From IMG/VR virus record IMGVR_UViG_3300016665_000105, positions 1-47,446 of that record: a stretch of 47,446 nucleotides of DNA; one strand, 5' to 3'. This DNA is from a virus (taxonomy: Duplodnaviria > Caudoviricetes). Below are positions 1 to 47,446 of the stretch, piece by piece. Both the position numbers and the translations under genes were made by a program. The notes below the pieces were generated by a model, which saw nothing but the letters and a program-made list of their open reading frames with translations, was not told the DNA's origin and did not search any database. Position 1 is the first letter of the stretch; each line of letters starts with the position of its first letter.

Positions 1-175
1 GGGCCGGCGCTGGCGCTGGGCCGGCCCTTCTAGCCATTCGGGGTACGGTGTAGGGGGAGGGGCTGTGCGAGGGGGCAAGATCCGTCTGAGGGGCACACAG
101 GGGCAGCAGCGAGGCCGGACAGGGTGCAGCCCGCCGGAGCCAAGCCACCGCCCCCATGTGATGAAGCTTCATTGC

Positions 176-1867
176 TCAGGTATTTTCACGAATGTATCGC
201 ACGAACTCCTGTTGCAATGACACAGAACTTTCTGCATAACTACGCTGTCCCTCTACACCTGCGTCGATGAGTTGCTGCTTGCGTTCAAGAGTTTCCATCA
301 TGAATTGATCGACGCTGCTTTGCACGGAGACATAATACACAAGGCATCCGTGCGGATCGTTAAGCCTACCCCACGCACGACCCTCTGCTTGATCGTGAAT
401 CATGGGATTCCATCCGAAATCGTTGAACACAATCGCGGATGCAGCAGTCAGGTTCAAGCCTTCACGTCCAACATCCAGCGTCAGGACGAGGTGCTTCGTA
501 TCTGGATCGTTGTTGAACCTGTCCTGCATTTGCGTTCGTACATCTTGCGGAACATCTCCCGTGATGACATCGCAATACAACTCCTTGCCTAGCAACTCCG
601 CGGTTTCTTTCCATGCCGTGAAGATGAGACACTTCTCTCCGTTCTCTTCGAGAGTGCGAGCGTACTCCGTAGTGTGTTCCACCTTTGCTTGCGATACAAC
701 TTGACGGAAGCGATTGATCTGTGCAAGGATCATGTCAGGAACTTCCTTCGTCGTACCGTCAAGCATGACGTAGATACCTTGGAGTACAGCGTCATACTTC
801 TCCTTCCACTCCTTCGTCAACGTGATGTTATGATGCTGACGAATCTTCGCAGGAAGATCCTTAAGCACGTCAGTCTTCTTGCGTCGGAACATATACGGAA
901 GAAGATCACGCTGCATACGCTTCGGAGATAGAACCTGTCGTCCGTTCGGAGAGAGATACGCACGGATGAACTCAGACTCCGAACCGAATGTCGTGTCGTC
1001 GAGGATGTTGAGGAGTGCGAAGAAGTCTAGTCCGTTGTTGACGAGCGGCGTTGCGGTGAGAAAGAGGAAGGAAGGAATGCTGCGTAGCATGGAGAGAACC
1101 TTCCATCTACCTGTCGCACGATTCTTTACGTTGTGTGCTTCGTCTACAACGCAGAGATCGAAGGACGATACAGAGAGTGCGAGACCCCAGAGAGATGTGT
1201 GCGAATCATCTTCGTCATCCTTAAGGATGGAACGAGAAAGAGAATCGTATGTGATGACGAGATGTTGAACAGACTTGTCTTGCAACAACTGAATGGATTG
1301 CGTGGTCGGTTGCGTACCATGCAAACGGATAGCGTTCTGTCCGGTGAGCTTCTTGATCTCACGCACAAGATTGTTGCACAGCGCAGGCTTCGTGATCCAG
1401 AGTGTACGAGCCTGTCGTATACGAGCGTATGCACAAGCAACTGCCGTCTTGCCTAGTCCAGTATCAAGTGCAAGAACCTTGCGTGGCGTACCGCGCAGAA
1501 GATATGCAAGCGCAGCACGTTGAAAGTTCTTGAGTGATACGGACAACACATCGGGTACGTCACCATCCTCTGCAAGTGCAAGCTCCGCAGTCGTAGACTC
1601 ACGAGAGATCTGTTCGTGAATCAAGAAAGCGGAAGACTTATCGAATGATACTCGCAGAGTGGGATGCTTGTCGCGGAAGAACGGAAGCAACGCATGCCCA
1701 GTCAAAGCAGGGATGGTCCAGTATCTACCATCATTGCTCCAACGATAGCCGTCCAGTCCAGTAGGAGAAACAGTTTGCGGAAGATCAGGACGCCACGAAA
1801 TCTTGAGTGCATGTTGGTGCGAAACATACTGCACCACTACGTCGATGGGGCGCGTTTCAGTTGTCAT
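176..1867 (-). CDS. SNF2-family (SF2) DNA helicase/translocase
   Basis: Motif I LDTGLGKT, motif II VVDEAH, motif III LTATP, C-terminal GLNLTAAS and QAEGRAWGR. Confidence 0.9.
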   Translation of the reverse strand: MTTETRPIDVVVQYVSHQHALKISWRPDLPQTVSPTGLDGYRWSNDGRYWTIPALTGHALLPFFRDKHPTLRVSFDKSSAFLIHEQISRESTTAELALAEDGDVPDVLSVSLKNFQRAALAYLLRGTPRKVLALDTGLGKTAVACAYARIRQARTLWITKPALCNNLVREIKKLTGQNAIRLHGTQPTTQSIQLLQDKSVQHLVITYDSLSRSILKDDEDDSHTSLWGLALSVSSFDLCVVDEAHNVKNRATGRWKVLSMLRSIPSFLFLTATPLVNNGLDFFALLNILDDTTFGSESEFIRAYLSPNGRQVLSPKRMQRDLLPYMFRRKKTDVLKDLPAKIRQHHNITLTKEWKEKYDAVLQGIYVMLDGTTKEVPDMILAQINRFRQVVSQAKVEHTTEYARTLEENGEKCLIFTAWKETAELLGKELYCDVITGDVPQDVRTQMQDRFNNDPDTKHLVLTLDVGREGLNLTAASAIVFNDFGWNPMIHDQAEGRAWGRLNDPHGCLVYYVSVQSSVDQFMMETLERKQQLIDAGVEGQRSYAESSVSLQQEFVRYIRENT

Positions 1868-2504
1868 AGTTTATAGTCTCCAAGGCATGCGTAGGACCGA
1901 GCTGCACAACGTCAACGCTAGTGATGACAGCATTCTTCTGAGCTTCTTTGTACGCAGCTAGCGTATCGAGAAGTTCTGCAACTTGTGTGTGTGCGAAGAC
2001 GCGAGCGGTGAGAATGTGTGCCAGCTCACGCTGCACATCCGCAAGTTCTTCTACGCGCACATCGTTGCGTGTCTCCGTTTCGCCAGTCATGGGATCGCAC
2101 ATCGTGACAGAGATACGAGTGCGGAAAGACTCGGCAGGAATGGAGAACGTTTCAGGATTACACAAACGGAAGCGACGCGCAGACTCTATGTATTCCGCAG
2201 CGTTGCGTGGATTGTGTGATAGTGTCCAGCGCATGCGAGCGTGTGCGATCCTAATTGCACGGCGCAATGCGTGAACGATCAAGTCAGACTTATGAGATAC
2301 GACACACTCGAATGCCCAGATAGCGGACACGCGAATGTGTGGAACGGTGCCGGGTTCGATACGCATGCCACGGTGCAGCGATGAATCTATAACGCATTGC
2401 ACTTCGTGGATGGGGACATTCTGTGCATCGCACTCCCGCTCATGCAACACAGAAAGAGATCGTTGCAAAGCAGGAAGTAATTCGGTTAGGTTTTCTGCTA
2501 GCAT
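1857..2504 (-). CDS. hypothetical protein (215 aa)
   Basis: ATG ORF co-oriented with and overlapping the helicase start by 11 nt; no motif recognised. Confidence 0.7.
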   Translation of the reverse strand: MLAENLTELLPALQRSLSVLHERECDAQNVPIHEVQCVIDSSLHRGMRIEPGTVPHIRVSAIWAFECVVSHKSDLIVHALRRAIRIAHARMRWTLSHNPRNAAEYIESARRFRLCNPETFSIPAESFRTRISVTMCDPMTGETETRNDVRVEELADVQRELAHILTARVFAHTQVAELLDTLAAYKEAQKNAVITSVDVVQLGPTHALETINYDN

Positions 2505-2589
2505 CGGGCTGCACCCCGTTGTGTAAGTTTGTTGAATGAAGATGGGGGCCGCATACGGAATTGTACACGGCCCCCAATCTTACATTATA

Positions 2590-3105
2590 TCAGCCCAGCT
2601 TCAGAGCAAGAGCGTTGATCGCAGCAAGCAGCTCATCCTGCGTCATCGTAGCAGCCTTAGCAGCAAGGCCAGCAACCTCAGCCTTCACACCACGCGGACC
2701 CTTCGGACCCTTCGCACCCTTCTCCGCAGGAATGAACGCATTCTCCGCAGTAACACGGGCGCACAGCGTAGAGATGTACGTCGAGAGATCCACCGGAGCA
2801 ACGGACAGCTTGCGAGCATCGCCGGTAATCATCGTGCGAACGAGCGTCCGCATGTGATCGTTCGCAGCGCGCAGCACGAACGCATCGAAGTTCTCGCCAG
2901 CAACCGCACGAACCTCATCCGCAGAATCAAACTCCACAACGGTGGGAAGATCCTTCGGAACCTCGAGGTAAACCTTACCGCCCTGCACCGGCAGACCGTT
3001 CGCAGCTTCCGGAGAAATCCCCGTTGCGAACGAGAGAGTTGCGGACTGCCCCTTGTTCTTGCCAGTCTCCACCTTGCCGGAACCGAACGCCACGATCTTG
3101 GACAT
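2590..3105 (-). CDS. hypothetical protein (MSKIVAFG..., 171 aa), Ala/Lys-rich C-terminus
   Basis: Start moved to ATG 3105, which follows GAGGAG; strongly biased codon usage. Confidence 0.8.
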   Translation of the reverse strand: MSKIVAFGSGKVETGKNKGQSATLSFATGISPEAANGLPVQGGKVYLEVPKDLPTVVEFDSADEVRAVAGENFDAFVLRAANDHMRTLVRTMITGDARKLSVAPVDLSTYISTLCARVTAENAFIPAEKGAKGPKGPRGVKAEVAGLAAKAATMTQDELLAAINALALKLG

Positions 3106-3193
3106 GGTAAATCTCCTCGCAGTTAAGCGAACGATACGATGCAAGGAGATTGCGCGATGCAATCATCTTGCGGATGCGGATGACGTTGCTCAT
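2975..3193 (-). CDS. possible small protein (72 aa) overlapping the 2590-3105 gene
   Basis: AAGGAG Shine-Dalgarno 5 nt before ATG 3193; first ORF downstream of the 3274-3302 promoter. Confidence 0.45.
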   Translation of the reverse strand: MSNVIRIRKMIASRNLLASYRSLNCEEIYHVQDRGVRFRQGGDWQEQGAVRNSLVRNGDFSGSCERSAGAGR

Positions 3194-3273
3194 GTAATCT
3201 CCTTACATTTTGTTGCGTATGCTGACGCAACGCAGCTGCACCGTTGTGGTGCAAGGCTTAGTCCCATGCTTCC

Positions 3274-3302
3274 TATCTAATAGGTGGACCCTAGGAAGTC
3301 AA
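3274..3302 (-). promoter_or_regulatory. sigma70-type early promoter
   Basis: Minus strand CCCC-TTGACT-N17-TAGATA. Confidence 0.6.
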
Positions 3303-3312
3303 GGGGCATAGA

Positions 3313-3370
3313 GGACTATGTTAGGGAATCGAACCCCAACCCCTTAGAAAGGGGGCGCCATGCCATAGCC
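3313..3370 (-). ncRNA. D-armless tRNA-like element
   Basis: GGCTATG/CATAGTC 7-bp acceptor-like stem, CCCC-TTTCTAA-GGGG anticodon-like arm, TTGGGG-TTCGATT-CCCTAA T-arm; no D stem. Confidence 0.5.
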
Positions 3371-3381
3371 GGGCCAGCAGC

Positions 3382-3606
3382 CTACCGTTGGTACTCCCCT
3401 ATGTATTCCCAATAAGGGGAAACGATGTGGAATAGTACGTTGTACGTTGCTTCATCGTTCTGTGCATGCTCAAGAAGATGTGCGATGTGCATGACGTTTG
3501 CGATTGTTGCTTCAGCAGGAACGCGGAACGTGTGTTCATCCAGCACATTCCTGCCTGAGAACGTAATGAAGTTCTGTTCGTTGTGACGTTGCATGTAGAT
3601 CTTCAT
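3382..3606 (-). CDS. hypothetical protein (74 aa)
   Basis: ATGA overlap with upstream ORF, GAGG SD. Confidence 0.7.
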   Translation of the reverse strand: MKIYMQRHNEQNFITFSGRNVLDEHTFRVPAEATIANVMHIAHLLEHAQNDEATYNVLFHIVSPYWEYIGEYQR

Positions 3607-3974
3607 GTGTCAGCCTCTGGATTGTAGGAGAGAGTGAACAAAACATCTTGCTCCATCTCATGCAAGTGACGAAGATGTACGACTAGCTTGTTCTTCCCTT
3701 CGTTCTCGTGGAATGCGGATGCAGCAGCGTTGCGAATGGTGTTTGCAACCTCTTGCACAGAAGTGGAATTGAATGCGATGGCTGCGATGACTACGCGCAA
3801 GCCTGTGGGCAGGGATACGAAGATGTTGAAGTCTCCTTGCTTGTTGAAGGATAGGATGTGTTCTGTTTGCTTGAGGAAGTCATTCGCCATGCAATTCTTC
3901 GCATCGTATGCGTATGTGAAGTGCTTTGTGTGAAGTCCTGAAACGGTGCAGAATGTGAGAGTGTACGGGGACAT
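3603..3974 (-). CDS. hypothetical protein (MSPYTLT...)
   Basis: Start moved to ATG 3974 after AAGGAG. Confidence 0.75.
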   Translation of the reverse strand: MSPYTLTFCTVSGLHTKHFTYAYDAKNCMANDFLKQTEHILSFNKQGDFNIFVSLPTGLRVVIAAIAFNSTSVQEVANTIRNAAASAFHENEGKNKLVVHLRHLHEMEQDVLFTLSYNPEADT

Positions 3975-3976
3975 GT

Positions 3977-4414
3977 TTAGTTCTCCTTTGAGTTGAGTTG
4001 TTCGCAAAACGCTCGTGCATCTTCCCATGCAGTATCGGAGTAGCCAGAAAAGTACGCGATGATTTTATCTTCTACGGTATCGCGTACAGAATAGCTGTCG
4101 AGAAAGCCATCCCTTTCATGGTCAATTACAAAGCGCTTCTTTTCTGGTTCTTCCCTCCAATCACAAGTAAGCTTGTAAACGTAGCTACCTAGCTTAATGA
4201 TATAGGGTGCGCCTTCCTCGTTCCATGTTTCGATGATGCGATTACGAATCTCCTCGTAATGTTGGGTTTGTTCGTCGGAATCTTCGACCATCTCGAAATA
4301 ATTATCGAGATGCCAAAGAATTGTTTTCTTTGCGTCATCGAAGCTATCGTGTTCTGTCGGTTCGGAATCCGGCAGATAGCCGGGCATATTGTAGGATACG
4401 ATGAAGATTTTCAT
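3977..4414 (-). CDS. hypothetical acidic early protein (MKIFIVSYNMPGYLPD...)
   Basis: Start moved to ATG 4414 after GGGAG; packed in operon. Confidence 0.8.
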   Translation of the reverse strand: MKIFIVSYNMPGYLPDSEPTEHDSFDDAKKTILWHLDNYFEMVEDSDEQTQHYEEIRNRIIETWNEEGAPYIIKLGSYVYKLTCDWREEPEKKRFVIDHERDGFLDSYSVRDTVEDKIIAYFSGYSDTAWEDARAFCEQLNSKEN

Positions 4415-4416
4415 GT

Positions 4417-4647
4417 TCAGATCTCCCTGTAGAAGGGTGCGAGTTCGTTGTACAGGATCTTGTTGCAAGCGTTGTCGTAAATCATCTTGCCAACTTCGGT
4501 AAGAGAAGAAACGCGAAGCGAAGGCGAAGGACGGAAGTATCGTTGCAACTTACAGAGTCTAGCGTAGGAATCGCTCTTCTGTCCACCGTGGCAATCGGAG
4601 AGTGCAAGATACCACGCTTCCACGATGTCGAATCTGGTGACTTCCAT
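4417..4647 (-). CDS. hypothetical protein (76 aa)
   Basis: GAGG SD, tight packing. Confidence 0.75.
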   Translation of the reverse strand: MEVTRFDIVEAWYLALSDCHGGQKSDSYARLCKLQRYFRPSPSLRVSSLTEVGKMIYDNACNKILYNELAPFYREI

Positions 4648-4650
4648 GTT

Positions 4651-4902
4651 TTAATCCTCGAAGAAGATGAAGGTAACTTCTATCACAGTATCACCGATGT
4701 TCGTCATGTCATTACGCCATGCGAAATACGGATCTTGCTCTACTTCCGTTTCGATGGCGTGATAACCCTTAAGATTGCGAGACTCCAACCAACGATTGCA
4801 GGTGTTTACTTCCTGTGCTGACATATCCGTAACTTCGCCAGTCTGGAAGTAATACTCTGCCCACGTTGGGATTGTGTACTTTTCTCTGCGCTTTACTTTC
4901 AT
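4651..4902 (-). CDS. hypothetical protein (MKVKRREK...)
   Basis: Start moved to ATG 4902 after GGAG; downstream of the 4978-5007 promoter. Confidence 0.75.
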   Translation of the reverse strand: MKVKRREKYTIPTWAEYYFQTGEVTDMSAQEVNTCNRWLESRNLKGYHAIETEVEQDPYFAWRNDMTNIGDTVIEVTFIFFED

Positions 4903-4977
4903 GTTGTTCTCCGTGTTGTGTTGTGTTGTGCTGCGGGAAACTACAAAATGCACGGCGTGGAATTGCACCACGCTAGA

Positions 4978-5007
4978 AGTCTAACACTTCCGTGCAGCGT
5001 TTGTCAA
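4978..5007 (-). promoter_or_regulatory. sigma70-type early promoter
   Basis: TTGACA-N18-TAGACT with extended -10 TG. Confidence 0.65.
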
Positions 5008-5345
5008 GCGGCTTTTGCTTTGGCGTATCGCACAAGATCCTGCGTCCCCTGCGGAACACAAGTAAGAATCGTAACAGGTTGATTCAATACCTTAGACGTA
5101 TGCTCACGACGATTAATCAAGAATTCTTCGCAAATGCTGTTCTGGTAAATCGTAGTCGTAAGGCTGTATCGCGTATCGTTGAAATAATAAACAGGATTCG
5201 CAATGTCACCACCCGGCGTATCGAACTCAAACAAAGTTGTTCCGTATGAATAGATGGCGACGCCATCCGTCCAAAAGGAAGGAACTTTCTTGTAGCATTG
5301 GCCGGAATTGAAAGCTTGGAAAACTTTACGGGCGTTGATACGCAT
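5004..5345 (-). CDS. hypothetical protein (113 aa)
   Basis: GGAG SD; IYSYGT and YSLTT motifs typical of small phage early proteins. Confidence 0.75.
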   Translation of the reverse strand: MRINARKVFQAFNSGQCYKKVPSFWTDGVAIYSYGTTLFEFDTPGGDIANPVYYFNDTRYSLTTTIYQNSICEEFLINRREHTSKVLNQPVTILTCVPQGTQDLVRYAKAKAA

Positions 5346-5393
5346 GACGTATACTCCGTGTTGGTGGTGGTTTATGCTGAGGGACTACGGAGA

Positions 5394-5422
5394 ATGGTAG
5401 CGCGTTCCATTGCAGAACGCAA
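5394..5422 (-). promoter_or_regulatory. sigma70-type early promoter
   Basis: CCCC-TTGCGT-N17-TACCAT, same CCCC prefix and -10 as the promoter at 47417-47445. Confidence 0.55.
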
Positions 5423-5683
5423 GGGGCTATTTCCCGATACCTTAGATGCTGGGTTCTACTGTGTTTTCTATTGGTACAGAATCGACGGGACAAATACGCC
5501 GATAGGCTGGCGTAGGTAGGTGTAGGCGTCTATGGTCGGTGTGGTCGGTGTAGTCTGTGGGAAGTCTAGGAAAGGTGCGTAGGTACTGGGGGGATATATG
5601 GTTTTTTTACTTTCCAAGATATTTTGACCATTAGAGAAAGGTCTAGGACCTGACATCTAACCCCTTAAAAAATAAAACTATAT

Positions 5684-5729
5684 ACAACCCAAAAATCCCC
5701 ATAACTAAATAGGGCATTTTCTATTTATT
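5684..5729. repeat. left arm of imperfect inverted repeat (partner 6206-6254)
   Basis: ACAACCcAAAAA-TCCCCATAAcTAAAT--AGGGcATTTTCTATTTATT aligns with the reverse complement of 6206-6254. Confidence 0.75.
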
Positions 5730-5733
5730 GTTC

Positions 5734-6174
5734 TTACTGAGCGGTTGCGGTAGCATCCTGCACAAATACTGCGCGCTTTGTCTTATCTTCCACGGTGGGA
5801 ATTTCCTCAATGTTCTTTGTGATATACTCGCAAAGGAAATTGCGTCCCTTTGCTTTCATCATGGCAACGGCGCACCGGCGGATTTTGCTTTCAAGATACG
5901 TCAGCCGCAATTCTACACCTTGCTTTTCCTGCAGAAAATCGGCTAGATCTTCCAAAGCTTCCGCTATTTCTTTTTCGTCGGCTTTTGTTTCCTGCAAAAG
6001 CTTGACGATCTCCGCCTGACGTGCTGCGCGGCGTTGCGCCCGTGCGATTTTCTCGCCAATCTCATTTGCCTCTGAAATGGTGGCAAGAATATCCTCCCGC
6101 GTGAATGATTCCACAACCTCTGCGGGAGTGGCACGGGGCTTTTTAGTTTCCTTAGTTTCCGTAGCGTTGGACAT
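5734..6174 (-). CDS. hypothetical coiled-coil protein (146 aa), first gene of the leftward block
   Basis: AAGGA SD, helical E/K/A-rich sequence, flanked by the inverted repeat. Confidence 0.8.
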   Translation of the reverse strand: MSNATETKETKKPRATPAEVVESFTREDILATISEANEIGEKIARAQRRAARQAEIVKLLQETKADEKEIAEALEDLADFLQEKQGVELRLTYLESKIRRCAVAMMKAKGRNFLCEYITKNIEEIPTVEDKTKRAVFVQDATATAQ

Positions 6175-6205
6175 GATTTTTATTTCCTTTGTTTGTGAGT
6201 TAGGA

Positions 6206-6254
6206 AATAAATAGAAAATACCCCCAATTTAATTATGGGGAGTTTTTAGGTTGT
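6206..6254. repeat. right arm of imperfect inverted repeat (partner 5684-5729)
   Basis: Reverse complement ACAACCtAAAAAcTCCCCATAAtTAAATtgGGGGtATTTTCTATTTATT. Confidence 0.75.
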
Positions 6255-6303
6255 CAAATAGCTGCGGCAGGCGTGCCGCCCGATCCGGTTAGAGGGTATG
6301 GGT

Positions 6304-6331
6304 AACTTACACAACCCCCGGCGCAATGCAA
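6304..6331 (-). promoter_or_regulatory. possible sigma70-type promoter
   Basis: TTGCAT-N16-TAAGTT upstream of gene 5734-6174. Confidence 0.35.
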
Positions 6332-6394
6332 GAGCATTTCACACGTTTAATCAAATCTTAATAGTTTAGGCGCGCCTAACTTTCTGCACCCCAT

Positions 6395-6426
6395 TGCAAG
6401 AACCATACCATGATACTGCACTATCA
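6395..6426 (-). promoter_or_regulatory. sigma54-type -24/-12 element with adjacent palindromic operator
   Basis: Minus strand TGGTATGGTTCTTGCA (GG-N10-GC) at 6395-6410; TGATA-N6-TATCA at 6411-6426. Confidence 0.5.
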
Positions 6427-6478
6427 ATAAATCGTCCTGGCGTGTACAGCGTTATATCACCTAACACCGTTAGGCCAC

Positions 6479-6516
6479 AGCAAGATCCGTACCACGGTAA
6501 TGATAGCGCAGTATCA
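6479..6516 (-). promoter_or_regulatory. second sigma54-type -24/-12 element with palindromic operator
   Basis: Minus strand TGGTACGGATCTTGCT at 6479-6494; TGATA-N6-TATCA at 6501-6516. Confidence 0.5.
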
Positions 6517-6605
6517 ATAACCAATTGTGTGTCGCAACACATAGTGTGACCACACGCTCACCATGTGATATTGCGTTCGCATTATCGTATGCGCTCTCGT
6601 GCATC

Positions 6606-6700
6606 TACGCATACGCGCATCTGTGTATGTACGCATATACGCATACGCGCATACGTCCCGCGCACGCACGCACGCATCCCCAAGGGGAGGGGAGGGGGGA
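6606..6700. repeat. alternating purine-pyrimidine tract followed by G-runs
   Basis: 35-nt perfect RY alternation at 6622-6656, (CGCA)n, then GGGGAGGGGAGGGGGG. Confidence 0.75.
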
Positions 6701-6758
6701 AAACTCGGTGAAGCCCAAAGCATCATACAAACTTTCAAATTTCTGCATAATTTTATAA

Positions 6759-6809
6759 ACTTGCCTACACTTACCTACACACATCTTGTCAAACACTTGA
6801 CCTACGCAC
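6759..6809 (+). repeat. short direct repeats ACTT(G/A/GA)CCTAC(A/G)C x3
   Basis: Copies at 6759-6770, 6769-6780 and 6795-6809. Confidence 0.6.
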
Positions 6810-6858
6810 ATATTCCCCTCATCGCCCGTCCTCCGTCCATCCTCATCCCATATCCATC

Positions 6859-7197
6859 ATGTCGCTAGCATTCGATGCACGCATTCATGACGTAACCGTC
6901 CCGACGGGACAAAATGCTTCGCGTTGGATTTTCGGAACGTATGAATACTCCGACGCGACGGCCATCACCATTCAATCGCCAGCGGGCCTCGACGCTGGAA
7001 CTTGGACCATCGAAGTTTCTAACGATGGCACGACTGCTTCTGCACTGAACGATGGGACTTCTGACATTCCCGTTCCTGCGGCTGGCAAGGCTCGTCAGTA
7101 CATTGAGATGATTGGTTTCAAGTTCTTCCGTATCAAGTGTTCCGTTAACGTCGCTGAGACTCGCACCTTCCTCGTGTCGAAGCAATGGACTGTGTGA
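6859..7197 (+). CDS. hypothetical, probably virion-associated beta-rich protein (112 aa)
   Basis: First ORF of rightward block; phage-like codon usage. Confidence 0.75.
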   Translation: MSLAFDARIHDVTVPTGQNASRWIFGTYEYSDATAITIQSPAGLDAGTWTIEVSNDGTTASALNDGTSDIPVPAAGKARQYIEMIGFKFFRIKCSVNVAETRTFLVSKQWTV

Positions 7198-7198
7198 T

Positions 7199-8041
7199 AT
7201 GTCTAGTCTCATTCTAGCTGCTCCAACTGGAGTCGGGGGCACGCAAGCAACATCAGAAAGAGTCGTACTTGCAGCACATGATTTTTCTGATGCCGGGCCG
7301 GGTACGTTTGTAGAGACTGGCGGTAGCTTTATCACATATCCTACAGGCGCAAACGGTTACAATTCTTCTCCGCGTATCGCTAGGCTTTCTACTGCTTCCG
7401 GAGATCAAGTTGGCGTCATCCAGCTATCGCGAGAGATAACGTCGGAGAATTGGCAGAACGGAAACTTTCTTGGCTTCATGTATGCAGTGCGTTTCAGTGC
7501 AACTACCATCTCGAATCTCTCCGTTGCTTCCGGTGGTGACGGGCCTCAGATCAAGTTGCATCTGCTTCGCTCTGACGTATACCAGCTTCCTAACGTAAAC
7601 ATTACTCCGACGTGGACCGTACACGGAATCGGTACGAACTTCTACGGTGGTAATAATCTTATCATCCAGAATGACTACGGCAACACAATCTACTCTCCGG
7701 CCATCGGCTTTACCGTAACAGCAGATCAGTGGGTTGTCGTGCAGACTGTTCTGTGGGAAGATTCTCAGGGTAAGGCAAGAACGAGAAACTTCTACAACGG
7801 TATCGTACAAGGGGGCGAGAGATTTAATAATTACTCCACCAGAATTGAATACGAAGGAGGCTATGGTGGAACTAACAAGGTTCCGAATATCGTATGCAAT
7901 CTTCGTATCGGCATGGCGTACTTCTCGCACAGAGCAAATAACTTTGTTGTGGATATTGGAAAGATTGCAATCTGTCGTGGAAACTCTCCAGAAGCTGCGA
8001 CGATGAGCATCGCACAATTCAACGCACAGCCTAACATCTGA
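7199..8041 (+). CDS. putative carbohydrate-binding/lyase-like beta-sandwich virion protein
   Basis: Start at ATG 7199, 1 nt after upstream stop; ADQWVVVQ...FYNG and VVDIGKI patterns suggest a LamG/ConA-like fold (inference). Confidence 0.55.
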   Translation: MSSLILAAPTGVGGTQATSERVVLAAHDFSDAGPGTFVETGGSFITYPTGANGYNSSPRIARLSTASGDQVGVIQLSREITSENWQNGNFLGFMYAVRFSATTISNLSVASGGDGPQIKLHLLRSDVYQLPNVNITPTWTVHGIGTNFYGGNNLIIQNDYGNTIYSPAIGFTVTADQWVVVQTVLWEDSQGKARTRNFYNGIVQGGERFNNYSTRIEYEGGYGGTNKVPNIVCNLRIGMAYFSHRANNFVVDIGKIAICRGNSPEAATMSIAQFNAQPNI

Positions 8042-8679
8042 TGCCTACAGTTTTCGCTGATACTTTCACGGGAACCAACGGGCAAGTTCTTTCAACGAGA
8101 ACTCCTTCGATTGGGACATCGTGGACCGCGCTTGCAAACGGAGCAAACGCAACGATTCAAAGCAACACGCTTGAGATCAACAACGCAACGACGGCGGGAT
8201 CTGAGTACAGAGCGATTGGCACGACCATCATTGCCGATGGTTACGTTGAAGCTGATTGCTGGACGCCAATCGTTACGATTGACCAAGTTAATTATGTTTT
8301 TAGGATGCGCGTCCAGAATTCTACAAATTTTTATTTTGCTGGATTTTCGCCCGCATCGTGGCTTCCTCCGGCTCTCACCATCTGGAGTAAGGTTGCTGGC
8401 TCTGATACTCTACTTGGTATCTTCCAATCTGGGTTTAATCCTCCCAGAAATCAATTCAACAAGGTTAGATTCAGCTGTCAAGGTACCTCGCTAACTGTAA
8501 ACTTTAACGGTGTGACAGTTATATCAATCACTAATAGTCAGTTTAGCACGGGATCTCATGCTGAGTTCCAAGCAAATGCTGACGCATCAAACAGTCTTTG
8601 CCGGATGGATAACTTTGTAGCATTCGAAGGTGTCCCCACGCTAGGTAAGTTTCGTCCCTACTACGCCGAATCCACATGA
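8041..8679 (+). CDS. putative ConA-like domain virion/fibre protein
   Basis: TGATG coupling; FADTFTG...W, SLTVNFNG, MDNF patterns. Confidence 0.6.
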   Translation: MPTVFADTFTGTNGQVLSTRTPSIGTSWTALANGANATIQSNTLEINNATTAGSEYRAIGTTIIADGYVEADCWTPIVTIDQVNYVFRMRVQNSTNFYFAGFSPASWLPPALTIWSKVAGSDTLLGIFQSGFNPPRNQFNKVRFSCQGTSLTVNFNGVTVISITNSQFSTGSHAEFQANADASNSLCRMDNFVAFEGVPTLGKFRPYYAEST

Positions 8680-9110
8680 TTAATACCGCATACCAAGTAG
8701 GTACGACTGGAGTAACCGTCTACCTCAGGGCATTCACCGTCACGACTGGCGATGTTGTCACCAGTTTGACCAACGGTACGTCTGGACTCTCCCTTTTCTA
8801 CGTTAGAAATCGAAACGCTCGCACTAACTTTACTCCAGCTGCTCAGACTGTCGGTGGCGTGTGGGCAGTTGGTGGCTTCATTCACGTTGCTGCTGGCGTT
8901 TATCGTGTCGATGTGCCTGACGCTGCCTTCGTTTCCGGTGTCGATTCTGTAATCATTGGAGCTGACGGCGTGGCAGACGTAATGTTTATCCCGGCTCGCG
9001 TTGATCTTCTCGGTGCGAATCCTCGCGCAGCTGTCATTAACGTCAACGTCGCACAGATCAACAGCACTACCGTCAACGGCAACGGCACTTCTTCTCCTTG
9101 GGGACCGTAA
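8676..9110 (+). CDS. putative structural protein (144 aa)
   Basis: ATGA coupling; GGFIHV..GVYRVDVPDAAF motif common in phage structural accessory genes. Confidence 0.65.
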   Translation: MINTAYQVGTTGVTVYLRAFTVTTGDVVTSLTNGTSGLSLFYVRNRNARTNFTPAAQTVGGVWAVGGFIHVAAGVYRVDVPDAAFVSGVDSVIIGADGVADVMFIPARVDLLGANPRAAVINVNVAQINSTTVNGNGTSSPWGP

Positions 9111-9113
9111 CAC

Positions 9114-10607
9114 ATGGCTGATAACGTCCAAATTTCTGCTGGCGCAGGCACGACGATTGCGACTGACGAGGCTGGGACCCCTCTTCGTCACTTCCAATAC
9201 GTCAAGCTTGTCGATGGAACGGAAGGTTCCACTACTCCCATCTCTGCTGTTGACGGTGGGCTGCATATCGCTGGCTACGAGCCCGACGGTGCGAAGCTTC
9301 TCGTTGGTACTGCACGCGAGCGTTTCTTCGATAACTTCCACACTTGGGATGTTTCTCCCACGGGTCCGTGGGAAATCGTACAAACTGGCGTGGACCACGG
9401 CATTACTGGTCCGCTTGGTGGTGCTGCTGCTGGTTCTTCTCCTTATATCCAGTTTACTTCCGGTACGGCGATCAATCAGCAAACCATCGTTCGCTCCCGC
9501 AGTAACTTCAAGGCTCCAGTCGAGCTTCGCTTTCAGCTGACGGCTGATACGCGTATCGTCAATACTACGTTCCGTATTGGCTTCCTTGAAGTTGATCCTA
9601 CTACTGGGGCAGTTATCACGGAAACTGTTCGTTCCACTGCTCCTGCTGTGCTGAACGCGCGCAACGCTGTGATGCACCAAGCTACTGGTACGGTTGCAAC
9701 TACCAGTGATCTCGTCGTTCGCTCTGCTGGTGCTGCCCTTGATACGCTTGCTACTGCTTTTGGTACTGGCTTCACCACCGTTGCAACTGGTACTGGGCCA
9801 AACTGGATCGCTGCCACGACGTATTCCATGTCGATGGAGCGTGATAAAGTTAATTCGCGTGCTTGGGGCCAGAATCTTCTCACGAATACTGGTGGTCAAT
9901 TCGGCTATGACCGCACGTTTCCTGACCTCACTAAGACGTACAAGCTCTATATCATCATCGAAACTGGTGCGACTGCGCCCGCAACTGCTGTAAACTGGCG
10001 TCTGCATAGCGTCAATCTGATGGATGCGACGCGCTTTGACATCTCTCCGCGCAATCCCGGTACGCAGGATGCGTCGAAGGCGATGTCCGTTGCGGTTGTC
10101 AATGCCCCTACCGTTACGGCTAACGTCGCTGGACAAACTGCACACGACGGTGTTCTTTCTGGTAATCCAGTCCGTATCGGTGCCCGTGCGATTTCTGCTG
10201 CATACGCTACTGTTGCAACTGGCGATGCGGCGGATCTTATCTCCACTCTGCAAGGTGTTCTCGTCACTCGTCCGTGGCAGATCCCTGAACTTGAGTGGAG
10301 CTTTGCATCGGCTGCTGGTGGTGTGATTAATACTACCGACGTCGTGCTTGCGGCTGCGGCTGGTGCCGGTCTTCGTCGATACATTAACAGCATGACACTT
10401 TCTAACAACAGTGCAACTGCCACGGAAGTCGTGTTGAAGGATGGTGCCACGATCATTTGGCGTGGGCATCTTCCGGCGAACGCACCAAACATCAACATCA
10501 ACTTCCAGAGTCCGCTTCGCACTACGGCCAATGCTGCTCTGAACTTTGCTTGCATTACCACTGCCGCAGCTGTCTACGTTAACGCGCAAGGCTATACGGC
10601 TGCATGA
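9114..10607 (+). CDS. putative fibre/virion protein (497 aa)
   Basis: MADNV...IATDE...HFQYVKL N-terminus; T/A/G-rich beta composition. Confidence 0.7.
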   Translation: MADNVQISAGAGTTIATDEAGTPLRHFQYVKLVDGTEGSTTPISAVDGGLHIAGYEPDGAKLLVGTARERFFDNFHTWDVSPTGPWEIVQTGVDHGITGPLGGAAAGSSPYIQFTSGTAINQQTIVRSRSNFKAPVELRFQLTADTRIVNTTFRIGFLEVDPTTGAVITETVRSTAPAVLNARNAVMHQATGTVATTSDLVVRSAGAALDTLATAFGTGFTTVATGTGPNWIAATTYSMSMERDKVNSRAWGQNLLTNTGGQFGYDRTFPDLTKTYKLYIIIETGATAPATAVNWRLHSVNLMDATRFDISPRNPGTQDASKAMSVAVVNAPTVTANVAGQTAHDGVLSGNPVRIGARAISAAYATVATGDAADLISTLQGVLVTRPWQIPELEWSFASAAGGVINTTDVVLAAAAGAGLRRYINSMTLSNNSATATEVVLKDGATIIWRGHLPANAPNININFQSPLRTTANAALNFACITTAAAVYVNAQGYTAA

Positions 10608-10768
10608 TAACTACCCAGCATGCCGAGTACATCGAAGGCGGCTGGTTTGTTACTGCGCTCTATGTAGATGCAAGCGGAACAAGACTGGCCAGTTACATCG
10701 TAGACCTACCTGAAACTGCGACAGTCACTGAACTCGAAGCATACATCATCCTTCTGCTCACGGGATAA
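10604..10768 (+). CDS. small hypothetical protein (54 aa, MITTQHAEYIEGGW...), not in ORF track
   Basis: ATGA overlap with upstream stop and TAATG overlap with next start. Confidence 0.65.
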   Translation: MITTQHAEYIEGGWFVTALYVDASGTRLASYIVDLPETATVTELEAYIILLLTG

Positions 10769-10974
10769 TGCTCGTACTTCTGCTTAAGGCAGAACCTGTA
10801 CTCCCTCCGTATGAGCCTGCTACTCCACCTTGGGTTGCTGATTGCTGGCAACCTGGGGTGTGGGGCAGGAATACATGGGGAGAAGGTTCTACTCCGCCAA
10901 CTCCCGGCGGAACTGGATTTGGTACTCCTGCATATAAGAAGCGTTTCTACTGGTACTTCCGTCGGAGGAAATAA
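10768..10974 (+). CDS. small Pro/Trp/Gly-rich protein (68 aa)
   Basis: Coupled start; basic C-terminus. Confidence 0.6.
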
Positions 10975-10975
10975 C

Positions 10976-11125
10976 ATGCCGCTCAAGAAGGGCTCTTCTA
11001 ACAAGACTATCTCCGCAAATATTCGTAAGGAGATGAAGTCTGGTAAGCCTCAGAAGCAAGCCATCGCTATCGCTCTTTCTGCGGCTGGTAAGTCCAAGAA
11101 GAAGGCGAAGAAGCGGAGTAAGTAA
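10976..11125 (+). CDS. small basic protein ([19 protein letters not shown]...QAIAIALS, 49 aa)
   Basis: GGAGG SD; widespread small basic phage protein motif; TAATG coupling to next gene. Confidence 0.8.
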
Positions 11126-12828
11126 TGCCTCGTCTATATTCCAATAGAGCGCAGACGACTCTCGCTTCGTCTATCAACAACGTCACAAATACGATCACCG
11201 TAGCAAACGGTGCAGTCTTTCCTACTCCAGTCAACAACGACTTCGCTATCCTGACGATCCAAAGCGGCGCACTCTTTGAGCGTGTCCGTCTGACGGCTCG
11301 TGCTGGTAACGTACTCACTGTTGTTCGTGGAGCGGACGGAACTACTGCACAGAGTTTCACGGCGCCCACATCTACCGTAAGTCTTAACCCTACGGCATCC
11401 TCCTTTGAGGATATTCCTTACTATGGAAATCCTGAAGGCAAGACGGGCATCTTCTCTGGTGGTGACATCGTTGGTGTAACCACTGGGTTGAACATTACCA
11501 TTGGTGCTGGAACTGGCATCCTCAATGGTAAGTATCTTTCGTGGGCACAGCAGACCGTTACGACACCTAATGCTAATTCTATGGTGTTCATTAACGGTTC
11601 TGGAGTGTTGGCTGCGCGAAGCATTGCAGGCGGAGAGACACTTCCCATTCCCGCCGAGATCCCAGTCTACCGTACATTCGTGACGGCTGGTGCAATTTCT
11701 GCAATCATTCCTGCTCACACTTACGTTCGTCAGGGGCCTCGCGGATACCTTGATCCGTATGCCTTTGTGCGAGCTTGCGTCGTGCCATCTGGTCCGTATG
11801 CTGGTGCTGTGGCGCAAACTCCGGGTGCAAATATCAATTGGTACTTCTCGAACATGGGGTTGTATCCCTTCTGCGAGGAGCTTCCTTCAATTGTACAGGC
11901 GCACCTTGACGTACAAAACACTGCGATCTGGTCCTCTGCCACCGGAACTGGCAGCACGAATTGGACCACGTTACACGGTACAACTTGGAATAACTACTTC
12001 AACTGGCCCTTCGACGTAAACACTCCGACGGGAACTCCTGCACTTGTTCGTGCAGACTCTCACGGAGCATACGCTGGAGCATATGCACGACTTGCTGTGC
12101 GCTTTGCACGGAAGGCTCCCAACGGACTTGCTTGGTGGGACGCTAACGTAGGCTCCGTGCAGAATGCTCTTTATCAAAACATCTACCTTCGTCAGCGTCT
12201 TGCTGCTGGTTACGCCACGGAAACATTCCAAGATCCTACGGTTTATCCATTCTGTCAAACGATGGACAACACCGAGGTCTATCGTGGCTACTCCGACGCA
12301 GTTGCTCTCATGACGGAGCGTGGTGGGGCACAAGCAGCATGGGCTGCACTCTACGGAGGAGCTGCAACCAACGTGAGAAGTGCCCTTCAGGGCTTCTGGA
12401 GTAACACTGCAAACATCAACGGTGAGACTGGATGGCTTTCCGTTCGCTTTAACAACGGTGCCGGCACCATCGACACCAATAATCACACCAATTTCTATCC
12501 TGATATTCAAGTCTACGCTCACCTTTTTGCGATGGATGTCCCGCTGCATACCGATTACAACACGAATCGGGATCGCTTGGAGCGTTCTTTCAACTGGATG
12601 CTCTCAAAGACTCCTTGGGCATGGACCAATGGTCGCTCTTACGACGTGTTTCCTTGGGGTTTTGGCGCTGCGGCAGCAGCAAAAGCAGGACGTTACGACC
12701 TTGCACTTGACTGGATCAAGAGTTTTGAGCTGAACTTTCTCTACAACGCCATCGGATACGTTCAGATTCAAGAGGTTGGGTGGTACAAGTACACACAACG
12801 TGTGCTTGGTGGGGAAACTCTTTCCTAA
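11125..12828 (+). CDS. tail fibre/spike with probable six-hairpin glycosidase-like C-terminal domain
   Basis: N-terminal anchor pattern SNRAQTTLA...TVVRGADGT; C-terminal ADSHGAYAG, MDNTEVYRG, FYPD motifs, Trp/Tyr-rich helices. Confidence 0.6.
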   Translation: MPRLYSNRAQTTLASSINNVTNTITVANGAVFPTPVNNDFAILTIQSGALFERVRLTARAGNVLTVVRGADGTTAQSFTAPTSTVSLNPTASSFEDIPYYGNPEGKTGIFSGGDIVGVTTGLNITIGAGTGILNGKYLSWAQQTVTTPNANSMVFINGSGVLAARSIAGGETLPIPAEIPVYRTFVTAGAISAIIPAHTYVRQGPRGYLDPYAFVRACVVPSGPYAGAVAQTPGANINWYFSNMGLYPFCEELPSIVQAHLDVQNTAIWSSATGTGSTNWTTLHGTTWNNYFNWPFDVNTPTGTPALVRADSHGAYAGAYARLAVRFARKAPNGLAWWDANVGSVQNALYQNIYLRQRLAAGYATETFQDPTVYPFCQTMDNTEVYRGYSDAVALMTERGGAQAAWAALYGGAATNVRSALQGFWSNTANINGETGWLSVRFNNGAGTIDTNNHTNFYPDIQVYAHLFAMDVPLHTDYNTNRDRLERSFNWMLSKTPWAWTNGRSYDVFPWGFGAAAAAKAGRYDLALDWIKSFELNFLYNAIGYVQIQEVGWYKYTQRVLGGETLS

Positions 12829-12840
12829 GGGAGCTATGTC

Positions 12841-12921
12841 ATGCCAAAGAAGACGACTAAAAAGGAGAAGATGTGCCCAAAGTGCAAGAAGCCGATGTCG
12901 AAGTGCAAGTGTAAGTACTGA
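12841..12921 (+). CDS. 26-aa basic Cys-rich peptide MPKKTTKKEKMCPKCKKPMSKCKCKY
   Basis: AAGGGAG SD; CxxC...CxC; TGATG coupling to next ORF. Confidence 0.55.
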   Translation: MPKKTTKKEKMCPKCKKPMSKCKCKY

Positions 12922-13055
12922 TGGCTGGGAAACCAACGAAGGTAGGGAACGCATTCAAGCTTCCAAAGCCTTCAGCGAAGGGCCCGAAGCCCAAAATGAC
13001 GTACAACAAGCGTCTTCTCACCAAGATGAAGACTCGTCTTAAGCGTTCACCGTGA
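12921..13055 (+). CDS. 44-aa basic peptide (MAGKPTKVGNAFKLPKP...)
   Basis: Coupled start, fills the gap up to terS. Confidence 0.55.
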   Translation: MAGKPTKVGNAFKLPKPSAKGPKPKMTYNKRLLTKMKTRLKRSP

Positions 13056-13062
13056 GGTAAAG

Positions 13063-13716
13063 ATGGCTGGCGCCGTCGGAAACGTTCCTAATCGAAGTGG
13101 TTTTGCTTCCTACGTCGTCAAGGATTGGCAAGCATGGATGACTGAGGCTGTCATTCTGCATGCTTCGGGCATGTCGATTCCTGAACTCCGTGTTAAGTTT
13201 GGTCGCGGTGATAGTCACATCCGCAACATCCTTAACACGGAGCAGGCTCGCGAAATTGTCCGAAAGATCGAAGCACAATCCTTAAAAAACGTCGAAGCAA
13301 GCTCATCTTCCAAGCTTTCAGCTATTCGTGACTCAGCTTTGTCCTCCATGCAGCAGATGCTTGACAGAGATGATCTCAAGATAAAGTCACCTTTTGCATT
13401 TTGGGAAGCAGCTCGCAAGACGTTGGATACTGTATCTCGCATGTCTGCCCCACCGCCTCCGGCTCCAGCTCCAGGCGCAACCGTAAATATCCAGCAGAAC
13501 ATCGTGAACGCATCGCCAACGATGCTCAGTCAACTACGTTCTGCTCCGTCTATGGCCTCCATCGAAGTGCCGGATAATGTCGAATATCTCGGATCTCCAC
13601 CTCCCGTCCAGCAAGCTGAGGGACCAGTTCTCAGATCAGGAGTTCACGGATCTCAGAATCAAAGCAAAAACGGATTTACTCTTCTTAGCACAGGGAGTCC
13701 TCCTTCCTCCAAGTAA
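13063..13716 (+). CDS. putative terminase small subunit (N-terminal HTH-like)
   Basis: GAGG SD; SGMSIPELRVKFGRGDSHIRNIL HTH-like segment; directly upstream of TerL. Confidence 0.6.
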   Translation: MAGAVGNVPNRSGFASYVVKDWQAWMTEAVILHASGMSIPELRVKFGRGDSHIRNILNTEQAREIVRKIEAQSLKNVEASSSSKLSAIRDSALSSMQQMLDRDDLKIKSPFAFWEAARKTLDTVSRMSAPPPPAPAPGATVNIQQNIVNASPTMLSQLRSAPSMASIEVPDNVEYLGSPPPVQQAEGPVLRSGVHGSQNQSKNGFTLLSTGSPPSSK

Positions 13717-15172
13717 GCTGGAAGGTTCTCGTTCCGACTATCCAGTATTTCGTCATCTCTTTGCGTGGCTGAAGCGACACGAAGTTTCGCAGAATCGTCT
13801 TGTTCTTCTTCCTCGTTCGCATCGCAAGACTACATATGCGACAGCGATGGACGCTTTGCAGACAGCTCTGCCTGACGACGCGGATGTTTGTCCGTATCCT
13901 CGCAATCTCGGACCCAACGTTCGCATTGCAATCATGCACGAAACGGACACGATGGCGTCCAACATCCTGCATGAAATTAAGAACTGGGTTCTTTCCAACG
14001 ACACGCTACGCTTTCTCTTTCCTGACATCATCCCAGAATCTCGGACGCGCCGCGTAAACACTTCACAGCTTGAGTTCAATCGTCAAGCAACGTGGAAGGA
14101 ACCTACGTTTGAAACGATGGGCGTCGGCACGAAGGGTCAAGGACGTCACTACAATCGTCTGAAGCTCGACGACATTTACGGAACGGAAGCACGAGATAGT
14201 CCCACGGCTCGCGCAAAGACGAAGCAATGGTTCGACGAACTCCAGCCATTCCTCGTTACTCCTAAGACGGACGGCTTCGATCTCGTAGGAACACGATACG
14301 ATCACGAAGACGTATACGCGCACGCGATGGACAAGTTCGGAGAGAAGCTTCCACGTTACATTCGCTCCGTCATTGAGTTCAATCCAGAGACTCAGCTATA
14401 CGAGCCCATCTTTCCGGAGATGTTCACTCTAGAGTCTCTGGAAGAACTCAAGAAGAACCAGAAAATTTGGACTTCTAACTATCTCAACGCTCCAGACTTC
14501 CGTGAAACTCGCGATCTTGACCCTTCTTGGATCAGGAACTTCGAGTGGCTTGATAACTCAAAGAAGACCGTGGTTGGTTTCACAGGCACGGAGCGCATCA
14601 AGCGTCATGTCGATCAGCTAGATAAGCTTCTCTTCATCGACCCTGCTGTCGAAGGGGATGCTGGTTGGATCATCACAGGATCAGATTACGTTTCTAACAA
14701 GCCTCATATCTTTTGCTTGGAATCTTTCCGTGGGCCCATCCCTCCGGATAAGATGATCGCAAAGATCTTCACAGCGGTAGAGAAGTGGGGCCTTCGCGCA
14801 GTTGTGATTGAGGAAGTCCTCTTCTCTAGACTGTATCGCCACTGGCTTCAGTCTGAGATGCGGCATCGCAACTTCTTCTTCACGATCATTCCTGCAAAGA
14901 CGAAGCAACGAGACAAGGATGCTCGCGTTCTTGGTTTGACTCCATACTTTAACGCAGGACAAGTCTTCTTCCATAAGGATCAGCAAGCTCTGCATACTGA
15001 ATATATGCAGTTCGGCTTGGGATCTTCGTATCACATCCTCGATGCGCTTGCATATGGTCCTGAGTTCTGGCGTGCAGCCGTGGATCGTGGAGCCATCGTG
15101 CGTCGTAAGAGTGCAGAAGAGAAGTTCTTGTCTCTTCGGAATCCTGTCACCGGCTACACGAGGATTGCATGA
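13577..15172 (+). CDS. terL: terminase large subunit
   Basis: Walker A-like LPRSHRKTT, Walker B LKLDD, GTRY coupling motif, nuclease FIDPA / VVIEE / LDALAY. Confidence 0.9.
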   Translation: MSNISDLHLPSSKLRDQFSDQEFTDLRIKAKTDLLFLAQGVLLPPSKLEGSRSDYPVFRHLFAWLKRHEVSQNRLVLLPRSHRKTTYATAMDALQTALPDDADVCPYPRNLGPNVRIAIMHETDTMASNILHEIKNWVLSNDTLRFLFPDIIPESRTRRVNTSQLEFNRQATWKEPTFETMGVGTKGQGRHYNRLKLDDIYGTEARDSPTARAKTKQWFDELQPFLVTPKTDGFDLVGTRYDHEDVYAHAMDKFGEKLPRYIRSVIEFNPETQLYEPIFPEMFTLESLEELKKNQKIWTSNYLNAPDFRETRDLDPSWIRNFEWLDNSKKTVVGFTGTERIKRHVDQLDKLLFIDPAVEGDAGWIITGSDYVSNKPHIFCLESFRGPIPPDKMIAKIFTAVEKWGLRAVVIEEVLFSRLYRHWLQSEMRHRNFFFTIIPAKTKQRDKDARVLGLTPYFNAGQVFFHKDQQALHTEYMQFGLGSSYHILDALAYGPEFWRAAVDRGAIVRRKSAEEKFLSLRNPVTGYTRIA

Positions 15173-15426
15173 GGCTCCAGCAACTCCAACAATCCCGCGC
15201 TACGACTCTCACCGGAAGTCTTGCAGCTATCTCCGGTATCATCATCGCTTTGATCCCACGCAACGTATGGGATGCTTGCTCCACTGCTGTGCAGGAGACT
15301 GGCTCCCCGCTCTTCACTAGCGTTCTTCTCATCGCAGGGATCTCTCTAACTGTTATCGGTCCTTCCCTTGCATCTCGACCCCAAGAGCGACGCGGCGAAG
15401 ATCATACGCCGGATGAAGCGTCTTAA
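15169..15426 (+). CDS. two-TM membrane protein, holin candidate
   Basis: ATGA coupling; two hydrophobic helices and a charged C-tail. Confidence 0.5.
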   Translation: MRLQQLQQSRATTLTGSLAAISGIIIALIPRNVWDACSTAVQETGSPLFTSVLLIAGISLTVIGPSLASRPQERRGEDHTPDEAS

Positions 15427-15697
15427 GAAGAGCTTCGTTCCACGCAAGGAATTTCTGAAGAAGTGGTCCACGCTCCGCAACGCACTATACAAGACTCCAG
15501 AGTATCAATGCTTCCTGCGAGAAGTGAGACTTCGAGCCTTGTATATGTGCGAGCGGGTGTGCGGCAAGAAGGGAAGGCACGTTCATCATAAGGTTCGTGT
15601 ATACGACGATCCTACTCTTGCGGTTGAACCTGACAATGGAGAGTTCTTATGCGTAGCGTGCCACCGCAAGGAGCACAAACATTCCAAGACCACTTGA
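15413..15697 (+). CDS. HNH endonuclease (packaging-associated type)
   Basis: CxxxC...VHHK...DN...LCxxCHxxxH; start uncertain (15368 TTG or 15413 ATG). Confidence 0.85.
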   Translation: MKRLKKSFVPRKEFLKKWSTLRNALYKTPEYQCFLREVRLRALYMCERVCGKKGRHVHHKVRVYDDPTLAVEPDNGEFLCVACHRKEHKHSKTT

Positions 15698-15702
15698 ATA
15701 AA

Positions 15703-16365
15703 ATGATGCAAACACTTGGCGTAAAGGCAAGCATCCCACAAATGCCTACTATGCCCACGAATGCAATGCCGACACCAGAAGAGCTAGGCGCAAGTAACTT
15801 TGCTCCGCTTATGACGCAAATGGTGGATCCCCGTAGCGGATATAACACATTCACTAACATGCTTGGCGACATCGTTGAGCGCACAGGTAATGCAAACTTT
15901 CGAAACAACAATTTTGGAAACATGCGTTGGAGTTCTTGGCAAAAGCAATTCGGGGGACAGCGTGGGGCCAACAGAGACTTCACTGTGTTTCCTACGCCAG
16001 AAGCTGGACGTGAAGCATTGTATCATCTGCTATTCAATCTGAAGTACAAGGATCTTAACATCAAGCAGATGGTTCCAAAGTATGCTCCAAAGAAAGACAA
16101 CAATGATGAGAAGCAGTACACAAAGTTTCTTATGGAAGGCATGGGCGGAAATCCTGTTCTCGGTAAGCTGAAGGAAAAAGATCGGCAGAAGTTCCTTGAT
16201 CTCGTCATGACCATGGAAGGAATAAGAAATCCCAATGCACAGAGTGGCGTACCGTCTGAGCGCATCATTGGCAGGGCCACTCCCATGATTGGTCAAGCAG
16301 ATACCTTCAAGCTAGCGGACATGGCTCGTGCATTGCAAGCGAAAGCGCCCACATCTTCCCGTTGA
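15703..16365 (+). CDS. putative virion peptidoglycan hydrolase (RNNNxGN family)
   Basis: RNNNFGNMR...FPTPEAG..A...L...KYAP..DNND...Y and MEG motifs. Confidence 0.7.
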   Translation: MMQTLGVKASIPQMPTMPTNAMPTPEELGASNFAPLMTQMVDPRSGYNTFTNMLGDIVERTGNANFRNNNFGNMRWSSWQKQFGGQRGANRDFTVFPTPEAGREALYHLLFNLKYKDLNIKQMVPKYAPKKDNNDEKQYTKFLMEGMGGNPVLGKLKEKDRQKFLDLVMTMEGIRNPNAQSGVPSERIIGRATPMIGQADTFKLADMARALQAKAPTSSR

Positions 16366-16405
16366 CGCACCGACCTACTAGAGTCAGTCTACCACAGGAG
16401 CGCAG

Positions 16406-16666
16406 ATGAGTAAAGATCCGCGTCTTGCAAGAGCGGGAGTTTCTGGGTACAATAAGCCCAAGCGCACTCCCAATCATCCAACGAAGTCTCACGTCGTTGT
16501 CGCAAAGCAGGGCGATACTATCAAGACGATTCGCTTCGGACAACAGGGTGTCACGGGAGATAAGTCTCCCACGAAGCGCCAAGCATCCTTCAAGGCACGT
16601 CACGCGAAGAACATCGCGAAGGGTAAACTCTCAGCCGCTTACTGGGCGGACAAGGTGAAATGGTGA
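16406..16666 (+). CDS. small basic conserved phage protein (86 aa)
   Basis: AGGAG SD; KSHVVVAK...IRFGQQG...FKARH...SAAYWADKVKW motif. Confidence 0.85.
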   Translation: MSKDPRLARAGVSGYNKPKRTPNHPTKSHVVVAKQGDTIKTIRFGQQGVTGDKSPTKRQASFKARHAKNIAKGKLSAAYWADKVKW

Positions 16667-16821
16667 TGAAGAAGCCATTCTGGGATAAAGCCAATCCGAA
16701 GAAGCAGAGCAAGAAGCTTTCTCCTGCACAGAAGTCCGCTGCGAAGGCTCGCGCCAAGAAGGCTGGGCGTCCATACCCAAACCTTGTTGATAACGCTGCT
16801 GCTTCACGAAAGAAGAAGTGA
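16666..16821 (+). CDS. small basic protein (51 aa, ...AKARAKKAGRPYPNLVDN...), not in ORF track
   Basis: TGATG coupling; recognisable small phage protein motif. Confidence 0.75.
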   Translation: MKKPFWDKANPKKQSKKLSPAQKSAAKARAKKAGRPYPNLVDNAAASRKKK

Positions 16822-16865
16822 TACCGAAGCTGCGTCCGTGAGCGCAGCGAACACGCAGCAAGGTA

Positions 16866-16956
16866 GCCCCCACACCGAAACCTGCGGGAACGCACCGAAA
16901 GGGAGCCACCACACCGTCCCGAAGAGCCCCGCCGGAACCTGCCCCCACACCGAAAC
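16866..16956 (+). repeat. 16-bp direct repeat GCCCCCACACCGAAAC x2 with partial copies
   Basis: Exact copies at 16866-16881 and 16941-16956; partial copies at 16892 and 16905. Confidence 0.8.
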
Positions 16957-16972
16957 TATTCGGAGCGCACAG

Positions 16973-17191
16973 ATGGCAGCCTTGGATGAGATTAACGTAG
17001 ATGCTCTTGAGCCAGAGACTACGTCTGATATTGTCAAGGATTCTATTGCCAAGCTTTTCTGGCATTGGTATCACATGAATCTTGATCATCCCGTCACTAC
17101 GATCAGAGTTTGGTTCATTCGCAGGACTGTTCAAGTCAAGGATCTGAAGGCAATCTTTGAGCTTCTTTTTGGCCCTGTCAGGTACGTCTGA
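16973..17191 (+). CDS. hypothetical protein (72 aa, MAALDEIN...)
   Basis: GGAG SD; TGATG coupling to portal. Confidence 0.7.
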   Translation: MAALDEINVDALEPETTSDIVKDSIAKLFWHWYHMNLDHPVTTIRVWFIRRTVQVKDLKAIFELLFGPVRYV

Positions 17192-19071
17192 TGGCACGGC
17201 AACTTGATCCAGATCCAGAAATCTTAGATGCTCTAACAACATACGTTGCTGACGAGCTTCTGAATCATCATGCAGAGCGTGGCAAGCTTGAAGATCGTTG
17301 GATCAAGGAGCAGACAGAGTTCTGGGCAGAGCCTTCCGAGTCTTCACCAGAGCTTCCTGTTACTGGCTTTGCATCCATCATCGTTCCGCTTACTGCAATC
17401 GCTGTCGAAGCTGTCCATGCACGAGATATGGGACAGCTCTTTGGACTCAAGGAACTTGTTACGGTAGATGTTCACCCTGACTTTCAAGATGCAAAGCAGG
17501 GACTTGAGCAGCTATTCAATAATGAGTTTCTTAACGTTATGGAGTTTCGCAAGAAGGTAGAGTCTCCTCTCTTGCAGATGACCAAGAACGGAACCGGCAT
17601 CATGACTGTCGGTTACCGTGAGGTTAAGACGAACGTTGTTCGTACTGCTGAAGGAAAGGAGATCAAGGTTCCAGTCTATCGTCAGAAGGGAACCTCGATT
17701 GATGGCGTAGATGTCAATGACTTCTACATGCCCTTCTACTCTACCGATATTAGTGATTCTCCTTGGGTTGGACATCGCTTCAAGATCTCTGAGTATACCC
17801 TGAAGCAGATGGTTGCAGCTTCTCAGCTTGCTCCAGACGCTTACGAGAAGCTTAGTGGATATTACATTGGCATCAGTCAAGACGATCAAGCTCTTGCTAC
17901 TATTGAAGCTTTGACGGATACTGTTCCTGTCTACCCGTCTGAGATCAAACTGACTCGCGTTCTTCTTGATTACGATGTCGATGGCAATGGCGAAGAGTCT
18001 TCCATCGAAGTCATCTTCCACGAAGAGTCTCGTCAGATCCTTTCTCTTGTCTATGCTGAAGAGCGAGACTATGAGAAGGGCGTCTACATTCCAATGGAAT
18101 ATCGTTGGTATGGATACGGCATCGCAAAGCAGAACAATCAGTTCCAAGAAGAAGTTACTGCCCAGCATCGTCAGCGCCTCGATAACGCGACGATTGCGAA
18201 CATGGCAATGTTCAAGGTTAAGAAAACTGCATCTTGGATCAAGGATGATGAGCCTATCTTCCCCGGCAAGAAGTGGTTCGTGGAAGATATGGAAGACATC
18301 CAGCCCATGTTCATCGGTGATGTCAAGGCGTCTGCGTACAACAATGAGAATCAAGTCGTCATCTATTCTCAGCAGCGTACTGGCGTCAATGAGCTTACGC
18401 TAGGCATGCCAAACGTTGGTACTCCCGGTACGGCTTCCGATTCTCTCGCTCGCGTACAAGAGTCCAACCGTAAGTTTGATTATACCTACAATAACAAGAA
18501 GGACTTCCTGAATCGTGTTGTTGCTCGGGCAGCGCAGAACATCATTCGTTACGGTCCAGTTGATCGTCAAGTTCTCACGCTTGTTCCGAACGCTTCTCAG
18601 GTTGAACTCTTCATGCGTGACATCGAGCGCGCAAAGAGTAAGATCTTCTTCAACATTCAACTTGCTGGCGCTAAGAATAATAAGATTCTTGATCGCAATA
18701 CCTATACGCAACTCGCTGGCATGCAGACTCAGTATTGGACTCAGATCCTTGGCCTTGCACAGCAGATGCAAGATCCTGCTTTGATTCAAGCCATGACTAC
18801 TGCGGCACTTCGTGCTGCCGATCAGATCAATCTTGAGATCCTGCGTGCGTTTGATGTGCCTAATCCCGAGAAGCTAATCTTCAACTTCGATGCGTACAAG
18901 CCCGCTCAGATTTCTCCCAGCGTACAACCCCAAGCTCCAGCAGCACCTCAAGGAGCTAATGCAACTCCCGCAGGGGGAATCACTTCTGTTCTTGCTCCAA
19001 ACGCTCGAATCGAAACACCTAACGTCACTACGCAAGGCGGATTTCCCCCCGGCTTATCACTTGCAGGGTAA
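17191..19071 (+). CDS. portal protein (P22-like podoviral)
   Basis: Size and position; WYGYGIA...QRLDNA motif; TGVNELTLG...TAS segment. Confidence 0.85.
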   Translation: MARQLDPDPEILDALTTYVADELLNHHAERGKLEDRWIKEQTEFWAEPSESSPELPVTGFASIIVPLTAIAVEAVHARDMGQLFGLKELVTVDVHPDFQDAKQGLEQLFNNEFLNVMEFRKKVESPLLQMTKNGTGIMTVGYREVKTNVVRTAEGKEIKVPVYRQKGTSIDGVDVNDFYMPFYSTDISDSPWVGHRFKISEYTLKQMVAASQLAPDAYEKLSGYYIGISQDDQALATIEALTDTVPVYPSEIKLTRVLLDYDVDGNGEESSIEVIFHEESRQILSLVYAEERDYEKGVYIPMEYRWYGYGIAKQNNQFQEEVTAQHRQRLDNATIANMAMFKVKKTASWIKDDEPIFPGKKWFVEDMEDIQPMFIGDVKASAYNNENQVVIYSQQRTGVNELTLGMPNVGTPGTASDSLARVQESNRKFDYTYNNKKDFLNRVVARAAQNIIRYGPVDRQVLTLVPNASQVELFMRDIERAKSKIFFNIQLAGAKNNKILDRNTYTQLAGMQTQYWTQILGLAQQMQDPALIQAMTTAALRAADQINLEILRAFDVPNPEKLIFNFDAYKPAQISPSVQPQAPAAPQGANATPAGGITSVLAPNARIETPNVTTQGGFPPGLSLAG

Positions 19072-19141
19072 GCTGGATCTTATCGAAGAACTGCAAGCAA
19101 CTTTAACTGAGGCAAAGGAACATGGACGTCCAGCAAGATGA
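18890..19141 (+). CDS. hypothetical helical protein (83 aa) overlapping portal 3' end
   Basis: Amphipathic helices with LQGKL motif, like the small genes often found between portal and scaffold. Confidence 0.55.
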   Translation: MRTSPLRFLPAYNPKLQQHLKELMQLPQGESLLFLLQTLESKHLTSLRKADFPPAYHLQGKLDLIEELQATLTEAKEHGRPAR

Positions 19142-19868
19142 TCTTCAGCAAGACGTTGGGCAGGACACACACCTTGACCAACAGGCTGACACACAGCAGA
19201 TTGATGCACAGCAAGCCCAACCAGCTCCTATTCCGGATCTTGATTGGCGTTCGTTGTATGCTCAGTCTGTTCGTGAGCGGCAGCAGCGTGAGTTGGAAAT
19301 CGAGCAGCTTCGTCAGCAACAGCAGCGTCCTCAGCAGACTGAGAACCTTGACGTTACTGACGCTGACATCGAGAAGCTTGGTACCGTAGAGACTATCTCT
19401 CGTATTGTCCGCAAGCAACTTCAAGATTCGCTTGCTGATGTTGGTGAGATCTCTCGCGACTTCAAGCGTCAGAAGCAGATGGACAATGCTGAGACTGCGT
19501 TCTACCAGCAGTTTCCCCATCTCACTCAGTATCGTGATGTTCTGTCTTCCACGATTCGTGGCCAACTTCAGAACGCACCGAACGTCGATGCTTCTACGTT
19601 TGCAACTCAGGCATTCGCTACGATTGGCTACTACACCGCCATGAATGCCGCCACTCCTGCTGCTCCCGTGTCCAATACTCCTCCTGCTCGTCAGTCTGTT
19701 CCTGCTACGCGCACTAGCGGTGCCCCTACTCCCACCGCTGGCAGTGTTCGTAAGCTTTCTGAGCTTGAGCGTACTGCGATGCGTCGAGCTGGTTTTGATC
19801 CCAACAAGCGCGATGACGTGACTGCCTTCTTCGCCATTGTTGATAACGATGAGGGCATCACCGTATGA
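19122..19868 (+). CDS. capsid scaffolding protein
   Basis: AAGGA SD; acidic/Q-rich N-terminus, coiled coil, Pro-rich linker, C-terminal helix-loop-helix. Confidence 0.7.
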   Translation: MDVQQDDLQQDVGQDTHLDQQADTQQIDAQQAQPAPIPDLDWRSLYAQSVRERQQRELEIEQLRQQQQRPQQTENLDVTDADIEKLGTVETISRIVRKQLQDSLADVGEISRDFKRQKQMDNAETAFYQQFPHLTQYRDVLSSTIRGQLQNAPNVDASTFATQAFATIGYYTAMNAATPAAPVSNTPPARQSVPATRTSGAPTPTAGSVRKLSELERTAMRRAGFDPNKRDDVTAFFAIVDNDEGITV

Positions 19869-20347
19869 CTACTCCTATCAAGCCGACCGATACGGTTCCG
19901 CAGCCCACGCAGCAAGAAGTTATCGAATACAAGCGTCGCTTGTTCGAGACTGCTGATCGGTCGTTCGTGAATGATCGACTTACCGTTGCGCTTCCGGAAC
20001 ACCTGCACGGCGAATGGATTGGTGTCGATGAGTTCTCGCAGTTCCATGCTCAGGCCAAGGGTTATATTGATGGCACCGAGTTCCTTCGGCCTGAGAATGT
20101 GATGCACGAACGTCCCGATGGTTCGACTGTTGGTGACGTGAAGTTTATGGTTATCCCTAAGTGGAAGTATGAAGTTCAGTTGGAGCAAGCCGCTCTTATC
20201 TCTGAGCGCAACAGCGGCATCAACTCGGATACTGCTAACGAACGGTACAAGGCTTACGCTGCACAGCTTGGCCTTGGAGTTGAACGCGAAAAGTCAGTTG
20301 GTCGTACAATCTCTGGTGACGAACTCCAAGCACACCTTCCGAGGTAA
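19865..20347 (+). CDS. hypothetical head-module protein (160 aa)
   Basis: ATGA coupling; between scaffold and capsid genes. Confidence 0.75.
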   Translation: MTTPIKPTDTVPQPTQQEVIEYKRRLFETADRSFVNDRLTVALPEHLHGEWIGVDEFSQFHAQAKGYIDGTEFLRPENVMHERPDGSTVGDVKFMVIPKWKYEVQLEQAALISERNSGINSDTANERYKAYAAQLGLGVEREKSVGRTISGDELQAHLPR

Positions 20348-20353
20348 AAAGAA

Positions 20354-20857
20354 ATGGCTCTTCCGATTCGTCCGGCTTACGCCGAGTCGAGCGGCACTCC
20401 GTCGATCCAGCATCGTACTATTGGCGCAGCCCAAACTTTTAAGATTGGCGCTCCTCTAAAGTCGTCTGCTGGTCTGGCCGTTGAGGCTACGACTGCCGCT
20501 GATGCTGCTACGAACCTTATCGGGTTCTCCAATACCATTCCAGAGTCCACTTTTGGTTATGGTGCTGCGGATAGCCCGGCTACTGTGACTGGTCGTGAGA
20601 ACACCGTTGCGGTTGTCGTCGGCAATCGCTCCACTGTTTTCTACGGGCAGATCTCGACTGGTACTTCTGCTCTCGTTGCTCCTGCTGTTTCTGACATTGG
20701 CGTTGCTTACGGTCTTGTCAAGCAGGCTGATGGCTACTGGACTGTCAATCGTTCTGATACCACGAACCTCGCTGTTACTGTCACTGCTATTGATACTAGC
20801 GTTGACGGTCCTGGTCGTGTGTACTTCAAGATCCGTCAAGCCTCCCTCGCTGCCTAA
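20354..20857 (+). CDS. putative capsid decoration/cement protein
   Basis: A/T/G-rich beta protein directly before MCP, highly expressed codon bias. Confidence 0.6.
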   Translation: MALPIRPAYAESSGTPSIQHRTIGAAQTFKIGAPLKSSAGLAVEATTAADAATNLIGFSNTIPESTFGYGAADSPATVTGRENTVAVVVGNRSTVFYGQISTGTSALVAPAVSDIGVAYGLVKQADGYWTVNRSDTTNLAVTVTAIDTSVDGPGRVYFKIRQASLAA

Positions 20858-20872
20858 GGAGAATAGTTAACA

Positions 20873-21787
20873 ATGTCGATGATTCAGCAGCATCGTCTTC
20901 TTGCACGTCCTGGTCTTCGTCGGGACTTCCAAGATACGATCAAGAAGTTCCCGCTTATGTACAACAAGTACCTGAAGGAGGGTACGCACGGCGAGCCTGA
21001 AATTTCTGCTACTACGATCGTTGGTCCGAATCGTCTTATGCAGAGCCGTGAGCTTGAGCCTGTCATCTATCAGGAGGTTGTGTCCGGTCCTAAGGTCATG
21101 GCAGTTGACAAGACCTACAAGGGCGGCTACTTCCTGTCGAAGGAAGCGATCGACGATGACCAGTACGGTAAGCTGAACCAAGGCGCGAAGTGGCTGGCCG
21201 AGGCGGCGATGTACACGAAGGAGTATACGTCTGTCGCGCTCATTGATGATGCGTTCAACGGCACGAACTTCAAGGGGATGGACAACCTTTCCCTTCTGAA
21301 CACTGCTCACACGCTCATCAACAGCACGGCTACTGTTGCGAACCGTCCTACGAATCCTGTCTCGCTGTCCGTCGCTGGCTTCACTGCACTGATGGATCTT
21401 GCTCGCAAGTGCAAGAACGAGAACGGCGATCCGATGATGGTGATGCCGAATAAGCTCATGATCGCTAACGATCAGGGCCAGATCAACAAGGCGTACCAGA
21501 TCCTTGAGTCGAGCCTTGAGCCGTTCTCGGCTAACAATCAGGATAATCCGATCCGTCGGAACTTCAAGCCGACTGAGGTGATTATCAATCCGTACATGAC
21601 CAATCTGTTCCACTACTTTATTCTGGACAGCGAGCTGAACGATGCTCACTTCCTGAATCGTGAAGCGATTGGCATGACCGATTGGTACGACAACGAGGTT
21701 GATGCCTCGAAGGTCAAGGCTCGCGGTCGTTGGATCATCTGGTTCTACAACTGGCGTGGCTGGTACGGCACCAACCCGAGCGCCTAA
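20873..21787 (+). CDS. major capsid protein (Mu gpT-like, HK97 fold)
   Basis: AAGGAG SD; PGL..F, SKEAIDDDQY, DNLSLLNTAH, NENGDP..PNKL, R..F.NWRG.YG motifs. Confidence 0.85.
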   Translation: MSMIQQHRLLARPGLRRDFQDTIKKFPLMYNKYLKEGTHGEPEISATTIVGPNRLMQSRELEPVIYQEVVSGPKVMAVDKTYKGGYFLSKEAIDDDQYGKLNQGAKWLAEAAMYTKEYTSVALIDDAFNGTNFKGMDNLSLLNTAHTLINSTATVANRPTNPVSLSVAGFTALMDLARKCKNENGDPMMVMPNKLMIANDQGQINKAYQILESSLEPFSANNQDNPIRRNFKPTEVIINPYMTNLFHYFILDSELNDAHFLNREAIGMTDWYDNEVDASKVKARGRWIIWFYNWRGWYGTNPSA

Positions 21788-21789
21788 TC

Positions 21790-22263
21790 ATGCAGATCCC
21801 TACTGGATTTAGCTGGGTTAACATCCGGGGGAGCGCTGACGAGAACACCCCAAATCCTGCTGGTGGCATTGTTCACCTCTTCACCGCGGGCGCTACGCTG
21901 CTTGTCGGTGATGCTGTGTTCCTCTCTGCTGCCAATACCGTGAACAAGTCCACTACTGCTGCCAGCTACGTTTCCTTCGTTGGATTCGTAGTTGGCGGCG
22001 ACAGCAACGGGGATCGCGTCGATGATGCTGTCGGCGTTACCGCTGCTACGGTTGGACAATCTGTCATGGTCCAGATTTCTGGTATCGCTCGCGCAATCGC
22101 TGGTGCTGCTATCACCGCTGGTACTAGCACCAACGTCGTTCCTTCCGCTGCTGTTGCTGGTCGCGTCATTGCTGGTACGACTGCCGATCAGCGTCTTGGT
22201 ATTCCCACGAACACGCAGGCTACTGCGGCTGGCGAGGTTCGAGTTCTCATCACCCAGTTCTAA
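21790..22263 (+). CDS. putative capsid cement/fibre protein
   Basis: Start ATG 21790; GDAV...VQISG.A...GAAITAG pattern. Confidence 0.6.
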   Translation: MQIPTGFSWVNIRGSADENTPNPAGGIVHLFTAGATLLVGDAVFLSAANTVNKSTTAASYVSFVGFVVGGDSNGDRVDDAVGVTAATVGQSVMVQISGIARAIAGAAITAGTSTNVVPSAAVAGRVIAGTTADQRLGIPTNTQATAAGEVRVLITQF

Positions 22264-22268
22264 CTCAG

Positions 22269-22511
22269 ATGCGCTTCCCCCTAATTGTAGCAGCTCGTCC
22301 ATCTGAGGGAATCAGTTACCCTCATGTAACTCTACGCGCTGGCGTCTGGCGATTCTCTTCAAACCATGTGGAATCACTTTTGCGAGTGAATACTCCAGAC
22401 CAATCCGTAGAGTTGCATGAGGAACTGAACCTTACTTCTCCGACAAAAGTCTTCTTGACTTGCGAGAAGGCTGGCAAAGAACAATCAATCACGGTCTACG
22501 CATGTCGCTGA
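22269..22511 (+). CDS. hypothetical protein (80 aa)
   Basis: Fills gap in structural operon. Confidence 0.6.
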   Translation: MRFPLIVAARPSEGISYPHVTLRAGVWRFSSNHVESLLRVNTPDQSVELHEELNLTSPTKVFLTCEKAGKEQSITVYACR

Positions 22512-23152
22512 CTCTGGCACTTCTCCGCGATGACCTTCGTACGCATCTTGGTATGGACGAGGATGATCTTCCAGATTCAGATGCGGACCGACTTCTTAAC
22601 AGATCTTGGTGGTCACTCTCTTCGCAGTTGCGTTATCGTGAAAGGGAGAGTGTGCTTCTTCTTGGCTTGCTTGCTGGCGTCAAGGAGTACACAATCTCTT
22701 CTATCATTGATGTAATTCAGCGTGTCGTCATTCAGCCCGGAGATCAAGATCCCGATGCATGGGACCCTCTGATTAAGATTGACGATTGGAATATGTTTGA
22801 AATCCAAAATGATTCCGCTGCTGCGGAGGCCCTCCCAACTCGTTACTCTACGCGAGGCCAATCTATTGTATTTGATCCGACGCCAGATGCGGCGTATACA
22901 GTTCGCATTAAGTATCTAAAGACGCTAGCTGACATTGAAAGCTCTGGACCTGATGCTCCTCAAGAATGGCATGAAGTCATCCTTTGGGGTGCGATCAGCC
23001 GGGGCTTTTTTGCTAGGGGTGATTGGAACCGTGGTGTGCAAGCACAGAACCAGCAGGCTATCTTCTTGCAAGCACTCGATACGCAAGAAGATAAGAATCA
23101 AGAGGATCGAGTTTACAGCGGACTTAAGGTCATCCGCCGGAGGTATCCGTAA
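22502..23152 (+). CDS. head-tail adaptor protein
   Basis: LRDDLR..LG, LN, P.RY...FDPTPD..Y, PQEWHEVILWGA motifs. Confidence 0.7.
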   Translation: MSLTLALLRDDLRTHLGMDEDDLPDSDADRLLNRSWWSLSSQLRYRERESVLLLGLLAGVKEYTISSIIDVIQRVVIQPGDQDPDAWDPLIKIDDWNMFEIQNDSAAAEALPTRYSTRGQSIVFDPTPDAAYTVRIKYLKTLADIESSGPDAPQEWHEVILWGAISRGFFARGDWNRGVQAQNQQAIFLQALDTQEDKNQEDRVYSGLKVIRRRYP

Positions 23153-23694
23153 TGGCGTATACATACACCGATGGTGTTAATCCTGCGAAGCCCTCCGGCA
23201 CCGATCAAGCGAACGTTGATGACGATATGCGGCAAATAAAGCTCGCATATAACGAACGCTTCAATGACTTCTTCGGTGTTAACTGGGCTAACGATGATCC
23301 CATCGAACCGACTCGTATTGGCTCTGGCCTTAGCATTCAAGGAAAGCAAGTTGGAACTTTGATCTTTGATGCTGGTGTTTCTGGTCCCACCAAGGCCATT
23401 AACTGGGATGACGGAGATCAGCAGAGATTCATCCTGAACGCTAATACTACGCTTTCTTTTACGAACGTTGTCGCCGGAAGAACGTATCTCCTGTATATTA
23501 TTCAGGATGGGGCTGGTTCCAGAACCTGCACTTTTCCTGCGGTTGGACCTGCTGTTCGTGCTTCCAACGCTCTTAATTTCGGTACGCCTACTCTGGTCGG
23601 TACGGCTGGTTCTCTTAGCGTTATCAGCCTTACTGCTTTTACCTCTACAATTCTCGTGGCGTCGGTCGTAGCGACGGGTGTCAATGCTGTATAA
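23152..23694 (+). CDS. tail-associated protein (180 aa)
   Basis: DDDMRQIK anchor motif; INWDDG..Q..L..N, IIQDGAGSRT.TFP domain typical of fibres. Confidence 0.7.
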   Translation: MAYTYTDGVNPAKPSGTDQANVDDDMRQIKLAYNERFNDFFGVNWANDDPIEPTRIGSGLSIQGKQVGTLIFDAGVSGPTKAINWDDGDQQRFILNANTTLSFTNVVAGRTYLLYIIQDGAGSRTCTFPAVGPAVRASNALNFGTPTLVGTAGSLSVISLTAFTSTILVASVVATGVNAV

Positions 23695-24703
23695 TAGAAT
23701 CTTTCGTACAGTTTTGACACCCAGCCTCGCTTCGTTTAGTTACTCAAATGATCTTCGCTCAGGCTTCACTGATGCTTCGACGTATGCTCCATATGATTTC
23801 TTACTTACGTTTAACTATACAGAAACTGCTCCACCTCCAGCTCCATATACTTCTTGGTCCCTTCTAGTCCAACGTTCCACCAATAACATTACTTGGGTTG
23901 ACACTCCGGTAATTGGAAATTGGAGTGCCACAACTCCCGGAATCATCTCGATTCCAGATACTCAATGGTTCGTTGGATCTTACTATAGAGTTCAAACCGT
24001 TCTTCGTAATCCAGCCACCGGCGTCATCGAAGAGCGTTTCACGAATACGTCTTCGGTTGGTCCGATAGCCAATTATACTATCGCAACATACAAGGTATAC
24101 GGAGCTGTCCGTCAGTCTGCTGCGTCTATCTCTTCTATCGCCAGCATCGAACCCCCTGCCGGTTCTACTTTCTGGAACTGTGACATTATCAGTGCTGGCG
24201 GCGCTGGCTTTAGTTCTACTGGTGCGTTTTATGGGGGTGGTGGTGGCGGTGGTAGACTTGTACAGCTGGGCACTAATACTACACCAGCAGATAGATTCAC
24301 TATTTCTGTTTCTACTGGTCCCTCTGGTTTCTGTTCTATAACGAACACTACATACGGAGAGTTCTTCCGTGTTAGAAACGGGGGCAATGGTTTTGTTTCT
24401 GCTCCTGGCCAGGGTTCTACATCATTCAACGACGAAACAAATGCGTTGAGCTGGTTGATCCAAGGTATTGATGGGCCTAACGGAAACCTTACTCAAGGCG
24501 GTGGTCTAAGTGCAAACTTCTCACCACTCCCGGTTGCTGCTCCGTCGCAAGGTCCATTCGGCAATAGCGGACTTCCTGCCGACAACGCAATCATAGCTGG
24601 CTACTATGGCTTTGGTGGTAACGGTGTTCCAACTACATTCCCTAACGCATCCCCAGCACAAGGTTCTGGTGGAAATGTAACGCTCACTTTCTTCAAAGCC
24701 TAG
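23684..24703 (+). CDS. glycine-rich tail fibre-associated protein
   Basis: AGGAG...GGGGGGG, GGNG, YGFGGNG...GSGG.V motifs. Confidence 0.7.
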   Translation: MLYNRIFRTVLTPSLASFSYSNDLRSGFTDASTYAPYDFLLTFNYTETAPPPAPYTSWSLLVQRSTNNITWVDTPVIGNWSATTPGIISIPDTQWFVGSYYRVQTVLRNPATGVIEERFTNTSSVGPIANYTIATYKVYGAVRQSAASISSIASIEPPAGSTFWNCDIISAGGAGFSSTGAFYGGGGGGGRLVQLGTNTTPADRFTISVSTGPSGFCSITNTTYGEFFRVRNGGNGFVSAPGQGSTSFNDETNALSWLIQGIDGPNGNLTQGGGLSANFSPLPVAAPSQGPFGNSGLPADNAIIAGYYGFGGNGVPTTFPNASPAQGSGGNVTLTFFKA

Positions 24704-24706
24704 GCT

Positions 24707-24970
24707 ATGCCCGCCGAAACGAACACTTGGGAAGTCGTCAAGACAGTCATTGAAGTGGCTGTCGTTCCCTTTGGTCTTTGGATCGTAAATACCTTGCGTC
24801 TTGCTCTTGAAGAGCTTCGTACACTTCGTACAGTTCTCATCGGAGTAGATGGAAAGAATGGCATGCGTTCTCGTCTTCGACGACTTGAGCGTAGAGTAGA
24901 ACATCTTACGTTACAGCAAGCTGTACGACATGGAGAATCTCCGGACCTTGTCGATGAGGAAGATGATTGA
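24707..24970 (+). CDS. single-TM protein, holin/antiholin candidate
   Basis: N-terminal hydrophobic helix and coiled coil, directly upstream of lysin. Confidence 0.5.
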   Translation: MPAETNTWEVVKTVIEVAVVPFGLWIVNTLRLALEELRTLRTVLIGVDGKNGMRSRLRRLERRVEHLTLQQAVRHGESPDLVDEEDD

Positions 24971-25503
24971 TGTTTAGCAAGCTTCTACCTGTTATTCTAA
25001 AGGAAGAGGGTGGCTACGTTAACGATCCTGCGGATTCTGGGGGGGCCACCAATCGTGGAGTTACACAGAATACCTACAATCTTTTTCGTGACAGGCTCAA
25101 TCAAGATCGTAGGCATGTTCGTTATCTTACAATAGATGAGACTGAGAAGATCTACGAAGGATACTGGACTGATTCAAGAGCAGATCGTTTGCCAAGTGGT
25201 CTTGCTTTGATGCACTTTGATTTCGCTGTTAACGCTGGCTTTCGTCGTGCAGCCCTCACGTTGCAAGAAGTTCTTGAAGTGGAAGCCGATGGCATAATCG
25301 GTCCGAAGACTCTTGCTGCTGCCGTGGAGAAGAATAGTGCAGATACGATCCGCAAGTACGCAAGTTCTCGTAAAGACTTCTACGAGCGCCTTGCAAAGCG
25401 ACGCCCAAAAGACAGAAAGTTCCTCAAGGGCTGGCTCCTTAGAGTTGACAGAATTGAGGCAAAAGCTCTCGACGCCCACCGGCGAGCCGCTTCGGGTAGC
25501 TGA
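24970..25503 (+). CDS. endolysin, glycoside hydrolase family 108 with PG-binding domain
   Basis: EGGYVNDPADSGGATNRGVT, FDFAVNAG, DGIIGPKT, FLKGWLLR. Confidence 0.92.
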   Translation: MFSKLLPVILKEEGGYVNDPADSGGATNRGVTQNTYNLFRDRLNQDRRHVRYLTIDETEKIYEGYWTDSRADRLPSGLALMHFDFAVNAGFRRAALTLQEVLEVEADGIIGPKTLAAAVEKNSADTIRKYASSRKDFYERLAKRRPKDRKFLKGWLLRVDRIEAKALDAHRRAASGS

Positions 25504-25816
25504 TCCTGTTCAATTTGTTGGAACGGTACAGTTTACTGAACTTCCTGAACAGCCCATTCAACGAGTTGCTGTTGGCTTGACAACGCCAAATGTACTGAAC
25601 GTCACTCGTCTTGCTTTCTTTAATACAGTAAAGACTGACATCAGTAACTTCTTGAATGGGCAAGAGGGGCAAGAGATTATCCTTCTTGGGGATAACTTTA
25701 CTGAAGTTTTGAATAACATAAACATCACTAATCACACAGGTGCCGCAGTCAAACTTGACGCAGGTGTTGCGTACAAGTGGTGTTACATGCTCAGCAAATG
25801 GAGGCAAGTGAAGTGA
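25445..25816 (+). CDS. putative tail protein; start uncertain (TTG 25313, 25445 or 25454)
   Basis: TTPNV...ISNFLNGQEGQEIIL...W motif; GTGA overlap with next gene. Confidence 0.55.
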   Translation: MTELRQKLSTPTGEPLRVADPVQFVGTVQFTELPEQPIQRVAVGLTTPNVLNVTRLAFFNTVKTDISNFLNGQEGQEIILLGDNFTEVLNNINITNHTGAAVKLDAGVAYKWCYMLSKWRQVK

Positions 25817-27489
25817 GCAAGTTCAGGCTTCCCGTTACACAAGTTCAGCCTCCGGTAGAGCAGCCTCTTACTGAGGCTCGCATAACGGGAGGCATGAACT
25901 CGTATATAGATCCAGCTGATATTCCTGCGCCAGTTGGAGTCCTTGCTAGGAATGCAAGAACGTCAGCCGATTATACCAGTCGGGCACCGGGTGTAGAATT
26001 TGTAGGCGAGACTTCTCTTGCTGGAAGTTCTACACTCGATAGCTTCATACTGGATACAGAGCAGCTGGATACTAGCTCAAACTCTATCATTGTGTATAAC
26101 AATCCGGATAACAATCCGGTTCTGATGTATACGCAGTACGCTCGGTTTGATGGCACAAAGACTTTCCTTCGCTTCTCGCCCGCGCGCATTGATCGTTACA
26201 CGGCTGGTGTTCCAGCTGAGGTTACTCCTACTGGTTCACCGCTTGCTGGCACAGCAGAAGATGGTATTCGCTTTGTTCAGACGGCTGACGCAACGCGTGA
26301 TTATTTTATCTTTGCAAACAACGGTGCAAACGTAATTCAAGTTCTTAACACTACGGTTACTACTTACGGTCCGCTTGGAAACGCTGGACGTTACAAGTAC
26401 ATCTGTGCGTTTTTCAATCGCATCGTCGCTGCCAATAAAGTTGACGCTACCTCACCAAATCCAGTCCTTATTGCTTGGTCTGGAGATTTCAACTTTACGC
26501 AATGGAATCCAGCCACGGACATATCGGCGGGCAGCACCCCACTTGTGGAAGCCCAGTCCGATTACGCGGACCCCATTACTGGGCTATTCGGCTTCGCGTC
26601 GGTGATGTTGATTCTTCGGGAACGTTCTTTGTGGACTGCGACAAAGAGACCTGTTGCCTCGAATCCGTTTGCTTTCCAGGCGGCTTTCCCTTATGTGGGT
26701 TGCGACACGCCAAGCTCGGCAACCCAGACGAGGAATGGTATTGTTTGGTATGACTTCCGTGCCAACCAAGTATACGTTTATGAAGTTGGTGGAACTCCCC
26801 AGCCAATCGGTGATCCAATCAAGAACACATTGCAAGCTGCTATAAGCAATAAGAATCTTGTTTGGGGATCTTACGATCAAGTAAACAACACATACTTCTT
26901 GACTGTCCCAAGTGCAACATCTTCCTTGAGTCGTACATTCTTGTACAACTTTAGTACTGGCTCTTGGACGTATGATGATCGTGAGCTTGCTTACGGTGTC
27001 TATCCTGTTGATGGTGGCGCTGCGCGTCAAACCTACGATCAGCTGCAAGGTTCGTATGACCAACTACAGGCGGGTGCTGTAATATACAACAACATTGGTT
27101 TGCTTGGCGAGACTCCTCCGCAAAACTATATCGGTTACAAAGACGGAAGACTTTCATACGAAGTTAATCAAGACGATAAGAGCGAAGGTTTTGAGTGGAT
27201 CTCTAAGATCTACAGGACTCCATCTGGCGATCAGATGGTTTCTCGCTTGATGCTTCTGTATGAAGGATTGCGTAGCGGTGAGTTTGTTGTAGAGTACAGC
27301 AAGAACGGTCGTCCTTGGGAAACGTACAAGACTGTGCCTATCGTACCCGCTGAAGGGCGTAAGCGGGCATACTTCACCAAGCTTATTCGCGCCAACGAGT
27401 TTCAATGGCGCATCACCTGTTCGACGGGCGACTTCAAGCTTCTTGAATACAAGATTCTCATGTCGGCGTCGGAGGAGGACAAGATCTAA
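25813..27489 (+). CDS. tail nozzle/hub protein (P22 gp10 / T7 gp12-like beta-propeller)
   Basis: GAGG SD plus GTG; GGMN, IAWS, ITGL, VGC, YNFSTGSW motifs; position. Confidence 0.75.
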   Translation: MSKFRLPVTQVQPPVEQPLTEARITGGMNSYIDPADIPAPVGVLARNARTSADYTSRAPGVEFVGETSLAGSSTLDSFILDTEQLDTSSNSIIVYNNPDNNPVLMYTQYARFDGTKTFLRFSPARIDRYTAGVPAEVTPTGSPLAGTAEDGIRFVQTADATRDYFIFANNGANVIQVLNTTVTTYGPLGNAGRYKYICAFFNRIVAANKVDATSPNPVLIAWSGDFNFTQWNPATDISAGSTPLVEAQSDYADPITGLFGFASVMLILRERSLWTATKRPVASNPFAFQAAFPYVGCDTPSSATQTRNGIVWYDFRANQVYVYEVGGTPQPIGDPIKNTLQAAISNKNLVWGSYDQVNNTYFLTVPSATSSLSRTFLYNFSTGSWTYDDRELAYGVYPVDGGAARQTYDQLQGSYDQLQAGAVIYNNIGLLGETPPQNYIGYKDGRLSYEVNQDDKSEGFEWISKIYRTPSGDQMVSRLMLLYEGLRSGEFVVEYSKNGRPWETYKTVPIVPAEGRKRAYFTKLIRANEFQWRITCSTGDFKLLEYKILMSASEEDKI

Positions 27490-28023
27490 ATGAAGGTGCT
27501 ATGCAAGGAACCGGAAGGAGAAACTGAACGTCAGATCTGGCAATTCTCCTTCACTCGCGAAAACACACTTAAGCTATACGAAAAGGCAAAGCAGTTCCCT
27601 GTTCTTTTCGGTAGACCTCTCAACGGACTGGAAGACTTTACATCTTTCTTCATCACGCAAAACTTATCTGGTGATGCAGAGCCGATGGGTTTGATCTGGA
27701 TTGTCGATGACTTCGTTGGCATGTTCTACGTTAACGAGATCTCAGACACCGAATGCTCTGTTCATTATTCTTTCTTTGATCGTAGACACAAGGGAAGAGA
27801 AGAACTCGTTCGCAGCATGGCTAAGATGCTATTCGAGCGATACAAGTTTGTGCGCTTGAATGCTTACGTTCCAGCGTATGCCGGTCTACGAGTTCGACTC
27901 TTCATTGAAAAGTGTGGGTTTAAGATTGAAGGAAGGAAGCGCAAAGCTGCGTGGTGGAAGGAGAAGTGGTTTGACACTTATATGTTCGGACTCTTGCCGG
28001 AGGATCTGAAGGATGGGAGCTAA
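27490..28023 (+). CDS. GNAT-fold protein of podoviral tail/ejection module
   Basis: EKCGFKIEGRKRKA...WFDTYMFGLL RimL-type GNAT motif, between nozzle and ejection genes. Confidence 0.8.
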   Translation: MKVLCKEPEGETERQIWQFSFTRENTLKLYEKAKQFPVLFGRPLNGLEDFTSFFITQNLSGDAEPMGLIWIVDDFVGMFYVNEISDTECSVHYSFFDRRHKGREELVRSMAKMLFERYKFVRLNAYVPAYAGLRVRLFIEKCGFKIEGRKRKAAWWKEKWFDTYMFGLLPEDLKDGS

Positions 28024-29698
28024 GACTAAGCAAGTTGGCGGCGGTACTGCTACTCCGACTGCAAACAACTGGAATCAGTTTCTCAATTCCCAGTTGCAGG
28101 GTGGCATGAATCAAGCTATGAACAACGCGCAGCAGCCGGGCATGCAGCAGCAAGGTTTTCAGCAAGCTCTCGGTGGTGCGTTGGGTGGGCAAGGCCCAGC
28201 TGATGTTTCTGGTGCGGGCGGTTTGCTTCAGAAGTATTTTCAGGGTGGTGGTGGTGGAGGAATGACTGATCTGTCTGGCTTCGGCACTCCACAAATCGCA
28301 CAGACTGCACAAGTTGGTGGAACCGGACTCGCTGATCTTTCTAAGTTCGGCACTGCTGCTCAAGCTGGTGGAACTGGGATGGCAGATATGTCTCAGTTTG
28401 GAACTGCTGCTCAGAGTGGATTTAACACGCAAGCTCCCATCGGCAGCGATTTCAATTCCATGCTAATGAACATGATTCAGAGTGGTGGACAGCAGCAAGG
28501 TCAATCTGGTTTCTCTGCTGCTTCTGCTGGACCAGATGTAGCTCTGGCTCAAGGCATGGATTATGGACAAGCGTATCAGACGCTTGGACAAGATCCTTTG
28601 ATGGAGCGTGACAAGCAACGCGCTATTGCGGAGCAACGGGCTCGCTTCGGAGCTGAAGGTGCAGGGGCTCTTGGTACTGGAGCGCAGTATGCAGAGTCGA
28701 ATCTGAACGCAGAGCTTGCAGCGCGGGATGCTTCGATGCGTCGTCAGCAAGCTATGGCTTTGATGGGTCAGGATCTTGCTGGTCGTCAAGCTGCTGCACA
28801 AACTGCACTCGGTAGTCGTGGTCAGAACGTGCAAACGGCGATCGCAAATATGCAGGGTGGTTTGCAAGGCGCGCAGAACGTGAACCAGTTCAATACTGCA
28901 AACCTTGGCAATCTTCTGCAAGCTGCTGGTCAGGCTCGCGGTCAGGATCTCAACACAGCACTTCAGCAGATGCAGCTCGGCGCACAGCAAGGTCAATTCA
29001 ACGCCGGCCAGCAGAATGCGATGCAGCAAGCTATGATGAACGCGCAACTACAAAACCAGCAACTTGGTAACCAGCAGGGACAGTTCAATACTGGTCAGCA
29101 GAACGCCATGCAACAGGCTATGCTGAATGCTCAGTTGCAGAATCAGCAGCTCGGCAATCAGTTCGGTCAGTTCAACGTCGGACAGCAGAACCAGATGAAT
29201 CAGTTCAACGCTGGACAAGGCAACGCTATGCAGCAAGCGATGCTTAACGCACAGCTCCAGAACCAGCAGATGGGAAATCAGTTTGGACTTGGTATGCTGG
29301 GTCAGGGCATGAACATGAATCAACTTGCTGCACAGCAACAGCAGAATGCTCTGAATCAGCTTATCAATTCGTTCCAACAAGCCAATCAGCTTGGCACTCC
29401 GCAAGCTCAGATGGTCACGCAGCCTAGCATGCTTGGGCAACTCGGTAATGCTGCGATGGGGCTTGGCTCTGCTTATCTTGGGGGCGGTGGTACGTTTGGT
29501 GGAATCGCTCGGGGTCTTGCTGGCTTGTTCAATCGTGGTCCTAACCTGCCTGCGCCTAGCCCTGAGATGTTCTTGCCACGCAACACCATGAATATCGGTG
29601 GCTTCACTCCCAGCATTCGCGCACCGCAGATGAGCCCGCTTGCACAGTTTACTGCGATGCCGACATTCCCGATGCCTACGTTTAACATGGGAGGGTAA
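28013..29698 (+). CDS. Gln/Gly-rich DNA ejection (pilot) protein with internal repeats
   Basis: AAGGA SD; position; repeats QFNxGQQNAMQQAMLNAQLQNQQLGNQ and DxSxFGTAAQxGG. Confidence 0.7.
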   Translation: MGAKTKQVGGGTATPTANNWNQFLNSQLQGGMNQAMNNAQQPGMQQQGFQQALGGALGGQGPADVSGAGGLLQKYFQGGGGGGMTDLSGFGTPQIAQTAQVGGTGLADLSKFGTAAQAGGTGMADMSQFGTAAQSGFNTQAPIGSDFNSMLMNMIQSGGQQQGQSGFSAASAGPDVALAQGMDYGQAYQTLGQDPLMERDKQRAIAEQRARFGAEGAGALGTGAQYAESNLNAELAARDASMRRQQAMALMGQDLAGRQAAAQTALGSRGQNVQTAIANMQGGLQGAQNVNQFNTANLGNLLQAAGQARGQDLNTALQQMQLGAQQGQFNAGQQNAMQQAMMNAQLQNQQLGNQQGQFNTGQQNAMQQAMLNAQLQNQQLGNQFGQFNVGQQNQMNQFNAGQGNAMQQAMLNAQLQNQQMGNQFGLGMLGQGMNMNQLAAQQQQNALNQLINSFQQANQLGTPQAQMVTQPSMLGQLGNAAMGLGSAYLGGGGTFGGIARGLAGLFNRGPNLPAPSPEMFLPRNTMNIGGFTPSIRAPQMSPLAQFTAMPTFPMPTFNMGG

Positions 29699-29699
29699 G

Positions 29700-30773
29700 A
29701 TGTCTCTTCCGTATATTCCCGGTTGGTGGGATACAATCTCGCAAAATGCACAGCGTTTGGCGCAGCAGCTTCCGCAAAGCATTGAGCCTCAGCGTGTAGC
29801 GGAGCGTCAGTTTCAGCAACTTGTTCAGCAGAATCCTATGCTTATGCAGGAGTTTGCGAACATGGACCCCGCTACACGGGAGATGATGTCACAAGCTATG
29901 GGCATGAAGACTATGCCTGAGACTTTGACTAAGCTTCCAAAGGGGCGCAAGCTGAAGGCAGAAGAGGAGATGGATGCGTTTCGCTCTTCTCTATCTCCTG
30001 AGATGCAGCAGCGGATGTATCTTACACAGCTTGGCCTGAAGCCTGAGAGTGAATACAAGCTTGAAAGAACGGGAAAGGAACTTGATATTGCAGGCAAGGT
30101 GACTGAGATCGAAGGGCAGAAGCAACGCAATCTGCTGAGTGGTTTGCAGATTCGTGATGCTGAACGTAACGAGGCTGACATCCTCAAGGCTTCAAAGAAG
30201 TACCCTGAGCTTGCTGGCATTAACATCAACAATCTTGCCCGAGATATTGTACGCACTAATCAGCAAGTTGATCCGAATCTGATTACTGCTATCACTGCAA
30301 ATCCCGGAGCAAAGGTACTGTTTGAGAAGGCTATAGCTTCTCAGCAGATGAAGTATGAAGGTGACCTTCGCGCACAGCTAGCTAAGATGCGGACTCCACA
30401 AGACAAGAATAACCTTGCGATGGAACTTCTCCGCACTCTGCAAGCACAAGGCGCGTCGCTGGAGAATCAGCTCGATCAACTCAACGTTGAGCAAAGACTC
30501 CACGCTGATAATCCAATGAACATGCGAGTTCCCTTTCCGGGTGCGGAGCGTGTTACAGCACTGCAAGCACAGCTTGCTGAGAACACCAAGAAGATTGGAG
30601 AGTTGTATAATAGCCTTCTTGCTGGGGCTGACATTAATACTGGCGCCCCTACTGGTACTCCAGCGCCTGTTGTTCGTGGTGGTACCGTTGGTCCTCTTGA
30701 TACAGAGAATCGTCTTAACAATTTCCGCAAGCAGCTTGGCATGGACTATTTTGGAGGTAACGCAATTCCATGA
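29700..30773 (+). CDS. internal virion/ejection protein
   Basis: GGAGG SD before ATG 29700; helical coiled-coil composition. Confidence 0.7.
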   Translation: MSLPYIPGWWDTISQNAQRLAQQLPQSIEPQRVAERQFQQLVQQNPMLMQEFANMDPATREMMSQAMGMKTMPETLTKLPKGRKLKAEEEMDAFRSSLSPEMQQRMYLTQLGLKPESEYKLERTGKELDIAGKVTEIEGQKQRNLLSGLQIRDAERNEADILKASKKYPELAGININNLARDIVRTNQQVDPNLITAITANPGAKVLFEKAIASQQMKYEGDLRAQLAKMRTPQDKNNLAMELLRTLQAQGASLENQLDQLNVEQRLHADNPMNMRVPFPGAERVTALQAQLAENTKKIGELYNSLLAGADINTGAPTGTPAPVVRGGTVGPLDTENRLNNFRKQLGMDYFGGNAIP

Positions 30774-33700
30774 CCGGACCAGCCATCTCTCTTGATTCTA
30801 TCGAAGAGCGGATGGTGCGGCGACTGATGGATATGGGAGCTACGGACGAAGAGATTCGTATGCTTGTTGCGGAGCGTCGTCAGCAGCGCAACAACATGAT
30901 TCCTCGCACGGAGTCTCCCATTCCATTCCGCGCACCTCCTCCGGGGATGGAGCTATCCCCTTCTTTGCCACGGCTTAAGCCTTCTAGCGAACAAGTCAAT
31001 ACTGGAATTGTTGAAGGTGCAAAGGTTGGTGCGAAGAATATGCTGGATCTCCTTCGCATTGGAACTGGTGGTCCTGTTGGGGCTATGGATGTTGCAGTAT
31101 CCCGTGCTGTTTCTCCTCGCGTAGCTCCAGAAGCTGAGACTACTCCGCAAAAGGTTGGACAGTTTATCGGACAGACTGCTGCGGAACTTCCAGCGTACAT
31201 GCTTGGCGGTGCGGCTGCGCGTGGCATTGGATCTATGCTTGGAGCTGGCGTAAAGAATCCCTTCCTCAAGGCAGTCCTTACGCGATACGTTGATGGTGCA
31301 GGGTTCTGGAAGAACACGGCAGCTGCTGTGCCGATGAATATGGCGGAAGGGCTAGCCACAGAGTTTGCACTGCATCCTGAGAACGTAAGCACACCTGATC
31401 GTATTATCCGTACCGCCATCGCAAGTTCTGCTGGCAGCATCTTCGACGGATATGCTGGTGCAAAGCTGACGCAGCAAGCTATTCGTCAAGCTGAGACTGC
31501 TGCTCAAGCAAAGGCTGCGTATGATGCGTGGCGCGCAGGTATGGCGGAAAAGGCAAAGATCGTCGGACAGCAAGGCGTTGAGAACATGCAACGCATGCAA
31601 GCTGTAAAGTCCACGATAAAGCGTGCTGACGAACTTTTCGCACAGCAAGCACAGCAAGCTGCTGGTCCGATGCCGACTGCGTTGGATCTTGGTATGCAAC
31701 AAGAAGGTAAGATTGGCATGACGGAAGCGCAGCGTCAAGCTGTACTTCGTGGCGAGAGCGGCGCAGATCTTCCTACTGCTGGACAGATCAGCACAGGGAA
31801 GGATCTTGAGATTGATCTTGAAGTTGAAAGAGCTTTGCAAGCTGAACTTGATAAGAAGATTCTATCGCTTGAAGGTATCAAGGCTCCAGATCCAAAAGAA
31901 GATCTTCTAATTTGGCCAAAGAAGAAAGACAAGCCTGAGCTTGATTCAATCGAAGAAGCTTATAATCGTGGGATGCAAGCTCGTCTTGATATGTATCTTA
32001 AAAATGTCAGCAAGGCTCCCATTGAGTCTGAGATGAACTTTATGGTTGATCCATCGGAGGTTGTTATCTTCAACCAAGGAGGAAGAGCTTCCGATAATAT
32101 CAACATGGGTGCCGGGCTTATCGTAGATAAGGAAGGCAATCCTGTTATCTCAGGAGATCCTAATCGTGGATTGATGACAGCAGAAGAGCTTCAAGAGTAT
32201 GCTGATATTCTTTCTACGTTTGGGCGCACTACCGATGATGCAGCGAAGGCTGCAAGGATTGCTGAAGTTCAGCAGTCTCTTGATTTCTTTGCAACCATCC
32301 TCACAAAGGAAGGGGCAGCTCGTAGTCCAAGAACGCAGAAGAAGTATCTTGCTAAGTTGAGCAATGACTTCTATGAGTTGCTTGAACTTCCGGGTGCGCT
32401 CGATAAGAGGATCAGAAGGACGCCCGTTGAAAAGGGAGAACCGCTAACTGATCTTGAGTTCGATCTTGCAAACTTTTCTAAGAAGAAGAAACCAAAGCAA
32501 GTTGCTGCCCCAGAACCTGAAGTCGGTGCGCCGAAGCGTTTGCTTGAAGTGCTTCCTCCGAAGGTTGCGGAACCAAAGCCGAAAGCTCCTGACATCTTGA
32601 AGCCTCGCGTTCCGTTTGGAAATGTCGGGGATGCTGTGGATATTGGACCGCGGTTGCCTACGCCAGAAGATCTTGAAGTTGCTCTCAAGGTTGATCTTGC
32701 TGAAGAGGCAATGCAGCAAGCACAGCCTCGTATGAATGCTGTCGGTCCTGTCGAGCAAGTTCCTGTTGCAGAGGGAAGTGCGACGGTTGTGCAGCCTCCT
32801 GCTGCCGTGCCTTCTTCTGCACAGAACAACGGTCCTCCGATAGTTTCTCCTCCGAGTCCACAATATAATCAAGTCGTACAAAAGACTTCATCCTCACTCG
32901 TCACGCCGCTGGGCGGAAAGCAAGAAGCCAAGCGTACTGCGAGCGAGCAGATGTTGCATATTCGACAGAAGCTACAAGATCGCTTCATTCCGATTCGTGA
33001 GTGGTCGCAGGAAGCGTATGACATCCTGAGCAACAACGGCGCAAGTCGTCGAGCTGCACAGAATGCTCTTCGCAACGATGGTGGGCTGTTGCTTCCTGTC
33101 GTGGATGCGAACGGAAAGTGGGCTGGTAAGACTGAGGTTGTTGAAGGTATGCCGATGAAGAAGATCATGAATCTCGCAGGCACTCGCCTGAATGAGCTTG
33201 ATGCTCTTCTCGTTGCAAAGCGTACCCTTGCACAGCCACACTATGCGACTGGTATGACGGAGGCTGAAGCAAAGATCATCGTCGATCAGTTGAAAGATGA
33301 TGTCATTATGCAGCAGCTTGCTGGTGAATATCGCAAGACGATGAACTTCATGCTTGACTATGCTGTTCGTCTTGGACGCATCAATCCCAAGCTTGCTGAA
33401 AAGTGGAAGACTCTTGAGTACGTTCCCCTTCCGCGTGAATTCAATATCAACAAATGGCACAGATTCTACGAGCAGCGTCGTGGCTCCGTGCGACAGATCC
33501 GCAACATCTGGGAAACTACGTCCGATCAGATGTTTGCAAACATTGAGCGAGCGCAGAGAAACTATGCACTTGCACAGCTAGCAGAGCAAGCAAGACTTGA
33601 TCCTGCTAAGTTTGCTGACATCATGACTCCGGTGCCCGGACAGATTGACAAGGAAATCTTCAAGGATGAACTTGCTCAATTTAAGGGTCTGGGAGCTACG

Positions 33701-35413
33701 GATGAAGAAGCGTTGGAACTTGTCGAGCTGATGTACAACGGTGCGCTCGATCAGTCCAATAGAACTGTTGTGGTGTTCCACGGAGGTAGGCCGCAACGTT
33801 ATCGCGTGAACGAGGCCATACAGGTCGCGCTGGATTCTATGAATCCTATGGAACTCAGCACGGTGCAGTATGCTCTATCACAGATCGGTCGTCCTATCCG
33901 TGCAACGACTGGTGCTGCGCTTGATCTCTCACTCGTTGGTCCAGTCTCCGATATTCTTCTTGCTGCTGCGAACTCTCCGGGTCCGCTAAACGCAATGAAG
34001 ACTGTTGGTAATTCCATTGCGGCAACGTGGCATATCTTCAGCACTACGCCGATGGGAACTAAGCTGGGCCTGACGCCAAGCCAGAAGTATATGCAAGCCG
34101 TTGGTGCTGGCCTTGGCTTTGGCGGACGATTCAAGCCTGATATTCCCGGTCAGGGCATCAGACAGAAAACATTTGATACGGTTGGCGAAGCATTCTCTAG
34201 CTTCCTAACTCCGTTGAACAACGCAGCTCGCCTTGGTCTGTATCTTACTCAGATGCAACGAGGCATGAATCCAGTCGAAGCTGCTGCGTTTTCCAATAAG
34301 GCACTAGGAAACTGGAATACGGTTGGCTCTTCGATGCGAGCGTGGGCCATGATGACAGAGTTCTTTAACGTGGGTATGCAAGGTACAGCCGCTGCTGCGT
34401 CTACGTTCAAGAGAATTGGAATCAACCCCGCAAACATTACAGATCCACAGAAGTTCTTGACACAGCTCGCGAAGAACGAAGGTCACCTTGCTGCATTCTT
34501 GACGGTTGGTGTTGGTGGTATCACGCTGCCTACGCTATACTTCTTGCATGCAAGCAAGGACGACGATCAGATCAACGCTCTTCGCAAAGCGAATAACTAT
34601 AACTACTGGTACTGGCGTGATTCGGATGGCGAAGTTGCACGGATGAAGAAGCCGGGCTGGTGGCTGGGTGCGATGTTCGGATCTAATATCGAAGCCATGC
34701 TTGATGGATTTGAGAAGGAAGAGAGAAGCAGACTCGTTCAGTCTTACGTTGATGCTTTCTCTTTTAATCCCATTCCCATTATCATGCAGACTGGCTTGGG
34801 CCTTGGGTTCGATGCTCGTAATCCTCTGGCTGCTGCGCGTGGTGGGGATAAGATTCCTATTGTTCCTCGTGGACAAGCGGACGTTATCCCACAAGCACAA
34901 GGCGGACCAGAGACTAGCAACATTGCAAACATAGGAAAGCAAGCCGGGATTTCTCCATACAAGATTGATTACTTCCTCGATCAGTTCCTCGGCGTGGATG
35001 GTTCCGCTATTCTTAAGATCGTGACTGGTGGTGTGCAAGGAATGGAAGGTCGTGTTCCTATTCTTGGACGCTTCGATGTTCGTCCCGGTCAGCAGACGGA
35101 AGGATCGTTGAAGTTCTACGATGATCTTGATAAGTCTAGAAAGTTCCAGAATACGATCAGAGAATATCAAATCAAAGGCGACGAAAAGGGATTGTATAAG
35201 TTCGTCGCAGAGAATCAAGAATACTATAACATGTATCCCAAGCTGCTTAAGCAAGCAGAGAAGATTGGTAAGATCAACATGCTGCTTCGTAACATTGCTA
35301 CCGACGAAGGGATGACGAAGGAAGCAAAGATCGAAGCTACTAAGTTCTATAAGGGTGTCCTCGATGAGTTCTTCGTTGAGTATGCCAAGATGAGAAAAGA
35401 GATGGTGCAATGA
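30770..35413 (+). CDS. large internal virion protein (1547 aa), probable LPD38-like C-terminal domain
   Basis: GGAGG SD; QDRFIPI, EFFNVGMQG, YWYW...RMKKP, SPYKIDY, LKFYD motifs; last gene of virion block. Confidence 0.75.
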   Translation: MTGPAISLDSIEERMVRRLMDMGATDEEIRMLVAERRQQRNNMIPRTESPIPFRAPPPGMELSPSLPRLKPSSEQVNTGIVEGAKVGAKNMLDLLRIGTGGPVGAMDVAVSRAVSPRVAPEAETTPQKVGQFIGQTAAELPAYMLGGAAARGIGSMLGAGVKNPFLKAVLTRYVDGAGFWKNTAAAVPMNMAEGLATEFALHPENVSTPDRIIRTAIASSAGSIFDGYAGAKLTQQAIRQAETAAQAKAAYDAWRAGMAEKAKIVGQQGVENMQRMQAVKSTIKRADELFAQQAQQAAGPMPTALDLGMQQEGKIGMTEAQRQAVLRGESGADLPTAGQISTGKDLEIDLEVERALQAELDKKILSLEGIKAPDPKEDLLIWPKKKDKPELDSIEEAYNRGMQARLDMYLKNVSKAPIESEMNFMVDPSEVVIFNQGGRASDNINMGAGLIVDKEGNPVISGDPNRGLMTAEELQEYADILSTFGRTTDDAAKAARIAEVQQSLDFFATILTKEGAARSPRTQKKYLAKLSNDFYELLELPGALDKRIRRTPVEKGEPLTDLEFDLANFSKKKKPKQVAAPEPEVGAPKRLLEVLPPKVAEPKPKAPDILKPRVPFGNVGDAVDIGPRLPTPEDLEVALKVDLAEEAMQQAQPRMNAVGPVEQVPVAEGSATVVQPPAAVPSSAQNNGPPIVSPPSPQYNQVVQKTSSSLVTPLGGKQEAKRTASEQMLHIRQKLQDRFIPIREWSQEAYDILSNNGASRRAAQNALRNDGGLLLPVVDANGKWAGKTEVVEGMPMKKIMNLAGTRLNELDALLVAKRTLAQPHYATGMTEAEAKIIVDQLKDDVIMQQLAGEYRKTMNFMLDYAVRLGRINPKLAEKWKTLEYVPLPREFNINKWHRFYEQRRGSVRQIRNIWETTSDQMFANIERAQRNYALAQLAEQARLDPAKFADIMTPVPGQIDKEIFKDELAQFKGLGATDEEALELVELMYNGALDQSNRTVVVFHGGRPQRYRVNEAIQVALDSMNPMELSTVQYALSQIGRPIRATTGAALDLSLVGPVSDILLAAANSPGPLNAMKTVGNSIAATWHIFSTTPMGTKLGLTPSQKYMQAVGAGLGFGGRFKPDIPGQGIRQKTFDTVGEAFSSFLTPLNNAARLGLYLTQMQRGMNPVEAAAFSNKALGNWNTVGSSMRAWAMMTEFFNVGMQGTAAAASTFKRIGINPANITDPQKFLTQLAKNEGHLAAFLTVGVGGITLPTLYFLHASKDDDQINALRKANNYNYWYWRDSDGEVARMKKPGWWLGAMFGSNIEAMLDGFEKEERSRLVQSYVDAFSFNPIPIIMQTGLGLGFDARNPLAAARGGDKIPIVPRGQADVIPQAQGGPETSNIANIGKQAGISPYKIDYFLDQFLGVDGSAILKIVTGGVQGMEGRVPILGRFDVRPGQQTEGSLKFYDDLDKSRKFQNTIREYQIKGDEKGLYKFVAENQEYYNMYPKLLKQAEKIGKINMLLRNIATDEGMTKEAKIEATKFYKGVLDEFFVEYAKMRKEMVQ

Positions 35414-35449
35414 AAAAAGCCCCTTGCGGATTTCCGCAGGGGGCCTTTT
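35413..35449. terminator. bidirectional intrinsic terminator
   Basis: AAAAAA-GCCCCTTGCGGA-TT-TCCGCAGGGGGC-CTTTT between converging operons. Confidence 0.9.
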
Positions 35450-35467
35450 CGTTTCTAGTTCGTCGTG

Positions 35468-35827
35468 TCACTCACGCCCCACCTCCTGTTCGGCGGCTTT
35501 GACGGCTGCGCGGATAGCAGTGTATGCGTCCAATCGGCTAAGGTACTCGAACGAATCACCCAAATCAGTGACCGCATCAACAATCGCATCACTCGGCTCC
35601 CGCAGCGCGGCGAGGATGCGCGCGGCCTGTGCGTGTTCATTGGTGATTGGGCATCCGTTTTCGCAGTACGCATCGAAGATGGATGCGGCCTCTGTGTCTC
35701 CCAATGTTTCCGCAGCGATACGCATCTGGTTCCAAAACTGTGACGGCTTGTCGTCGTAACGGTGTGCGCCATACCAGATCACTTCGCGTAGCACTTCCTC
35801 TGGATTCGTCAACTCGCTCACGCTCAT
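35468..35827 (-). CDS. hypothetical protein (119 aa)
   Basis: GGAGG SD, ATGA overlap. Confidence 0.7.
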   Translation of the reverse strand: MSVSELTNPEEVLREVIWYGAHRYDDKPSQFWNQMRIAAETLGDTEAASIFDAYCENGCPITNEHAQAARILAALREPSDAIVDAVTDLGDSFEYLSRLDAYTAIRAAVKAAEQEVGRE

Positions 35828-37032
35828 GCTCCCTCCGTAAACTCAGGAACCCAGAAGTCATACTCCTTCTCTCCGTTCTCGTATCGCTCTTTGTACTTCA
35901 ACATCTTAGCATCGCATGCAAACTGAAGAAGATCGTTGAGCATCCTAGGCTCCGCGCTGTGCATGAAGGATCGAATGACTTCGGAACGAGGAACGACTGC
36001 CTTCGTAAAGAAGTTCATGGTTCTAACGAAAGCCACGATCTTATCAATCTCAGTCGTGTACCTGTTCTTGCCGACACCCGTGAAGATCTTTTCGAGTCCT
36101 GCTTCCGTTGTTTCGATAGCGTGGACCCCGAACGCCCAGTCTTCCGCTGTGATAACAAGCTCATCCTTAGTAGCAATGCTGTGTATCTGGGCGAGCTTTG
36201 CAACGTGAGTCTTCTTTCTGTTGAGGTATCCGCCGAGCTTATCGTTCTTGATAAGATGTTGCGGATGGGCTTTTGCACTCCACTCTTTAGCAGCCTTAAG
36301 TCCGTCGTCGGAGAAGGAAAACTCACCGGCCAGTTCCTTTGAGATGTGGATGAGATCCACGAGAAGATCCTTTTCAAGCTGCTCGAACGGACCCTCTACG
36401 TCATCGAAGAACATCTTGTTGATGCGCGGTCCTTCTTCGTACACAAAGATAACGCGAGATGCAAAGCCTCCGGTGATAACACCTTCTGGCATGTTATCCG
36501 TGATCCAACCCGGAGTCGTCGCGGAGAAGAAGTTGATGCAAGGCTTCTCTAGGAATGCAGTTCCTTGACTCTTCGTGGCTGCTTCATAGTTCATGCTTCC
36601 ATCGAACATGGAAGTGAAGAACTCGTAGATACCGTTACGATCCTTGCCAGCCTTCTGGAAGATGTCAGAGAACTCACCGATGACAAGATACATGGAGGCA
36701 TCGGCAGACTGCTGAAGCTTTTCGATGATAGCTTCCTTCGTGAATACGGAAGGACCAGACTTGATTCCGTCCACTTGATCGAGTAGGACGCGAGATCCAT
36801 TGTCGATGGTCGTGGTCTTTCTTGCACCCGGAGGCGCGACGAACATGACGTAGAGATATGGATAGCAGGACCACAAGCCCAAGTATTTCTTCGGAATCCA
36901 GACACGACGACGGACGACGGAAGAGAGAGTGAAGATACCAGACCAGAAGACGTAGGACTCAGGAGCGTCTGTGCGAGGGAGAATATAGTCTCGATAAGTA
37001 AGAAGCCAGTTTTCGCAGCGACGCTTTGTCAT
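35824..37032 (-). CDS. DUF3987/YfjI-like P-loop NTPase, putative replicative helicase
   Basis: PxLYVMFVAPPGARKTT Walker A, IGEF Walker B, ATTPGW, GGFASR arginine finger. Confidence 0.75.
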   Translation of the reverse strand: MTKRRCENWLLTYRDYILPRTDAPESYVFWSGIFTLSSVVRRRVWIPKKYLGLWSCYPYLYVMFVAPPGARKTTTIDNGSRVLLDQVDGIKSGPSVFTKEAIIEKLQQSADASMYLVIGEFSDIFQKAGKDRNGIYEFFTSMFDGSMNYEAATKSQGTAFLEKPCINFFSATTPGWITDNMPEGVITGGFASRVIFVYEEGPRINKMFFDDVEGPFEQLEKDLLVDLIHISKELAGEFSFSDDGLKAAKEWSAKAHPQHLIKNDKLGGYLNRKKTHVAKLAQIHSIATKDELVITAEDWAFGVHAIETTEAGLEKIFTGVGKNRYTTEIDKIVAFVRTMNFFTKAVVPRSEVIRSFMHSAEPRMLNDLLQFACDAKMLKYKERYENGEKEYDFWVPEFTEGA

Positions 37033-37035
37033 GAG

Positions 37036-37854
37036 TTAGTCTCTCCACTTTTCCATCTCCTTCCATCGTTCTCCCACTTCAGCATCGACGGGGATGGTGA
37101 ACTGCTCTCCCTTGATGATGAGCGGACGACGAAGAAGGCTGATGACTTGGGGAACGATTTCGTTTACGAGTTGTATGGGAACTTCAAGCATCACGGAATC
37201 GTGAGCTGTGTTATTCATCACGATCTCACCCTTGCTAGGAAGCACGATGTCTTCATAGATCGCAAGGTTGCCGCCGCGCACTCCGACTTCGGGTTGGATG
37301 GCTCCGTGCATATGATCTGCGACGGTGCTTTGTGGCTCGAAAGCAGTCATCTCTTTCTTCAGATCATCTCCGTAGATTCCCCAGAACTTACGTCGGAATC
37401 CATACACAGTCTGCATCGTGCGAGTCGTGCTTGCGATGTAGTCGATCTCACTCCACCAGTTCTGGAGATTGAACGTACCTAACCACTTCGCATGGAATCG
37501 CTTCGCATCCGCAACGGAGATGGAGATCATGCCTTCCTTGTTGATGAACTCCGCGATCTTGAAGGGACCAGTACGATAGTTCCCTGCGTGGTTCATCTTC
37601 TTTCCGACGTATCGCTGCTCTTCGGAGATCAAGCCTGCATACTTCTTCTTGCCGGGAATGGTGAGATCCACGGCGATGTCGAAGATGCCCGTTGCTGAGA
37701 AGGAGTGGAGATCTCCGCCGTCAAGCTCGCGCTTCATGTTGGAATCGCTAGAGAGATACGCTACGATCCAAGCTTCGGCGGCGGAGAGATCGAATGCACA
37801 AAGCATCTTCCCCTTCGGAGCAACGTACATCGAACGGAGAGGGAGCTTAGTCAC
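37036..37854 (-). CDS. polA: DNA polymerase family A, C-terminal part (motifs A, B, C)
   Basis: AFDLSAAE, DLHS, RYVGKKMNHAGNY, GFRR, PQSTVAD, AHDS; GTG start with AGAGG SD. Confidence 0.92.
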   Translation of the reverse strand: MTKLPLRSMYVAPKGKMLCAFDLSAAEAWIVAYLSSDSNMKRELDGGDLHSFSATGIFDIAVDLTIPGKKKYAGLISEEQRYVGKKMNHAGNYRTGPFKIAEFINKEGMISISVADAKRFHAKWLGTFNLQNWWSEIDYIASTTRTMQTVYGFRRKFWGIYGDDLKKEMTAFEPQSTVADHMHGAIQPEVGVRGGNLAIYEDIVLPSKGEIVMNNTAHDSVMLEVPIQLVNEIVPQVISLLRRPLIIKGEQFTIPVDAEVGERWKEMEKWRD

Positions 37855-38050
37855 GGGGTTCCTCTTGTTCCATGAATAGGAGCGGATACTCGATTAGCTC
37901 GTTATGATAAGAGCGAGAAGTTCTGAACATCGCATGCCACTCCTCTTTCGTCATCGGCTCAGGCAAGCCGCCAGCCTCAGCTTCTTCTAGCGTGAGGCGG
38001 CGACGATTCGGACCTGTGCCTGTGGGGATACGATCTCCGCTCTTAATCAT
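37847..38050 (-). CDS. hypothetical protein (67 aa) between the two polA halves
   Basis: 8-nt overlaps with both neighbours. Confidence 0.65.
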   Translation of the reverse strand: MIKSGDRIPTGTGPNRRRLTLEEAEAGGLPEPMTKEEWHAMFRTSRSYHNELIEYPLLFMEQEEPRD

Positions 38051-38354
38051 GCAAGTACGTCAGCCTTTCAAGGTACCACATAGCCTTCTGAAGATCCTCA
38101 AGGGGCTTGCCCTTCTTGTCGTAGCGCCAGAGATACTTCATCGCATTGCCACGCAGGAAGCCTTTGTACATCTCGCGGGACATGGAAGCTTCGATTGCTT
38201 CGATGCAATCGTCGCCTCCGTAATGCGGTGGATTGTTGACGGCTTCGTAAGATGAAGCAGGAGCGTTCGCTGTGTCGGCTCCGAAGTTGTTGAGCTGCGT
38301 TGGATCTTCCATACGCATATTCTTCAGATCACCCTTCACATGAATGTAGCTCAT
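38043..38354 (-). CDS. DUF3310 protein (T7 gp1.7-like putative nucleotide kinase)
   Basis: VNNPPHY...CIEAI...GNAMKYLWRY..KG...DLQKA.WYL. Confidence 0.9.
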   Translation of the reverse strand: MSYIHVKGDLKNMRMEDPTQLNNFGADTANAPASSYEAVNNPPHYGGDDCIEAIEASMSREMYKGFLRGNAMKYLWRYDKKGKPLEDLQKAMWYLERLTYLHD

Positions 38355-39961
38355 ACACTCTCCCGTGGAATGGTTTGTCCGTTCAGACCCGTGCCATCAT
38401 ACCAAGATCCTGCACTCCAACGTCCAGTCTCAGTACCCCAGAACTTATACCAAGAACGTACACGATTATCGAGTGATACGTCGATGTTGATATAAGAAGA
38501 CAGAAGCTTATCGTATCCACGAATGCGAAGGATCAACTTCAACGCAGCAAGCTTGATACTCCACGGCTGCTTTCCGCTCTCCGTCTTCAGATCTTGCAGC
38601 TTCTTCTCCACAGTTCCCATCAGCGCAACGATGGCATCCTCTCCGCTGGTCACGTTGCCTTCGCTCGTAGTCTTGATGGGGAGACCTAGCGTATCGTAGA
38701 GAAAGGAATTGATCTTGGAGTGCTGCGATACTTTGAAGAGTTCAACGTTGAACATCTGCTGGATACCGATGAAGACCATGTAATCCTTGTCACGCTTCTG
38801 CTCTACGATATTGCGGAGTGCGAGCCTACGCTCTTCATCAACGAGCAATCCAGTATAGGAGATGTGCTTTGCAAGAGCGATCTGCTTCATCTTATACTGG
38901 TAATACTTCCACGATTGCTCATCGAACTCTAGCTGTTGTCCACGCTGTACGCGAGCCGTAGCTACGACATCCTTGCAGTTGTAGATCCCAAGCTTTGCTC
39001 GGTCGATACGATCCGTCGTTTCCTTTCCATCGTCCTTGTAGTAGTTCATGTCAGTATACATGGACGTACAGTAATCAAGACCGATAGGAAGCTCAGGCTG
39101 TAGTACATGCTGCGCCACCATCGTATCATAGTCCCATCCGTTCACCGTAAAGCCATTCTGTTCTAGCATGATCGTATCGAACATGCCGTTATGAAATGTC
39201 TTCGGGATGTCAGACTCCAAGAGCATGGAGACTACGCGACGAAAGTTCGGACCGATGGCGTTGCTCTCAAGGTTTCCATCGTTGAAGAAACACACCGCAT
39301 CGCACGGACTCCAAGCGAATCCGATGCAGCGAATGAAGGATGTGTTCTTCTTTGTCTCGATGTCAACGTATAGACGTTCAGCAGACAGCAGCGTCGGAAG
39401 CAAACCTTCCATCGTGAAGGAACTAGGATCAACGATGAAGTTGAACTTAGGCTCAACCCAACCATGTTCAGAGATAGCTTTTGCTTTCTTGATGTCATTC
39501 AAGAAGCCGGGAGTCTGAGCCCCATCACGCAACACGATGTGAGGAGCAACGGTAGGAATAACCCACGCATCTCCTACCTTATATGCAGAGCCACGATGCT
39601 TGTCCACTCCATCGAATCCAAGCAAGAAGTCCATCGCATGATTGCCCATCGCAACGATGACTTTATGCTTACTCTTCTTAAGATACTCTCGTAGTTCCTT
39701 GCGAGACTCTTCGAGTTGCCACGTTGTGTGTGACTTCTTGAAGTCATTCTTCGCCGGCTGATAGTTCAGCACGTTGCCTACGCGAACATCTGCCCTGTCA
39801 ATGCCGCACTCAGAGAGAGCTGCGTCGAATAGTTCGCCAGCTCTTCCGACAAGAGGACGCTGCAAAGAATCTTCTGTGCTACCGGGAGCTTCCCCCAAGA
39901 AGAAAAGCTTTGCGTCCTCCGGTCCCTCATGCGGGACTTTTCTTTCTGAGACTAATTTCAT
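38351..39961 (-). CDS. polA: DNA polymerase family A, N-terminal part: UDG family-4-like domain, 3'-5' exonuclease, thumb and first palm strands
   Basis: GEAPG..ED...P.VG.AG; Exo I DIET, Exo II HNGMFD, Exo III YNCKD; ends TETGRWS...LNGQTIPRESV. Confidence 0.92.
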   Translation of the reverse strand: MKLVSERKVPHEGPEDAKLFFLGEAPGSTEDSLQRPLVGRAGELFDAALSECGIDRADVRVGNVLNYQPAKNDFKKSHTTWQLEESRKELREYLKKSKHKVIVAMGNHAMDFLLGFDGVDKHRGSAYKVGDAWVIPTVAPHIVLRDGAQTPGFLNDIKKAKAISEHGWVEPKFNFIVDPSSFTMEGLLPTLLSAERLYVDIETKKNTSFIRCIGFAWSPCDAVCFFNDGNLESNAIGPNFRRVVSMLLESDIPKTFHNGMFDTIMLEQNGFTVNGWDYDTMVAQHVLQPELPIGLDYCTSMYTDMNYYKDDGKETTDRIDRAKLGIYNCKDVVATARVQRGQQLEFDEQSWKYYQYKMKQIALAKHISYTGLLVDEERRLALRNIVEQKRDKDYMVFIGIQQMFNVELFKVSQHSKINSFLYDTLGLPIKTTSEGNVTSGEDAIVALMGTVEKKLQDLKTESGKQPWSIKLAALKLILRIRGYDKLLSSYINIDVSLDNRVRSWYKFWGTETGRWSAGSWYDGTGLNGQTIPRESV

Positions 39962-40187
39962 CGAACTGTCGCCTGAGGGTTTGTGTGTAGGAACGAGCGA
40001 CGGAGAGTTGTGTCTCTAGCCTTGAGATCTGCTGCTTGAGATTGTTGATCTGTTCAATGTGTTGCTCGCGTTCTACGAGAAAGTTTTCGATGCGCTTCCC
40101 TTCTTCATAGAGATGGTTGTCTGTCTCAGTCCAACGCACAGCGAGCTGCATCAAAGTCTCATGAATATCAAAGGTCTTCTTCTTCAT
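39927..40187 (-). CDS. hypothetical coiled-coil protein
   Basis: Heptad pattern; start uncertain (40187-40199). Confidence 0.65.
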   Translation of the reverse strand: MKKKTFDIHETLMQLAVRWTETDNHLYEEGKRIENFLVEREQHIEQINNLKQQISRLETQLSVARSYTQTLRRQFDEISLRKKSPA

Positions 40188-40272
40188 ATTGGTCATCAAA
40201 AGGAGGAGAGAGCTGGGCTATGACGTACAGCATGAACCACAGCACAGCTAGACAGAGGAGTCCGAGCCACAT
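40168..40272 (-). CDS. 34-aa membrane peptide MWLGLLCLAVLWFMLYVIAQLSPPFDDQYEEEDL, not in ORF track
   Basis: GAGG SD; one TM helix and acidic tail; overlaps both neighbours. Confidence 0.55.
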   Translation of the reverse strand: MWLGLLCLAVLWFMLYVIAQLSPPFDDQYEEEDL

Positions 40273-40910
40273 ACGAACCTCGATATGTACGGGAAGTGAG
40301 GATCAATGGCTTCGGCACAAAGAAGTGCAAGATCACGATGCTCCTTCTGCGTAGAAGGATCGGTCCGCACTTGGATGTAGTGCATCCAGCTACGAAGAGA
40401 ACCAGTAACGTACATCGAAGATTCCGTCATGCCTTCGGGCAGGATGGTGCGAGCCACTTCCTTTGCGATGCCAGCTTCGATAGCTTGTTCGTATCCGAGA
40501 GACACGATGTTCATCACATTACGCTGGATGTCGGACCAGATACGATGTGTGTCAGGGTCTTGCGTAGGCAAAGAGTTCTGACGGTTCTTCTTGTCTTGCA
40601 TACGAGCAGGACGGAAGTGCAGCTGGCCCGTGTCCACCTTCGCATAGCGTTGCGAGAACTCTTGGAAGGAGAAGCTGCGATGACGCAGCATCTGCCTCGC
40701 AATGTCCCGCGTCGTCATGATGAAGAGCGTCATGTGTACCATCTCAAACGGGGACCAGTGCTTGTGTTCGATGAGATAGTCTAGAAGCTTTTCGTGCGGT
40801 GTGCCTTGATTCTTAGGGTTTGAGATTCTTGCATAGTATGCAACTTGCTCTGCAAGAGTTATCTCAGAAGGAAGGAAATCGGAGAGGGAGACTACTTCTG
40901 CGTAGTTCAT
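40248..40910 (-). CDS. thyX: flavin-dependent thymidylate synthase
   Basis: HWSPFEM, RQMLRHRSFSFQEFSQRY, KEVAR.ILP, GSLRSW.HY, TQKEHR. Confidence 0.97.
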   Translation of the reverse strand: MNYAEVVSLSDFLPSEITLAEQVAYYARISNPKNQGTPHEKLLDYLIEHKHWSPFEMVHMTLFIMTTRDIARQMLRHRSFSFQEFSQRYAKVDTGQLHFRPARMQDKKNRQNSLPTQDPDTHRIWSDIQRNVMNIVSLGYEQAIEAGIAKEVARTILPEGMTESSMYVTGSLRSWMHYIQVRTDPSTQKEHRDLALLCAEAIDPHFPYISRFVCGSDSSV

Positions 40911-41329
40911 GCTCCCATCCTCTGTTCCCACTTGTGCTTCAACTCGACGACGCGAGGAAGCTTTTGATATGCTTCGCGAATGATGAGAAGCGCGGCCTCT
41001 GCGGTGACTTCGTGAAACCCAGCCTCACTCTGCACGAACAAGCCCGGAACTTCCGTCGTCGGAGCCGTGACGATAGCGATGACAGCGCGCTCCGTTAGCA
41101 TGATGAGTTTGTTTCCCTCATCTGCATCATTCACTACCATGCCGGAGTAGGGATTGAAGACAACGTAATCCCCAACCTTGATCTCTTGCACTTCAGGTCC
41201 GACAGCCTTCACGATTCCTTGATCGCTACGATCCTTCGTAGATTCAGGACGGATGATGAGTGATCCATACCAAGTATCCGGATCATCAAGCGCAGCGACG
41301 AGGATGTTATCACGACGAGGGATAAGCAC
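40907..41329 (-). CDS. groES: GroES/Cpn10-like co-chaperonin with C-terminal extension
   Basis: LIPRRDNILV, GIVKAVGP, IKVGDYVVF..YSG, ERAVIAIV. Confidence 0.85.
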   Translation of the reverse strand: MLIPRRDNILVAALDDPDTWYGSLIIRPESTKDRSDQGIVKAVGPEVQEIKVGDYVVFNPYSGMVVNDADEGNKLIMLTERAVIAIVTAPTTEVPGLFVQSEAGFHEVTAEAALLIIREAYQKLPRVVELKHKWEQRMGA

Positions 41330-41510
41330 GTTCGATCTCCTTTAGTCCTAGTTGAACTACTTGATCTGCTTCATCTTTCAGGATCTTTGCGACCGCAAGA
41401 TACAGAGGATTCCTACTGGGGTGGCTCTCCAAATACAAAGCTGATCTGTTCAGAGCCTCCGCCATGCTGAACCTGTCGAGAGCTATTGTCTTTTGTGTAT
41501 CGGATGCCAT
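41310..41510 (-). CDS. hypothetical protein
   Basis: GAGG SD before ATG 41510 (alternative start 41537). Confidence 0.55.
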   Translation of the reverse strand: MASDTQKTIALDRFSMAEALNRSALYLESHPSRNPLYLAVAKILKDEADQVVQLGLKEIERAYPSS

Positions 41511-41533
41511 CCTTGTATCCTCTTTGATATGCG

Positions 41534-41728
41534 TCAACCAGCAACGTTTCTACTAGTGGGTTCAATTCCAGCTGCTTCAGCAATTCGAAGAAGCTTTGCT
41601 TTTCTTGCTTCAAAAAATAGGAGTTGCTCATGTAGTTCTCCCATGCGTTGAGTTATCTTGTCTATTTCGTCGAAGAGGTGATCTTGGAGGATACGTTCAA
41701 TGTTCGTTTCGATTACAGGACTAGTCAT
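41534..41728 (-). CDS. hypothetical coiled-coil protein (64 aa)
   Basis: First ORF after tRNA. Confidence 0.6.
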   Translation of the reverse strand: MTSPVIETNIERILQDHLFDEIDKITQRMGELHEQLLFFEARKAKLLRIAEAAGIEPTSRNVAG

Positions 41729-41756
41729 GATATATTTGGTTGAGGTTTGTACAGCA

Positions 41757-41827
41757 TAGCCCCGGCGGGAATCGAACCCGAGTAGCCTGATCCAAAGTCA
41801 GGTGCATTACCACTATGCTACGGGGCA
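41757..41827 (-). tRNA. tRNA-Gln (anticodon TTG), CCA not encoded
   Basis: TGCCCCG/CGGGGCT acceptor, GCAT-AGTGGTA-ATGC D arm, CCTGA-CTTTGGA-TCAGG anticodon arm, GGTTCGATTCC T loop. Confidence 0.92.
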
Positions 41828-41831
41828 AGAT

Positions 41832-42028
41832 GCAGGGAAAGCTTAGTGCAGGATAGCGTTCGCGTTCTCTGAGGGGGAGTCCATACTATCCTTTAGCGAG
41901 CGAGGAAGTACACCGAAAACTCTTGTCTCGCAACTCACACTAAGCTTCCGTGACAGGGGCGGAGTTGTCAGGTCGAAGGCATCTGCCAAATGTCTTCTTC
42001 GGTTTTACCGGCATGTCACGTTCCCTGC
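41832..42028. ncRNA. candidate structured ncRNA (multi-way junction with pseudoknot), class not recognised
   Basis: At least seven nested helices fill the ssb-tRNA gap (see findings). Confidence 0.65.
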
Positions 42029-42037
42029 TATGCTACA

Positions 42038-42523
42038 TTAGAACGGGCGGCAGCCGCGATAATTCTGGTACTGCTTATCGCCCTGAGTGCGGATGTCCAC
42101 GTTCACGATGAGGCGCGAACGAACGAGATCCACATACGCAGAACCCAGCGCACCGTTCTCCACATCCACGGAGAGATCCAGATCACCGAAGTTCTGACGG
42201 AACTCCTCATCCGCTTCCGCAGTACCGGGACGAATACCCTTGCAGCACATCACGAAACGAAGCAGCCGATCAAACGAAGTCTCGTCGTCGCCAACGATGA
42301 AGTCGATGTTCAGCGGCTTGCCAGCGAACTCCGCATCGCCAGCAGCATCCGCAACGATGCGAGTACCGAAGGCAACGATGTGCATCTTCTCGCCAGCGCG
42401 CTTGCCATTCTTAATGTCAACGACGCGATACTTGGCGGAGATAACTTCCACTTCGTATTCGTTAGCGGGAGCGATGAAGATAGTCGAGGAGAACTTGTCG
42501 AGATTCGGCTTGAAGATAGACAT
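42038..42523 (-). CDS. putative single-stranded DNA-binding protein (DUF669-like OB fold)
   Basis: PANEYEVEV.SAK...G.K pattern and C-terminal Y.N; follows Sak4-like and exonuclease genes. Confidence 0.65.
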   Translation of the reverse strand: MSIFKPNLDKFSSTIFIAPANEYEVEVISAKYRVVDIKNGKRAGEKMHIVAFGTRIVADAAGDAEFAGKPLNIDFIVGDDETSFDRLLRFVMCCKGIRPGTAEADEEFRQNFGDLDLSVDVENGALGSAYVDLVRSRLIVNVDIRTQGDKQYQNYRGCRPF

Positions 42524-42529
42524 GAGAAG

Positions 42530-43351
42530 TTAGCCTGAGGAAGAAGTTTGCCATGCGTGGATACGAGAGAACACTTGCTTTGCCGTGACGTCACGTTCAG
42601 GATTCTTGAAGAGTCCACCCCAGCGAGTCTTCGCCATGATGCCACCTTCCGATTCCGTCACGAACTCACGCTTCACGTTTGCACCAGAGCCCACGGTACG
42701 GATATACCATAGCATATCGAAGATACCGGGCATGGCATCTGGTGTATCAGTCCCCGTGAAGAGAGGCTTTACTGCGATTATGTTGTTCGTTCCCTCCTTG
42801 CGATAGAGTCTTTCGTGAGCGCAGACGATACAGTTCTTTCCTTCACTACGAAGACCATCCGTAAGCTGACGAAGGAAAGACTCAACCAATCCCATCTCTG
42901 TACCGAAGTCTGCGATGGTTGGGATGATGATGTCCTTGAACTTACCAGACTGTGCGTTGCCGGAAGTCTTAGACTTTCCAGAGATGCCGTTCAACTCGAT
43001 AGCCTTGTTCCGTGCAGCGATGCGCGTCGAGTTGATGTCGTCGATGACGATGCCTGACCAATCGTTCTTAGTAGCTGGTGCGAGCAGTCCGTCGATCTGA
43101 TTACGAAGAGTATCGAACATCTTCGGCATCGTGGGAGAATCATCGGGATGCAACTCCACGATGAAAGGATCTGTTCCCACCTTATCCTTGAACAGCTTCG
43201 ACTTCAACGTGATGATACCGTTGCGATCCGTGAGTACGATCCAGTCATCTCCTGCACCAGCAGCCCAGAACGTCTTGCCCGTACCTGCTGCACCGTACAG
43301 CATCATGCAAGTTCCTTCGATGCGCTTGTCTTGGCTCAGTCTCGTCAGCAT
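42530..43351 (-). CDS. Sak4-like AAA_24 ATPase / ssDNA-annealing recombinase
   Basis: LYGAAGTGKT, IVIDDI, VCAHE, FD..WY, AKTR. Confidence 0.85.
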   Translation of the reverse strand: MLTRLSQDKRIEGTCMMLYGAAGTGKTFWAAGAGDDWIVLTDRNGIITLKSKLFKDKVGTDPFIVELHPDDSPTMPKMFDTLRNQIDGLLAPATKNDWSGIVIDDINSTRIAARNKAIELNGISGKSKTSGNAQSGKFKDIIIPTIADFGTEMGLVESFLRQLTDGLRSEGKNCIVCAHERLYRKEGTNNIIAVKPLFTGTDTPDAMPGIFDMLWYIRTVGSGANVKREFVTESEGGIMAKTRWGGLFKNPERDVTAKQVFSRIHAWQTSSSG

Positions 43352-43352
43352 A

Positions 43353-43478
43353 TTAATCCTTATCAGGTCTGAGGATGTATAACAGAATCAAGGCAAAGTA
43401 AGCAACGGCCAACCAAGCTGCGACTGCGAGTCCAGCAACGAAGATGTTCAGTAGAGTTTGGAAGATTGCGTTCTGCAT
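43353..43478 (-). CDS. 41-aa membrane peptide (MQNAIFQTLLNIFVAGLAVAAWLAVAYF...), not in ORF track
   Basis: AAGGA SD; fills the gap exactly; long hydrophobic helix. Confidence 0.6.
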   Translation of the reverse strand: MQNAIFQTLLNIFVAGLAVAAWLAVAYFALILLYILRPDKD

Positions 43479-43480
43479 AC

Positions 43481-44386
43481 TTATTCCTTGATTGCTTGTT
43501 GGTCAACTTCTTCATGCTTCCAAGGCTGGAGAAGATACTGAGTGCGAAGCATGTTCTCCATAGAAGCTTCGGATGGCTGAGTGCAGACTTGCCGGTAGTC
43601 GCAGAAGGAACAGGATACTTCGTGCATAGGCCAGACATCTGCTTCACGACACGCTGCCATCTGCTTGTGAATGAATAGCTGTTCATCAAGCCATCGCTTC
43701 ACTTGCACCATCGTGCGAGATGACGGGATGTTCTGAACGTCAGGCCCGACAGTCTTCGTGTTGTAGATAGCGGTGAAGAGAACTCCGTCGATCACGCGAT
43801 TCGGATAGCCGTTCTCATCCATGCCATGCTGCAAGCAAGATGCAGCGTAGATGTAACGGATAGCCTGATCGTTAGGCTCAAGACCCTGCTTGAAATACTG
43901 TATCTGTTTCGATGTAGTCTTCCAGTCACGAATCCAGATACGTCCATTCCAGCGGATGAGCTGATCCCATCTTCCTCCGATAGACACGCCATCCGGAAGA
44001 ACGAAAGAGAACGGTTGCTCGATAGCTTCGACACGGATGATGCCGTTCTTCTTCTCTTCATTGTACATCGCAGACAGCTTTGCGACAGTAAGAATGAAGC
44101 GTTCCTTGCTCTGAAACTCAAAGCTCGGATTCGTCGGTGAACGAAAGAGCTTGATTGCTGTTTGTGCTGCTGCTCCCGGATCTCCCGTTTCGTAGAGGAT
44201 CTCAAGATACTTATGCAACGCTGAACCCCAAGCAAACACAGACTGCCACTTCCCCTCAGGTGGAGTGCGACCAAGGACCATACGATAGAAGTATTTCCGT
44301 GGGCATTCCTTGAAACACTTCGTCGCTGTGTGATCCATGCTTTCAGGTTCAAAGCGTGGCAATGTCGGGAGCAGTTTCTTTGTCAT
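43481..44386 (-). CDS. PD-(D/E)XK exonuclease (Cas4/AddB-like, four-Cys cluster)
   Basis: CPRKY, GSALH, GRWD, DWKT, Q...Y, CSFCDYRQVC. Confidence 0.9.
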   Translation of the reverse strand: MTKKLLPTLPRFEPESMDHTATKCFKECPRKYFYRMVLGRTPPEGKWQSVFAWGSALHKYLEILYETGDPGAAAQTAIKLFRSPTNPSFEFQSKERFILTVAKLSAMYNEEKKNGIIRVEAIEQPFSFVLPDGVSIGGRWDQLIRWNGRIWIRDWKTTSKQIQYFKQGLEPNDQAIRYIYAASCLQHGMDENGYPNRVIDGVLFTAIYNTKTVGPDVQNIPSSRTMVQVKRWLDEQLFIHKQMAACREADVWPMHEVSCSFCDYRQVCTQPSEASMENMLRTQYLLQPWKHEEVDQQAIKE

Positions 44387-44610
44387 GTTTGTATGCGTTC
44401 GTGGATGCGTGTCAGTACATCTTCGATAGGAGCTTCATCCTGCTCTGCTTCTTCACGAAAGAACTGAAGCAAAGTAGAAAGAAGAACAGAGAGCTTGCCG
44501 TCCGGATACGTTTCGTAGAACCAACGAACATCACCTTCTGGTAGCTTAACGTTAGTCAGAGAACGAGACATATAGACAGGAGTAGGAGGATGGCTGACCA
44601 TCCTGCCCAT
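44383..44610 (-). CDS. hypothetical protein (75 aa), possible ribbon-helix-helix DNA binder
   Basis: AAGGTG SD; beta-strand followed by two helices. Confidence 0.55.
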   Translation of the reverse strand: MGRMVSHPPTPVYMSRSLTNVKLPEGDVRWFYETYPDGKLSVLLSTLLQFFREEAEQDEAPIEDVLTRIHERIQT

Positions 44611-44887
44611 TCACCTTGTGATGTTGCAGCAAGCTAACGTTTGGACGATGCTTCATCCACGCAGCCATCGCAAGCGCACACACAAGATTGGAACCAGAGA
44701 GAAGCAAGAAGTCATCGCTCGTTGCTTGCTTCGCGTAGTTCTCGAAAGTACTGAGGATGGAAGTTGCACGATGCAAGGGGATGAATCCCTGAGTCATGTT
44801 CACAAGCTCGCCGTGCTTCTCAGCAGAGCTGTAGTCGTAGCTTCCGTTGTAGTTGGTAACGAAAACCTTTGGCTTCTTGTCAGTCAT
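44552..44887 (-). CDS. conserved hypothetical alpha/beta protein (111 aa)
   Basis: KVFVTN...DYSSAEKHGELV...DDFLLLSGS pattern; ATGA coupling. Confidence 0.75.
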   Translation of the reverse strand: MTDKKPKVFVTNYNGSYDYSSAEKHGELVNMTQGFIPLHRATSILSTFENYAKQATSDDFLLLSGSNLVCALAMAAWMKHRPNVSLLQHHKVNGQDGQPSSYSCLYVSFSD

Positions 44888-45420
44888 GTGAAGATGCGGA
44901 GGAGGTTATTGTGGATCGAGTACTTGTAACCACGACGCCCGAGGAAGTTAAGCAACGCAGTATTCGGAATGGATCTATCACCTGCAAGAATGCGCTGCGT
45001 GTCTTGCTCAAGCGAAGAGAGCTGCACGAATACCTCAGCTGGATTCTCCATGAGAAGATGTTGCGTCAGCTGAATGTCGTTCAACTCCATCGCAGGGGAG
45101 TTGTTGGTGCGAGGAATACTGATGTTGAAACTGTTCGGATCGTAGTCAGTATTCTCTTGCCTGTTAATCGTGAAGCCTATGATAGCCTTGGGATGGAAGT
45201 CAATCAAGATCCCAGCAGAAGTCTTCTTCATGAAGAACTTACTGTTCCAATCTCTACGAAGGAGAGTCTTGTATAGAACAAGATTGTTCTTCATCGAAGA
45301 CGGAGAGTGACACTCGATCATGAAGTTGATACGTTCATGCTGTTCCTTTCCAAGCTGTTCGTCAATCGCATCAGCGATTGGTTGCAGCCTCTCCATCATC
45401 GCTACACTTAGCTTGCCCAT
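44884..45420 (-). CDS. hypothetical protein (178 aa)
   Basis: Long coupled ORF. Confidence 0.75.
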   Translation of the reverse strand: MGKLSVAMMERLQPIADAIDEQLGKEQHERINFMIECHSPSSMKNNLVLYKTLLRRDWNSKFFMKKTSAGILIDFHPKAIIGFTINRQENTDYDPNSFNISIPRTNNSPAMELNDIQLTQHLLMENPAEVFVQLSSLEQDTQRILAGDRSIPNTALLNFLGRRGYKYSIHNNLLRIFT

Positions 45421-45622
45421 GAGTTTGTCTCTCGTTTAGAAGTAGTTGATGTGCGAGTTCAGCTGTGCCACGAAGACGTGGCCAAAGATCTGGAATGCTT
45501 GACGCAATCAAGAAGATACCGGATGATACAAGGAATGCTCCGAGTTCATGCAGCTCTTTCTCAGGGCACAGCTGCTTTGCATACCGTACAATCTTGTCGG
45601 CTGCTTCTTCAAGCTGCGCCAT
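45371..45622 (-). CDS. hypothetical protein (83 aa)
   Basis: AAGGA SD; overlaps neighbours. Confidence 0.6.
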   Translation of the reverse strand: MAQLEEAADKIVRYAKQLCPEKELHELGAFLVSSGIFLIASSIPDLWPRLRGTAELAHQLLLNERQTHGQAKCSDDGEAATNR

Positions 45623-45980
45623 TGCGTTGTTCCTTGATGGCTTCCTTCATCTTGATGCGCTTGTATTCCGTGAGTGCAAACGCAACAGCTTCCGGCGTGG
45701 ATCTGCATTGCACTCCGTTGGAATTGTACGCAGACTGATGCGTCGTGATGTCGGTGAGAATGTCGATTACTTCATCGAGAGTATCCGTCCGAAGTGAGCG
45801 GTTAACGAACTGTGAAAGAGCGTATGCCCAACCTGCGATGGAAGTGCCAGCCTTTCCAATAGTAATGGAGATGGTGATTGGATTCGTTTCGACTACGAAG
45901 ATATTCGCCGTACCATCCGGCGTTGTCCATCGAAACGAATACATGGGAAAGGTATCAGTCTTCGTCATCGTCGTCATCAT
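45609..45980 (-). CDS. stand-alone TSCPD-domain (NrdJb-like) protein
   Basis: TPDG...I, IGKAGT...AL..VN.SLR, EVI..L..I, STPEAVA.AL match the C-terminal domain of class II ribonucleotide reductases. Confidence 0.75.
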   Translation of the reverse strand: MMTTMTKTDTFPMYSFRWTTPDGTANIFVVETNPITISITIGKAGTSIAGWAYALSQFVNRSLRTDTLDEVIDILTDITTHQSAYNSNGVQCRSTPEAVAFALTEYKRIKMKEAIKEQRNGAA

Positions 45981-46242
45981 CGTCGAACTCTACATCGCTA
46001 TCATCGAAGTAATCTTCTTCCTCATCATCTTCCTCATCAACAAGGTTAGCAGGAACCTCACCGTAGACGATGACATAATCCAGCTTAGTCAATGCATCTA
46101 CTAGTTCCTTCGGTGGCTCGTATCCCTCTGCATCCAACGATGCGTCAAGGATGTTAAGCACATCCAGAACAGCAGCGTTTACGTTGGGCTCAAGGTTAAG
46201 ATGACGAGCGATAAGCAGACGAACATCACGGATGGCGCTCAT
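45955..46242 (-). CDS. hypothetical protein with very acidic C-terminal tail
   Basis: Start moved to ATG 46242; ends DEEDDEEEDYFDDSDVEFDDDDDDDED. Confidence 0.75.
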   Translation of the reverse strand: MSAIRDVRLLIARHLNLEPNVNAAVLDVLNILDASLDAEGYEPPKELVDALTKLDYVIVYGEVPANLVDEEDDEEEDYFDDSDVEFDDDDDDDED

Positions 46243-46250
46243 GTTTTCTC

Positions 46251-46466
46251 TCAGCTGAAGTGGTAGATTTCGATGTTGTCGAGGCCCAGCAGGAATTGGC
46301 GAAGTTTCTTTTTGTTTGTATACCTCATGTTGAAATAAGAAGAGAGAATCCAATCACCCCAAAGATCAGAGAAGTATTGTACTGTGTAGTACTTACTGCC
46401 CCGCTCTTTGTACGCTATGTACAAACACAAGTGTGGTTCGTCTGGATCGTATGAGAAGAGGATCAT
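46251..46466 (-). CDS. hypothetical protein, paralog 3 of MILF...EIYH family
   Basis: GGAG SD, ATGA coupling; shares motif with the two upstream ORFs. Confidence 0.7.
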   Translation of the reverse strand: MILFSYDPDEPHLCLYIAYKERGSKYYTVQYFSDLWGDWILSSYFNMRYTNKKKLRQFLLGLDNIEIYHFS

Positions 46467-46684
46467 GGTATCTCCATGTGGTAGATTTCATGGTTTGGGT
46501 AGTTACGTTCAAGCCATGCCAGCAAACTAGAAGGAGTAAACATACTAGACATAGCAGACTTTTCCCACCTTGCATTTCTTGGATGACAATATTCCACGGT
46601 AAGTAGTCCCCTCTCGTCTTCCATGTATCCTATGTACAGCATGCAAAGCTCGTCTTTCAAACTGTAGAGTGAGAAGAGGATCAT
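46463..46684 (-). CDS. hypothetical protein, paralog 2 of MILF...EIYH family
   Basis: ATGA coupling; shared motif. Confidence 0.7.
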   Translation of the reverse strand: MILFSLYSLKDELCMLYIGYMEDERGLLTVEYCHPRNARWEKSAMSSMFTPSSLLAWLERNYPNHEIYHMEIP

Positions 46685-46893
46685 AGGTCATCGTCGTGAA
46701 AGATTTCGTAACCTGGAAACGAGTATATGTAAGACAACAGTTCTTCTTTGCTGTTAAACTCAAGATCAACTGGACTAGGAATGAAACGGTTGGCTGAGTA
46801 ATTGTCGTAATACTCTACGCGCCACCGATTGAGATGATCCAAGTATGCTATGTGTAACTTGAAAAAGGGCCAAAGGAGATTAAATAAAATCAT
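46681..46893 (-). CDS. hypothetical protein, paralog 1 of MILF...EIFH family
   Basis: Starts 1 nt after DenV-like stop; shared motif. Confidence 0.7.
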   Translation of the reverse strand: MILFNLLWPFFKLHIAYLDHLNRWRVEYYDNYSANRFIPSPVDLEFNSKEELLSYIYSFPGYEIFHDDDL

Positions 46894-46894
46894 A

Positions 46895-47368
46895 TCATTT
46901 TACCGGCCAGAAGTATTCGATGTCATCGTAGTTCTCCGGAACATCCGGGAACTTTGGAAGATAGAACTCTGCATCTTTGCGTACAAGATTGCAACGATGC
47001 GAGAAGGTTAGCTTGTCACGAAGAAGGGGATCTGCCCACCAGAAAGGCACGATGTATTCGTGTCGCTTGAGGCGCTTCATGAAGAACTCGCCAAGCTTAC
47101 GATTGTCTAGGATTCCTCTGTTGTCACACTCCATGCAAATGTGCAACGCATACATGCAAAGCACATGCTCGTATCCTCTCCACATCTTCGTCGCTGGATG
47201 ATTGCGCCATCCAATCGCAGGACCGATGACGTTTTCATCTGCGTCAAGACGAATGCCACGCGCAGCGTTGTAGATTTGCATACACTCAACGCGTTGCTTG
47301 TTGAGTCTGCGAGAATCTAAGGAGCGAGCGCAGTCAAAGAATGTACGATGCGGTAGAAAAGTTTGCAT
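46895..47368 (-). CDS. pyrimidine-dimer DNA glycosylase/endonuclease V-like protein (MSMEG_6728-type)
   Basis: MQTFLP...LD..RL.KQRVE..QI, GW.NHPA..MW.GY, SHR.NL.RKD..FY, Y.WP. Confidence 0.88.
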   Translation of the reverse strand: MQTFLPHRTFFDCARSLDSRRLNKQRVECMQIYNAARGIRLDADENVIGPAIGWRNHPATKMWRGYEHVLCMYALHICMECDNRGILDNRKLGEFFMKRLKRHEYIVPFWWADPLLRDKLTFSHRCNLVRKDAEFYLPKFPDVPENYDDIEYFWPVK

Positions 47369-47416
47369 GTTTGTGTTGGAAAGTATGTGTGTGGTTTTTG
47401 TGCGGGGTGTTCTTAT

Positions 47417-47445
47417 ATGGTAGCGGGGGGTGGGTCCGGAGTCAA
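47417..47445 (-). promoter_or_regulatory. sigma70-type promoter for the replication block
   Basis: TTGACT-N17-TACCAT; the CCCC prefix is completed across the end-start junction. Confidence 0.7.
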
Positions 47446-47446
47446 G

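Follow-up and report, generated by a model that had tools for sequence, protein, structure and literature searches.

What becomes of a family A DNA polymerase (PolA) whose gene is cut in two inside the palm? The question is raised by an uncultured freshwater phage, of whose genome a stretch of 47,446 nucleotides was analysed (called the window below, always meaning the whole stretch). Its terminase, portal and capsid genes mark it as a phage genome, which is circular, at 47,476 bp, in the likely source contig (~47.5 kb). Two minus-strand open reading frames (ORFs) of the window (Table 1) match successive parts of one PolA profile, PHROG 17: the upstream one, ending in ...TETGRWS...LNGQTIPRESV-stop, covers positions 476-988, and the downstream one, with a GTG start and the N-terminus TKLPLRSMYVAPKG...AFDLSAAE, covers positions 995-1236, so that the two halves are collinear and complementary. 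This bears out an earlier note on the same DNA, which had described a PolA split inside the palm into two genes. As it had also stated, the gap is fully coding, the 496 nt from stop to start being covered by a DUF3310 gene and a 67-aa ORF (the latter without a match in Pfam or PHROG), all junctions overlap (ATGA, ATGATTAA and GTGACTAA), and the C-half has its own AGAGG Shine-Dalgarno (SD) sequence; the SD duplex energy at the C-half start is -6.0 kcal/mol, against a median of -1.0 kcal/mol at internal start codons. Scanning of positions 36900-40300 gave 2 promoter-like sites (3.2 expected), none of them on the coding strand, and no terminator-like site in the gap. None of the window ORFs that were scanned encodes a second recognisable DNA polymerase. 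Misassembly, named by the earlier note as something that could overturn its reading, is not the cause of the split: besides the circular likely source contig, a contig from an independent study spans positions 35826-38455, the whole gap included, the only change being 82 nt replaced within the 67-aa ORF.

Table 1. Features of the split polymerase locus (positions in the window)
Feature	Position	Strand	Description
Putative PolA N-subunit gene, 536 aa	38351..39961	-	Family-4 UDG-like domain, 3'-5' exonuclease, thumb, TGR motif, first palm strand
UDG-like domain (aa 10-146)	39524..39934	-	Pfam PF03167, E 2e-17; motif-B His = Ala139
3'-5' exonuclease domain (aa 182-339)	38945..39418	-	Pfam PF01612; ExoI D200/E202, ExoII D262, ExoIII Y327/D331
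DUF3310 gene, 103 aa	38043..38354	-	Pfam PF11753, E 4e-19; gap passenger; start overlaps N-subunit stop (ATGA)
67-aa ORF, no family match	37847..38050	-	Gap passenger
Shine-Dalgarno-like AGAGG	37861..37865	-	6 nt upstream of C-subunit GTG
Putative PolA C-subunit gene, 272 aa	37036..37854	-	Pfam PF00476, profile 141-381; motif A, fingers with motif B, motif C
Primase/helicase-like gene (DUF3987)	35824..37032	-	Directly downstream of C-subunit gene; neighbour kept in closest relatives

Comparison of these genes with their relatives suggests that the family A polymerase of this phage is very probably a non-covalent two-subunit PolA made from two genes. Translation of the two genes, each with its own stop codon, is likely coupled from stop to start on one transcript, and their products probably associate without a covalent bond to give a single enzyme of Klenow fold, whose thumb would sit on one chain and whose palm on the other; the N-subunit would supply the UDG-like domain, the proofreading exonuclease, the thumb and the TGR palm strand, and the C-subunit would supply motifs A, B and C. 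The two-subunit enzyme proposed in the earlier note is thereby supported, by a fixed cut with a variable gap, by 9 of 61 split loci in which the two ORFs overlap or sit <=9 nt apart, by invariant residues and by single-chain relatives.

The motifs of family A are all present, TGR on the N-half and A (D..E), B (R...K...x...Y) and C (HD) on the C-half, where they correspond to D22 and E27, to R81, K85, H89 and Y93, and to H218 and D219, respectively. Among the 44 full-length split members, no variation is seen in the acidic residues of the exonuclease or in the three polymerase motifs A, B and C; the exonuclease residues are also invariant in 39 of 39 fused relatives, and R514 of the TGR motif is invariant as well. 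A Klenow fold is predicted for the C-half and for the fused relative P0126: the model of the C-half alone (pLDDT 94) is matched by Foldseek to Taq, Bst and Klenow polymerases with a TM of 0.7, and that of P0126 with a TM of 0.8 of target, bearing in mind that AlphaFold leans on known PolA folds and that a model of a fused chain shows only single-chain folding. The statement of the earlier note that all catalytic motifs are intact thus holds for the exonuclease and the polymerase and fails for the UDG domain, whose best PDB matches are family-4 UDGs: the motif-B His, found in 42/44 split and 36/39 fused relatives, is Ala139 in the window, and this codon is unchanged in contigs of three other sequencing runs.

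A protein search for C-half relatives, limited to lengths of 149-476 residues, returned 186 sequences; 49 of these were aligned, and their starts coincide at identities as low as 42%. From viral and metagenome contigs, 106 dereplicated loci holding both halves were collected (those whose available DNA lacks an N-half being excluded), of which 62 are split, all at the site of the window, and 44 are joined there; this ratio is not a census, because the patterns used in the search came from split C-halves. One split locus (L162), whose N-half end looks frame-shifted, was left out of the counts of gaps and termini, which therefore refer to 61 loci. A FastTree phylogeny built from 85 full-length loci unites all 44 split loci among them in a single branch (support 1.0), whose sister pair, L048/L049, is joined at this site and cut between exonuclease and thumb. 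According to the tree, the clade probably goes back to one ancestral fission in a surface loop that separates the TGR motif from motif A. Measured against L019/L020, dN/dS is ~0.12-0.16 for the N-half and ~0.06-0.07 for the C-half; both halves are under purifying selection. Pairwise distances computed from one half are correlated with those from the other (r 0.81, n=44; best of 999 permutations 0.21), and the trees of the two halves disagree in places, 4 of the 24 strong N splits being in conflict with strong C splits. Every split locus has the two halves in order on the same strand, and in 50 of 60 loci the SD duplex is stronger at the C-half start than at internal start codons. A genome scan gave 12 loci, all on contigs of 3-51 kb that are binned in MAGs of unrelated taxa and so point to no host. 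A tblastn search of both halves against 50,697 GenBank phages gave only distant matches (22-29% identity) among those listed; no solved or cultured close relative of the PolA of the window was found, and nothing on its clade or on re-fusion was found in the main text of the openly accessible literature.

Alignment of a fused relative to Klenow places the cut at about E. coli 681-688, in the loop ahead of the helix bearing R690, in a numbering counted from the motif A aspartate, which we take to be D705. From the proline ahead of the cut to motif A there are 25 residues across the two genes of the window and 24 in Klenow, and the distance to the motif A aspartate is 18 in 42 of 43 distant single-chain relatives measured; compared with the latter, the new ends together grew by ~7 residues. 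This refines the earlier assertion that essentially nothing was lost or duplicated at the break. The new ends are patterned. After the PR of the N-half, position +3 is hydrophobic in 61/61 loci, and, among the 46 N-halves extending so far, +4 is Glu in 38 and +5 hydrophobic in all; at the head of the C-half, Lys occupies position -4 in 44/61, with hydrophobic residues at -3 and -1. The N-half end can thus be described as hydrophobic-Glu-hydrophobic and the C-half start as Lys-hydrophobic-x-hydrophobic-Arg. Broadly, the short additions at the ends show hydrophobic residues in alternation, and pairing of strands between the subunits (a clasp) is predicted for them. N-half tails after PR range from 3 to 53 residues; 31 of 61 are >=20 residues long, all of these with a net negative charge and 37% Asp/Glu, and 15 of 61 end at +3, the lineage of the window included. 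The long tail was lost in this lineage, whose clasp would be minimal because of the short N-half tail.

Two single chains of 44-45% identity, P0123 and P0126, found by a search for longer proteins and known as protein sequences from single-member, single-contig records, bear directly on these ends. Both keep the two patterned ends with a short loop between them, one of them joining the ends via two residues. Each nests beside split relatives with an SH-aLRT of 100, and an AU test rejects the tree that puts them outside the split clade (p 4e-87); three state changes, one fission and two re-fusions, suffice when the tree is rooted on the fused outgroup. P0123 and P0126 thus look like independent re-fusions of the halves, so that at least two lineages appear to have rejoined them. 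In the AlphaFold model of P0126 (pLDDT 95), KIEV and QKYP are, by their DSSP letters, strands flanking an EG turn, that is, a hairpin; since they are adjacent strands in this model, the two new ends would be able to lie side by side.

That the halves work mostly apart, or meet only transiently, with the N-protein as a repair or proofreading unit and the C-protein gripping DNA through some other partner, is improbable in our judgement. It would agree with the confident folding of the C-half alone and with the independent recombination of the halves. The latter is clearest in L113, whose C-half differs from that of the window by a dS of 0.12 (DNA identity 96-97%) and its N-half by a dS of 1.46 (~61-88% identity in 100-nt windows), with the switch point inside DUF3310; since a near-identical C-half goes here with a divergent N-half, recombination in the gap can exchange N-halves. 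On the other hand, the thumb and the TGR motif, with its invariant R514, are located on the N-half, and in PolA structures these elements bind the primer-template for the palm; furthermore, the halves are always ordered on one strand, and natural re-fusions exist. These points favour two subunits of one enzyme.

The sequence between the two subunit genes behaves, after the cut, like an ordinary intergenic slot which small accessory genes appear to enter and leave. Across the 61 split loci its length runs from -44 nt (an overlap) to 2972 nt, and it holds no gene in 10 loci, one in 33, two in 11 and three to six in 7. The 83 gap ORFs, picked by an automatic chain with a few wrong-frame picks, fall into 64 clusters, mostly unrelated. 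Pfam was run on 78 of them (the rest being the two of the window, scanned separately, and three omitted wrong-frame picks) and named DUF3310, dATP/dGTP diphosphohydrolase, DHH, DUF4031, RyR and an epimerase; HNH, GIY-YIG, LAGLIDADG and intein families were absent from the 78, and no mobile-element remnant was seen. In this sense, the check suggested in the earlier note, whether the break point is fixed while the intervening genes vary, is answered positively: there is one site, and its gap content is variable. Co-translation with a nucleotide kinase, which the same note had made part of the design, finds no support, as DUF3310 occurs in the gap of only 8 of 61 split loci, all among the closest relatives of the window. 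The label "nucleotide kinase" for DUF3310 comes from PHROG only. The 67-aa ORF is absent from the gap of L113; in L004 a relative of it (78% identity, 50 aa aligned) lies upstream of thyX, and in L005 it is likewise found elsewhere. Since gap genes come and go, and DUF3310 is found in so few gaps, both genes of the window's gap are best described as passengers. The relative frames of the two halves take all three values (23/21/17 loci), and because gap length, genes and frames all vary, intron, intein and ribosomal hop are ruled out as a general mechanism of rejoining.

An intron spliced from the mRNA, as guessed for the OM43 phages discussed below, is very unlikely in the window itself. Group I introns have been found in polymerase genes of phages (PMC10580990), and a 551-nt RNA of the gap is more stable when folded than 99 of its 100 shuffles (z -2.5); this value nevertheless lies within the coding controls, 5 of 21 control windows reaching z <= -2, the thirds of the gap give z -2.3, +2.7 and -1.7, and 42 related gaps have a median z of -0.08. 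As the earlier note had anticipated for intron core, homing nuclease and intein ends, Rfam finds no intron in 36500-40500 (3 chance matches, E 0.4-4) and the 78 gap ORFs given to Pfam lack homing endonuclease and intein families; in six of the loci with the longest gaps Rfam returns tRNAs only. Nine loci, with halves overlapping or <=9 nt apart, have no room for an intron, and the N-half tails are conserved as protein and hence translated. A ribosomal bypass or frameshift that joins the halves into one chain deserves equally little credence. The N-half of the window does end on Val and its C-half does start with GTG, and ORFs overlap in some loci, but GTA and GTG are not matched codons, and the last N-half codon matches a codon at the start of the C-half in just 5/60 loci; the three frames, the tails of 3-53 residues after PR and the gaps of up to 3 kb also oppose it, and the hop from GTA-stop to GTG that the earlier note had kept as a minor option finds no support. 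The chance of a decayed gene or an assembly error is negligible in view of the independent contig across the gap, the purifying selection, the invariant catalytic residues and the 62 split loci. Equally negligible is protein trans-splicing by a split intein: inteins do occur in the family (in the insert-bearing C-halves P0124 and P0125), but the ~7 added residues at the ends of the window's halves are far too few for intein halves, and the tails are acidic and lack an intein signature.

Split polymerases have been described in other phages, here compared on the openly available portions of the cited papers. A split PolA is in print for the OM43 phages MEP401 and MEP402 (Zobellviridae), with an intron suggested as possible (PMC10580990), and in these phages, as in Alcaligenes phage vB_Af_QDWS535 (OK172329), all of them cultured, PolA is also cut between the TGR motif and motif A. 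The gap holds a small ORF in MEP401, and the ORFs abut in QDWS535. Their cut lies ~15 residues further downstream, the motif A Asp being C-half residue 6 in MEP401 and QDWS535 and residue 22 in the window, and the N-half of MEP401 (gp13) starts at the exonuclease, without the UDG domain that the N-half of the window has. MEP401 was not among the best 40 of 72 records for the C-half of the window (tblastn), all of ~25% identity or less. From these sequence differences, we infer that the MEP401-type split and that of the window are independent fissions. In cyanophages S-SBP1 and S-TIP37, a T7-like PolA is split between exonuclease and polymerase and has been inferred to be a two-chain enzyme (PMC10201439; PMC12695635); this exo|pol split is the only one that Czernecki et al. 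describe in the accessible text of their paper, where it is presented as the first for PolA (PMC10201439). Such a cut falls between domains and its new termini are described there as simply solvent-exposed, whereas in the window thumb and TGR motif stay with the exonuclease. The sister pair L048/L049 shows the S-SBP1-type cut.

Single-chain UDG-PolAs are known from SPO1-like, SP15-like and N4-like phages (PMC10201439; PMC13697223). They share with the window the UDG-exo-pol order and the family-4 UDG motifs, but are single chains; the accessible text on UDG-PolAs with solved structures discusses them as fused enzymes, and the word "split" is absent from it (PMC13697223). Outside family A, the halves of the split family B polymerase gp43A/B of Aeromonas phage 25/44RR co-purify and are active (PMC2988022), the PhiKZ family B DNAP N+C, split in the palm, has a cryo-EM structure (PMC13648687), and the split NrdA of phage Aeh1 needs its newly gained tails for activity (PMC3045599). 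All of these make an essential enzyme from two genes without splicing, as proposed for the window, in different protein families; several of the family B and NrdA cuts are tied to a homing endonuclease, and none was found in the 78 gap ORFs of the window's clade. A nearby PolA cut is thus already in print and split family B polymerases are proven; what is new here is that splicing and hopping are excluded by comparison, and that re-fused relatives point to a subunit interface.

A wider scheme can be offered tentatively, as a speculation which we hold to be doubtful as a whole: a fission-fusion cycle of a replicative polymerase, in which one palm cut would have become an inter-subunit strand clasp, the long acidic tail (31/61) may dock the primase-helicase or ssDNA-binding machinery in the manner of an SSB tail, the UDG-proofreading-thumb subunit would be exchanged while the catalytic subunit stays the same, and re-stitching at the hairpin tip would have happened in two lineages or more. 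Regarding the question left in print for MEP401/402, a PolA cut before motif A needs no intron and would most simply be a two-chain enzyme. Such a split site in the Klenow fold, natural and tested by evolution, and available in matching split and re-fused versions, could be used for split-polymerase engineering and for the study of how subunit interfaces arise. Surveys based on PolA as a marker, as well as annotation pipelines, will count such halves as fragments.

Two further traits of the family concern motif B. The C-halves P0124 and P0125 carry an intein-like insert in this motif. Position B3 (762) was not found described as His by word search in the main text of two papers on virioplankton PolA (PMC9069017; PMC6302109). 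N4-like UDG-PolAs have Phe at this position, whereas it is His in 83 of 83 members of the split and fused family.

The sister lineage of the split clade carries a cut between exonuclease and thumb and is joined at the site where the polymerase of the window is divided, and this cut is a second, independent fission within the same polymerase family; at one locus (L049), the two polymerase genes are separated by 1.5 kb. N-halves of several split loci (L028, L036, L118 and L129, among others) bear long, acidic C-terminal tails, which frequently terminate in AA, VA or AV and resemble SSB-type docking tails.

Within the C-half, His occupies position B3 of motif B in every one of the 83 family members, split and fused; this position, which we take to correspond to residue 762 of the E. 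coli enzyme, is usually Phe, Tyr or Leu. Two stand-alone C-halves (P0124, P0125) and one fused polymerase (P0138) carry within motif B an insert that resembles an intein and is about 300 aa long; of the three, P0138 alone has a LAGLIDADG_3 match.

The motif-B His of the UDG-like domain is kept in 42 of the 44 split relatives, and the Ala139 codon of the window is the same in contigs from three other runs. The UDG-like glycosylase of the window lineage may be weakened or inactive. Before the C-half, the 67-aa ORF has about 80 different letters in place of its 3' end in two other sequencing runs (X2, X4), and these letters reach the C-half start codon. Elsewhere in the window, the LPD38 match of the virion-side protein (E 6e-05) falls under the curated cut-off.

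Coordinates of the features described, in the window unless a related locus is named
Feature	Position	Strand	Basis or content
Replaced segment, 3' end of 67-aa ORF	37855-37936		Contigs of runs X2, X4
Motif B, position B3 His	37576-37614	-	Family alignment
UDG motif-B residue Ala139, not His	39545-39547	-	Comparison with split relatives
Exonuclease/thumb cut, joined at the window's split site	L048 6227-8810; L049 4736-8789; L168		
Replication module upstream of polymerase	40248-44386	-	ThyX, GroES-like protein, Sak4-like AAA protein, PD-(D/E)XK nuclease
Pyrimidine-dimer glycosylase	46895-47368		
1547-aa virion-side protein	30770-35413	+	Weak LPD38 match

What the first reader, a model, noticed from the sequence alone, without database searches (positions are those of the whole stretch)
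41832..42028. About 197-nt multi-helix, probably pseudoknotted RNA element between ssb and tRNA-Gln
Seen (plus coordinates): closing stem GCAGGGAA 41832-39 / TTCCCTGC 42021-28. Arm 1 is AGCTTAGTG 41840-48 / CACTAAGCT 41938-46, enclosing AGGATAG 41850-56 / CTATCCT 41886-92 and GCGAG 41896-900 / CTCGC 41927-31. Arm 2 is CGTGACA 41949-55 / TGTCACG 42014-20, enclosing GAAGGCAT 41975-82 / ATGTCTTC 41990-97 and CGGT-TTT-ACCG. A cross-arm pairing CAACTC 41931-36 / GAGTTG 41962-67 would be a pseudoknot, and TGACA 41951-55 / TGTCA 41966-70 is a competing pairing. The element starts 9 nt after the ssb stop and ends 4 nt before the tRNA 5' end, so RNase P cleavage could release it. It also holds a 24-codon minus-strand ORF (42014-41940, MPVKPKKTFGRCLRPDNSAPVTEA) whose SD lies in the closing stem. 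I cannot match it to a known RNA class. Strand is uncertain because G-U pairs occur in both orientations. Inference: a new phage ncRNA, ribozyme or switch, or an ssDNA origin/priming structure.
Basis: partly seen in the sequence, partly recalled or inferred. Interest (0 to 1): 0.85.

Follow-up and report, generated by a model that had tools for sequence, protein, structure and literature searches.

The report
New pseudoknotted phage RNA after ssb
A group of uncultured freshwater phages carries, right behind its single-stranded-DNA-binding gene, a 200-letter stretch whose folded shape has been kept by evolution while its letters changed and that matches no catalogued RNA family; it is likely a free-standing RNA that would act as a decoy or scaffold for a host protein, a role not yet tested.

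Summary
The element is real, lies on the minus strand and matches no Rfam family (three members scanned). Homologues follow the ssb gene in 10 of 18 related loci, giving 7 distinct sequences in 4 lineages, down to about 50% identity. Compensatory changes support every nested helix: 13 of 49 pairs on a plain alignment, 24 of 44 on a model-fitted one with the distant member. A different pseudoknot, 42003-41998 with 41917-41912, covaries at 3 of 6 pairs. RNA-seq contigs from two studies lie wholly inside the element, a weak hint of expression. The constant neighbour is ssb, not the tRNA: the distant member precedes an Acb2/Tad1 gene instead. Seven relatives lack it, most keeping only a plain hairpin before the tRNA. 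Best reading: a stable, dispensable RNA cut from the recombination-operon transcript that binds a host protein, perhaps in counter-defence; function is inferred. No earlier scan finding covers it.

The parts
41832..42028 (-). The structured RNA element (197 nt), read 42028 to 41832
   Evidence: CM and covariation; RNA-seq contigs 41858-42019 and 41848-42019
42021..42028 (-). P1 5' strand (closing stem)
   Evidence: 3 of 6 pairs with two-sided change
41832..41839 (-). P1 3' strand; ends 4 nt before tRNA +1
42014..42020 (-). P2a 5' strand (arm A)
   Evidence: 4 of 7 pairs two-sided, 100% paired
41949..41955 (-). P2a 3' strand
42008..42012 (-). P2b 5' strand; P2b follows a 1x3 internal loop whose 3' side is C-N-C (41958-41956)
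   Evidence: 3 of 4 pairs two-sided; one pair seen as G-C, C-G and U-A
41959..41963 (-).
41998..42003 (-). Pseudoknot 5' strand ACCGAA, preceded by invariant AAA (42006-42004)
   Evidence: 3 of 6 pairs two-sided; not part of the model used to align
41912..41917 (-). Pseudoknot 3' strand UUCGGU inside the P4 loop, within the conserved AA.AGUU..GGUGU.CUU segment
41975..41997 (-). Variable hairpin in arm A (differs in length and sequence between lineages)
41938..41946 (-). P3 5' strand (arm B), after A-rich junction J2/3
   Evidence: 4 of 8 pairs two-sided
41840..41848 (-). P3 3' strand
41927..41931 (-). P4 5' strand, after conserved G.GUU junction
   Evidence: 3 of 5 pairs two-sided
41896..41900 (-). 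P4 3' strand, followed by invariant UAA junction (41895-41893)
41885..41892 (-). P5 5' strand; P5 closes a variable loop
   Evidence: 4 of 8 pairs two-sided
41850..41857 (-). P5 3' strand
42038..42523 (-). ssb-like gene (161 aa, OB fold), upstream neighbour of every homologue found
   Evidence: no Pfam/PHROG hit; DUF669 lead; model pLDDT 91.5, best fold matches PrgE (E 1.7e-5), then RPA and SsbB
41757..41827 (-). tRNA-Gln(UUG), downstream neighbour in 6 of 7 distinct members
42530..44386 (-). Sak4-like annealase (43351-42530) and PD-(D/E)XK exonuclease (44386-43481) of the same co-directional module

Best explanation
The element is a conserved, two-armed RNA fold clamped by a long-range pseudoknot on the minus strand, and it is likely cut out of the exonuclease-Sak4-ssb transcript as a stable free RNA that would bind and occupy a host protein, most plausibly a defence factor. 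Shown: the fold (covariation in all six nested helices and the pseudoknot), the strand, the fixed place behind ssb, its dispensability in sister phages, and no conserved reading frame. Hinted: transcription as a discrete species. Inferred: 3' release by RNase P cleavage at tRNA-Gln +1 where the tRNA follows (established host processing, not tested), protection of both ends by P1, and binding through the invariant unpaired residues (AAA before the pseudoknot, C-N-C bulge, G.GUU, AA.AGUU/GU.CUU, UAA). My odds: real functional RNA 0.9; acts as a free-standing RNA 0.6; decoy or scaffold for a host protein 0.4; specifically counter-defence 0.25.
For: Covariation 13/49 on a MAFFT alignment and 24/44 with L072, against at most 3 pairs when partners are slid. 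L072 was found out of sample (E 2e-19) and its unconstrained fold gives the same P1, P2a, P2b and start of P3. Both ends are paired in P1, as in a self-contained RNA. Contigs from two RNA studies (X18, X20) lie inside the element and both stop at 42019, where a probable DNA run continues; X20 has no other piece in 2.5 kb. The downstream neighbour changes (tRNA against ORF), which a 5' cis-regulator would not be expected to tolerate. No promoter-like site within 3 kb upstream on the minus strand and no minus-strand terminator-like site at the element. Patchy presence, needing at least 2 changes on ssb and Sak4 trees, in a slot that also holds a tRNA, variable small ORFs and, in L072, an Acb2/Tad1-family gene (PF24729, E 1.1e-11). 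No window gene is confined to element-carrying genomes, so a dedicated phage partner is unlikely. Precedents: phage PhiTE evolved mimics of an RNA antitoxin (PMC3594212, abstract); a phage SSB triggers DRT4 defence (10.64898/2026.10.21.760695, abstract).
Against: No partner, target or activity was shown. Only 4 lineages. The RNA contigs are shallow (depth 3.6 and 4.2), come from runs picked for sharing words with this stretch, cannot show ends or strand, and a third RNA run (X17) covers ssb/Sak4 but not the element; no silent-stretch control was obtained. The Acb2/Tad1 neighbour is seen in 1 genome only. Relatives without the element keep a plain hairpin in the same place, which fits a purely cis role for P1. 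The host is unknown.
Confidence: 0.4

Rival explanations
1. A cis 3'-end element of the ssb mRNA: after RNase P cuts at the tRNA, the fold stays attached and blocks 3'-5' decay or binds SSB for feedback control; it is an elaborate version of the hairpin that sister phages keep there.
For: ssb is upstream in all 7 distinct members; element-less L005, L030 and L073 have 9-16 bp hairpins ending just before the tRNA, L006/L028/L029 weaker ones; L030's stem scores against the model's P1 (E 0.37).
Against: A plain hairpin evidently suffices, so a pseudoknotted core conserved at 50% identity is unexplained; the two RNA contigs do not extend into ssb (weak).
Confidence: 0.2
2. A ligand-binding aptamer: a riboswitch-like sensor for downstream genes, or a free RNA sponge for a nucleotide immune signal.
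For: Size, two three-way junctions, a pseudoknot and invariant junction residues are riboswitch-like (general knowledge); in L072 it lies about 30 nt before the ribosome-binding site of an Acb2/Tad1 sponge gene.
Against: No riboswitch family at E<=10; no terminator-like site; a tRNA follows in 6 of 7 members; P1 locks both ends.
Confidence: 0.12
3. A new ribozyme that cuts or processes the transcript next to the tRNA.
For: Compact conserved core; theta ribozymes show that phages place ribozymes next to tRNAs (PMC10879173, abstract).
Against: No match to ribozyme families in Rfam or to recalled core motifs (0 of 7); it lies 5' of the tRNA, whereas theta ribozymes serve tRNA 3' ends; not adjacent to a tRNA in L072; the tRNA gene is kept without it in 7 loci.
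Confidence: 0.1
4. An ssDNA structure: a replication origin or priming signal in the replication module.
For: Lies beside ssb/Sak4; DNA folding z -3.57; comparative analysis cannot reliably tell ssDNA from RNA motifs (PMC5737381, passage).
Against: Six G-U pair types on one strand; missing from 7 sister loci and from a 90% complete relative; RNA contigs.
Confidence: 0.07
5. A leader-peptide or small-protein gene (the 24-codon ORF).
For: The ORF and an AGGGA upstream exist in the window.
Against: ATG at that place in 3 of 7 members, lengths 24, 17 and 20 codons; absent in the 98.5% identical L024; indels out of frame.
Confidence: 0.02

Closest known systems
ROOL and GOLLD RNAs (PMC12286853, PMC5737381; passages read)
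   Same: Structured, pseudoknotted RNAs of unknown function in phages and prophages, often near tRNAs.
   Different: About 200 nt against many hundreds; no Rfam match; fixed behind ssb; multimer formation untested.
T4 RNAC and RNAD (PMC3014915, PMC9697503; passages read)
   Same: Small phage RNAs transcribed from a tRNA region, roles unknown.
   Different: No blastn match to any of 50,697 phage records outside the tRNA; I did not compare folds.
raiA motif RNA (205 nt, PMC12286853 passage)
   Same: Size class; compact orphan ncRNA.
   Different: Bacterial (Firmicutes, Actinobacteria; PMC5737381); no Rfam hit at E<=10.
Theta (HDV-like) ribozymes (PMC10879173, abstract)
   Same: Phage RNA structure abutting a tRNA gene.
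   Different: Theta ribozymes are minimal HDV-like and serve tRNA 3' ends; this element is 5' of the tRNA, much larger, and not always adjacent.
PhiTE pseudo-ToxI (PMC3594212, abstract)
   Same: Precedent for a phage RNA acting as a counter-defence decoy.
   Different: ToxI mimics are short repeats (recalled); this is a single multi-junction RNA with a long-range pseudoknot.
phi29 pRNA (recalled, not read)
   Same: About 170-200 nt, three-way junction, loop-loop pairing, bulged C-rich motif.
   Different: No Rfam hit; different topology; this phage has an ordinary large terminase (phrog_38) and the RNA lies in the recombination module.

Membership tests
Any Rfam 15 family (4227 models) | Covariance-model match at or near the gathering score | tested here: not met
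   Window: only the tRNA. L072: two hits at E 0.75 and 3.3, far below gathering. L004: none at E<=10.
Theta / HDV-like ribozyme | Cleavage site adjacent to a tRNA 3' end | tested here: not met
   Element is 5' of the tRNA and two ORFs away in L072.
Theta / HDV-like ribozyme | Nested double pseudoknot of minimal size | tested here: not met
   Covarying fold is two three-way junctions with one long-range pseudoknot.
Self-cleaving ribozymes (hammerhead, twister, pistol) | Conserved catalytic-core sequence | tested here: not met
   0 of 7 members match recalled short motifs; no Rfam hit.
Self-cleaving ribozymes (any) | Site-specific self-cleavage | not testable with these tools
   Needs in vitro transcription.
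RNase P RNA | CR-I and CR-V forming the P4 pseudoknot | tested here: not met
   0 of 7 for either recalled motif; no Rfam hit.
tmRNA | tRNA-like domain and conserved tag frame | tested here: not met
   ARAGORN finds no tmRNA; no conserved frame.
Riboswitch (known classes, T-box) | Known aptamer model | tested here: not met
Riboswitch (new class) | Expression platform in front of a coding gene | tested here: inconclusive
   tRNA follows in 6 of 7; L072 has an ORF about 40 nt downstream; no terminator-like site on the minus strand in the window.
ROOL / GOLLD | Family model and size of several hundred nt | tested here: not met
   No Rfam hit; 174-209 nt.
ROOL / GOLLD-like behaviour | Intermolecular kissing loops that build multimers | not testable with these tools
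   Covariation cannot tell intra- from intermolecular pairing of the pseudoknot.
Guide RNA of a nuclease, recombinase or reverse transcriptase (omega, bridge, retron, DRT) | Dedicated adjacent partner gene | tested here: not met
   Neighbours are core ssb/Sak4/exonuclease genes also found in element-less phages; no window gene is confined to carriers.
Guide or antisense RNA | Long complementarity to a site in the phage's own genome | tested here: not met
   Longest matches 11-13 nt, within the shuffled range, in 4 of 4 records tested; host genome not available.

The most novel reading that the evidence does not exclude
A new class of compact phage RNA that is co-expressed with SSB, a known trigger of bacterial immunity, and neutralises host defence by its tertiary fold: an RNA decoy for an immune protein, or an RNA sponge for a cyclic-nucleotide signal that does the job Acb2/Tad1 proteins do. 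Its long-range pseudoknot could also pair between molecules and build rings or cages.
Probability: 0.25. Interest if true: 0.9.

Novelty: categorically new. Interest (0 to 1): 0.65.

Why it matters
Pseudoknotted RNAs of about 200 nt with covariation in every helix are the size class from which riboswitches, ribozymes and RNP scaffolds have come, and this one fits no catalogued family. It is new as an RNA class (fold and core); its habit of sitting near a phage tRNA is shared with ROOL, GOLLD and T4 RNAC/RNAD, whose roles the papers read here call unknown. It is small enough for direct probing, cleavage and ligand assays and cryo-EM, has natural variants from 98% down to 50% identity, and has natural 'deletion' relatives with a bare hairpin, so the open question of what phage tRNA-region RNAs do becomes testable on a tractable case.

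Tried and rejected
Exact-pattern scans: viral contigs gave 5, 4 and 35 stretches, of which only the 4 already known contigs were homologues; L010 and 31 others are chance matches by inspection (9 of them also run against the model, none at E<1). GTDB genomes: 0 for a 21-base pattern, but that pattern would miss L072, so it says little; the ssb profile gave 2 weak partial hits. Model R2: 0 of 151 genomes of one bacterial phylum that is probably not the host's, 0 of 5 other phage records, 1 of 7 related records. blastn: phages only at the tRNA or E 8; plasmids one E 0.6 hit. L022's 200-nt insert is not a detectable homologue (E 0.2 with R1; 0.43 with R2). A short P4-loop helix (GAG/CUC) seen in six members is broken in L072 and was dropped before the count. 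Resemblances to RNase P, tmRNA pk4, T-box stem I, cobalamin and c-di-GMP-I riboswitch motifs were noticed from memory and rejected for wrong order or lack of conservation. Pairing of the GGU segment with a tRNA CCA end fits L072 only. RNA run X17 does not cover the element. L074 ends before ssb and was left out of the counts. Literature searches listed no description of this motif; the library lacks most subscription papers and I opened no supplements, including the motif tables of PMC5737381, which could bear on novelty. The host could not be identified.

Full report
Setting. The window is a 47-kb virus record, 95% complete by CheckV, with structural genes on the plus strand and a minus-strand block holding a PD-(D/E)XK exonuclease, a Sak4-like annealase, a 161-aa protein, the element, tRNA-Gln(UUG), small ORFs, GroES, ThyX and a split family-A polymerase. 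The 161-aa protein has no Pfam or PHROG hit, but its predicted structure (pLDDT 91.5) best matches PrgE (E 1.7e-5) and then RPA and SsbB chains, and a DUF669 cluster is a look-alike; 'ssb-like' is therefore reasonable. The run holding the DNA in full and most of the other holders are labelled freshwater, riverine, aquatic or wastewater. The host is unknown.

Observation. All listed stems, the two spacings and the ORF are present. Folding z-scores are -2.78 (plus) and -2.28 (minus) as RNA and -3.57 as DNA. Rfam finds only the tRNA, at gathering level over the window and at E<=10 over 41600-42200.

Homologues. ssb and Sak4 searches gave 18 loci in which the stretch after ssb could be read (L074 ends too early). 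Ten carry the element (L001-L004, L024-L027, L031, L072), seven go from ssb to tRNA-Gln within 9-56 nt (L005, L006, L023, L028-L030, L073) and one, L022, holds an unrelated-looking 200-nt insert. Some loci are the same contig filed twice. With the window there are 7 distinct sequences in 4 lineages, at 98.5%, 63-70% and 48-57% identity. L072 was found by model R1, built without it, at 72.6 bits, E 2e-19, in a phage whose Sak4 is 36% identical. Presence needs at least 2 changes on both the ssb and the Sak4 tree, and no bootstrap tree makes carriers one clade: repeated loss or exchange.

Structure. On the MAFFT alignment of six members, 97.9% of cells pair and 13 of 49 pairs change on both sides; slid controls give 0-3. 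On the model-fitted alignment of seven, 24 of 44 pairs do, in every helix; that alignment leans towards the nested structure, cells count sequences rather than events, and relatedness inflates the shuffle control. Independent checks: the unconstrained fold of L072 recovers P1, P2a, P2b and the base of P3 (z -4.07), and the pseudoknot was not in the model. The fold, read on the minus strand, is: closing stem P1; arm A (P2a, 1x3 loop with C-N-C, P2b, then AAA, the pseudoknot strand and a variable hairpin); arm B (P3 leading to a second three-way junction with P4 and P5). Six G-U pair types fall on the minus strand against one A-C, and the sense strand has the better z in 7 of 7 members, so the strand is minus. 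No reading frame is conserved.

Expression. Four RNA-labelled runs were laid on 40900-43400. X18 and X20, from different studies and years, each give one contig inside the element (41858-42019, 0 differences; 41848-42019, 2 differences); both stop at 42019, while X19, probably DNA, runs through. X20 shows nothing else in the 2.5 kb; X18 also has a diverged Sak4 piece; X17 covers ssb/Sak4 only. Depth is about 4, contigs cannot give ends or strand, and a silent-stretch control is missing, so this is a weak hint.

Context and function. ssb precedes the element in all members, by 9-22 nt in the close ones. tRNA-Gln follows P1 within about 4 nt in six members; in L072 an Acb2/Tad1-family ORF and a second ORF come first. 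Element-less relatives mostly keep a hairpin just before the tRNA, so P1 probably doubles as the end-protecting stem left after RNase P cleavage (inference from established tRNA processing), while the inner fold is an optional addition under selection of its own. No promoter-like site lies within 3 kb upstream on the minus strand, and no minus-strand terminator-like site at the element. No window gene is confined to carriers, and no member has more than chance complementarity to its own record. I therefore read it as a free, stable RNA that works through shape and binds a host factor. Counter-defence is the most likely single purpose, given the patchy spread, the neighbours, and the precedents of RNA antitoxin mimics (PMC3594212, abstract) and SSB-triggered defence (10.64898/2026.10.21.760695, abstract), but nothing here tests it. 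A cis 3'-end role for the ssb mRNA is the strongest rival.

Comparison. It works, by habit, like ROOL/GOLLD (PMC12286853 and PMC5737381, passages) and T4 RNAC/RNAD (PMC3014915, PMC9697503, passages): phage RNAs of tRNA regions with unknown roles. It is a member of none of the tested families: Rfam gives nothing for three members, theta ribozymes sit at tRNA 3' ends (PMC10879173, abstract), and recalled core motifs of ribozymes, RNase P, SRP, T-box and two riboswitches match 0 of 7. The search for further members was limited by exact-pattern scans, so the family may be wider than seen.

Verdict. A real, previously uncatalogued structured RNA class of freshwater phages with a corrected pseudoknot; function inferred only. 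Interest 0.65.

Noticed in passing
L022:3490-3690 (+): A different 200-nt non-coding insert fills the same ssb-tRNA slot: several hairpins, two UUGGGGG loops and a CUUUCUCC loop that could pair with them; z -1.36, no Rfam hit, no match to the models, no second copy found. Possibly a second RNA class.
   Followed up: partly
L072:4577-4798 (+): An Acb2/Tad1 hairpin-domain gene (PF24729, E 1.1e-11) directly follows the distant homologue; none found in the window or the other records checked.
   Followed up: partly
L005, L030, L073, L006, L028, L029: between ssb stop and tRNA-Gln: Relatives without the element keep a plain hairpin just before the tRNA; L030's stem resembles the window's P1 and may be its remnant.
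   Followed up: partly
window 42036-42028 and tRNA-Gln 5' part (minus): A 9-nt direct repeat is shared by the short leader and the tRNA's acceptor/D-stem start; L027 has an 8-nt version matching its own tRNA variant, L001 does not. Could be an insertion scar or a D-stem competitor.
   Followed up: partly
window 41757-42523 against L024 and L001/L004: The element is 99% identical to L024 where ssb is 91.6%, but 62-66% identical to L001/L002/L004/L027 where ssb is 81-84% and the tRNA 77%: element and tRNA may move as a cassette.
   Followed up: partly
window 37036-39961 (minus): Family-A DNA polymerase in two genes (UDG-like plus 3'-5' exonuclease, 536 aa; polymerase domain, 272 aa) with a DUF3310 gene and a small ORF between them; both parts have homologues in relatives.
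   Followed up: no
window 40907-41329 (minus): Phage-encoded GroES-like co-chaperonin with a C-terminal extension, present in most related records.
   Followed up: no
window 41757-41827 and all related loci: tRNA-Gln(UUG) stays close behind ssb across the whole phage group, even at 33-36% Sak4 identity.
   Followed up: no
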